A stretch of 64,000 bases of DNA, from contig CT867993.1 of the NCBI GenBank assembly GCA_000165425.1, positions 124,001 through 188,000 on the forward strand, read 5' to 3'. The position numbers and the translations under genes were made by a program. Under the pieces are notes generated by a model. It made no database searches and was not told where the DNA came from. It saw only the letters and a list, made by a program, of their open reading frames with translations. Positions 1-64,000 of this stretch are shown piece by piece. The stretch comes from Paramecium tetraurelia. Lineage: Eukaryota. The first letter of the stretch is position 1; each line of letters opens with the position of its first letter.

Positions 1-1072
1 TCATTGGTGAACTTATATCAGGTTTCATCTAATATTGATCTCAAATCTCCTTAATTGGATCTAACAGTTTGAATTATCGTTAACTCCTCACTTAGGTATC
101 TGCCTTTTGAACATCTCCTTGAGCAGAGTCGCAAACATAAAAACAAATTCAACAGCATTAATGAAAGTGATGCTGCCAAACATATGAAAGAACTTCATGA
201 ATCTATTCAATCTCTTGCCATTTAACAAGTAAATCACTGACAGTCACAATGCTGATATACAAAATCTGAATTCCGTTTAAATCATTGATTCAGTTACACA
301 ATAACTTCGAAACAATATTAGAAGTAACTCTAAATCCAACTCCAAAATTATATTATAACAGTTATTTTCAAACCAGAAGAACTAAAATACTAGCAACGAT
401 TAGGAACAACAAACCATATTAAATTACACCGATGTTGACTACGTAGAATAACAAAATCAAGAATTAAGAGTACTTATTGATAGAACCATCAGTAATATGA
501 GGATAAGTTAAAGTAATCTATAATCAAATACAAAGAAGCTAAATTGATTCTCAAAGTTTAAAAGATGAACTTGAACACTAATCCACCTTATTGGAGGCCT
601 AAAATGAATTATTTAAATAATATCAAGACAAAAATGCAGAATAAACTCTCACTCACTTTATCCAAGTGCCTACTATTGCTGATAAAAATAAAGATTGTCA
701 ATAGAAAGAAACTAGAAATTTCTATTTACAAACATGAAATTAAGATCTTCATCTCTTCCAAGAATAGATGGTAGAGAGGGTGATCTTATGAGAAATTCAT
801 TTATCAAAATTGTGGTCTAATTATCCAAGAATTTAATTCCAACTCAATATGTGATTGAGAATTTCAAGAAATATTAACAATAATATGAATTTAAAGAAAA
901 GGTTGCTAAGGTATGCTCATAAGTCCAACTCAAAGTACCAACTGATGAACTATAGAATGAATCAATTTCTCATGAAAACAGAGTGATGATATTCTCAAAG
1001 CTTTGTTAAGTGCTCCAAGAGAAACATCAATAGTGTTTCCCTTAATGTGATCATCTTAATTTTTTATAATGA
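1..1072 (+). CDS. 3' part of a hypothetical Q/N/K-rich protein; frame not cleanly reconstructed, possibly decayed
   Basis: The ciliate-code frame is open from ~680 to TGA 1070-1072 (...KLCQVLQEKHQQCFPQCDHLNFLQ*). Upstream open segments lie in different frames and I could not join them with canonical introns. Confidence 0.35.
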
Positions 1073-1267
1073 AGAAATATCAAATTAATATTTAAGTTCT
1101 ATTGTTGTAAACATAGTATTAATAGAATACATTGAATTCTCTCTGATCATGATACATAATATGATTTTACTGAGTTGTATAATACAAAATAGATAGATGA
1201 TACATAATTAAATGATTTATTTTATGATAGTTTACTTTAACAATAATTTATATCACAAATATAATTT

Positions 1268-2480
1268 ATGTTAAGGAAATTGCTTCGATTCCAATTTTGC
1301 TCTCTACAAGATTAAATCAAGAAACAATAGAATTCCTACAGCAATATCACTGATAAAATTATATCATATGTTGGTAGGGATTTACATAAAATACCCTCAC
1401 ATCCCCTCGGAATAATTAAGAATAGAATTGAAACATTTTTTCAAAATGAAGCCATAACAGAGAAGCAAAGCAAATATCCTTTGAAGTATAAAATTATTGA
1501 TAATCTTTCTCCAATCGTATCAGTAAAGTAGGTATTAATGCTAATCATTATATAGAATTTTGATTCTTTATTAGTGCCTCCTGATCACCCAAGCAGAAAG
1601 AAAAGCGACACTTATTATATTAATGAGAATGCCTTATTAAGATGTCACACTTCTGCTCATCAAGTGGAATTAATCCAAAATAATGTTGATGCATTTGTAG
1701 TGGTAGGAGATGTTTATAGAAGAGATGAAATAGATGCCACTCATTACCCAGTATTTCATTAAGTCGAGATTGTGAGAATCTTTTAACAAGATCAATTCTC
1801 CTCTAAATATTTGCAACATTAAATATAGGAATCTATGGATGATCTAAAAGAGACCCTAGAAAGATTGACTAAACATCTATTCGGTGATGTACAAATGAGA
1901 TGGGTTGAAACCACATTCCCATTTACTAATCCATCAATGGAATTGGAGATCTACTTTTAAGATAAATGGTTGGAAGTACTTGGATGTGGAGTTATCCATT
2001 AAGACTTAATGAAGAATTGTTAAGTATATATTTATATCAATCCAGAGACTCACTGAAGTGGGATGGGCAGCAGGCTTGGGATTAGAAAGATTGGCACTCC
2101 TCCTCTTCTAAATCCCAGATATCAGACTATTTTGGTCTCAAGATGCCAGATTTCTCGATTAGTTCAGAGCTGGCCAAATTAATAAATTTTAACCCTTCAG
2201 CAAATATCCAAGTTGTTATAAAGATGTGTCCTTTTATGTTGATCATAGAACATGGGAAGAAAATGATTTGCATTCAGTGATAAGGGATATCGGAGGAGAT
2301 CTAATAGAGAAAGTAGAGTGTGTTGATACATTTTACAATAAGAAGAAGGACCTTACAAGCAAGTGTTATAGAATTCATTATAGAAGTTTGGAAAGAACAC
2401 TCTAAAATGAAGAAATTGATGTTTTGCAATTTAAAATAAGGGATTAAATTAGAGATGTTTTAAAACTAGAGTTAAGATGA
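1268..2480 (+). CDS. FARS2: Mitochondrial-type monomeric phenylalanyl-tRNA synthetase (~388 aa)
   Basis: Motifs [79 protein letters not shown], plus a C-terminal FDX-ACB-like region. Introns 1532-1555 and 2024-2045 give 389 codons. Confidence 0.95.
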
Positions 2481-2616
2481 ATTTATTATTCATAAATATA
2501 TATATTCAAACAAATCTTCAATTCATATTAATTATACTAATACTGATGTCAATTATTCAGATACAAGTTTAACTCTAATTTGATACTATATTTTAATTAC
2601 AATTACTAATCATATA

Positions 2617-3442
2617 ATGTAATAGCCTAAGAAATCTCAACCTTAGCTGTTCTAAATAGAACAAGATCTCTAGGAAAATAATAGCAATAGAAGCCATAAT
2701 AGTAACAGTAACCTTAACAAATTTAACAATAAACCAAATAGGGATTTACTTAGTTGCCAAGTTAAAAGTTGACTAATGTTAAAACAGTTGCTCCTCTCTC
2801 AGATAAATCGAAATAAAAAACGTAGACATAATATACTAATCAAGAAATTCATTTGCTTATGTTTATAATGCAGGTGGAATACTTTGCAGAGTTAATCATG
2901 GTTGTAACACAATTAAAATATAATTGAATCAAGGTGTTGAGATAAGTCATTTGCCATATAATCCTTGAATGGTTACCTGTTTTAAAGGCCTTATTGAAGA
3001 AGCACATCCGTATTGCTTCATAGCTACTAATGCAATAAAAGATATGCTCAATGAGTAAGTTTTAAATTTAAATGTTAAAATTTTAGAACGCATAAGAAAA
3101 AGTCATATCCATTTTGACAAAATTAGTTTGGCCATTAAGAACTGCCTTATGTAGTTAAAACGATAAAGTTTTTATGTCTTCTTTGGAAGTTTTAAAGTAA
3201 TTCTAATTATAAATTATATCAGATTACTCTCCAATACAATAGGGTCTCATCTCAATAGTCACCTCAAAAATCTACTGGTTCCATTAAGTAAAAGAATGGA
3301 TAAAAAGAACTAAAAAGAAATAATATCGGATGTTTTAAGATAGATACAAGATAATGGGGTAATGACATTGTATCATTATTTAAAGGGACCAGAAACGTTG
3401 AAAGTAATCAAAGCAGCAATTCCTACTTATACAAATATGTGA
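2617..3442 (+). pseudogene. PACRGL: PACRG-like (PACRGL family) gene with frameshift and nonsense lesions
   Basis: Translates to KTNSFAYVYNAGGILCRVNHG...LPYNP*MVTCFKGLIEEAHPY...LVWPLRTAL...GPETLKVIKAAIPTY. There is an in-frame TGA at 2966-2968, and the ATG at 2617 is out of frame with the downstream coding frame (shift near 2640). Confidence 0.8.
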
Positions 3443-3482
3443 TAATTTGATTAAATATAAATTATATAATTTATATTCAGTT

Positions 3483-5132
3483 ATGAAAGCTCATGATGAT
3501 CTTATATTAATTTAGAAATACACATCATAAGAAGATTGCTTGTTTTGTTAGAAATATGGGAGATTGCCAATTATAAAGATCAATTTTGCTCCGCTTTTGA
3601 ATAGAGTATATAAAATTGTAAAATCATTTTACAGGCACTTTATACAAAATATTCACAATCTTAATGGAAAGGTAAAAGATACGAAGATTTTTTCTCGACT
3701 AAGTCAATCTAATGGATTATATAATTTAAAGATAACTTAGCATATGGTGATGAAGATGAGTTATTCAAGAGGTATTTTTATAAAAATATCAATTTGTAGA
3801 TATTATCCCAAGAGCGATCAACAAAATAAATTCGATCAACTCTTGGAATATTACAAATATCATAAAGATATACCTAGAATGTTCATACCTAAACTCTCAG
3901 ATTTGGCTATTTATTTTTATGAGAAAAAGAAGTATTCTATATCTGTATCCAATTTAGACAATTGGAGTATAGGAAAATTAAAATAATGTTGGGGATTCCT
4001 TTGGACGATGCCAGCAACTATACAGGTACCGATTCTCTATATTCTTAGAGTGTGAGAAATTAAAAGAAGAAATCAAAGTACTCAACAGTATCACACAACA
4101 AACTCAAGTATCCAGTCTTTCTCTATTAAGAGACATCTTGTAGTAAAAGGGAAGCGAAGAGATTGTAGTAAGTGATCCTCTAATAATTAGAACATTGATG
4201 CAACTTGGATGACTATGGCAAACAATCAATAGCCCAAGCCTTCACAGACATCAAATTTAAAATTACTCAAACAATTGATATCCAAAAACACATAATTTTA
4301 CAAGCAAAAATTTAATACAAATTGTCCTGAATAAAGTAAAAGAAATAGTTAGAATTCCCCTTAATAAAATCTGCATCTCAAAACTATCTCTAAAGATACT
4401 TCTTAAAAGTCCTTACTGTCCTCTCATAAACTCTTAAATAATAGCAATGGAGATGGTGAATTTCATAAATTCTTAAAATAGTAGATGGTAGGAATCAGCC
4501 ACTCAAATCCTTGCAATAAAAATAATGCTCAATCATTAGCCAAACCTGTTTAGATATCTAATTATCAATCCAAGCAAAGCAGCATTCATCACATTCTCAG
4601 CACAAGAAGCATCTCGTCTGAATAGTTAAAATTGATATAGTCCCAATAAATGCTAAAGCCCAATTAATATAATAATAATAACTAATAAACATAACATAAG
4701 AAAAGCCAAACTTAAACTCATTATACTGAAATCAATTCTCCAAATAAACATTCTAAGAAAGCTTCAGATATATTGTACACTAATATAGGAATAGACTTTA
4801 AATAAGCCTTGACTCATAAAAAATCGAAGGAAAAGCATTTTAAAGTTTATACTTCGTAATCCTAAGTTCCTTTATAAGCAAACATCAATATTAACATCAA
4901 TTAATTAAACATGAACAACCTCAATGTTAAATCTTCATTTTAACAATATAAGGCAATGCTCGAAAGTCCAAAAGTTCATCCCAAGAAGAAGACTCAATCT
5001 AATGTTGAAACCTTAAGGGTCAACAATGCTAGCACTTCAAAAAGCACGACATCTTTAAAAAAAACCTAAATCTCAGTTTAATAAATATATGCTCAAAAAA
5101 TCAAATAAAAGCAGAAGATTTAAAACAAATGA
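3483..5132 (+). CDS. Ciliate-type hypothetical protein with a conserved LLEYYKYHKDIPRMF segment and an S/Q/N-rich tail
   Basis: ATG 3483 to TGA 5130-5132 in the ciliate code, with several tiny GT-AG introns around 3770-4050. Confidence 0.75.
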
Positions 5133-5185
5133 AGACTCTTATTTAATTATTATATATAAATTTAATTGGATCATCTAAAAATTCA

Positions 5186-5880
5186 TCATATTATGACACT
5201 ACCAAATTATAACAGTTCAATATCATTTATTTAATATAAAGTAACTGGGTAGATGTGGGTTTATTGAGTCTGACTTATAAACTGCATTCGAAAACTTCGA
5301 TATGCATTTTCACATAATGCCATTTTACAGACTACATACACCTTTAGATATTTTCGACTATTCGAACTTTTGAAGTATATGTCTCTATCGTTTCTTTTGA
5401 AGATCTACTTGTTTAGTAACAAGAATTCCTAGTTTTTGTAAATTCCAAATATTTTAATTCTTCTCACTTATAATTCATCAATTTCACTATTATAAAAATT
5501 TTAGTAATCAAATTAGCTCACTTTGATGTGGATTAGAAACAAATTAATAATCTGAGGTTGGATAAACTTTATTTTAAGACTCTCTGTTTGGTGGAGCTGA
5601 TAAAAATCTCCATTCATGGTAATTGAAAATTGTGCTTCATCAATCAGAATTTTTGGATTAATATGAAAACTCTAAATAAACACTTAAGTGATACTAATGA
5701 TTGATGTATTTCTACACTAACATTTTCAGGATATGACAGCTTTTAAATCATTAACTATTTATCATAGAATTTTATCATCTTCTTGCAATTAGTGTTGTTG
5801 TTTTCTATGACACTAGAATTCTGAAATAGTTCTGGGGTAATACCTGGTTCTGTTTGAGTTGTTTATGAATGTCTGATCAT
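5186..5880 (-). CDS. Hypothetical protein (~223 aa)
   Basis: Starts MIRHSQTTQTEPGITPELF. One 23-nt intron (gtatcacttaagtgtttatttag) restores the frame, giving 224 codons to TGA. Confidence 0.7.
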
Positions 5881-6241
5881 TTAAACAATTATGAAAATGC
5901 TCAGTACTATATGAAGAATAATCCTTATTTTCATTTTAAATATTAGACACTTCAAACTTAGTATTGAATAACATTTGCAAATATTTCAAAAATTTTAAAT
6001 ATTTAAAACTGATTAAAGAGAAAGATTAACAACATATGTTCTATTTTATAAGTTCATTTCTCATATCATTTTATCCATTAGTTTATTTATAAATCAATTT
6101 TATAGGTTCAAGGTAATTTGGTATCATTTATAAAATATGATAAAATAAAATATATTGGTAATTTTAATATATTGTAGAGTGTAATAATAATAAACAGAAA
6201 GAATAATGATTGATGTAGTAAATTGCAAAAATTAATGATAT

Positions 6242-7542
6242 TCATTTCCAAACTGGCTTACTATTAATTATGGATTAAATAATGCTCTCATCGTTTTTAA
6301 TTTAACCAGGAGATGGATATCTCCACCCTTTATTTTTGCTTGTAGCAATTAATTGATTTGCTTTTGGGATGGCATTACCTATGCATAATAATGAATCATA
6401 AATACCTTTGACTAAGGGCGAATATTATCTATAGGCAAGTCCAGTAGTTGGTTTTGGCAAATTAGGCATTGGCTAGAGTTCAGGCTAACTAGTATGATAT
6501 CATTGTTATACGCATAAGCTGATCTTGGTCTTTCACTGGGGTCTCTTTTCTATTGTTTCACGGATTAAGATTTGCATGATAACTTTTATTTTAGTTCTTA
6601 ATGTTTTTTGAGACTATCATTTTATTATCTTTTAATTGTTCCACTGCTTGGTTTGATTAGAGACATTTAGGCAGATTCTCTTGAATTTAAACTAGTATTG
6701 CATTTTTCTTATTCCTCTTTTAAAGTTACATAATTATTAACTGTTACATGATAAACATTTCCGTTTATATTATTTTAATTATTTAATCTAACAGCGGGTT
6801 TAGTAGCATTCTATTTCATCTTCTTTTAGGACTTTTTCACAAGAGTTTCATCTGCCCAAGTAATGGTTCTTGGTCTATTTTCATTCAAATATTAATTAAA
6901 TAATCTTCTATCTAACCAACAAGAGTCAGCAGCACTTGATTTTGAATTCTAGAACGTATTTCTTAGTAATTTTTCATCCTCTTCTAGTGGTAGATCTTGT
7001 TCTTCATGAGGTTACCAAGAACTTGATAGTCCACCTTCACCTTTCTTACTTAATTTTGATTCTAATTGTGTTAATTGATGATAAAAACTAGCCCTTATCT
7101 CTAAATCAGGTCTTCTTGTATTCAAAAACTCAAGAGTCTTGTATAATTTCCATTTATATTTTCTCATAAAATATGCTGCTAATGCACAACATGATCTTGA
7201 CTAACCTCTAACTGAATGTACTAAGACTGACTCACCATTGACATGTGCTTATTCTATAAAATGATATATTTCATTGACGTTGTCATTCTAGAATAAAACT
7301 TGCTTGTTCGATTAGTATAGATATATACCTGCTCATTTTCTTACCAATTGAATTTTAGATATGAAACTCCATAGTTTTCGAATACGCAAGGCAATTATTT
7401 TGCAGCACAATTTATTATGTGACTGACCTTATTTTATATCACAAATTCAAGGTCCTTGCATATAAATTATATTCTGTACTTTGGATGCAAATTCATCCCC
7501 AATAAAAAGACCATCCTTAATTTTAATTGCTCCAATTATCAT
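6242..7542 (-). CDS. Dual-specificity phosphatase-fold protein with Cys->Ser active site (pseudophosphatase) and a low-complexity tail
   Basis: Translates to MIIGAIKIKDGLFIGDEF...VSHIINCAAKQLP...GESVLVHSVRGQSRSCCALAAYFMRKY...RRPDLEIR and ends ...SKPVWK*. Two tiny introns. Confidence 0.9.
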
Positions 7543-7572
7543 TTATTTAATTATAAATTATTTGAAATTTGA

Positions 7573-9251
7573 ATGATGGAATAAATGCCTAAATTAAGTG
7601 AGATTCACAAAGAATTGTAATACTACACCAGATATTTCTCAGAAAACAAACTCTACTAATCTAGTAAATGGACAGGAGAATTGCTTTTAGGTCTAACCCA
7701 AGAGGAAGACTTATAGTCATCTCAATTCGCCATGTAATTCATTCAAAACAACACAGATTATCAATATTAATTTTTAAGAGAGTTTGTACCTGAAAATAAT
7801 GATATTATTTGTGTGGCAAGGAATTTATTCGATTTAAGAGAGTTCAAAAAATGTGCTTCTTTGCTCTAGGGTTTGATTCACAAAAATGAATCAGCAATGT
7901 TCTTATATTATTATTCATAATACATGTACGGAGAGTTACGCAAAGAAGAAGAAATGTTTGAGAATGAAAATTCAAAGACAGCCACTAATCCAGAATTAAA
8001 GCTATTAGACAGAGAATTATCCAAATTATATGATCAAAAATAATTATCCTAAGTATGTCTATAATATATTTGTTTAGCTAAGCCTATATCTTTATGGCTT
8101 GATTCTCAAGGATACTTTAAGACTTCGTGAAGCCAAAGAGGTTTTTATTTAGGTTTTGAATTAATTGCCTTGCTTTTGGAGTGCCTGGTTAGAATTATGC
8201 AGATTAATGACTGAAGAAGACTCTATCAATGAATTGCCCAATCATTGGATGAAGTTCTTCTGGATTTCCAATTTCAATTTGGAAAAGTTTAAAAACTCTA
8301 ATTGTGTGGAGTCCTTTTAACTATTGCTCTATTATTTCAGAAACTCAAATTTCATCATCAATTAGATAGCAAATGCATACTATAATAATTAAGAATTTGA
8401 ATTGTCGTTAGAATGGTTTGAGAGATTGCTGAGCATAGATCCTTATCGATATGAAAATTTAGACACTTATTCTAATATCTTGTATATTAAGGAAAATTAA
8501 GGAGAACTCGCAAATCTGGCCTTGCAATCCTTTACTAATAATAAGTACGTACCTGAAACTTGTTGTGTAGTAGGAAATTACTATTCTTTAATGAATGAAC
8601 ATGCAAAAGCTATAAATTATTTTCAAAGAGCCTTGAAGTTAGATAAGGATTGTCTTGCTGCATGGACTCTTATGGGTCATGAATACTTAGAAATGAAGAA
8701 TGTAGCTTCCGCCATACAATCTTATAGAAATGCTGTCGAAATTGATCCAAAGGACTTCAGAGCCTGGTATGGATTGGGCCAGACTTATGCCTTATAAGGA
8801 ATGAATTAATATGCACTCTATTATTTTAGTAGAGCTGTGATCAGTAGGCCAAAGGATGCTAGAATGTGGAATGCTATGGCAGAATGTTATGACAAAATGG
8901 ATAAAAAGAATGAGGCTATGAAATGTTATGAAAGAGCTAATTCATGTAAAGATAAAGAAGGAATTGCTATACATTAATTGGCTAAATTATATGATGCAGT
9001 CGTAAGATAAATATATCAAATTTTAGGGCAAGGAAGATAAAGCATAATAAGCATTTGAAGAGAGTTTGAAACGAAAAGATGAAGAATAGACAGTTGACAA
9101 AGAAGTCTCAGAGGCTCTGTTGTATTTGGCTAGGGTTTTCTTGAAGAAAGGTGATAAGGAGAGGGCGATGCAGATGGCAAAAAGACTCTATGATTTTAAT
9201 GGACCTGAAAGGGATGAAGCTAATTAAATTATGAGTTAATTGAATAAATGA
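7573..9251 (+). CDS. CDC23: Anaphase-promoting complex subunit 8 (TPR repeats, ~542 aa)
   Basis: Motifs FDLREFKKC, FWSAWLEL, DPYRYENLDTYSNILY, ETCCVVGNYYSL, AWTLMGHEYLEMKN, DFRAWYGLGQTY. Introns 8053-8077 and 9002-9026 give 543 codons. Confidence 0.95.
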
Positions 9252-9744
9252 AATTTTGTGTATTTTGATATCCAAAATTTAGATTAAAATTTATTCTTCA
9301 TCAATCAATTTAAGTGAATAATTTTAATCATAGACTATTAATCTTTAATTAGTATTAGACTTTTTAATAAAGAAAATATGCGAATTCAAATAAAAGATTC
9401 AACGACTTTTCATCATTTACATCATCCTAATCGGCTAAGTAATTTGCAATTCATCAAAGATCTTATAGCGAGAAAGAATAAAAAATAGTAATTGAGTTTC
9501 TTAATAATACTAAAAATAGATTATATATAATTTAAATGAAAAAAAATCATATTAATAACCTTTTAATCTTTAAGAAATTTAAATTAACAAAGACAAATAA
9601 AACATGATAATACACCAATTTAAAGGAGTGAGCTGATAAAATGATAAAAAGAATGTAAAGTAAGTAAAAATTGAAAACAAAAAAGATAAAATTTATCTAA
9701 AATGATCAAAGTAGTATTATAAAAATATTCACATTAGTAAAATT

Positions 9745-10420
9745 TCATTCATCATAACAACATAAATACCACCAAGGTTTTTGATCTATTTCTTTGTTCT
9801 CTTTGATTGGATTATGTTCTTAATAATCTAATTTTTCATCAATAATATCTGTATTCTATATATTATTTTATTGTGGATTTAGTTTTTCCTCTTCACTTCT
9901 TGGGGATATTGGTGATTTACAAGACAGTGGATCACTTAAAGAAGAAACCATTAAAGAATTCAACATAATTTAAGTGTATTTCAAAGCAAAAGATTTGGTC
10001 TTTAGTTGACGTAATTTTTAATGTTCATCATAAGCTAAACAAATTAGATTTTAATTTACGCGGAAGTTCTTCATCTGGTCTTTCATATTCATCCATTTCA
10101 TATAGTTCATATATATAGAAATCATTAAGAAAGAAAAATAATTCCATTTCTGCTCTCTTGAAAGTTTAATTGAATTCTCCAATAACCATTTATAAAAACT
10201 CTCTAACAGTGATGTCAGAAGTTACTCTAACAGTTACAATTATTTTCCTTTGTAGATTGTCAATCCAAGTTACTCGATATGGTGTTGAATAGTTTCCTAT
10301 TTATTCTTATGTCTCAGCCTTGTATATTGGATTATAGTTTGCTTTAGATTTTTCTTTGGTGCTTAAAGGAGCATTATCATCATAAACCATTTAAATATCT
10401 TCTGTATAATAAAAACTCAT
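9745..10420 (-). CDS. Hypothetical protein, possible ubiquitin-like/CRIM-like fold, with a C-terminal WWYLCC (possible palmitoylation)
   Basis: Translates to MSFYYTEDIQM...IIVTVRVTSDITVREFLQMVIGEFN...YELYEMDEYERPDEELP...KPWWYLCCYDE*. One tiny intron near 10015-10040. Confidence 0.7.
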
Positions 10421-10612
10421 CTAATATCAGATATAAATTATAATTTTTATTTTACAAATTTTGTACATCATAACTTATTAAGTAGTGTTATTTCGATCTA
10501 ATTTGAGCAATAATTTTAATAAGATTAAATAATTCTGATAAAAAAGAAGAATTTTAGAATCTCTTGATTGCTTATTTTAAATGACTATGTAATTTTTATT
10601 TAATTAATTTTT

Positions 10613-11779
10613 ATGTATAATAATTCAAGAGATCCTCCTAATAAAATTCTTCTTCTTATTCTAAATTCATTGCCTTCTTCTTTTACATTGAACAATTAAT
10701 TCATACACCAAAAATTCAATTAGTTTGGAGATATCAATAAGATTCTCATTTTTGAAAAAGGAAAAACCACCAAAGCCTTTGTTGAATTTCATGAGTTGAA
10801 TAGTGCAATTTAAGCTAAAAAGTAATTGAATGGTTGCAATATTTAAGGAGGAAAGTAATGTCTCTTTTGTTATAGTTTTAGAATGAATATTCATTTTTCT
10901 CGACTTAAAAATCTTAATCTCGAAATAGTGGATAATTCAAGAGGAACAGATTATACATAGGCGAGTAGCAATAGTTAGAATTCTGATTCTATGCTTAACT
11001 CAAGAACAGAGGAGAATATTTAGTTTGATTTAACCAATCATATTAGTTCAACTTAGTCACCCAGAGCAAATTCCAGCCCAATCAGAAACGAACAAATCAA
11101 TCGTCTATTAGAATCATCGGATGGTGAAGATGATCTGAAAATCTGGAAATAAACTATGCCTTTGGACATCGAAGAATTTCATCCAGAGATATAAAAATTA
11201 CTTCAACAGAGATAGTCAAGATTACTCAAAATATTAAATTTTGATTCAAAAATCACCGCCAAGATGATTTACAATGTCTTTTCTAAGTTTGGAAATTTAG
11301 AAGAAATCTTATATGAAAAATCATCTTCCAGAGCCTACATTAAATATTAATCAGTAAATTAGGCAATAATAGCCAAGGAATATCTCAATAATATTTAATT
11401 TTTCGACTCCTAAGTAAGTTTAAATATTTCATAAATTAGATAAGAATATATTTTGAACCTCTCTAATCCCTATAACCCACTACTTTTTAGGATGAGTATA
11501 TGATCTATTATCCTGAAAGTCAACCATACAATAATACCCCACTCTCTCCAAATCTCCTCATCACAGATGTATAAGATCCCTCTGAAATCTCTGACCAAAT
11601 CTAAATGTTTGTCAAAGCCAAAGGTATTATCATCTCTATATAATTTAATAGAAATCAAATATGGAGTAAATAGTATTCATTTGACTTTATTTTCTAATGC
11701 AGATGCACTCAAAATTATTGCTGTGTTTTCAGATTATGAATTCTAAAATTAAAAAATGAATATCATTCTCAAACAATGA
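10613..11779 (+). CDS. PTB/hnRNP-L-like RRM RNA-binding protein
   Basis: RRM1 reads NKILLLIL...FGDINKILIFEK...KAFVEF...LNG...MNIHFSRLKNLN. RRM2 reads MIYNVFSKFGNLEEI...AYIKY...YLNNIQFF. A degenerate third RRM follows. Tiny introns near 10856 and 11414. Confidence 0.85.
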
Positions 11780-11835
11780 TAGTTTTATGCAAAATTATTC
11801 AAAAATAAATAAATCAAAAATACATTATTCAATTA

Positions 11836-13164
11836 TCACTTTTATTAATTTCTATTTTTTATCCTTTACTAAGATAGCATTGAATTTAAAAGATTTTTTT
11901 CTTTGATTGCCTATATGTCTTATAATTCTTAAACTCTTTTATTCATTTAAGTATTTATTTTACTAGCATGCTGTCTTTCTTTCTAAAATGAAAATTCATT
12001 CTAAGCAAAGGCATTTTATTTTTCTCGAAGAAATTCAACTGAATAATTTTAATAATTCACATGTTATTGCTATTATAAAAGTTTCTTCTTTGTAACTTAG
12101 AGAGAATCTAAATGCTTTTCTATCTTATGAGTGATATTCTATCTTTAGGCTGATTGATCCAAATTTTAGAGTAATGCCTTCACTTTAACACCTTACTTTT
12201 CATTCAAAATGATTAAAGGTTAGTTATTTTAATTTTATATTTTTGGTATCTAATCATAACTTAAGTTAATTTTTGGTTGAATCTTATTATAATCAGATAG
12301 GGATCTTTTCTCTCTATCTATTACTTAAATTACTTGAGGTTAATATCGATTTACACTCACCTATTTACTATTGAATTAATATTCTTATAAAAATTGATCC
12401 TCCTCATCATCCACTAAATTTTTAACAAAATCTTAAGCAATTGGTATATTATTTAAACTTTCCCAAGTTAAACCTGATTTTTTCTATTCTAAAACATGTT
12501 ATGATTTAATTTTTGTTCTATTCATGTAAGAACAGGTTGTAGGTTTAGAAGGATTTGGGAGTTTATCAATAAGGTGAATCATGTTTGGATATTTTTCAAT
12601 TAACTGTTATTTTGTTAAATGCTTTAGCTCAAACTATAATTTAGTAAACATTTTTCTTTCTCTTTCTATTTGTTTCTAATATTCATTTTGTTCCTTTCTT
12701 TACAATAAAATTTATTTAATCTACTCATCATCCTTAACATCTGGATGAAATATCTTATATTCGTACTTAACTTCTTTTATTCTCTCGTCCCTATCTCTCA
12801 TTTAAAAAGGTTTCTAAAAAGGTTTCATTTTTTATTAACACAGTTTCCAATTATCCAAACCCAAACTTATAATAAATTATTCTTAGTCTTGACCTTCCTC
12901 TATTGCCAACATGTTTATGAGCTATATAAATTAATCATAATTTAATTCCTTTTAGTTTTTAGCATATTTCTTAAATAGTTCTAACATTCTCTAATTTTTC
13001 GCTTTAATTTGAAAATCTTTACAAAAATGCATCCATTTTCCAATTGTGAATATTGAAGCCTCATGCTATTGTCTATCAAATGTAGCATGCTGTCCTTGCA
13101 CATATTGCTGTTTGCAATAGAAATCAAAAACCTTTGCGATAACTTCTTTATTAAGAATGTTCAT
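11836..13164 (-). CDS. Ciliate-type hypothetical protein (N-terminal EF-hand-like helical region, K/Q-rich tail)
   Basis: Translates to MNILNKEVIAKVFDFYCKQQ...TFD...IFTIGKWMHFCKDF in the ciliate code. TGA at 11836-11838. Confidence 0.7.
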
Positions 13165-13249
13165 TTTATTTATGAAATTATCCTTATATTTTATTCATAT
13201 ATTTTTATAAAAATAAGTTTTTAAATGTATTTGATAAATAAAATAATCA

Positions 13250-14002
13250 TCAATTAAATATAAACTTTTAGACTTCCTGGATATTGCAATCTTTAACACT
13301 TTACTCTACTATTTTGATGGATGAGTACTCATTGATGTCAAATTGGTTTTCTTAAAACTAAAATAATATTTGATTTATGTATTACTCTTATTCTATCATT
13401 TGTATTCTCTCTTCACTCTTATACTGCCTTTCTTGATCTCTTTATCCTCTCTCTAATTAAATAGGCTCATCATTTACATTTCTCTAGACAAAAACATCTC
13501 GAAATCAGGAGCCTCATATGCTTTCTCTTTATCCTACTTATTCAACACTATTAAAATTGGGATTTTTGATTTCTAAAATGGAATAGAAACCAAAACCTCA
13601 TATAAGATCGCTGCAGTGGCTCCTATTTAAGATGTCTCAGATGAATCTGTAACTAATATTATTTTCTTGGCTTCTTGTATTTTATTTAAAAACTATTCCT
13701 TTTAATAATTATTTCCTGGCACATCTACGACAATCACACTCTAATTATTTGGCTTAGCTAATTCTGTCTAGTTTGGCTCAATTGAATTAGTTGTTTATAT
13801 TGATGAATTTTAGTTTGAAAGCTATTCTTTCATATATAATTAGTACGCAATACAACAAGGAAGTTTTTCCTGCGTTTTTATCTCCAACTATAAATATTAC
13901 CGAATTATTAGCATTAGCTGTTTAAACTCCACTCTTCCTTTTTGATGTAATATAAAATGCAACGACTAAAACTAGTACAAGTATGGCAATTATAATATAC
14001 AT
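13250..14002 (-). CDS. SRPRB: Signal recognition particle receptor beta subunit (Arf-like GTPase with N-terminal TM anchor)
   Basis: N-terminal hydrophobic helix MYIIIAILVLVLVVAFYI, P-loop IVGDKNAGKTSLL, VVDVPG, LVTDS, ATAAILYEVL, ILIVLNKQD, then LSREM. Confidence 0.9.
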
Positions 14003-14399
14003 TAAATAATTAATAGACACGTTTAATTAAGTTTTTATAATCTTAATGAAAAAATTAACAATAAGTATTAATTTATTTTTCTAATTCAATTAATTGCAGG
14101 CAAGAATTGAACTAAATAGCCTAGTATAATCTATGAAAATGATACTCTTTATTTTCAAAATATTGTGATTATTTTATTAGCAATTTCAAGAATTGAAAAT
14201 ATTATCATGTAAAAACATACAATCTTAGAAATATAATTTAATAATGAATTTGAGGTTCTAATATATAATAGGATAATTTTTCATTGAAATTCTCTTTAGA
14301 ATTATAATCGAACAAATATATATCTTATTTGATTTATATTAGAGAGATAGCATCTTCCTAATATTAATATAATAATGATGCATAATTGTTGATTATAAT

Positions 14400-15530
14400 C
14401 CCTGCATTATCCACTAATAATTATAAGCAAATTTAGTCAATATATATAAAGTATTTCATTAAATTGAAATACTCTTATTATTGTTTTTATTGAGATTTCT
14501 AACTAGATCTCAATAAATTGACTAGGGATAGCTTGATGGAACTATCCCCAATCAATTCATAAAGATTAATTATTATTCATTCAAATCATTCAGCTAGAAT
14601 GACTTTAGTCTCAATAAATGGCATTTGAACTCGATCTTTGATCAATTTGAGTTATTTCTTTTTCTTTCCTTTTCCTTTCTGTCTTTTTTATTTTTATTAA
14701 TCCTTCCAAATAATTAGTTCAATTTTGTATTTTACTTTAATTAAGTTATGTAATAAGTACAAATAAATAGAATTTTTTGACAAAAAAAATAGTTACAATA
14801 TTATTAGTCTTATTTGAAGGGAAACTAATCTAATAACTGAACCACTTCTATCGCAGCAGCCAGTTTGATTCGGTTTTTTTTGACACGAAAAATTTGTGTA
14901 ATTTATCTGCCTTTCTATACCAAAATATTTTATGTTATATATATAAATAATAGGATAAACAAATATTAAAATAGATTAATATTGAAGCATAGCAACCTTG
15001 AAGCATTGAGCTTTCTTAACTCTGTGTCTTTATGCTGAAATAAGCATGCAATTTTAGCATAAAATTCAATATTATTTAATATCCTATTTTATATGACCTA
15101 TTAGGCTATTAATTATATATCAATTAAAAAAATAAAAATGCAAGAGTTGAATACTTAACAAGAAAATGAAATAGAGGCTTTTTTAGCTTATATATGAAAA
15201 ATTAGTTTGGAGATGTTTTTAACTTAAATAATTTAAAGAATCAATTAACCATTTATAAATGATTGATTATTAATGAGAATGATGAAAAAGTTGACGACTC
15301 TTTACTTTTAGTTGATTCTACAAATAATGTGTAGATAAAATAGGAATATATGAATTTATTGAATTCATTTGAGGTTTTTATGGACTGTGTTTGAATGATT
15401 ATGATGTTTTGGATGGAATTTCATTTATGGTGAAGGCGGCACAAAATAATAAAGGCGGTATTCATTAATGAAAATATTTATATCTGAAGCATAATAGGCC
15501 TTAATATGCCATGCATTGCTTTGTATTTTA
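14400..15530. pseudogene. Probable decayed coding remnants in an unusually long intergenic gap
   Basis: Protein-like fragments broken by TGA or frameshifts occur on the - strand (~14400-15060, e.g. RIKLAAAIEVVQLLDQFPFK) and the + strand (15138-15530, MQELNTQQENEIEAF..., YDVLDGISFMVKAAQNNKGG). Confidence 0.3.
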
Positions 15531-15690
15531 TATTAAATGAATTTTTGTAAAAATGAGAGGGGCTTTCAAAAACTAAGTAGGAGGGCTCAATAATTAAAAT
15601 TATTTCTCTGTTTAATTAATTCAAAACTTTCATTTGATTTTATTAGACAGAAATATATTAAATTATATGAATTAATAGATTGTTAATATA

Positions 15691-16779
15691 ATGGAAGCAA
15701 CTTTATGCTAGATATTAGCTGAGAATTACACTTAGGAAACAAACAAATACTCAACAATTATTGTTTTCTAAAGATATAGTTCTGATAAAAAATGCATGTT
15801 TTTTATTGGTTATGATTCCAATTCATTTATTATTATTTAACAGCAACACTACTAAGTAGATGAGATGGATACAAACTTAGATATATATTTCAAGAGAGTT
15901 TATGACTTCTTATATTTAATCCTTTTTCAAAAGAAGGAAGTGACAATCCACTTCATAAATATTTTAATAATAAAAGATTTCGATCATTTCTATCAATTAT
16001 TTGATCTTGAAGGTCCTTTCCCAAAGAGCAAAATCATAGTTTGGATTGAGCATTAACAACAACTTGACATACGAAAATAATATTTATCAATCTAAATCTC
16101 CTTCAATTATGTATAAATCAAATTTGATTATAGAGTGCACTAATAAAGATTTAATTTAATTTGTTAATAAAAGATTTAGGAGCCTACAAATAGTTCGCAA
16201 TCAAATAAATTAGTCAAATGCAAGAGAGTCACTAACAGTTCCTATAATAATTTGAGAACTGCTTAGAACAAGTTAAGGCCTTTAAGTTTTTGACTTTAAT
16301 TAAAGAAATAACTTTTCTTAAGGAAATACCAGATTAAATAGAGTATTTTGCATAAATATTAATGAATCTACCTCGTTATACAAGTTTAGATGCAGTTGTA
16401 ATAATAGCTAAACTTAAGTTATATAAATAAAAAGCAAATTTTAATAGGACAAATAATTAATAAAAGTTAAAAATTAACGAATACTTGGAAATAACCTAAA
16501 CTGATTTAAGGATATTTAAAGAACTAAAGTATTGTCATTTCCCAAAGAGAGGAGATAATAGTTAAAAGTATTATATTTTTTATATATGATAGGTGTAAAG
16601 TTTGTTAAAAGAATAGCGATAAGGTTAGAAAATCCAGTTTTGTTTGTGAAGCGTGTAAACTTCATTATAAAATAAATGTAACCCTTTGTACAACAAAATG
16701 CTTTAAACTATTTCATTTAAATCCTGAAAAGTATTTACGCAGAAAAAATAGATCAAAAAACACAAAAGTTGAAGAATGA
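15691..16779 (+). CDS. PiggyBac/PiggyMac-related protein: C-terminal HC6H cysteine-rich domain plus a putative degenerate transposase core (~346 aa)
   Basis: The ORF is intact after removing introns 16111-16133 and 16568-16592 (347 codons). The C-terminus is HFPKRGDNSQKCKVCQKNSDKVRKSSFVCEACKLHYKINVTLCTTKCFKLFHLNPEKY, i.e. H-x10-CxxC-x13-CxxC-x10-Cx3C-x4-H. Confidence 0.8.
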
Positions 16780-17063
16780 TAAAATATTCTATATTATATT
16801 ATATATATGATATTTCATATAATCAGGAGATTACATATTTTAGGAAAGTATTTTAGGTTCACCATAATTTTATTAGAGTATCAGTAAGTAAAACATTTAA
16901 AACCAATTATATGTTTATAAATTATTAAGAATAATAAATATTTATAATTATAAAAATTTTATGAAATGAAATCTAAATGAAATCAGAAAATGTCGATTAA
17001 ATTGATACTTAAATATAAGAGATAAGAACTTCAAAATTAAGAGTTAAACAATAATTTGTTAGA

Positions 17064-18317
17064 TCACCATATATAAAACATAAATTTAATAATTATCAAA
17101 ATAAATAGAGAAATTCCCGATTAGATTAAAGCTGATTTAAGGGTTTAAGCTTCTAATAATTTTTAAAAGGATCTTAAGCTATACATCAATAGAAGGCAAT
17201 AACAAACTTTGATTAAAATTTCATAAGCGTACATTCCAATAAGCATAGATATAACAAATAGTATATAGAGTAGCATCAAATAAGTTACCATTGAAGGTTT
17301 AGTGACTTTAATATATGAATAAGATTACTGAATAGCATCCAATCACTAAACAAAATAATTTCTATAAGAGATGATAAAGCTATTATGAGTACTGCAATTA
17401 AAATTCGTTCTTAAACACCAACAAGATACCCAAAACAAGATTTTAGAATTGCAATTTCGCTCAAGACTAGATATATTTTACCACTGATTTGATTATCAAC
17501 TTTATTTTGAGTATTTTGTGTATGCTGTGTAAATGAAAAGTCTTTAAAGGTTTGAGTTCTGGCGGGTTTAAATTAAGCAGAATCATTATTCTAATCAGGA
17601 TCTCCACCTAAATGCCTGGCTCTGGCTAATTATTTGTTGCTATACTCTGACTAAAAAACTTAATGTTATTTACTATCTATAGTCTAAAATAACAGAATGA
17701 ATTACAAATTATAATTTATTAAGCAAATCTGATTAGTTGAGTTTAATATTGCTATTACTATTCTTAACTTCTTCGCTATTTTTAATTTAATCATACTGAT
17801 TTTAGTTTCTATAATAACTTTCAATACGCAAGACCTCCTCACTTTTTTCAGGAACATATTCTGAGATGACTTTAGGTTGTAAAATTGGAGGAGGAGGAAC
17901 ATTATTACTTGTAGCAAGTTAGGTTTTTTATGTGTCATCAAATTCTTTATCGTATATTTCTTAGAATTCTTTGATAATGAATAGTAATGGAATCAAAAAC
18001 AAAATTTTATATTGGATTGAGAATTCATTGTTAAGATATGCAGTTATGGATTCTCTTTATTCATTAGGTAATTGATCAATTTGTCTAATAATTTTGGAGT
18101 AATTATGATCTTTTAAGTATTTATGATGTTGCAATTCGACTGCATTAATGAAAAGCAAGGGAATAACAAGTACAAAAGCTGAATGAAATAGGAATCTTCT
18201 AATAAAGTTAACAAAGGATTCTGCAAATCTTTCATATTTCATGATCCTAGCATTATATACAAAATAGGTAATCCAAGTAAATGCCAAACTTACAATTATG
18301 TTTATAATATATATCAT
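17064..18317 (-). CDS. Hypothetical multi-pass membrane protein (~402 aa)
   Basis: N-terminal hydrophobic helices (MIYIINIIVSLAFTWITYFVY, FLFHSAFVLVIPLLFI), a hydrophilic middle and several C-terminal hydrophobic helices. Introns of 22 and 23 nt give 403 codons. Confidence 0.75.
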
Positions 18318-18325
18318 TTTATATA

Positions 18326-20499
18326 ATGAATATTCAAAATTACTCAAGCAAAGACGACAAAAAGAAAACATTATTGAAACCAAGAATACGATCCTCAAGC
18401 AAAGAAGCTACTTAGCAACTCACTCAACCAAGAATTGCAATTTAAAATCCTCCTGTGTATAGAAACACAACAGCTGATAAACATAGAAAACACTCAGTAG
18501 ATAATAAAAAACAAGTAAAGCAAAAAAAGAAGAAAAAGACTCAAAAGAACTTGTAACGTAAAGATTTATCCCTATATATTAAGAATTGGATAATTAGGAG
18601 GAGTAAAGATTATTAGAGGAAGAATAGAAGAGAATTAGAGATCTAGAAGAATTTTAAAGATAATAATGGGAGAAAATGAGTTAGGAAGAACGAGATAGAT
18701 TAAAAAATGAGGAAAACGATAGAGTTTAAATAGAAATGAATTGGGATAAGGAAATTCATGAATACAAAAAGAAATGTTTAGAAATCGAGGAATGGAATAA
18801 CTATATATCCTGTAATACTCAAATAGATGCCAGATCTGAAAAAGATTTAAACACAGTAATTTATCAACTAAGTACGAGTAATGATGATATTTCATTGAAT
18901 TACAAATAGATTGAATATATTTCAACAATAATTTTCCTGATCCAAGTAGCTCATTAATAAGACTTAAGTCAATCAATATTAAATAAGCAGGACCATTATT
19001 TTAGATATATTGAAAAACTAAAATCAATTTAGAGTAGTAAAATATATGAAATAATAAAACACTTTTATATTCATTACGAGAATTACTTGGATGAATTGAA
19101 TCACATCTGTATTAATATATCCTCTATATATAAGTGAAACATTAATACTTTTTGTTGGAATTTAATCAAGAAACCCAATAAAGGATTTTATAAAAAATCG
19201 CATAAAAGCCTGAGGATAGAGTCAAATATGAAATCTTAAAATATACAGAATTCAGTAACTCATTTAAAGCAGCATTTTGGTATTGTCCCTTATCTAAGAT
19301 CGGATATAGAATAAAGCCCATTGACTTCTCTCAAATATCCAATCTTTAAATTGAAATTCCAAGATAATTGGCTGGACAAAGCTTAATTTATTATGTAACA
19401 TGGACAAATCATGATCCGTATGTACAATATAAATAATACACATAATATTTACCAATAGGTGGAATATTTTAAAATTGTTGTGTTAACTTACCTAAATTAT
19501 CAAAGAAAACTAATGGCTGGACACTCAAGCCTACATTTACAGATTCTTAATTATAGCCTTTAAAATTGGCTTAAGGATTCTAGTCTTATAGTTGTTTCTT
19601 TTAAATAACCAATTCGTACTATTTATAAGATGCAAGCAAATTATTTGTGGTAACATTTTAAAATGGTAATTGGACTCAAGAAGGAATAGAAGATTTGAAA
19701 GTGAATCTAGACACTCGATCTGTTTCATTTTCGTTGAAGAATCAATCTCCATTTATGTTAGCCACATTAAAATTTGCTGATTTTCCATTTAAAACCTGGA
19801 AAGTCAGTTCTCTATCTCCTGATAAAGTATATGTAAATATCATAAGTAAAAATTCTAATTGATATTTTATAGCCTAAAGAGATATTAATATTGGAATATA
19901 ATTAGACAGCAAACTATCAAAATTAGTAAAACCTACTAGTCTTGCCTAATAATATTTTTAAGAACCTATGCCGATCATAGAATTATTATTAAAATTAAGA
20001 AATGTTGGAATCAATTTGATAGCCCAAGAGGAAGATGCAATCTGTTTGTAAACTGTGTTTAAAAGATCTGAAGTTGAAAATCAAGTATTATTAAATTTAA
20101 TGTAAACACTAAGAGGTATATCTATTTATAGAAATTGTAGTTTATTCCTTCAAATAATCAAAATGGAATTAAAAATGTGGTTCAGATTAAATTATTATTC
20201 AGTTTATTGAGAATCCTAATTTTAATTAAGATTTTGAAGGAGATGATGAATTTAAATGGAGAAATTTAGAATTCCAATTGAATAAAGTATCCCTTCTGGA
20301 GGGTAATGATAATAGTGATAAGTTTTCATCAAAATGGTTTAAAAATACTGTTAGTCATGCTAATTTATTAATTTTAATTCAACAGCATTAAATCACTCCA
20401 CCAGAATTATAATTTTATATGGAAGAAATTCAGAATGTTGAATTAAGATCAAACCTTAGAACAATGCTGAAAGTAATGAGACTTTTATCAATTAATTGA
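18326..20499 (+). CDS. DNAI7: Dynein axonemal intermediate chain 7 / CASC1 (IC97/Las1)-like
   Basis: K-rich N-terminus, E/Q coiled coil, then EEWNNYISCNTQIDARSEKDLNT resembling the CASC1 N-terminal motif. Downstream are FGIVP, FPFKTWK and a C-terminal ...RTMLKVMRLLSIN*. Confidence 0.75.
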
Positions 20500-20766
20500 C
20501 ATTATATAAAACATAATATATAATAAAATATTGTTTTAAATGAAATTCGATTCTATTAAATTTTTATATAATGTATGTCTTACATCTTTTAGAATGAAAT
20601 TTCTCAATTATTTTTTTACTACTCTATAAATAAGAATGATTATAAATAAGATTGTCATATAATGAGTTTTCTATAACAATAATAATTGATCTAGAATGTT
20701 CATATGCACAACCAATAATTTTACATAAAATTACAAAATCTTAATTTAAAAGAATATATAGAATCA

Positions 20767-22131
20767 TCATTGATCTTTAGACATAATTTTAAATATTTGT
20801 TTCTTTATTCTATATTAGCTACTAAATTCTATTTATTATTTGATAAGCTTTTCATGATGAATTTACTAGTTATATTACTTCCACTTCTTTAAAATATTCT
20901 TGCAAAATTTGACTAAATGTACTTACATCATTTTTTCATTCATATCTCTTTTTTTAATTTTATAATTATGATATAACTATAATAGTGAAAATAACTATTT
21001 CTATAATGATTTACATCTAAATAATTCAGCAAATTCTAAGGAGTATCTTTTATACTTTTGTTTTTAAGTATAATTTTATAATTAAAAGAATATTTATTTC
21101 ACTTTCTTTTCATTAAGAATCTTTTGTATTTCTTTATACTTTTAAATCAAATTCTTAGTATCCCTTAGAGTCTATATGGCTAATTTCTCTAGATTATCTT
21201 TTCTTATTGCTTGCAAATACCGTTTGCTTTATTATCTTACCTTGTATTTTAGTAAAGTACTGAAAGACTTTTGCATAAGCATTTTCCATCTCCCATATTA
21301 AGCCAATGTTTTTTATCTCCTATAAATCATATTTTTTTGGGCTCTAGTATTTAAGAAAGTAAGCATTTCACTCATGAGTGTGAGGTTTCGCTTTTTGATG
21401 AATTCTTTAACTTACTGTTTTTAGTTAATCGTATAGTCAACATATTACGACCAAAATTAAAAAATAGCTAACAGCCTTTATTTCTATTTATTTATTGCAT
21501 ATTGTTCTAAGTAATTTTCTGTTTAATGCAATTTGAATTTCATTATGCCAAAGTATTTTTAATACAATTTCAGTTTTTATTTGTGAATCAATTCTTGGTA
21601 TGCAACTAAGTCATTTTGTGTTCTTTAGATAAACTTACACCACTAATGAAAATACAACCTTTTTGTGTTTTTAGTATATAATTGTTATGCATCATATTTT
21701 TATATTTACTTCTGTTATAAATTGGAAACCACTTGATTCCAGGCTTTCATTAATATACCTTTTATTCTTTTATCTCTTTTATTCTGAAATCTAAAAAGCA
21801 TGACCTATCTAATTTGAATCTGTTCAATATTTGTATGCCAATGGATAAATAGCATTTTCAACCGTTTGATTCGCTTAGTCTCAATGAAATTAGCCACTTG
21901 ATAGACATCATATGTCTTAGCAGTTTGAAGTCTCCATGCTTGAAATAGTTTTTGTAACCATTCCCTTTATTGCTCAACATATTGAACGATCTCGGATGTT
22001 TTAAGAGAGTCAATTAATTCGTTGAGTTGGGATTCAGCTTCGCTATCGATGGGGTTCTCTTTCAATTTGCATGCCTGTAGGTAGAGATCCTTCTTAATAG
22101 AATTGGAAAGAGTTTTTGAATTCGAATTCAT
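20767..22131 (-). CDS. Sfi1-like repeat protein (possible centrin binder)
   Basis: Repeated F/L-x-x-W helical units (KLFQAWR, LFIHWH, LKKWK) in a long ciliate-code ORF starting MNSNSKTLSNSIKKDLYL. Confidence 0.6.
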
Positions 22132-22160
22132 TTAATCGGAATTATTATTTTTTAGAAAAT

Positions 22161-23467
22161 ATGGGAAGCAATTGTGCAACCTGTTAAAATTGTTAGAAAA
22201 AGGAGGAGATTCTTATCAGCGAAGTTTAACAATAATCGAACCCGCAAATGAATTAATACTCTTAATAACCGAATGAGGAGGAGGAAGAGGATCGTATAAT
22301 GATCTAACAATATTTTAGATCTCGAGGAAAAGAACCATGAAGGTTCCAGCTAGGTCGTATAGCAATATTTAAATTTGGATACTCCTTAAAAGAATGATGC
22401 TGTTGTATATGCGGAACCGACGAGGGCCTAACAAGTGGAAACTCCATAAGTTCAAGTGATTATGACAAATGGTATTTATGAAAGTGATTGTTAAATAAGA
22501 GTCAAATGCAGATAGCAAGAAGAGAAAGAACGAGATGATGTTACGAAATATGGAGGATCTGAATGATACATAAGTTAATAAGTCTGAAAGCACAGTCAGA
22601 GAGAAGAGGCCTCGTTATTAATTCAAAGTAGAAAGTGTTGAAAGTCTTATTTTTATAGAGTGGAGCATATTACGAGGGAGAATGGGTTGGTTAGAATAGA
22701 GATGGATATGGAGTTCAAATTTGGAATGATGGAGCAAAGTATGTGGGACAGTGGAAGAACAATAGAGCCAACGGAGTAGGGAAGTTTTGGCACATAGATG
22801 GAGATTATTATGAAGGAGATTGGAAAGACGATAAAGCATGTGGGAAGGGTGTTTATATTCATATGAATGGAGCATAGTATGAAGGAGATTGGATGGATGA
22901 TTTATAACATGGGTTTGGAGTTGAAACTTGGACTGATCAAGCGAGATTCGAAGGATTATATTAAAATGGTAAGAAAGAAGGATTTGGGAAGTATTATTGG
23001 GGAGATGGATCAATATATATTGGCAATTGGAGTGAAAATAAGTTGAGTGGCTATGGAGTGTATACATGGCCTGATGGGAGGGTAATGAGATTAATGTAAT
23101 TTAGAGATACGAAGGGTAATGGAATAATAATTAGATGAATGGACGAGGGATCTACTATTGGAAGGATGGAAGGAAGTATGAGGGACAATATATAAATGAT
23201 AAGAAACATGGCTATGGCATTTACACATGGCCAGATGGAAGGGTATGAGTATCTATAGAGTCCTATTAGAAATACGAAGGATATTGGTCAAATGGCAAAT
23301 AATAAGGAAAAGGTAGATACATTCTATCAAATGGAAAGAGTTAGTTAGGGATGTGGGATAATGGGAAGAGGATAAAATGGTTGGATTCCATCGAACAGAG
23401 CATTGATTTGAAACCTAAAGATTGGAATTCTTATGTGTAACCGTCTTTGGGAGAGACATAATTATGA
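22161..23467 (+). CDS. MORN-repeat protein with a putative N-terminal acylation signal
   Basis: Starts [11 protein letters not shown], followed by tandem YEGEW..xxxRxGxG / YxWPDGRxYEG repeats at 22670-23370. Two tiny introns. Confidence 0.93.
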
Positions 23468-23500
23468 TTATTTTACTAATTAAGAAATATGTGTTAAAAT

Positions 23501-24546
23501 TCATTCTAAAGTTTCTTCTAATTTCGAAAATCCCAATTGCTCATGAAATTAGGCAGCGTAAATAATGATTTGTTCCACGCACAAGTGATCTGAATGTTTT
23601 GATCTATCAAAGACGTCGGAGCATTCTTAAAGTTTAGTGATAAATTAAGCAATTTCGTTTTGATCTAATTTAAGTAGATGAGATTGAAAGTGTTTTAGTA
23701 AAGCAAGAGATAGTGAAATAATTGCCAGGATATTGTTAGCAATCATGAAATCAAAGAAATAGAGCACCACTTCAAAAGGGAAAGTTTGAAGGAATAGTGA
23801 AAATATCCATTTCCATATATAACAATATTGAGTGATATCTTGGGCTTCAAAATGTTGATACAGTTATGGCATTTGACTTTTGAAATGCTTGTGGAATATG
23901 TTTAATAATTTTGTAACAAATTCAAATTGATTCCCTTAATCTAATAACTAAATTACTTTATACTCTATGAATCATTCGTTTGATATAACTAAAGAAATTT
24001 GAATTACGGATTGATATTCAAATAATTTAACATCCAAAAGGCTTCCTCTTCATCCATTCCATTTACTAATAATAGGAATCCAGCCACTTGATTCATGCCT
24101 GTCACATAATCGTTGTTATAGGCTGCGATAGCCTTGAGCACATTTTCTAATGCTTAAGATTTTTTATTAAATTCATGATGACCTGGTAGAGTTCTGGGTA
24201 AGTCTTTTTCAATATCACTATCAAATTAATTTTATGAAGTCTTTAACAAGGCTTCATAACACCCCGATTCTTATAAGTTTTCAACAAACAAGGATCCTTT
24301 CCATAATAGCCATCTGTTGGAAGAGAGTGCTCCGTTCATTAGATACTTTCTAAATCTGGTTGGATCACTTTATTTGAATTTGCGTGCAGCAGTAAAGTCT
24401 TTGATTTCAAATTGATTCCATTGATGTTACAATTATTTCAATTAGGGGTTGCTACTTTCAATGGCTTCCTAAAACTTGATTCCTACGAGATTATTATACT
24501 TAGATCTAATTTAAATTTAATTGGTCTTTCCAATTTAGCATCCCAT
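23501..24546 (-). CDS. TBC-domain (Rab-GAP) protein
   Basis: Motifs DIEKDLPRTLPGH, LENVLKAIAAYNNDYVTGMNQVAGFLL, EEEAFWML, WKWIFSLFLQTFPFEVVLYF. N-terminus MGC. Confidence 0.9.
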
Positions 24547-24583
24547 AAATGAATATCAATTATAAAATAATTAATAATAATAT

Positions 24584-26141
24584 TCAATAAATCACAATTG
24601 GTCGTCCATTATGGAGGTATGTTTTAGATTCAATATTATGTGTATTTTACATATCTATTTTTACAATATTCTTGTGTTGTATTTTGATTGTTTAAGGGTT
24701 CGTAAGGTTCTGCACTTCTTGAGATAATTAAAATAAGTTAAGTATTAGATACAACTAAGGTTTAAATTCATAATTACTCTCACAATTAGACTTATGATTA
24801 CTAAAATGGAGATCATTTTTTGGATTGAGATTTCATAAGGTATGTAAATGTCTTGAGAATCATTGCCAAGCCATTTCATACCAATACAAAAGATCCATAT
24901 AACATCCAGGAAGCAACTCATTCCGAACAAGATCCCTAGAGTCTTAATGCGGTTCTCGTTTAAGGCATTAAATTCCCAGAGGATATAGAAGTCTATGATA
25001 AGGAGCAACTAACAATAGCAACACACTCATTACATCAAAAAATTAAGCCTTGTAAAATAGTATCAGTAGAGTAAGACAAGCTATGAGACCAATTAATATA
25101 GTAATCAATTTGAACTTGCTATTTTTATCCAAAAGAGGATCCGTAAAGGGCTTGACGACTTTTGTGGGATCCGCCTATTAATATGAAACTGGAATCATGG
25201 ATGCAGGTGCTTAGGTGATAGGCTTCTAATATCCTTTTGTATTGAGTTATCTCCACTTAACAAATGGTTCATAAAGAATGAAGAGATCTCTCTCATATTG
25301 CAGTAATTCTTATTCTTATGAATACACTTATTATTAGTAAGAGTTAAGTACATCTCTAAGATATTTGACCTTAGAATAGACCCATTAGATTTGGATGTTC
25401 AATTGGGATCCACTCCTATTCCCATTGACATCATATAAATCCAGCCATATATCATGCAATTGCTGATTCTTCAGATTGAAAGCATTGTTGGATAAATTTA
25501 AATCCACCCTAGCAATCACGATATTGGGAGTATATTTATCAAAATCACAAACTGTCAATTTTAAGTCTTCTTTCCCAGTTTAAACAGGGAAGTAGAACTT
25601 TTAAGATTCTTTTCAAATAGGATTAGGGCCTTTATTTAAAGTGGTTTGCTTTTCAAATTTATCAAATTGCAAAGTGATAAAAGGATCTAATTATTTGCCA
25701 TCTGCCTTGAGATTGGCAGCTTGAATCACAATAACACATAATTGACTGCCTTCCATTACTCCAAAATTATTCAAATTTTCATTTGACTAACAATAATCTA
25801 AATTAGTTTCTGTTTCTCTTTTCTGTTAATAGTTTAATTCTAAAGTAGTTCTGCAATTGTTTATTTTACTTTTCAAACTGTCTTCAGCTTTCAAAAGTAT
25901 TTGAATGAATTCATTTACTGTCACTTTACCATCATGATTAATATCTAAATTAGACCATAATTCTTCAGCAATCTCTCGATCAAATTGTTTTCCAATCTAA
26001 TCAACACAGAAATGAAACAAGTTATACCTTAGAATCTAAGACTTGGAACATCTCATTCTTATCTAATCTGCCATCATCATTGATATCTAATTCCTCAAAT
26101 TCCTATTTCAATGATTCGTACTTTTATTAAAAAGTTGCCAT
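24584..26141 (-). pseudogene. EF-hand + C2 domain + C-terminal TM protein interrupted by one in-frame TGA
   Basis: EF-hands DINDDGRLDKNE and DINHDGKVTVNE. C2 domain LCVIVIQAANL..DPFITLQF...GPNPI*KE. TM helices at the C-terminus. The TGA is at 25613-25615 and the rest of the frame is intact. Confidence 0.75.
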
Positions 26142-26188
26142 TATTTTTTAATTTTTACAATAATTTATATTTCATAATAAAGTTAATG

Positions 26189-26958
26189 TCATTTCTTCCA
26201 TTGAGAGATTGTTGTAGTTCTCTTCTTAGGTGTCTGCTTCTTAGAAATTGGAGTGGTGGTGGTCTGTGGTGGTGCTGGTAATAATTTCACATTTTAAGGT
26301 GAAGCTGGCATACTGCTTTACATGGAAGAGGAAGTCTTTCTTAAGTATTATCCCATAAGAGACTTCAATTCTTCTTTTAATTTCATGTTCTCCTCATTTA
26401 ATTCTTCGATCTTGACACTCTATGAAAATTTGGCTTTTTGACTCTCAAATTCAACATCCTCCAATTATTATGAAAACTCTTAAGTTTGTTTACTTTGCAA
26501 CTACAATTGTCCAGTCAATGTTTTAACAGATGATTCAAGAGCCCCTATCTATTTAAGCAATTATGAATCATGCTCTTGTAATTGCGTTATTCTTTGAGTT
26601 TGTTCATTCTTAGAAATGAGTGCTTCTTGCAATTGAGTCTATAAATTCTTAATTTAAGATTCGTAGGACTCGATTCTTTTTTGACATTACATCAATTTCA
26701 TATTGAATTAATCCTATTATTTTAAAATCTCAGTGGAAGGTCGATTATTTTACACATTCAAATCATTTAGTACATGCATAATAGTTCCATTCATTTTTTA
26801 TATATTACAATTGCGTTCTTCTGTCTCCTTTAACTTTAATTCTAACAACTGGTTCTTTTGCATCAAATGGGCATTTTCAGTTAAAGCCTTAGTCAATTGT
26901 CTAATATTATATATCAAATAATCTACTTTTTTAGTTCGCCTATTTCAGCAACGTTCAT
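26189..26958 (-). CDS. Coiled-coil hypothetical protein
   Basis: Starts MNVAEIGELK, has a 26-nt intron, continues QLTKALTENAHLMQKNQLLE and ends ...PKRRTTTISQWKK*. Confidence 0.75.
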
Positions 26959-27619
26959 TTTATTAATAATTTAATATTACAGAATTGAAAAAATTGAATT
27001 GAATAAAAGAAACATAGAGTATTATTGCTAAAAAATATGTGTTGATAAAAGGATCAGTACTTATTTTCATTATCTTTAAGATATTTGTTAAAATTGATTA
27101 CAATCACAAGGAGAATTAGTATAGATGAAGTATCAACTGAAAAAATATTTCTAGAGTAAGATATATCCTTATTATTATACTTATACTTGATGATACCTCA
27201 TTGAATTTAATATAATGATTACTTTCTAAATAAGGGACTTTAAATTTTATTATTTAATAATACTATTGAAAAAACACTTTATTTTCTTGATGTGTTATTA
27301 ACAAATAATTTAAAGATTGAATTTTCTGGTGAATAAAATTATCATAAGTTAATTTTTATATCATCAGTTCAAGATTTAATTTTCTCATTTAATTCACTAT
27401 TGTTCATTGTATGACTTTACTAACTTAATAAATATAATAAATATTAATTTAAATAACAACTTAGAAAATCATTGTATGTTAGAATTTAAAGATTAAATTC
27501 TTATCTTTATGCTATTAGAGATTAGATTTTGATTAAGAATTTTAAATGTCGAAAGTAGAGCAAAACAAAACCGTTTATTATATTTTTCAATAGTTATAAA
27601 ATGTTTATTTGTTGTATTC

Positions 27620-28611
27620 TCAGAATCCTTTGGCACTCATAACTCTTCTAATGTTCTATTTGAAGCATGTTATTGAAGGGGTCGGTCTTGATAATATGTC
27701 TAAATGGTTAGGCTTGAATCGTTCTTTTCCTTTAGGCCATTCTACTCTTTTCTATGGTTTCTGTGGATCAGGCTTGTATGTAACTGATTCAAATTCTCCT
27801 TCAAAGCCCTTTTTTCCCGGATTGGAAGGTTTGAAGTTTTATTCATGTTTCATTATATGCATATCATGATGCTTTTCTTTGTTTGGAGGAGGTGCCTTTC
27901 CATCAAATCCAAAAACCTATTTGTCCTTATTGAAGTTCTCTCCTCCTGCAGCAGTAGTCTTGAAGGCTACTTCCTTTTCCTTTTTTTTGGCGTCCATTTA
28001 TAATTTCTATGATAAAAACAATATGGATACCAATTAATATTGGTGAAATCTGTCGTATTCATCTTTTTAATGAGGGTATCCCTTAGACAAGTCCTTGTTG
28101 GCAGGGTTTGTTGTGATATTACGAGGAGCTGACCACACTCTGCCATCAGCAGTTTTATAGTTTCTTGTTCTTTTCATGTCATAATCCTTCATGTGAGGCC
28201 AAGCTCCTGTAAGCAACTCTTTATATCCAGATGCAGGCTTGAAAGGCTAATCCTTAAATAAGATCTTCTTTGTCTTCTCCAATTCATATTACAAGTATTT
28301 TCTTTACGGATCAGTATAAGGATCACCAATAGAATTGAAAGTAGCCTAGCTAAAATAGGAGCTCTTAATTCTTCCACTTTTGGGGGCTCCAATTTTAACA
28401 TTAGTTAACTCAGTGATGGGTTTCCCATTTTCACCTCTGGGAGCTATTAAAATTTAATATCAAATATACGTCTCTTTTTGAAATCGTAACTGTCATCTCC
28501 TAACCCAAGTGGGACTGGAGAAGAAAATAATGCAAATCTCTATTTCTTAGCTTGCAATTCTGCATCTTACAGGATTTCTTTTTTCAATTACTTAGTTTAC
28601 TCATCACTCAT
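27620..28611 (-). CDS. CFAP96: Cilia- and flagella-associated protein 96 (C4orf47/DUF4586 family)
   Basis: Translates to RFALFSSPVPLGLGDD...KSSYFS...IGDPYTDP...FKPASG...PRNITTNPANK...PFKPSNPGKKG. Confidence 0.75.
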
Positions 28612-28659
28612 TTTAAAATAAAAATATAATTAAAAGGAAATCTCATCTCTAAGAATTAT

Positions 28660-29063
28660 ATGTCTATGTATAAAAGCAATAATAAGTATATGGATAAAAT
28701 TGAGATCAAAATATGGTTAATTATAGAAGCTCCTAGATACTAAAAACAACCATATTTAGTCATTCTTATAAACCTGCCAATTCTAACCTTATATGATTTT
28801 GTAGAGATAGTATAAATATTATCTTAATCAACTTTTACCACTTAACTTTATGACAATTTTCATATTAGTTAAGGAGTTATTTCTATATCAAAGATTTTAT
28901 ATTGTGAATCAGAGACAATAGGAGTGCTTTTACTATGATTTGATTGCTCCTGTGAAATTATAAATTAAGTAACCCTTTATGCTCTAAAGAGATGGAAATT
29001 AAATAACAAGAGGCAATAGAGGATTATGAAGTTGAGGAGCTTGATTTAGAAGATTAAGACTGA
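28660..29063 (+). CDS. Small hypothetical ORF or decayed gene with an acidic C-terminus
   Basis: An open stretch runs from ATG 28660, and a terminal KEMEIKQQEAIEDYEVEELDLEDQD* lies in a different frame. The join is not resolved. Confidence 0.3.
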
Positions 29064-29101
29064 AATTATTATGCATATCTTATTTATTTATGTGATTGTT
29101 C

Positions 29102-29412
29102 TCATAATTATGTTACAGTGTTCGGGACTGTCCTTTGGTACAATAAGACTTGCTTTGAATAAAAATCAGGCACAGCTTAATATTCCACTTTTTGCTAATT
29201 GCTCATTTCTTAAATTGTACTTTTTTATATAGATATGGGAATGTGATGCCATTGAAAGTGTTCAAGTAAATCAAAAGACTTCCCCCCACGAGCAGACCTA
29301 GGTAGGCTTGGATTCCGACTCTAGCCCCATAGTAGACAGGATTCAATCTGAATTTCAATGAAGAAGGGAAATTCTTGCTCAATTATTCAAACTTGCTATT
29401 ATCCATGGCCAT
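29102..29412 (-). CDS. Small single-pass membrane protein (~94 aa)
   Basis: Translates to MAMDNSKFEQLSKNFPSSLKFRLNPVYYGARVGIQAYLGLLVGGSLLIYLNTF.... One 26-nt intron; codons are GC-richer than the surroundings. Confidence 0.75.
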
Positions 29413-29656
29413 TTTTATAAATAAATAATAATATTCAGTTTAATGTAGTGTATTTACTTTTATCTCCTCATTTCCAAAGTTTCAGACCTATTTATAATTT
29501 CTCGATTATGGTATCTCCTAAAATAGGCTCTATTAATTTACCTCTAGTATTAGAGGTGTCAGTATAGTGTCCATAAAACCAGAATTTATAGAAGGATCTA
29601 ATTTCTTTAATTCCCTACAATCATTTATTAAATAAATAACTGAATTTCTATTTTGA

Positions 29657-30849
29657 ATGAGTGAAATCAACGAGTCCTTAATAGAAGCACCTCTGAAAGC
29701 CTTACTTGAAGAGGTAAGACATTTGTAATAACTGGAAGGTATTGTTCTGCTTGGAAAGCTACTTGGAGGGTTAGAGTGACCTAAAGCTAATTGAAAATCA
29801 ATTAAAGGATTACGACACATTGCCTGGCCTAGTTAAAATCATCGGCAGTGTATTCAAGACTTTGATGAAGAAAGTCGAGAAAAAGATGACTCTTCTTAAA
29901 CTTAATTTAAATGATAATAGTTCTCATCAAAGTTATCACCCAGAAGAAGAATATGAAAAATTGGAGCAAATTATACAAAAATACGAAGCCGAAATAAGAG
30001 GACATTTTAGTGTAACATGAGTTTGATTAGTTCTTTTAGATCGAATAATAGCTTAAGCTTTATAACGATAGTTTGCTGTAGAAGATAGAAGATCTAGAGA
30101 AGTCCCATAAGGAAACAATAGAATAATTAAATAAAAAAATTTATGTATGTGTTTCTAATTTGAAATTTAGGCCTTAAAAAAGGATCTCGGAAAGTCAACA
30201 GAGAGCTATCGGTAACTTATCAAAGAGAATGAACAATTACGAGAGTCAGTAGATCATCCACACATTGTACATACAGATAGTGAAGTAAATGGCAGGGTGA
30301 AGGATAAAAAGTAATTTGAGCTAAATTTATTAGTTTTGTCATTCAGATCATAGATTGAAAAGAGCTGACTATAGTAGTGAATATCCAGCATCAATTGCCA
30401 ATCTATATCCTTAGAATTCTATGAGAAATTCTACACCTTTGAAATCATAATCTCAACATCATAAATATGGAAAATTTAATAACTAAATTTAGCGTAGGAG
30501 CGCTCAAGAACAAGATTTATTTACTAAATATAACCAACTGCTCAAATAACATGCTTAATCTATCTCTTAAAGATCTTAGATTATTCAAGCAAGTCAATAT
30601 TTACTAAAAGGAGGGTTCACAAATAATCAGAAGAACACTAGGAATACTTTGAATGTAATTTCTGATATTTGCAATGCCTAATAATTAAAATCTTCTTAAA
30701 GAAACAAAAGTCAGGGCAGCAGTTCAAAGGCAGGAGGCAATAGTTCTCAAAATCATTTAATCTCTAACCATAAGTCAGGACATCATAAGATGATATCAGA
30801 TACATCCAAAACTAATGAAGCCATTTAAAGATTACTAAAACTCAAATGA
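29657..30849 (+). CDS. Ciliate-type coiled-coil protein
   Basis: Translates to MSEINESLIEAPLKALLEE...YEKLEQIIQKYEAEIRGHFS|IEQQLKLY. Several tiny introns; TGA at 30847-30849. Confidence 0.75.
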
Positions 30850-30894
30850 TTTTTATTTAAATAAATTATTGTAGTTATAGAAATATAATAAAAT

Positions 30895-33800
30895 TCAGTT
30901 ATTGTCTTCAGAGGAATAATCATCAAATTGAATAATATCATTGAATTCTGATGGAATCAAACTATCTACTAATTTGTTGATGTATAACTATCTTGTATCA
31001 CTATCAATGATTTTATATGAGATCCATATGCTTTATCGTCTATCGTCATTGGTCAAAGCCTAATGTGAAAATAAATGCATTACTTATTCTAACTTTTTTA
31101 TGATACTCTGGAAGTACTCGATTTCATCCTCTGCCGCATATTAAATCCTGTTAATTAGCCTTTCCTTAACATAACTCCAATTCTTATGCAAATCCTCTAT
31201 GCTTTTGATTGGGTCTTCTTCAATCACACTGTTTGCAAAGTTCTAAAGGGATTTGATTAATAAATATAAATACAGTGAATTTCTCTTCGGAAAATAAGTT
31301 ATGTTCTATTGAAAACGTAATGAATCTATCAAATGACATTGCTCTTTCTCCCTCATTATTGGATATTAAATCGCATCTAGATATAAATTATCTTTCCATA
31401 ATGCTCTCAGGAATTGAATTGCCTTGGCAAGATTCAAAATAATAGTATAATTTCTTGAATTCTTAGTACTCCATCATATTATCTAAATCCATATCAGCAG
31501 AATTAAAAACTTCTTAATAGTGTGTCATATGCATCTTCTTAACAATCTAATAACCTAAACAATAAGATTAATTTTTACCTGTCAGAATTCTGCTGATGTA
31601 ATAGTCATAGTCAATGTAAGGCTTCAAATTTCTCTCTATGTAATTCATTTTAATATCTGAGATGATATTATTTCTATATTCTTAGGGTATTTAAGAATGG
31701 GTCTGATCAAGAATCTGAATTGCTTTTTCAACCAAAATAAATTATCCCTTGATTTAATGATATTTATACTTTATCTGTGTCTAGTGTTTGATTCTCCTCA
31801 TCCAACTACTTTAAGGTTTTAATGTATATCTCGAGATCATCTACTGTCAAAGAACTATAAAGTTGTAGGAATCTTCCAAATAAATTAATTCTTATGTTGT
31901 CCCTATGTACAAAAATTGATTCATAAAAACTAGTCAATTTCTGTTCTGCTATATTTTTAAATCCGTAAGTGTTAAAAAAGTATTCATAACAAATGATGTG
32001 TAATGATGTTTTATTTTAAGTTTATTTTAACTTTTCTCCATAAAATTAAGTAATGAATTTTAAGACATTGCCCTTTTTCATTTTTGAAGTGATCTCCTTT
32101 TAATTAGTAGCAAATTTAGTAGCCAATTATTTAATTATATTATTTCTCAGCATATTTAACCCAGGACTGTCAATAGACTACTTATTTTAGAATTCTTATG
32201 AAATATTAAGAGATCTTACTTGGCGCTTATGAAAAATAAGATTTCTTATTTTATCCGATCTTTCTTTTCCTTTGTTTGATTTCTTCTAATTTCATGTTAT
32301 ACTCTGAATCATCGCTATCTGAATCACTAGAACTGAAGTTCTAATTGATAAAGTTTGTTATGGTTTCTTAAAGGAATTGGACCTAATCATTTTGCTAAGG
32401 CATAACAGACCCTTTCTTTTATATCTTTGATCCCTTTTTGGCTCCTTGATTAGAAGGCAATTGCTAGTTTTTAATATTAAGTAATATTTACAATTTTTTA
32501 GGTAGGCCTTGACTTTGACTAATTTGATGCTTTACTTCTTGGAGTCAATTACATATCGGTGCCTTCCTATTATTTGATTATATATAAAAAATACTTCTTC
32601 ACTTTACTATTAACTAGGTTATTGACTAGGTAACTGACTAGTTTACTGAGATGGAATTTTCTATGATGCAAATTAGTTATCTTCGGGTTCAATTACAGAG
32701 ATGTTATATTGAGAAGAGAATTGTTTTTCTTATTAGACTGAAGGTAATTCTAAAGTGTTTTAGGATTAAGCGTGTCGATATTACATTACTTGTTATTATT
32801 ATGGTTATTGAACTAAATTCTTTTTACTTGATTATTTCTTCAGAGAGGTTTTCTCTGGAATAGGCAATAATTCCTCTTTCTTTTCCAATTACAATTATTG
32901 TTCACTTTGTTAGGTTTGCACGAAATTCACAGGTTAACTAGTAGTGATCATAGATCCTAAGGGAGAAACGTTTGAGATTCTTTATTTTGAATTACTTTAA
33001 ATTGGACCTAATGTACTTAATCTTTTATCTTAAATTCTTTTTTTCATGATTTCAGCGAATTTATGAGTTTAGGTGAGTTAGACAACAAGAGTTTACGATT
33101 TTTCAACCATGTTCGTTTTGATGGACTTCAATTTTTAATACTTTTTTTCAATTTTATCATTTATCTTTATACATTTAAGAAATACCTTTTCGTAAATTTC
33201 CAATTGATTTTCCAACTCTCCCATTTCTTGATTGGCAAGTTCATTAGCTCTTTCTAACTCAGCTACTTTTTTTTACTTCATAAAATAAGATATAAGTACG
33301 TATTATTATAATTACTCTTCTTTTCTATTATTTTCATCCTTAAATGTACTATTAACTAAAATTAAATTAGTTCTAATTTCCTTTTATTTGCTAATGTTTT
33401 CTTTCATTGAATTTTAAAATTCATCTAAATAGTCATATAACTCTTTCAATTTAGGTTATTGTCCCTTCTCTATTTGGTGCAATATTTATTGGTATTGTTC
33501 TGTAGCTTATTAGATAGCTTCATGTAGTTACAAAAGATGTTCTTCCTCCAATTTGATAGATTCCAAAAGTTCCTCTGTAAACTCTGTTTGAGTAACCTTA
33601 GTAGATTTATTTAAGTAAGATATTTCAGTCTAAATTATCTGTTGTCTTCTGTCTCTCAATTCAAATCTACAAATTATTCAAATGCTTACTTAGGAATAGA
33701 AATAGTTAGACTCTTCTTCTCTATTGTTTAGATTTCCACTTCCTTTCTTAACTACAAAATCTAATTTAAATCATCTGTATCTGTAGCTCTTTCCTCTAAT

Positions 33801-35173
33801 AATATTTCGATATTGCTGAATGAGGCACTATCATTTAGTATTTTCTGCATTTTCTCTTACTATGTCGGTTATTGTTCTGCATTCTAGAAACTCTTTCTCT
33901 TCATTGGCTTAATCACAGGCAATTGATATTATGGGATCTAATGAATCACCAATTGTTTTTATGTTCCAGCCCTCATGATCTTCTTCTTAACTAGCCCCTA
34001 TTCATACTCTATTTTAGGTTGATATTGGTTGGACATTTAAAATTGTTCATACTGAAACTGCACATTTCTTTAGTACTCATGCAAATCATCAGTTATCTTC
34101 TCTATCTAATCAGAATATTGTTTATTTTCAGTTTTCAAATCCTAAATCTCTACTTTCAATGTCTTTATTTAAGAATTCAAATATCGATTATTTTTTTTTA
34201 AATATTTTGTATTTCCTTTCAACTTCATCAATCTTTCCATAATTTAATCCATATCTGACTTTTGATTCTTCAAAATCATCAAATATTTGTCAATCTCAAT
34301 TTGATACGCCTAATGAGTTTTCATTACTTCCTGTAAATGATCCTTCTCTAATGTGTTGTTTTATTCGAGAACTGACTAATATACTGATTAGTTTATCTCT
34401 ATGTATTGATTCCAAATCTTCTCCAAAAGTACACTATTATACGTTAAGATATACTACCTCTTCTCAATACAATCAAATGAAATCTATCTAATCAACTCCT
34501 TCAAACAAAGAGTAAAGATTTACTATAGATCCTCGTACATGTTTGCTGATTGTCCTTGATTTTTCTCTACTGCCTACTCAAGCATTAGGTCAGTCCATTC
34601 TGCAAGCATCTGGACATCGTGTCTAATTATTGAATCATTTCCCATACTTGAGGGGTATGCCTCGGTGGATCTTATCTTTGACCACTCTTTTAGTAAGGTT
34701 ACTGGAAAATTTGGATAAGGGAATGACCTTATCCATTTGCTCTAATGGTAGAACCACCTTAGCTTAAGAGATCTCTATCTTTTCTATTCATATACTGTAC
34801 TTTTGGATGGATTCCATGGCAATTCCTCTAGTTTTTTAGGGTATCTATATGGATCCTAACTATTCAGTTAACCAAAAAAATCATTTTTATCCATTCTCTT
34901 CAATTTGTCTATTTAATCCAGCTGACCATCTCTCAATAGAGGCGACTGATAGTAGGTCTTGAATAATCAGTAAATTCGTACAGACTAAGAAATAGTTTTA
35001 GATTTTTCCAATCTTGAACTTAAAGAAGCCTAATTGATTTCAGTTTTGACTCTCTGACTTTAAGATTGGTATTGGGAATATTGCGTATTGATCTTAATAA
35101 GCCTTTCAGAATTTTGATTCGGATTCTTTGAAATGAATCCATTCTTGAATTAATGAAATTTAGTCTCTTCCAT
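30895..35173 (-). CDS. Large protein with an N-terminal axonemal dynein light chain (Ax_dynein_light)-like domain, coiled coils and a C-terminal EF-hand-like region (AXDND1-like)
   Basis: The motif HDVQMLAEWTDLML...IFTLCLKELIRQISFDCIEKSVLLEKIWNQY resembles the p28/DNALI1 motif. Later segments include YGFKNIAEQKL...RINLFGRFL and ADMDLDNMMEYQEF. Ends DDYSSEDNN*. Not every intron was verified. Confidence 0.65.
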
Positions 35174-35989
35174 TTATAAATTAAAATAAATAAATATTTG
35201 ATAATGCCGATGTTAAAGTATTTTTCCTTCAAAAGTGATCATAAGTACGATTAATTCCAATGATATCTCTCCACATCTACAATTATTGAGAAATTGCCAT
35301 CCATAAATGAGTATATACTTAATGGAGTCATACACAGAATAACAAGTCAGGTAAAAACACTTCATTGTATTTTAATTAATTTGAATATACACTTCACATT
35401 AAGTGATTATATAATTAAATAAATTTTGATTAATTTATTCTAAAGTTGAGATCACAAATTAAAAGATCTTAGAGACACATATATATTATCCAATGAAACT
35501 TTGAGGATAGTCCTTGCATTCTGAAGGGATTTGTTTATTATTATTACAATTTTGATTTTTAATTATAATTTAATAATCAAAAAGGCTAATTATATTATTA
35601 GAACCTTTTATTCACCGAACCTAATACTTATATTATTAAATTTTACATCAAGTTCCAAATATTATACTAAATATTTCAAGACTTCTTATAAGTTAGATGC
35701 TAACTCATTTTGATCCTACTTATAACTAAAACCAATAGAGATATTAATTAAGATATTTAAATTTCAAAGATTTAAACTATGAATTCTTTCCTTTATAAGA
35801 AAAAGATAATTGAGAAAAGTCATCGACTGAGATGTGTGTTTCATATTATTGCAATATATATGTATATATATGATGGTATTATTTAGTTATGTGATGTCTT
35901 AAAATAAATGAATAAAAATCAAATTTTGTGTTAACATAATTTAACATAATTAATTAATGTTATAATTGGTACCTCATTATCATGTTGAA

Positions 35990-44124
<8,135 letters not shown>

Positions 44125-44162
44125 TTTATATATAAAACATATGTATTTTTAACATCATAGTT

Positions 44163-44865
44163 TCACTTTAGATTTTAGATGTTATGTGATCTTTTCTACA
44201 AATTATTCATCCTCAACTTATAAATGGTCTTTTTTTATTTCCTGAAAGGGCAATTGGGTCAGCTACTTCAAATTGGGCAAGTTAATTTAGAAAATTCTGT
44301 TTCGCCAACGGGTTGACCAACTACTCCAATATTTCTTTTTTCTTTTCCCTGAGAAAATCTTTAACTTGAGACATCATCAGTTGTTTAGAGTATTAGTCAA
44401 GCTTCTATTGGGTTTCTGCCAGAGTCTAGCCATTATGTGATATTTCTGACGACTATTGGTTTATCTTGATCATAGGATGAATGAACTAAAGATTCTCTAT
44501 AGCATAATCACTGTTTCTTTTGATAACATACAAAAATATATTACTTTGTTTTGTCAATCAAAGCAATTACTGTGGTGTTTAACAATTTCACTTTTCTATC
44601 CCGAGTTGATTTCTTGCCAATTCTCCCTTCCTTCAAATAGACTTACAATATAGCTTTAACAGTAGAAGGTTTCAACTAAGTTTCTTCAGAAACCTATTTA
44701 TTATTATTATACACTTATTTACTTCCTTCAAAGTCTTTCCATTCTTCGTTAACTCATTTATTATTTGCGTCCTTTGTTCTTGTGAGATTTTCTTATACCT
44801 AAAAGTAAAACTCATCCTTACTTCATGTTGCGAGATCCCTTTCTAATTTTTTAGCTACTATTCAT
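44163..44865 (-). CDS. Ciliate helix-turn-helix (homeodomain-like) DNA-binding protein
   Basis: Translates to YKKISQEQRTQII...KTLKEVSEETQLKPSTVKAILQVYLKEGRIGKK. Tiny introns. Confidence 0.75.
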
Positions 44866-45189
44866 TTATTATTTAATTAATAGATAAATTTAGCGATTTC
44901 CAAACGATTAAGAATGGTTACAATAATATCTTTTTCAACATTTTAGCATTTTATATAATAAATCCAAGAAGTATTGCCATCCGCTAATATGTCCTCAAAT
45001 TCATTCTCAATATCAAATTGTTAGAATTAAAAAACAGAGGATGAAATTTGAATTTATATTTTAGTGACAAATTTATTTTAGAATGACATATTGAAATATT
45101 AGAAGAATACATAAAAAGGAATTAAAAGCACAATATATTAATATTACAAGAATTAAATTCTTATTCAAAAATTAGAGAATATAAAAATT

Positions 45190-45790
45190 TCATTAATAAA
45201 TGCACTCAAATATTTCAAATGCGTATCAGCAGTGTCGTAATTCACAATTCCCTTGTTATTTTTCTTGCTTTGAACCTCCCCTTGCAATAATATTATAAAT
45301 ATTTTTTGATAAAAACTCCTGGATCATTCACCATTCCTCATACTAACACACTTAAATAAGACATTACTTAATAAAGTAAACCCAAAAGATTTATCCAATT
45401 AAAATCAACTGTCTGAATATTGAAAGCAAAATCCTATTCCAAGTACAAAATATATGAATCAAAATGAATGCAACATGAATATGCTATCAACAATCCCCAC
45501 TTTAGAATTAATTGCAATAATTGATGTCCTTGTTAAAGAATGCTGGTGATCGAGTTTATCTAACTTTAATTTTGTAAGGAAAAGTTAAAAAATGTTTTAG
45601 ATAAATTTTGGATAAATATATGATTGTCTCACACTTTTTACTACTGTCGTTTTGAATTATATAGGGTAAATATTTTTATTTCACATTTTTCACTCTTTGG
45701 AGAGCGGAAATAGCTTACATTCTTGTCTGCAAGTCAGAATTAAATATTTAGTTTGACACCAAATTTGTTATTTTGTTTTGATGAGCCCAT
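45190..45790 (-). pseudogene. Probable decayed gene remnant (hydrophobic segments)
   Basis: Protein-like fragments such as LDHQHSLTRTSIIAINSKVGIVDSIFMLHSF*FIYFVLGIGFCF are interrupted by TGA codons and frameshifts. Confidence 0.3.
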
Positions 45791-46012
45791 TTAATGATTC
45801 AATCTTATAAGAGAATAAGGGAATAGTAGAGTACATTGAGTTTAATATTATTGATCACTATGATTTAATCATAAATTAAAGATAGAATATTAAAATAAAA
45901 ATATTTTATTTATTTTATATACTAAATTATGAAAGATTTATTTTCCAAATGAGGTTTAATTTATTGATGGAATGTAACAATCCATATCTTTAAGTTATAA
46001 ATATAATAAATG

Positions 46013-48146
46013 TCATGAAATATTTTCTTTGTCTATTATATTGATATACTGACTTCCATATAAATTGATCGTAGTTATTTGAGGATCATTTATCAGTCTA
46101 GACTTTTTTATTGAGGAAATCTGAGAGATTTCTGATTATTCCACTTTTGATATAGAGGCTTATATAAATGGCGATATTACTTATATTTCGAATTGAGGGC
46201 TTCTTTCTTAGAGGGGATCTTATTGGAGATTATCTAAATATTGAGTTTACTGGAGAACGCTCTCTTGAAGCCAGTATCTATTTAATATGAGATAGATTTG
46301 AAAATCTTGGACGATCAATCATGTCAAATAATTAGGATTATTAAGATAAGGTATTTTGGGTATTTAAGTGAGTTAACGATGATTTCTTTTTGATTTACGA
46401 AGTACTTGTTGATGAAGCAAATGATGAAGGGTATGAACAATCAGAGTCATTATTGGTTGTATACAAAGAGGGATTTTTCGACTTTATTTGATCTAACAAT
46501 AACTATTACTATTAAATTTGTGAATCCTTTGATTGTATATCATCATTCTACAGGATAATTATAATAATAATACTTTTGATTAGAGTACTTGTTTTAAATT
46601 CAATATCTCTTTTTGTGATTCCTCATATTTCACCTTCCAATAATCAATGTATTATTATTACTCCTCAGTTATTTAAAGTAATAAGGACTTCTAGAGTTGC
46701 TTCTATTTTAAATTAACTTTTAATGCGTTTTGTAATTATTATTCTATTTCTTAGTTTTATTTTTAGGCAATCATTAGATTATGATACATTTAATCATCAT
46801 TGATGGAATTTGAATTGTTCTACAAACTCATTGAATAGATTTCCTCAATTTGATATTGATTTTGAAGAATATTGTTCTGTATTTCAATGAGAGAATTATT
46901 AATTTCATGATACTCTTCAATATTACTGTAAATATCATTGTAGATTTTGGTTAAATACAGTTGTTTAGTACTCATTTCAGAATCACTGATATTTGGAAGT
47001 ATAAGGATCTTTTCTTCACTTATTTATTAATGCAAAGACTTTTGAATCTGCTTTTTTATTTGGGTAGCTCTGCTGCTATACTATAGAGTGTTCAATATTT
47101 CATCATATTGGCATTTATTTTATTATATGCAAGAAATCATTATAGTTCTAGTATTGCCACCTAAGGAATCTTGCAACAATCTGGTTAATTTTGAGTTTCT
47201 ATATGGAATGTATTAATTTTTCTTTGATTTATCAGATAAGATAGTCAAGCAATTGCTCAAGGCCAAAAGAGATCTGTTGATATTGGAACCTTCCTATTGG
47301 TTCTTGCTCTTTTGGTCTTAATAAACCCTTTCTGACCCTGCTAGATCAACAATAAAGAGCTTCGGTGTAATAGTTTACCTAATGATAGGAGATCTAAGTC
47401 AATACCCTTCGAAACAATAGGATAGGTTAAATTAAATTAATGCATGTGATCTTGATGAATAAACATTGTATATGGTTTAAGCCAAACTTCTATTTTAATT
47501 TGCAATGTTTATCCCTTCTTTCACCTAATGGATTATAATACAAAACAATACATCATTTATGCTGTTAATTTTAATTGCTTGTAATCCTTAAATGTATGAC
47601 CCCTTTTAATTGTCTTACATAATCATCAAAGGTTTTGGTTGGTCTGACATCAGATCTCTTATGGTTTCATTGTAGACTTCGATAAAGCTCATTTCCATTT
47701 AGACATTAGCATCTGGACTAATTAATAATATTGAGCTAGCTCACCTCATATACTTCATTCTGTTCACCAGATAATTGATGCATTTAAATGACAAGCCTTC
47801 ATCCTTTTCGTTTCCAAAGATTGTATGAGTTTTACCTGAACCTGTTATACCGTATGCTAAAATTGTCGTGTTGTAACCTTCAACAAAGTGATCGAGATTA
47901 TGCTGTTATTTTAATATATATATACTCTTAATGATTGATCAAAAATATCCTCATTATTTTGGACTCCACTGAATATCTTATCGAAAACAAAGGATTTACC
48001 ACTTTTACCATCTTTTCTAATTACAATTCTATTGTCATTCAAATCCTCAATCAAAGTTTCTGTGCTAAACTAATAAGCTTGCAGTTTTTACCAGTTCTCC
48101 AATAAAGGTTTGATTCTCAAGTATACTTGAAATGGTTAATTAGACA
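46013..48146 (-). CDS. Kinesin motor protein (N-terminal motor, kinesin-8-like)
   Basis: Motifs FQVYLRIKP, FVFDKIF, AYGITGSGKTHT, EVYNETIRDL, NVYSSRSHA, IVDLAGSER, NINRSLLAL, IPYRNSKLTRLLQDSLGGN. Confidence 0.95.
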
Positions 48147-48324
48147 TTTTTATTAGCAGTTAAATTAAAATATTTATTCTTAAAAATTGATATTATTTTC
48201 AGACTAATTTTCAATTTATGCTTTTCAAACAATTTACTAAATTATTCTCATCACATCCCATATGGATAATAAACATCTTGCTTTTAAAATTCTAATTTTC
48301 ATAATTATTTTTTATTTATTTAAT

Positions 48325-50184
48325 ATGAATTTAGCATAATAATAAACATAAGAAGAAAATCCATTTCAATTTGAGTTGGATTCTAAAAAGTTTCTCTAAA
48401 AGCTAGAAAGAGAACGTAATTCAGGATATAATGACGACGATGAAGAACAAAAGCAAGTTCCGCATACTTAAAAATTATACCAAACTAGTGCCAAGTCAAC
48501 AAGATTTGGACTGTTATAAAAATTAGAAGATCAAAGTATAAATTGACTTCTATTCCAAATAGCTAATAAATTAGCGTAAGAGAGAGATGAGATGTTTGTC
48601 AACGAAGCCAAAATGAGAGATCCTAATTAACCTTAGAAAATTGATGAAATAGCTTAACACATCAAACATTTCAATCCAAAATTGATGGAATACAGAGATG
48701 ACGAAGCTAGGAAAACTATCTATGGAAAAGAAGATAAAAAGAAGGATTAGGAGTTGTAGGAAATGAAAAAGAAAAAATATCGAATTAAATCAATTTTAAG
48801 AGAAAAGAGAGAAACAATCACAGATTTCATCGAAAAGAAACGAGAAATCTGTTTGGCTAATTTAAATATTATGACTAAGAAGGAAGAAACCGAAAGACTT
48901 GAGGATTTTATAAAGAATGAATAAGAATCATTAAGAGCAAGGAGATTATACTTTAAAAACGATTGTGAATTAGTGAAAAAGTTCATGAATGAAGTTAAAT
49001 ACTAGGCAGATTAAGCTGCATTTTAAGCAGATAGAGAAGCAAAAAAGAAAGATGAAGTCAAAACTGAAGTTGCCAAAATATTAGCTCAAATTGATAGATT
49101 GAAGTTATAAAAGACAAAATATGGAGAGGAATTTGAAAAATTAGATAAATACAGATAATTTTTAGAAAAAATAAAAGTAATTCTAAGTCATATAGTGAAT
49201 TTAGGATACATACAAAACGAAGTTTTCAGAATTTGAGAAGAAAGACATTAACTTGTTTTCAAATCAATAAAATGAATAGAAGAACTAATTCTTTGTTACT
49301 GGAGTAGATTAGAGGGAAGAATAAAAATAAACTTAGGAGTAAATAGAAGCAGAAAGACAGTAAGAAAGAATGGCTGATTTGGTAATTGAGATCCTTAACA
49401 ATATTGAAGAGGGCAATTTGAGAAATATATAAAATTAAAGGGATGCTGAAGAAGATATTGAATAGAAGAAGAGGGAATTGGAAAAATTGGAATAAAAATT
49501 AAAAAATGAATAGGATGAACATTTAGAGATGTTGAAAGCAGAAGAAAGAAAATTGAAAGCATAATTGAAAATACAAAATTAATTGAAGGATTAGGAAAAG
49601 GTAGATCAAACAAAATTATAATTTGCAGAAGGGGAAGACTTAGATATGGATAAAATTGGAAAGAAAATCATTGAAATATAATAGGAAGCAACTAAAAATT
49701 AGGATATTATGGGAAAGAGATTGTAGATTGACTCAAAAGTAATTAAATAAGTTATTAATGTAATTTAAACTGAAATATATAGCAATTAGAAAAAATAGTA
49801 ATTGACTTATCAGAATCTAAATTACAATTCTTGTTAAGATCAAAAACTGACTTTATTGAAGCAGAGAAGAAAATCAAGAAGGAAAAACAGCAATAAAGGT
49901 TAAATAATCAGAAGGATGAGGAAAAGAAGAAATAAATTATGGAGAGGAGAAACAAAAAAGAAGAACATTTGCAGAAATTTTATAAGGGAAGACATGACAT
50001 GAAAAGGAATTATAAATAGGAAAAGCCTGTAGTTGAAACAGAGGAAACAGAAACAGATCAAAATGATGATGAAAAGTATTTAAGGGAATCTTATGAATTG
50101 GTTTATGTGCCTCCTTAGTAAAAATCTCATAATTAATAATAATCAAATGAATTAAACATAAAGTAGAATGAGAGATAATAATGA
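48325..50184 (+). CDS. CFAP100/CCDC37-38-like (DUF4200) coiled-coil ciliary protein
   Basis: Motifs ENPFQF, ETITDFIEKKREICL, YRQFLEK, ILNNIEEGNL, C-terminal DDEKYL. Confidence 0.75.
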
Positions 50185-50214
50185 ATTAATATTTATATAA
50201 ATAAATTTACAAAT

Positions 50215-51374
50215 ATGGCATAGCCAAGTAAGAGGAAGTAATCAAGATCTTTTGAAGACAGCGAAGTAGCAATTTTAACATAAGTTATAGTATAGGGGGA
50301 AGCTGTTTAGGGAAGGTGGACTAAGGATGAACATTAAAGATTTGTAGAAGCTTTGAGCATACATGGGAAAAACTGGAAAAAAGTTGAAGAACATGTTGGT
50401 ACTAGGAGTGGTGCCCAAATTAGGTATTTTCATATTGTGATTCAAGATCTCATGCATAAAAGTTTTTCAATAGATTAGAGAAAGAATTTAACAAATAATT
50501 TAATGGCCTTAAGAGTTCAGAGATTAAACAGATTTTTGAAAATAATATCCAACATTATTCAGAAGGTGATGTGACATAAAAAAGACAAAGGACTGGTTCT
50601 ATCAATGGTAACACACTATCCTCTATTTTTATATTAGATATTTCAGAGGACGACAATTAAGGAAACTTAGAGTCTATGTAGATTGAATCAAATCAGCTAT
50701 AACTGCAACACCAGTTATAATAGGTGAAGATGCAATTACAACAGGGTATTCTAGATCTAAATCTGCCTGATTCTTGTTATCATTAGAATGCCAAGGATTA
50801 AGTCACCAAATATCAATAATAGTAGAATAAGTTGCAAAAGAAAATGCAAGATGTTGTTGATCGAAACTACTCAGAGGAATTAATTAAAGAAATTTGTGAA
50901 TTACACAAAGAGAAAGACTAGATTATTGCTATTCAATAAATTTAAAATGCTTATTAATCCATAGCTGAAGTAAATCAACTTGAATAATAACAATCCTTAA
51001 GATAGTAGCAACCTCAACAAACTCAACCTGAACACTAATAGACCTAAAAGAACAGTAACTAACTCAATGAGGAATCTAGACCTGGAACTGACGAGTCATT
51101 CTTTCACTTTATAATGTATTTATTGTTTATTAGCAGTAGGGCAAGAAATTAAAAGTATATCAATAATAGGAAATTGAGCTTATCTGATTTGATTGAAGTA
51201 CCTAAGTAAGATGAGAAAGCATAAGAATCAGAATTGTTGGAGTAAAAATAACAATAATAATAAGAGAATGAAGGATAAAGAAGCAGAAAATAATCATTTA
51301 CTTTTTATAACGATTAGGTTGAAGATAACGAACTAAGGTATTAGACACTCAAAAAAAACAAGAAAGAATAATGA
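50215..51374 (+). CDS. Single-repeat MYB (SHAQKYF class) transcription factor
   Basis: Translates to GRWTKDEHQRFVEALSIHGKNWKKVEEHVGTRSGAQIR|SHAQKFFNRL across a tiny intron. Confidence 0.93.
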
Positions 51375-51413
51375 ATAACTATTTTATATAGTTAATTAAA
51401 TATTTTTTTAATA

Positions 51414-54400
51414 ATGTCATAAATCTCTAACGTTTCTAATCGTCAATTTTATACTCCCGATACTTCCAAACATTAAGATTAATTCAAAAGTGCTGAAGAT
51501 AGGAAGAGTGCTCCTTTTGATGAAAAGAGTATTACACCTAAAAGCGATGTATATTCAAACACTTTTAAATAATTCTAATTAGAAAATATTAATGATTCCA
51601 AAGATTAAATACCAATTAGCAATAATGAATTTGTTGCTCAATGGGGAAATATACAATAGTAGGAAGATTCCTCCTAAGCTTCTAAAGTTTGTGATCTTGA
51701 TGACTTTCCTGATTAAAATGAAAACTCCCCTTCCAATAGCGATGAAGCTGGATTAGATTCCTAAAGAGAATAAGAGAAATATTTTGGGTAAGTTGAATAA
51801 CCTGAAAGAAAATAATCAAGAGATATGACTGATTTTGAAGATTTGATGAATGTTAACAATTCTTAAAATGCTTCTTCCTCCAGTAACTAATTCTAGGTTA
51901 TGGACCCATCTGAAAGAATAAAATACTAAAACATTGATTAATTACCTTTAAATCAGTTGGAAAGAAATATGTTAATAAAAGCCAAAGAAATTTAACCTGT
52001 AAATCAGAACTACCCCTTCTTGAATGATCAGTCTCCTTCTACAGGAAAAATATCAGGAATGGCTTTCACATTCAATTTTCCTAATCAATTTTAGAATGAA
52101 GGAATTTAAAATATGTTCAATTAGCCTCCCTCCTTTCCTATAAGTTAAGAACTTCCCACTCCTGTAGCAGTCTAAAACCAAATTGCAAATCAATTTTACC
52201 CAGGAACTACTTTAAATAACTAGATAAATCAGTCTATATCATCAAAAGGCTCCTCTTAAATTCAAAATTTTGAAGATCTAACAAATTATAAAAATCAATC
52301 TTAACCCTAATAGTTAGACAACAGTTAAAATTTAAATTTCCATAAAATTAATTCTATTCCAGTTCAATAAAATATATTTGAATAACCTTAAGCTCTACCA
52401 ATTGACAAGTTCCTTATTGGTGATATACCTATGTCTTCTAGTTCCTCTTAAAATAGAAAATAATAATAAGTATTTCAACCAGAACTTTAAGTTAACCCTA
52501 TTATTGTAACATAATAATAAGAGTAAGTATAAGTATAGTAACCTTCTAATATTTTTCCTATTTAATCCTTAGAGATTGCGTAAAACAACCAAGAATTCAA
52601 TTTTAGTTAAGATTTAGAAAAATAATTCTAATTGAATACTGATGCTATCCATCCTAAGTTTGAAATTCATGGAGAGGATTCAGAAGTAATCTGGGAGTAA
52701 GATAACAATTTTAAATAATTTGATTAATTTCCAAATTAAACATCTAGTAATATATTTCAAGAAAGGCAATAAGCCAATTAACTGTAAGACTTCATGAAAG
52801 ATTTTGAGCCAAAACCAGAAATACAGAAAAAAAATGAATTTAATATAAAGGAAAGTCCTAAAGAAAGCCCCAAAGACTAAGAATTTTAATTATAGAAACA
52901 AACCTACCAATAAATTAATTTCTTATAATAACATTCTTAATAATAGTCATAAAAATCAATAAATTAAGAGAATTTCTTCTAATAATATAAAGAAGTTCAG
53001 CCAAACTTTCCTGCTCAAGTTGATACTTCAGAAATCAATTAATCGTCAAGGGAGTAAACCCCTAAGAATTAGCCCACTCAAATTTAAGTGTAAAACTAAA
53101 ACAATTCAATATCATCGCATAAATCAAACTCAACTCAAAATAAAAATAATGGCTTTCAACCATCCTAATAATTGTATCAAAAAGAATTGTATGATGATTG
53201 GTTTAAAAAAGAAGATAGTAGTAGAAGAATGAGTTAAAATTCCAAATCTTCTGCTAAAGAATCATAACATAAAGTTGAGGAACTCTTTTAAGATTATGAT
53301 AATAATAGTATTTGGTAGAAACATTTAGAAAATCAACCAGGAATTTAAAAAGAATCCTAAGATTTTATTTAGCAACAGCAATAATAATAATAATTTACAT
53401 AATTACAATAGTAGTAATACTAATAATAGTAGTAATAGTAATACCAATAATATTAAAACTAGCAATAACAATAACAATAATACTAATAACAATAATAAAT
53501 TGAATAAGAATAGTTACAATAGAACTTATTGCTGTAATAACAAAAATAATAGCAGTTATAAAATGAATAAGAACAGTTTTAATAGAATTTATTATTGTAA
53601 TAACAAAAACAACAGCAGATATAATAACAATTATAGTTATAACAATAGTAATAATAGTAATAGTAGCAATAATAATAATAGTAATAGTTGTAATAATAAG
53701 AAAAATACTAATAATAATAAAAGGAACAATAGGAATAATAATACATATATTCTTAATAGTAATTGTAAGAGAAATAAGAAAAAGAATAATAATAATAATA
53801 ATAATTATAATATCAATTATAATAATAATAGCAATAATATGTATAAGAGAAATAATCAAAAGAATAATAAGAATTGCAATACTTATACTTATAACAGAAA
53901 AACCAAGGGAAGTAAGAAAATGAATAACAATACTCATATTAACAATAATTATTATAATAATAACAATAATCACAAATCTCCTAATAATAACTAAAAGAAC
54001 AATAACAATTCTTATAATCATAACAGCAACAACTAGAGAAATAAGAAAAATAAGAAAAATAAGAAAAAGAATAATAATTATTATATTAATAATCCCAACA
54101 ATAGTAAATTCAATAATACTAACAATAACAATAAATATAACTATAGGAATAATAATAACAATAATAATAATAGCAATAACAATTACAGTAATAATAACAA
54201 CAACAATAATAATAATAATATTAATAATAACAATTATAAGAATAGCAGTAATAAATACTAGCCCAATAATTCTCTTCTAACATAGTTAAATTGCCTGCTT
54301 AATAATAATAAGAACAATAAATAACCCCAAGAAATCAAGGTACGAATTCAAATTAATAGTTAATTGAGAATTCTCAATAAAATGTAACTCCTAATCAATC

Positions 54401-56294
54401 TCCCCAATTTTTTTCAATTAATAATTCTTCAAGTTCAGTGAATGAAAAAAAGAAAAATAATCCATTTAATAAAGAGGAAGCTGAAATTATAATAGATCCA
54501 AAATGGGAACAGGATTTGCCTTAATTTGATTCATAATAATTTGAAATAAAGCCTGAGCTAAAAAAAAACCTGGATACAATTGTTGAAATGCAAGAAGAAT
54601 CTCTTACTTAGAGTTATGCAGTACAAAACAGGAACTCAGCTTTGTATTAGGATAATACTATAACAGAGTATTAAGACAAATCGATTGAAGAATCAAAAGT
54701 AATTCAACCTTTCTTAAAAATTTAATCTTAAGAGATCCTATCTGCATAAAAAGGAATTGTAAGAGAGAGCAAGGAGAGTAATTAAGATGCAATAAATCCT
54801 TAATAGTTGGTTGAATAATTAATGCCAGGTTTACATGATGTTATAAGAAAATCGTTCTAATAAAATATAGAAAGTTAATTGTAATAATTAGCTACTTAAT
54901 TTTAACAAAAATTGTAAGATGATGAATAAGAAAACTTTGATATTGATAAAATTAGTTCAAAAGTGTTTATGATAGAGAATTTGGTTTAGGGATATGGCAA
55001 AAAGCTAGATTAAATATCAGAAATGCTAAATAAAGAGAAAGAAAATTAAGATTCATAAAAAATACAAGACTAAAATACTTAAAGTAAGGCTGGTTTTCTT
55101 TAGGATTCTTAATAACCACTTTAAAAATAATAAAAATAAATATGCTCACCATTTGAATTAAATTTAGAAGATCACTTTGAAGAATCTCCTATATAGAATT
55201 ATTAAAATTAAAATTAGAGTTAGAACAATTCAAAATTAAGGGTTGCTTAATCAAATCTAGTATACACTTCTCAATAAAAAGGCTTTATTCCTTATTAGAC
55301 GTTACATTAAACATAATCAAAATACATAAATGAAAGTCAAATAAGAGAAGACTTCTAGGAGGATAAATTAAGAATATTCTAAACAAATTATCAATTTTAA
55401 AAGTAGTCACTTAAAGGGTTATAGGAATTCGAGATTCAAAATTTTAGAAAATAGTGTTTATGTGAGTAGACAACACTTCTAGATACATATGAATTGATAG
55501 TTACGTTAACATCTGAAAAATATGAAAGTGATGATCTTACAGGTTATAAAATAATAATTTCTTTAAAAAATAAAGCTCAATATGATATCTAAAACTTAAT
55601 AGTCTTATTTAATTCCAATAAAAGTATAATTTAAATATTATATTGTAGTAAAGGATGAATATCATGTAAAACCTGAAAAAATTAGTTAATCTTATTTAAA
55701 CCCTGGAGATATCATTAGATAAGAGATAACATTTAAATATTATGACCTTTAAAGCATGTATTTAAATTGCTTCATTAAATACACAATTAATAATTTTAAG
55801 ATGGGATACAATTTTAATAAAATATCTTAAAGTCAAGGACTATAAGGCACATAAGATTATTCAAACTTGTATCTTTCTTAGATGAATAGTAGAAATGTGA
55901 TTTAAGAGTAAATATTTATATTATTATTAGGGTTGGATAATTTAAGAGGAACTTTCAATTTTGCATAGCCAGGCCAGCAAATAAGTTCTTTGTTTATAAT
56001 TTTATTACCAGTGAAGAAATAAATGAATGCGAAATGAAATGTAGAAGTGAGTAGTTTTATTTGAGATCTCTGGATGAGCTTATAATATTTCATCCTTGGT
56101 TAATACAAATAGACCAATTTACTTTGGGAGGGAAAGTGTTTATTTAATTGAAAAACAGTGGCTATGAATTTGTGATAAAAGTAGTTAACAAAAACCAAAA
56201 GGGAGTCATCTTAATGAATGGAATGAACATGGATTAGAAATTAACCGAACATTTTCTCAGTTTCTTTGCCTTTTTATTTAGTAAATTATATTGA
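51414..56294 (+). CDS. Very large Q/N/S-rich low-complexity protein with a small globular C-terminal domain
   Basis: ATG 51414 opens a long ciliate-code frame with poly-Q (TAA/TAG/CAA) at ~53370-54320. Intron 55908-55930 joins the final domain, which ends ...FLSFFAFLFSKLY* at TGA 56292-56294. Confidence 0.7.
53370..54320 (+). repeat. Poly-glutamine coding tract (TAA/TAG/CAA) containing an imperfect 63-bp tandem duplication at ~53502-53627
   Basis: Runs of taa/tag/caa; the duplicated units translate as EQEQLQQNLLLQQQKQQQLQN and EQEQFQQNLLLQQQKQQQIQQ. Confidence 0.85.
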
Positions 56295-56334
56295 TCTTAT
56301 CTAAATAATTGTAATATCACCCATTTATATATTA

Positions 56335-57494
56335 TCATAATATTTTGCCAACATGTATTTTGTATCCAAATTTGTTCAACTCTCTATTAATAATTTTGGC
56401 TGCATAAGGCAATCTATAGAAGGGAATTTGTGGAAACAAATGATGTTCTGTTTAAAATTACATTCCTCCCATCAACAAATTAGATAACCAATCTAAGATT
56501 TAATTAAATAGACATTACCAGTCCAATCATAATTTCTAGATGTGATAATTTAATGTTCAATAAAAGGCTTGTCAATTTTATTAAAGAACTTATATTCTCT
56601 TTCGTGATTCCCTATCAAAATGCAGGCGCTAAAGAATCCTGCAATATATTATGCAACAACATAAATCCATATTTTTTGTTAGAATACGATTATTTGATGT
56701 ATTAGTATATAGATGATGTCAATCTTGTTGTATGATGCAAGAAAAGAATCAAATTTCCATCTAAAAATTATATATTTCTTTTATACTTCAAATAAAGGAA
56801 TCCAAATTACCATTTTTGATATACGTGATTAATATCATCGTCTTTACCTATTCTATTTGTGAAGATATGATGGTTATTGTGTTTGAATTGCCACCAATCA
56901 GCAGAAAAACCATGAATAATTCCATAAGGAATAGATAGTTTATACAACAAAGGATTTCGGTTGTGGTTTGTTGAATGTCCTTACCATCTAACGATATATT
57001 GTAAATCTTACCCAGCCACTATTTAAGTCAAAGCAATAGTAGGTATTGCTATATACCATTCACTAGTAACCCCTAAATACAAGCCTAGACTCAACCCAAT
57101 AAAAAGGAGAAGTTCAATTGTCCAATCAGGCTCAAAAAGGTTTTTTACTTACTTTTTGATGTGAGTATATTGTTTGCTTTCTTCAGATTCCTTAATATTA
57201 GACCTCACAACTTTTTAGGATTTTAATATTTTCAAAGCTCGTTTGGAGTGTAGGCACCTAAAATTTCAATAAATTTAGTTAATTACCTGAAATATTCTGT
57301 AATATCTTCTTTCTCATCCTTCATCTTTTCAAAAAAGGATTTGCCGGCTGGATGTTTGGGAACATATTCGGTCACATCGTATTCTTTGTTTTTGTATATG
57401 AATCTGAAAACCTTTATGATTAATGAATAGCGTATACATCCTTATTTTCAACAGATTAAACACTTTGGCTACTTGGTTCTGGTAATGGTGCCAT
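56335..57494 (-). CDS. Front-end fatty acid desaturase with N-terminal cytochrome b5 domain (Delta6-like)
   Basis: Cytochrome b5 region YDVTEYVPKHPAG...DITEYFRCLHS. Histidine boxes GHSTNH, WWQFKHNNHH and QTEHHLFP. Confidence 0.92.
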
Positions 57495-57787
57495 TTGATA
57501 TTCTAACAAATTAATAATATCTTTATTAAATTTGATAAATATTTCACATTAATTTTAGTATAAATACTGCCAATTAAAAATATTATTAAATTATCACCCC
57601 TTGATAGATAATGTTTCTATTTAATTAAATTCACAAATTCTTTATACATCACTTTTATCTCTAAATGCAACATAATTCTTTATTATCTATAGATCCAAAT
57701 TTTTCATTTTACATTAATTAATTGAGGATTTTTAATTTTTTTTATTATTCTATTGATTTACTATTAAATCCTAATTATTATTTTTCT

Positions 57788-60123
57788 ATGAATAACTTAA
57801 AAGACAAGGAAACCAAAAAAATCGATTTAAATTTCGCTCTCATAGATTATGAGTCATCATCTGAGGCAAACGGTGAAGTAAATAAAGACCCTATGTCTAT
57901 AATAAAAAAATTACATAAACAAATGTTTTAGGATTAGACCTAGGATGTAGTAGTTGGATATGTGAATACATATAACAAAGATAACCTAATTACAGAATTA
58001 CCTTATTTATTGTAATAAATGGAATACAAGCAAATATATAATTAAATAAGATAATAAGTTTTAGTCATTTTTCACTATATTGGAGGTGCTACAGAAACTG
58101 TGCCAATTACATTAATTAAAAAGGCCAGAAATAGATATGGACAAAACCCAATAGAAGCAAATTAACCAAAAGATTATTACGTGTCGACTAATATGGATTT
58201 GAAATAAGTTAGAAGGAACTATTAGGAGACAGTCTAATCAGAAGCAGAGCCCTTTAAGATTAAGGAAGATATTCAAAATGATGAAATCAATAAATTATAG
58301 TATTTGAATCATTTAATTTAGTTACTTATGCTTGAAGGAGTGTGAAGCTAAACATTTAAGGTGCATATTAATCCAAATCAATAAAGTGAATTAGAAACTA
58401 TTTACAGACTAAAGAATATCAGCTAGAATATTTTAAATTTTAATCAGATGGTCAGATGTTCAGAATGAATAGAGTGAAGAAAGTCTAAAAGTAAAGAGCT
58501 AATGAGTTTTTAGTTTTGAATAATGAAATATAATAATTAAATTTGCAATAAATGATAATGAAATAGCAATCTATTTCTACTAATACAACTCTGGGTTCTT
58601 AGTTTTTTAAGGTTTATTTTAAAATTCATTACCACACTCAACCTGGCAAAGCAATATACATAGTTGGAGACAATAAATAATTTGGAAATTGGAATCCAAT
58701 AAAAGGAATGCGCTTATAATGGAACGAAGTAAGAAATACTTAGATATATACGATAAGAATGATGAGTGGACAATCTGCATTGGGGTTGATCGATCTCAAT
58801 ATTAGAAAATTGAATATAAGTTTATAGTGAATAACTTCGATAATCCGACCTTGTAGGATCCGATTTGGGAACCAGGGGAAAATAGAGTTATCACCACTCA
58901 TATGATTTAAAATGAGACCAAATCAGAATATTTTAATTGTATTTAATAAATAAATATCAAAGGTGAATATTGGGGCTATAGAACAATCAAATTGAAGTTA
59001 AATTACAATTTAGCTTAAAAATAAAGAATGATGGTAATTGGCTCTATAGAATAATTAGGTCAATGGAGTCATCCTGTATTAATGAAACCCTAATAAAAGA
59101 TAGATATATGTAGTTTTCATTCTTATTTAAGTGAATGACGAGCCAGTTTAGTAATGGTCTATTTCCTTTATTGTGGATCCTATGAATTTTTCATTTAGAT
59201 ACTTTTATGTAATTAGAAATGATGAGAATGGATCAATGATATGGGAGAGAGGTAATGGACGATATCTGAAATCAAGTGATTTAAGATCATTTAGATAAGT
59301 TCAAACTGTGTATGCTAAATCTCCTATCAGAATTAAAACTTAGTTATTGGCAGCATGTTAAAATTAGAGATTATAAAAATTAAAAAATGGTTCATTTTGT
59401 TCTGATAAGCAACTAAAGATTAATAAAGAAACTAGTATAGGTTATTCTTTCTCAGATAAGGAACCTTCTTTCTTTTATTATGAGTCGTTTGGAAGACTTA
59501 ATAAATTGGATTGGAATTTTGTAGTCTAATTTGCTATCACACAAATCAATGAAAATATTATTATTGGACCTTATCCTTAGAATGAATAGGATATACTAGT
59601 TTTAAAATCTCAAGGAATTAAGGCTGTCTTAAATCTACAGACAAGATTAGATATTTATCATCGAGGAGTGGATTGGGATGAAATACAAAATAGCTATAAA
59701 AAAAATGACATTATAATGAAGAATTTTGAAATTTTTGATATGGATCCAATAGATTTTGAAAGAAAAGCATTTAAAGCTGTGTAACTATTGAAAAAATTAA
59801 TCAATAACTATGAATTTGTTTACGTTCATTGTACATCAGGAATTGGAAGAGCTCCCTCCCTTGTGGTATTATATTTATCCACAGTATTACAAATTCCATT
59901 AAATGAAGCAATTTCATTTGTAAAAAAAAAAAGAGAGCATTTCTACATTAATCATAGTAATAAATCTAAACTTATCATAGATATGTTGAGAAAATCATTA
60001 CAAAAAACTGAAATATTTAATAATGGTGAAGGATATGAAGAAATCTCAGTATTCAATTAATATTAAATTGGAAGCCTACAAAAAATTTATGAATAGAAAT
60101 TTGATTATAATTTACTTTATTGA
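57788..60123 (+). CDS. Laforin-like glucan phosphatase: N-terminal extension + two CBM20 + dual-specificity phosphatase
   Basis: CBM20 #1 reads IYIVGDNKQFGNWNP...WNE|NDEW...IEYKF...WEPGENR. CBM20 #2 reads MVIGSIEQLGQW...WERGNGR. The DSP reads IIIGPYPQ...AVLNLQT...VYVHCTSGIGRA. Confidence 0.85.
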
Positions 60124-61266
60124 AGGAGTTGTTTAAAGTAAATGATTTTATATTTTTTGCATGATTAGATTATAAATCTAGTTTATGGTTATACAATTTA
60201 TGTTTTTAACAATAAATAATAATCAAACATATTCTAGTTAAAATAATAATAATTTTTCTAGGATCTAAGATTTTTTTAAGAAATAATCAAATGAAAAAAA
60301 GAGGTTGTTTTAAAAATAACACTTTTTTTTGAATAGGCAAATATATTATCTGAATTAGTTTAAAATATTAATTGTATGTAACATAGCCTCTATTTGAAAT
60401 TGTCAGAATTTACTTATTTCTTTTTAAAGATAAGTCTTAAACCAAATAAAAAGAAACTTATTGATCTAGTCTTCCTTTAAGTCTTAAGCTAAACTTACTA
60501 TTAAAATTAATTAAAATGTTTAAAACGTAATATAAACATGTATAACAAATTTCAATTCAAAACTCTATTGTCCAAAATAGCTTTCATAATAACTGAGAAG
60601 CATCCAAAATGAGCAATATTTCTTTTTTATTTTACAATCATAAATCCATTTTTATTTACTAGGTATGAACATTTTTCAATTTGGTTTCTAAATATTCCAT
60701 CCTAATTTTAGTTAATTTTTTATTCTAGATTATTTTATAATTAACAATTCCGATTAAATTCAGTCACTTTAAAATTCTTTGGATTTCATAGTACCACTTT
60801 ATATCATCTTTTATGGATTCAAGTAAATTTCTGATTAAGTTTTAAATTAAACTTAAATCAAATTGTTATTTATTTATTTATTTAATGAAAACATCTCAGA
60901 ACTGATATTCATATTTCAAAGCGCATCTATTCTGAAATCTTCAAAGTCAAGAATTTCTTTGAATATAGAATATAAGTTTGTTAAATAAAAAAATCTAAAT
61001 ATTAGACAGAATTGCATGGACCATGTAGTATAATAATCTTTTTTAATATTTTCCAATGTAAATTTATTGTCATATTAAACTAATTAATATTTTTTAGTTT
61101 AATTTTACAAATATAGATTATTTCAAAGACTTATATATTTTTGATTATATTTTGTGAAAAATTGTGATTTAAATTACGAGTAACAAAGAGCCAAAGTGCA
61201 AAATTTATACCTGATTTTAAACATCTATCATTTCGCTGGATAATAACAATAATTAATAATTAAAAT

Positions 61267-62421
61267 ATGTAAAACCAAAAGTAATTCCCGTGCAAAATAG
61301 GAGATCAAAATTTTACAATAGAATTATCTACATCTTCTTTGGATCTTATTAATTAGGAATAAAGAATTTCCTTTAAACTTTCACTAAAACTTATTATCAC
61401 TTGGGTATTTTATGGAGATAAAATAATTGGGTTTAAAGTTGAGAATCTAGAGGTAGAAGGTACAACAGAAGATATGTCTAAGTTAAAAATGTCCTTGGGT
61501 TGTCTTGCAACATTTAAAGGAATTTTAAAATTTTATACTTTTCAATAAACTATTTACCTAAACTAGAACAATACCACTAAAGTATTAAGCTATTTGAATT
61601 TAGGTTTGTTAACTTATAAGTAATCGTAATTATAGAATCTATGCTTGTAAGTGCTACAAGAAATGTAATCGTTCAATTGAATCCATTCATGAAGAAATAA
61701 ATTTAATACTAAAACTGTAAGGTCATAAGTTTATTCCAATGATTTACGAAGTGTATGAATCGAATTCCTGTGTATATTTGATAATGGAACATTTATATAG
61801 GAATTTTGACAATGACTTTACTGATGAAGAGATTAAAATAATTGTTTACGTATATTTCATAATTAACGAAGAATTTGCTGTTATCAATCAAAAAACTAGA
61901 AAAACTATTGATAGCCCATAAAAGTATTTCAAGGTCTCATATTATGTTTGATGAGGACAATTAATTAAAACTAATTGGATTTAGTAATGCAGTTATTCAA
62001 AAAACAACAAATCATGAATTTGAGCTGGACATTTTTAAAGTGGGTACTTTAATGTATAAATTGTACTAATTATTATGTAAAATTAGCTACAAAAAAAATA
62101 TGTAAGGCGATTAAGACTAATTTCCTGAAATTCCAGATTTTGGAAGTGATCTTTTGAAAAATCTCCTTGAAAACTAGTCTTACTATAGATTTAATATGGA
62201 TGCAGCCTTATAACATCGATACTTCAATTCTTTAAGCGGAGATGGAATTTATAAAGGTATTTATCCAAACATATTTAGAAATTTATTCAATGAATCCCAA
62301 ATTTAAGGATAAGATCGAAGAATCCTAGTCTTACTAAACTAAGAATTTTAACACTCTATTATCTTTAACAAAATAATAATAATATTTTTAAGTAGATATG
62401 TCGACAGAACTCTAAAACTGA
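61267..62421 (+). CDS. Pseudokinase (CAMK-like fold) with an N-terminal PH-like region
   Basis: Motifs YACKCY, EEINLILKL, IYEVYESNSCVYLIMEHL, IAHKSISRSHIMF, LKLIGFSNA, DIFKVG, RFNMDAALQHRYF. Four tiny introns restore the frame. Confidence 0.8.
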
Positions 62422-63401
62422 TTTTATATTTTTTTTTAGTTTATTTAACTATTAAATTTAGATATTGATCTTCCAACGCAAATGCTATTTGAAGCCAACC
62501 AGATATTTCATAACTTTGTTAAACTATAAATTAGAAATTTTAACTATTTTGATATTTATATGGTAACACTTTTATTGTTTCAATTTTTAATTATTTACAA
62601 TATAGTATAAAAATATATTTATCGCATTTATTGCATGCATAAATAGTACGGTAATTACATTTCCATATCTTTGATACGTGATTTTTCTTTTATCAACTGT
62701 GTCTTAATTAAACAAAATTTTGAAGATTAAACCAAATTGGGAATATAATAATAATTTAATTTATGGTAGTAAATTGAATTAAAAAAAAAATAATCTTTAA
62801 CAAAGTTTAGGTAATTTACAGAACACAAGTTAACAGTTGAATTATACAATATCATAAATTCCCTAAAAATGTATATTATTAAGATCGTAAATTTATAATC
62901 ATAGTTTTAAATTTCTTATGAATATTATAATTTATTGCTCAATCCTGTTTGAGGATAGTATTTATAGGATTTCAGTCGACTTCTATTAAATTCATAATAA
63001 CTTTTTTTTAGTAGCTTATAAATCTTATCAATTAAAGAAGAAAAATCTAATATAATAGTAAGAATATAATTTATTTGTTTAAAATACTAATATTATTTTA
63101 GGGTTCGTAAATATTGACCTATTCCATTTTCAATGAGATCTCTTGGGATTGAGAATATAAGAATGATTAAATCAACTTCTATAGTATTTTACTCAATAGG
63201 TACTCTAAACGATAGTTTTTTAATAAGTCAAAGGTAAAAAAATCAGTTAGACCCATTTATATTCTATTAATTTAAAAAACCTATTTTTTTTCTTTATGGA
63301 ATGATATTAATCAATCTTAATTTCTATAATTAATTATTAAATATTCTCAAATTTATTTACTCCTAAAAATAAGAATTTTATATTAGATAAATTTATTAAT
63401 A

Positions 63402-64000
63402 TCATAATCTAAATCCAGATTAATAACTCCCATTCGGTTATGTTTGCTTAATATATTGTGTATCACCCTATTTTAATAACAACCCTTTTGGAATAAACTC
63501 TCCTACTTATTATAAATGTTCCTGTAAGATTTTATTCTTCTCCTCCTCTATTACTTGTTATTTATAGACTTCTTCTCTTCTTTATCTTTCTAATTATTCC
63601 ATCTCTTTTTATTTTTCCATTTAAAACAATTGTAATCTTTGTTGCCATAATCTCTCAACTTCTTTTTTATGCTCCATTTCTTTCATTCTTCTTTTCTATT
63701 ATCCCAATTATTCAAGTTTATCATCTTCAGCAAATTTTTTCATCATTTGATCTCTAAAATCTCTTTCTAATTATTATTCTTCTTCTTTCTGCCTTTACTT
63801 TCTTATTCTGGCTTCTTATTCAGCTTATTGCATTTCTCTTTTCTAAAATTCTCTTTTATTTGCTTCATCAATATCCTTTTATCTCATCTAAGCATCATAT
63901 TATTCTTAATAAAGCTAGAATCTTAATTCTGTTAACAATTCTGCCTCTTACTTTCTTCTCTCTTCCTCTTCCTTCAATTTTTAGAAGATTTTATCTCTAC
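63402..64000 (-). CDS. MNS1: Meiosis-specific nuclear structural protein 1 (ciliary coiled-coil/TPH domain), 3' part; the 5' end lies beyond the window
   Basis: E/K/Q/R coiled coil with MMKKFAEDDKLEQL and a C-terminal VIEEEKNKILQEHLQQVGEFIPKGLL, matching the MNS1 C-terminal motif. Confidence 0.85.

Follow-up and report, generated by a model that had tools for sequence, protein, structure and literature searches.

An undescribed, unusually short PiggyBac-derived gene of Paramecium tetraurelia, domesticated and without a conserved catalytic triad

The Paramecium tetraurelia protein GSPATT00028716001 is best described as the product of an undescribed, unusually short, domesticated and inactive PiggyBac-derived gene. 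Its C-terminus, judged from the sequence, is a genuine PiggyBac-type cysteine-rich domain (CRD). Descent of the whole protein from a PiggyBac transposase is probable, and action in DNA elimination is a tentative proposal, somewhat short of an even chance. The gene lies in a 64,000-nucleotide stretch of contig CT867993.1, here called the window. Splicing of window positions 15691-16779 (+) gives a 346-aa ciliate-code protein that matches an annotated database protein letter for letter (P0004, which is CAK57681.1 / XP_001425079.1 / UniProt A0BGL4), in agreement with the original prediction of an intact reading frame of that length with two introns. Exons 15691-16110, 16134-16567 and 16593-16779 add up to 1041 nt, that is, 346 codons and then TGA; the introns, of 23 and 25 nt, each have the form GTA...TAG, and 22 in-frame TAA or TAG codons are decoded as Q. 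UniProt carries A0BGL4 under the automatic name "PiggyBac transposable element-derived". The features are:

15667..15690, + strand: possible 8 extra N-terminal codons, MNQQIVNI, from an in-frame upstream ATG, outside the annotated model
15691..16110, + strand: exon 1, residues 1-140 (spliced product identical to P0004)
15748..16148, + strand: predicted RNase H-like core, residues 20-145, across intron 1 (AlphaFold, pLDDT about 55-85)
16111..16133, + strand: intron 1, 23 nt, GTA...TAG
16134..16567, + strand: exon 2, residues 141-284 and two bases of codon 285
16176..16505, + strand: predicted all-helical region, residues 155-264 (AlphaFold; piggyBac limits from PMC7351741)
16536..16716, + strand: PiggyBac-type CRD, residues 275-326, across intron 2 (PF13842, hhalign)
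16568..16592, + strand: intron 2, 25 nt, GTA...TAG
16593..16779, + strand: exon 3, last base of codon 285, residues 286-346, TGA stop
16717..16776, + strand: conserved basic tail LNPEKYLRRKNRSKNTKVEE, residues 327-346, pI 10.2 (family alignment)

The residues encoded from the in-frame ATG at 15667, MNQQIVNI, resemble the N-termini of the paralogs (MNSSFVNK and MNSIIENQ in the family alignment, the orthologs being likewise similar), and translation may therefore start 24 nt upstream of the annotated ATG, for a protein of 354 aa.

The spacing H-x10-CxxC-x13-CxxC-x10-Cx3C-x4-H with a basic tail, first noticed by eye, was found unchanged at residues 275-326, followed by LNPEKYLRRKNRSKNTKVEE, which may act as a nuclear localisation signal. 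All eight putative zinc ligands (H275, C286, C289, C303, C306, C317, C321, H326) are the same in every one of the 13 aligned sequences. The assignment of this pattern to the PiggyBac family likewise stands up. Pfam model PF13842 (zf-Tnp_2) matches all 11 family members searched, with a best E of 4e-5, and is the sole Pfam match in each of the four full-length family proteins scanned. Full-length scores for four members, 21-23.5 bits, fall under the 24-bit gathering cut-off, and isolated C-terminal pieces pass it with 24.4 and 27.2 bits. A profile of 13 family sequences was aligned by hhalign at 99.2% (E 1.7e-19) to seven PF13843-bearing proteins of 460-505 aa from metagenome or run assemblies (P0025, P0026, P0040, P0046, P0056, P0061 and P0062) and at 98.3% (E 1.5e-14) to three transposases with an intact DDD triad. 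Because PF13842 finds every member searched and the profile-profile comparisons reach PiggyBac CRDs at such E-values, the HC6H arrangement is not a chance pattern. The arrangement H...CxxC...CxxC...C...C...H, with its upstream His, is the variant CRD type described for Pgm and the PgmLs (PMC8086355).

The P. aurelia species have retained the gene as three paralog groups, each with P. tetraurelia and P. octaurelia members; the P. tetraurelia paralogs are GSPATT00028716001, 26904001 and 35863001. With a P. bursaria homolog, the family comes to 14 intact proteins from six Paramecium species, and 35 columns, including all eight zinc ligands, are invariant across it. The surroundings are those of a normal host locus, with genes for an APC8/Cdc23-like protein and an RRM protein nearby. 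An inverted-repeat search of positions 14000-18500 returned 72 pairs, all AT-rich and of low complexity; terminal inverted repeats flanked by TTAA were not among them, as the first inspection had suggested. The gene is bracketed by one of the pairs, at 15662-15692 and 16793-16823 (77% complementary), which overlaps the start codon, and transposon ends were rejected. The short length, the loss of catalytic residues and very low RNA coverage would suit a decaying, functionless transposase relic, but intact reading frames in 14 proteins of six species, the parallel retention of three paralog groups together with the P. bursaria homolog, the invariant columns and a host-gene setting free of transposon ends make such a relic highly improbable.

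The N-terminal 270 residues behave very differently in database comparison: similarity to the PiggyBac core is absent from them by every sequence method used. PF13843 (DDE_Tnp_1_7) matches none of 11 family members even at E <= 10, in keeping with the suspicion that profile searches could have missed the protein. N-terminal pieces searched alone against Pfam found nothing; compared by hhalign, in local and global modes, with two PiggyBac alignments, the isolated N-terminal part reached only P 0.59-0.88. When PDB sequences were searched with the family profile, all matches were zinc ribbons of ribosomal protein uS14 (best E 0.018), and nothing usable came from a search of the ESM Atlas for proteins similar to residues 1-270. 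An extension of the HMMER alignment upstream of the CRD, seen with P0026 at profile positions 196-362, was unconfirmed after removal of the CRD and was discarded. This lack of a PiggyBac-core signal favours an origin in which only the CRD and tail come from PiggyBac, the N-terminal 270 residues belonging to another RNase H-like lineage or being a mis-modelled new fold. The usual company of the CRD speaks for the opposite. PF13843 is carried, upstream of the CRD match, by 9 of 18 scanned matches to the family profile, and an upstream transposase core is therefore the usual context of this CRD type.

The predicted structure bears on the same question. The AlphaFold model of GSPATT00028716001 has a mean pLDDT of 56.5 and a pTM of 0.54, the other four models averaging 40-49, and pLDDT drops below 50 beyond residue 217. 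Residues 20-145 are modelled, with moderate confidence, in the order strand-strand-strand-helix-strand-helix-strand. In a second model, that of the P. bursaria homolog, whose mean pLDDT of 40.5 is too low for structural searching, only the order of the first strands and helix agrees. Foldseek matches at E <= 1e-3 were Argonaute/PIWI-type chains in 10 of 10 cases, while the HIV integrase core came 18th and piggyBat 37th. A VIA-align search of 48,161 chains, in which a model that matches nothing clearly usually reaches Z 7-8 by the tool's own account, placed at the top an Argonaute PIWI domain (Z 9.3), Tn5 transposase (Z 9.3, 202 residues) and MED13 (Z 9.2). The piggyBac chain 6x67_C followed at Z 8.7 (rmsd 4.7; 195 residues aligned, from 20-247 of the model and 262-519 of the chain), and piggyBat scored Z 7.7 over 196 residues; in a repeat structural comparison the Tn5 inhibitor 1b7e came first (Z 10.1, 205 residues). 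Since the piggyBac score is level with those of PIWI domains, integrases and MED13, and just above the range for no clear match, the fold evidence reads as RNase H-like, not specifically as PiggyBac.

Length and order of the alignments are more discriminating. Alignments of about 200 residues were limited to transposases of IS4/PiggyBac type, against about 120-157 residues for integrases and PIWI domains. In piggyBac, residues 263-457 are the catalytic domain and 457-535 the second half of the helical domain (PMC7351741); the modelled helical region aligns up to about residue 247 with piggyBac as far as residue 519, and as far as the CRD the two proteins are therefore predicted to be colinear in both the order and the spacing of their domains. 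From core start to CRD start we count 255 residues, compared with about 290 in piggyBac, whose CRD we take to begin near residue 553. An RNase H-like fold colinear with piggyBac is thus a prediction of the models. Only 19-27 residues precede the first strand, to which paralogs add at most about 20, and the N-terminal half of the dimerisation/DNA-binding domain (piggyBac 117-263) has no counterpart. The original prediction of a collapsed RNase-H core holds for the RNase H-like order, as a predicted fold; "collapsed" is too strong, because the span is 255 against about 290 residues and the loss concerns mainly the N-terminal 262 residues of piggyBac. Four segments singled out at that time do fall on the expected elements of the AlphaFold model, STIIVF within strand 1, KCMFFIGYDSNSFIIIQQQHY as the strand 2-3 hairpin, VYDFLYLILFQKKEVTIHFIN over helix 1 and strand 4, and FENCLEQVK within the long helix 155-189; the residue equivalences proposed for them lack sequence support (P about 0.6). 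On balance, PiggyBac ancestry of the CRD and tail alone is unlikely. Models of moderate or poor confidence and tied structural Z values among PIWI, integrase, MED13 and transposases leave it some room, against which stand the core-helices-CRD order with its spacing and the fact that the longest alignments, of 195-205 residues, are to Tn5, piggyBac and piggyBat.

Loss of the catalytic aspartates, which had been proposed from one sequence, extends to the family. Within residues 20-145 the 14 sequences have no acidic position in common, no D or E is invariant in the N-terminal 270 residues, and the strand 1 and strand 4 positions are occupied by the invariant residues F26, R28 and N90. No acidic residue is conserved at the presumptive catalytic-triad sites.

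The family is distinct from the published PgmLs. PgmL1-PgmL5 were identified by an HMM search with PF13843 (Bischerour et al. 2018, PMC6143343), and they resemble the present proteins in organism, PiggyBac derivation, absence of an intact DDD, a variant CRD with an upstream His, and the keeping of whole-genome-duplication duplicates. They differ in having a Pfam-detectable DDE_Tnp_1_7 domain, which the GSPATT00028716001 family is without, and in CRD position, the start being at least residue 463 (463-856, PMC8086355) against 275. Interaction with Pgm and a requirement in IES excision have been shown for the PgmLs (PMC6143343), whereas the role of GSPATT00028716001 is hypothetical. The ids 28716001, 26904001 and 35863001 are not among the ten Pgm/PgmL accessions of Supplementary file 2 of PMC6143343, and so the gene is no described PgmL, as had been supposed; nor did we find any literature mention of the gene, protein or UniProt id, and none of the papers retrieved for PF13842 concerns the family. 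The family profile matched 46 proteins, none longer than 589 aa. It therefore did not reach Pgm, PgmL2, PgmL4 or PgmL5, and so the family is no close relative of the PgmLs.

Other PiggyBac-derived proteins offer partial parallels. Lia5 of Tetrahymena thermophila is also PiggyBac-derived, with a PF13842 zinc ribbon and no DDD triad, and is thought non-catalytic, yet is essential for DNA elimination (PMC3775806); it is a glutamine-rich protein of 1048 aa with a recognisable PF13843 region, where GSPATT00028716001 has 346 aa and none. Trichoplusia ni piggyBac (6X67, PMC7351741) shares the predicted order of core, helices and CRD. Its first 262 residues, which comprise the N-terminal domain and the helical domain's first half, have no counterpart here, its insertion domain is reduced in our model to two short strands, D268/D346/D447 have no equivalent, its CRD reads CxxC-CxxC-CxxH-CxxC instead of HC6H, and it has the TTAA-flanked inverted repeats that GSPATT00028716001 lacks. 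The seven assembly-derived proteins provide the closest CRD and tail outside Paramecium, with 39% identity over 71 columns that include the basic tail, and in alignment with intact transposases they too miss the catalytic aspartates. Unlike the Paramecium family, they have a Pfam-recognised N-terminal part and align over their full length to intact PiggyBac transposases (99.9%); between their N-terminal parts and those of the family there is no detectable similarity.

Our preferred explanation, held at slightly less than an even chance, is an inert, domesticated "mini-PiggyBac", a nuclear, non-enzymatic subunit serving as accessory or modulator of the Pgm/PgmL excision machinery. Of a PiggyBac transposase the protein would represent roughly the last two thirds, since it is without the N-terminal domain and the dimerisation/DNA-binding domain's first half. 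What remains would be an RNase H-like core that has lost the DDD triad and most of its insertion domain, the helical region after it, a CRD that is basic and binds zinc, and a tail that is likewise basic. Such a protein could not cut DNA. It would most likely be a nuclear DNA- or chromatin-binding subunit, acting through the CRD and the remnant core and helices, and its setting would be Pgm/PgmL-dependent excision while the new macronucleus develops. We infer the nuclear location, the binding activity and the link to DNA elimination. A more particular version, which we consider rather doubtful, makes the three paralogs a seventh PiggyBac-derived Paramecium family, a minimal scaffold that joins or regulates the Pgm complex, for example by means of its basic CRD, which would bind DNA whereas the CRDs of Pgm and the PgmLs do not bind it in vitro. 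A domestication separate from that of Pgm and the PgmLs is possible, because comparisons with the CRD extend to intact PiggyBac transposases and fail to reach the long PgmLs.

Expression and promoter data were consulted for the locus. The Co-PGM promoter motif is AAAATCMTTdWAATAWTT (PMC10711438). Its best upstream match, at 15589-15606, has 3 mismatches and is not counted as evidence because matches at this level are common by chance (57 in the window, 39 expected). Three poly(A)-selected RNA-seq runs without a stage label placed 5, 27 and 2 reads on 15300-17100, mostly on the gene; first mates were mainly on the minus strand, at very low coverage, and no splice joints occurred among these reads. 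The searchable supplement files of PMC3091696 and PMC5485702 hold no rows for the three paralog ids.

The absence of a convincing Co-PGM motif suits a different function for a wholly PiggyBac-derived, inactive protein, that of a nuclear DNA- or chromatin-binding regulator, such as a transcription factor, outside DNA elimination. Several vertebrate PGBD genes are thought to work as such regulators. The predicted structure speaks equally for this and for an excision subunit, and the CRD is basic (pI 9.6), like the DNA-binding CRD of piggyBac, against an acidic Pgm CRD (PMC8086355); moreover, the family goes unreported among Pgm partners in the accessible part of a 2026 proximity-labelling paper (PMC13092971). 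The PiggyBac-derived ciliate proteins studied so far (Pgm, PgmL1-5, Lia5) nevertheless all act in DNA elimination (PMC6143343, PMC3775806), and nothing found speaks positively for a vegetative role. We regard a regulator outside elimination as the less likely choice, behind an accessory of the excision machinery.

The Paramecium excision machinery has to find roughly 45,000 cleavage sites. Current descriptions, that of the 2026 paper (PMC13092971) included, make it up of Pgm and five PgmL partners. A family to which PF13843, the profile that found the PgmLs, is blind, and which has a conserved, basic and possibly DNA-binding CRD, is a cheap and specific candidate to test as an excision component. 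Should it play no part in elimination, no earlier case would be known of a PiggyBac-derived gene co-opted for another purpose in a ciliate. The family probably also offers a case of a transposase core drifting far while its zinc finger remains recognisable.

The gene lies in macronuclear DNA of Paramecium tetraurelia. Its exons, established by spliced translation, and two neighbouring open frames in the window are as follows.

7877-9058, plus strand, neighbouring open frame, APC8/Cdc23-like TPR protein
10568-11503, plus strand, neighbouring open frame, two-RRM protein
15691-16110, plus strand, exon 1 of the gene
16134-16567, plus strand, exon 2 of the gene
16593-16779, plus strand, exon 3 of the gene

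The introns, 23 nt and 25 nt long, each read GTA...TAG. Joined and translated in the ciliate code, which reads 22 in-frame TAA/TAG codons as Q, the exons yield 346 codons and a TGA stop, and the product is identical at every letter to protein P0004 (CAK57681.1, XP_001425079.1, UniProt A0BGL4, GSPATT00028716001), which upholds the original prediction of a 346-aa ORF with two spliceosomal introns. A PiggyBac link had already been signalled by an automatic database name, the UniRef name for A0BGL4 being 'PiggyBac transposable element-derived protein domain-containing protein'. Translation from an in-frame ATG at 15667 would put eight more codons, MNQQIVNI (window 15667-15690), at the N-terminus; because this resembles the paralog N-termini MNSSFVNK and MNSIIENQ, the true start may lie 24 nt upstream of the annotated 15691. 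Near the N-terminus, all aurelia members except A0BGL4 and its ortholog in P. octaurelia carry an 11-residue segment, LYQILASQSEV (window 15691-15750 against columns 19-29 of protein alignment A1).

Both neighbours are ordinary host genes, unrelated to transposons. The 72 inverted-repeat pairs within 4.5 kb around the gene are AT-rich noise, and a pair bracketing the gene was rejected as transposon ends since it overlaps the start codon; obvious TTAA-flanked terminal inverted repeats are thus lacking, as predicted. Three poly(A) RNA-seq runs of unspecified stage placed 5, 27 and 2 reads on 15300-17100, mostly over the gene, a number below what splice joints need to show; first mates of the gene reads fall mainly on the minus strand, and the reads fit a weakly expressed plus-strand mRNA. 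Run X21 also has reads at 15300-15543, immediately 5' of the gene (depth about 0.5-1.9, mate orientation as on the gene), which may belong to a long 5' leader or to an upstream transcript terminating there. No convincing match to the Co-PGM promoter motif was found for the gene.

Profile comparisons confirm a PiggyBac cysteine-rich domain (CRD) at the C-terminus. Residues 275-326 read H-x10-CxxC-x13-CxxC-x10-Cx3C-x4-H, and all eight ligands are invariant in a 13-sequence family alignment. The CRD model PF13842 (zf-Tnp_2) is the sole Pfam match in four of four full-length proteins (E 8.5e-5 to 5.1e-4), whose scores of 21-23.5 bits fall slightly below the 24-bit cut-off; exon-3 pieces alone exceed it, with 24.4 and 27.2 bits, and the match recurs in all 11 family members scanned. 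Compared profile to profile, the 13-sequence alignment scores 99.2% (E 1.7e-19) with seven proteins of 460-505 aa that bear PF13843, and 98.3% (E 1.5e-14) with three transposases whose DDD is invariant, each over 71 columns comprising the CRD and basic tail. Searched against 1.84 billion representatives, the family profile returned 46 hits at E <= 1e-3: four family members, and 42 others aligned to its C-terminal part only. Among 18 of the 46 hits scanned with Pfam, PF13843 (DDE_Tnp_1_7, the PiggyBac transposase core) occurs in nine, PF13842 in 11 and no domain in three. A0BGL4 has the upstream-histidine variant that PMC8086355 describes for PiggyMac (Pgm) and its partners, the PgmLs, and not the CxxC-CxxC-CxxH-CxxC type of T. 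ni piggyBac. The A0BGL4 CRD is basic (pI 9.6; 9.8 with the tail). The same paper describes the piggyBac CRD as basic and DNA-binding and the Pgm CRD as globally negative, and reports no in vitro DNA binding for the CRDs of Pgm and every PgmL, which bind the histone H3 tail instead (PMC8086355).

The family consists of 14 proteins of 312-370 aa, three each from P. tetraurelia, P. octaurelia, P. pentaurelia and P. sonneborni and one each from P. primaurelia and P. bursaria. The P. tetraurelia paralogs GSPATT00026904001 and GSPATT00035863001 are 50% and 38% identical to A0BGL4. A maximum-likelihood tree resolves three groups in the aurelia species, each with a tetraurelia-octaurelia pair (100/100), and gives the P. 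bursaria homolog a very long branch. That intact copies were retained in parallel, with 35 invariant alignment columns, argues for function. The branch carrying the tetraurelia-octaurelia pair is long in each of the three groups (0.37-0.42 changes per site, compared with about 0.07-0.09 for other inner branches), which suggests that the whole family is evolving faster in that lineage. P0017, a 103-aa protein matching only family profile positions 153-241 (E 1.3e-25), probably represents an incomplete gene model for another member. Unnamed proteins 460-518 aa long, drawn from metagenome and run assemblies (P0025, P0026, P0040, P0046, P0056, P0061 and P0062; alignment A3), align full-length with intact PiggyBac transposases (hhalign 99.9%) and have lost the catalytic aspartates; theirs is the CRD nearest to the family's outside Paramecium.

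Upstream of the CRD, the original prediction had placed a collapsed PiggyBac RNase-H core. No sequence comparison tied these N-terminal 270 residues to PiggyBac: PF13843 matches none of 11 family members, even at E <= 10; the family profile finds no PiggyBac core among PDB sequences, its hits there being confined to uS14 zinc ribbons that align with the CRD; and hhalign without the CRD scores both PiggyBac alignments at P 0.59-0.88. Of five divergent proteins of 460-518 aa that were scanned, four match PF13843 only in the N-terminal part of that profile, positions 7-121 of 349 at the widest.

An RNase H-like core is nevertheless plausible from the predicted fold. In the AlphaFold2 model from 11 sequences, pLDDT averages 56.5 and pTM is 0.54; block means are 55-85 at residues 21-210 and fall under 50 from residue 211 onward, in the CRD too; the remaining four models are poor (mean pLDDT 40-49), and that of the P. 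bursaria homolog reaches only 40.5. Predicted strands at 21-30, 35-42 and 48-55 are followed by a helix (63-80), a strand (84-90), a helix (98-107), a strand (114-120), short strands (131-135, 140-145), a long helix (155-189) and more helices, an element order that in the model is that of an RNase H-like fold. All ten Foldseek matches at E <= 1e-3 are Argonaute/PIWI-type chains, with the HIV integrase core at rank 18 and piggyBat at 37. VIA-align over 48,161 chains gives Z >= 8 in eight and Z >= 5 in 89, and the 50 matches listed are, by title, nearly all Argonaute/PIWI, retroviral integrase cores, DDE transposases (Tn5, piggyBac, piggyBat, Mu), MED13 or UvrC-C, EndoV and NurA nucleases, groups that share the RNase H-like fold. 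Alignments are longest for transposases: Tn5 (Z 9.3, 202 residues), piggyBac 6x67_C (Z 8.7, rmsd 4.7, 195 residues; model 20-247 against chain 262-519), piggyBat (Z 7.7, 196 residues) and, ranking first in a second search within Foldseek's top 1000, the Tn5 inhibitor 1b7e (Z 10.1, 205 residues), as against about 120-157 residues for integrases and PIWI; these Z values are tied across RNase H-like families and near the 7-8 that the tool gives as background.

The piggyBac catalytic domain, as given in PMC7351741, spans 263-457, split after its fifth strand by an insertion domain (372-433), carries the triad D268/D346/D447 and is followed by the second half of a helical DNA-binding domain (457-535). 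Because model residues 20-247 align with chain 262-519, the A0BGL4 model appears to begin at the catalytic-domain start and to continue colinearly into the helical region. From the start of this core it takes 255 residues to reach the CRD, compared with about 290 in piggyBac, whose CRD begins near residue 553. Counterparts of piggyBac 1-262 and of most of the insertion domain are missing, which would explain the failure of PF13843. The evidence linking the N-terminal 270 residues to PiggyBac is structural and moderate, and the whole protein, beyond the CRD alone, is probably PiggyBac-derived.

The predicted loss of catalytic aspartates is borne out across the 14 sequences, where residues 20-145 contain no column that is acidic throughout; the only all-acidic columns, 204 and 226, lie in the helical region. 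Invariant positions include F26 and R28 in strand 1 and N90 at the end of strand 4. Because the DDD/E triad is not conserved, A0BGL4 is, judged by this alignment, not a nuclease of that type, and its core is plausibly a dead RNase H-like one.

The PgmLs were found by HMMER search with PF13843, present in all of them according to PMC6143343, in contrast to none of 11 members here; PMC8086355 places the beginning of the PgmL CRDs at residues 463, 540, 471, 856 and 761, all of them later than residue 275, where that of A0BGL4 begins. The three P. tetraurelia identifiers are missing from a published list of ten Pgm/PgmL accessions (PMC6143343, supplementary file 2), a literature search found no paper with the gene, protein or UniProt identifiers or the names PgmL6/PgmL7, and a 2026 paper still gives the machinery as Pgm plus PgmL1-5 (PMC13092971). 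None of the 46 hits of the family profile exceeds 589 aa, so that it missed Pgm, PgmL2, PgmL4 and PgmL5, although it matched intact PiggyBac transposases; this argues against a PgmL truncated in recent times, and the family may stem from a separate domestication. The nearest functional precedent is Tetrahymena Lia5, described in PMC3775806 as bearing PF13843 and PF13842 without the DDD triad, non-catalytic and essential for elimination, at 1048 aa against 346.

A0BGL4 would thus be a domesticated, inert mini-PiggyBac, most likely working through binding rather than catalysis. The basic zinc finger and tail could serve nuclear import and contact with nucleic acid or histone tails, and the core and helical remnant could act as a binding element, such parts mediating DNA contacts and oligomerisation in transposases. 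An accessory or modulatory partnership with Pgm and the PgmLs in DNA elimination is favoured by analogy, because all studied PiggyBac-derived ciliate proteins act in that process, and is tentatively put forward. The original observation is confirmed and its interpretation partly supported; what is new is the family itself, three conserved paralogs of unusually short architecture that the described Pgm/PgmL set does not include.
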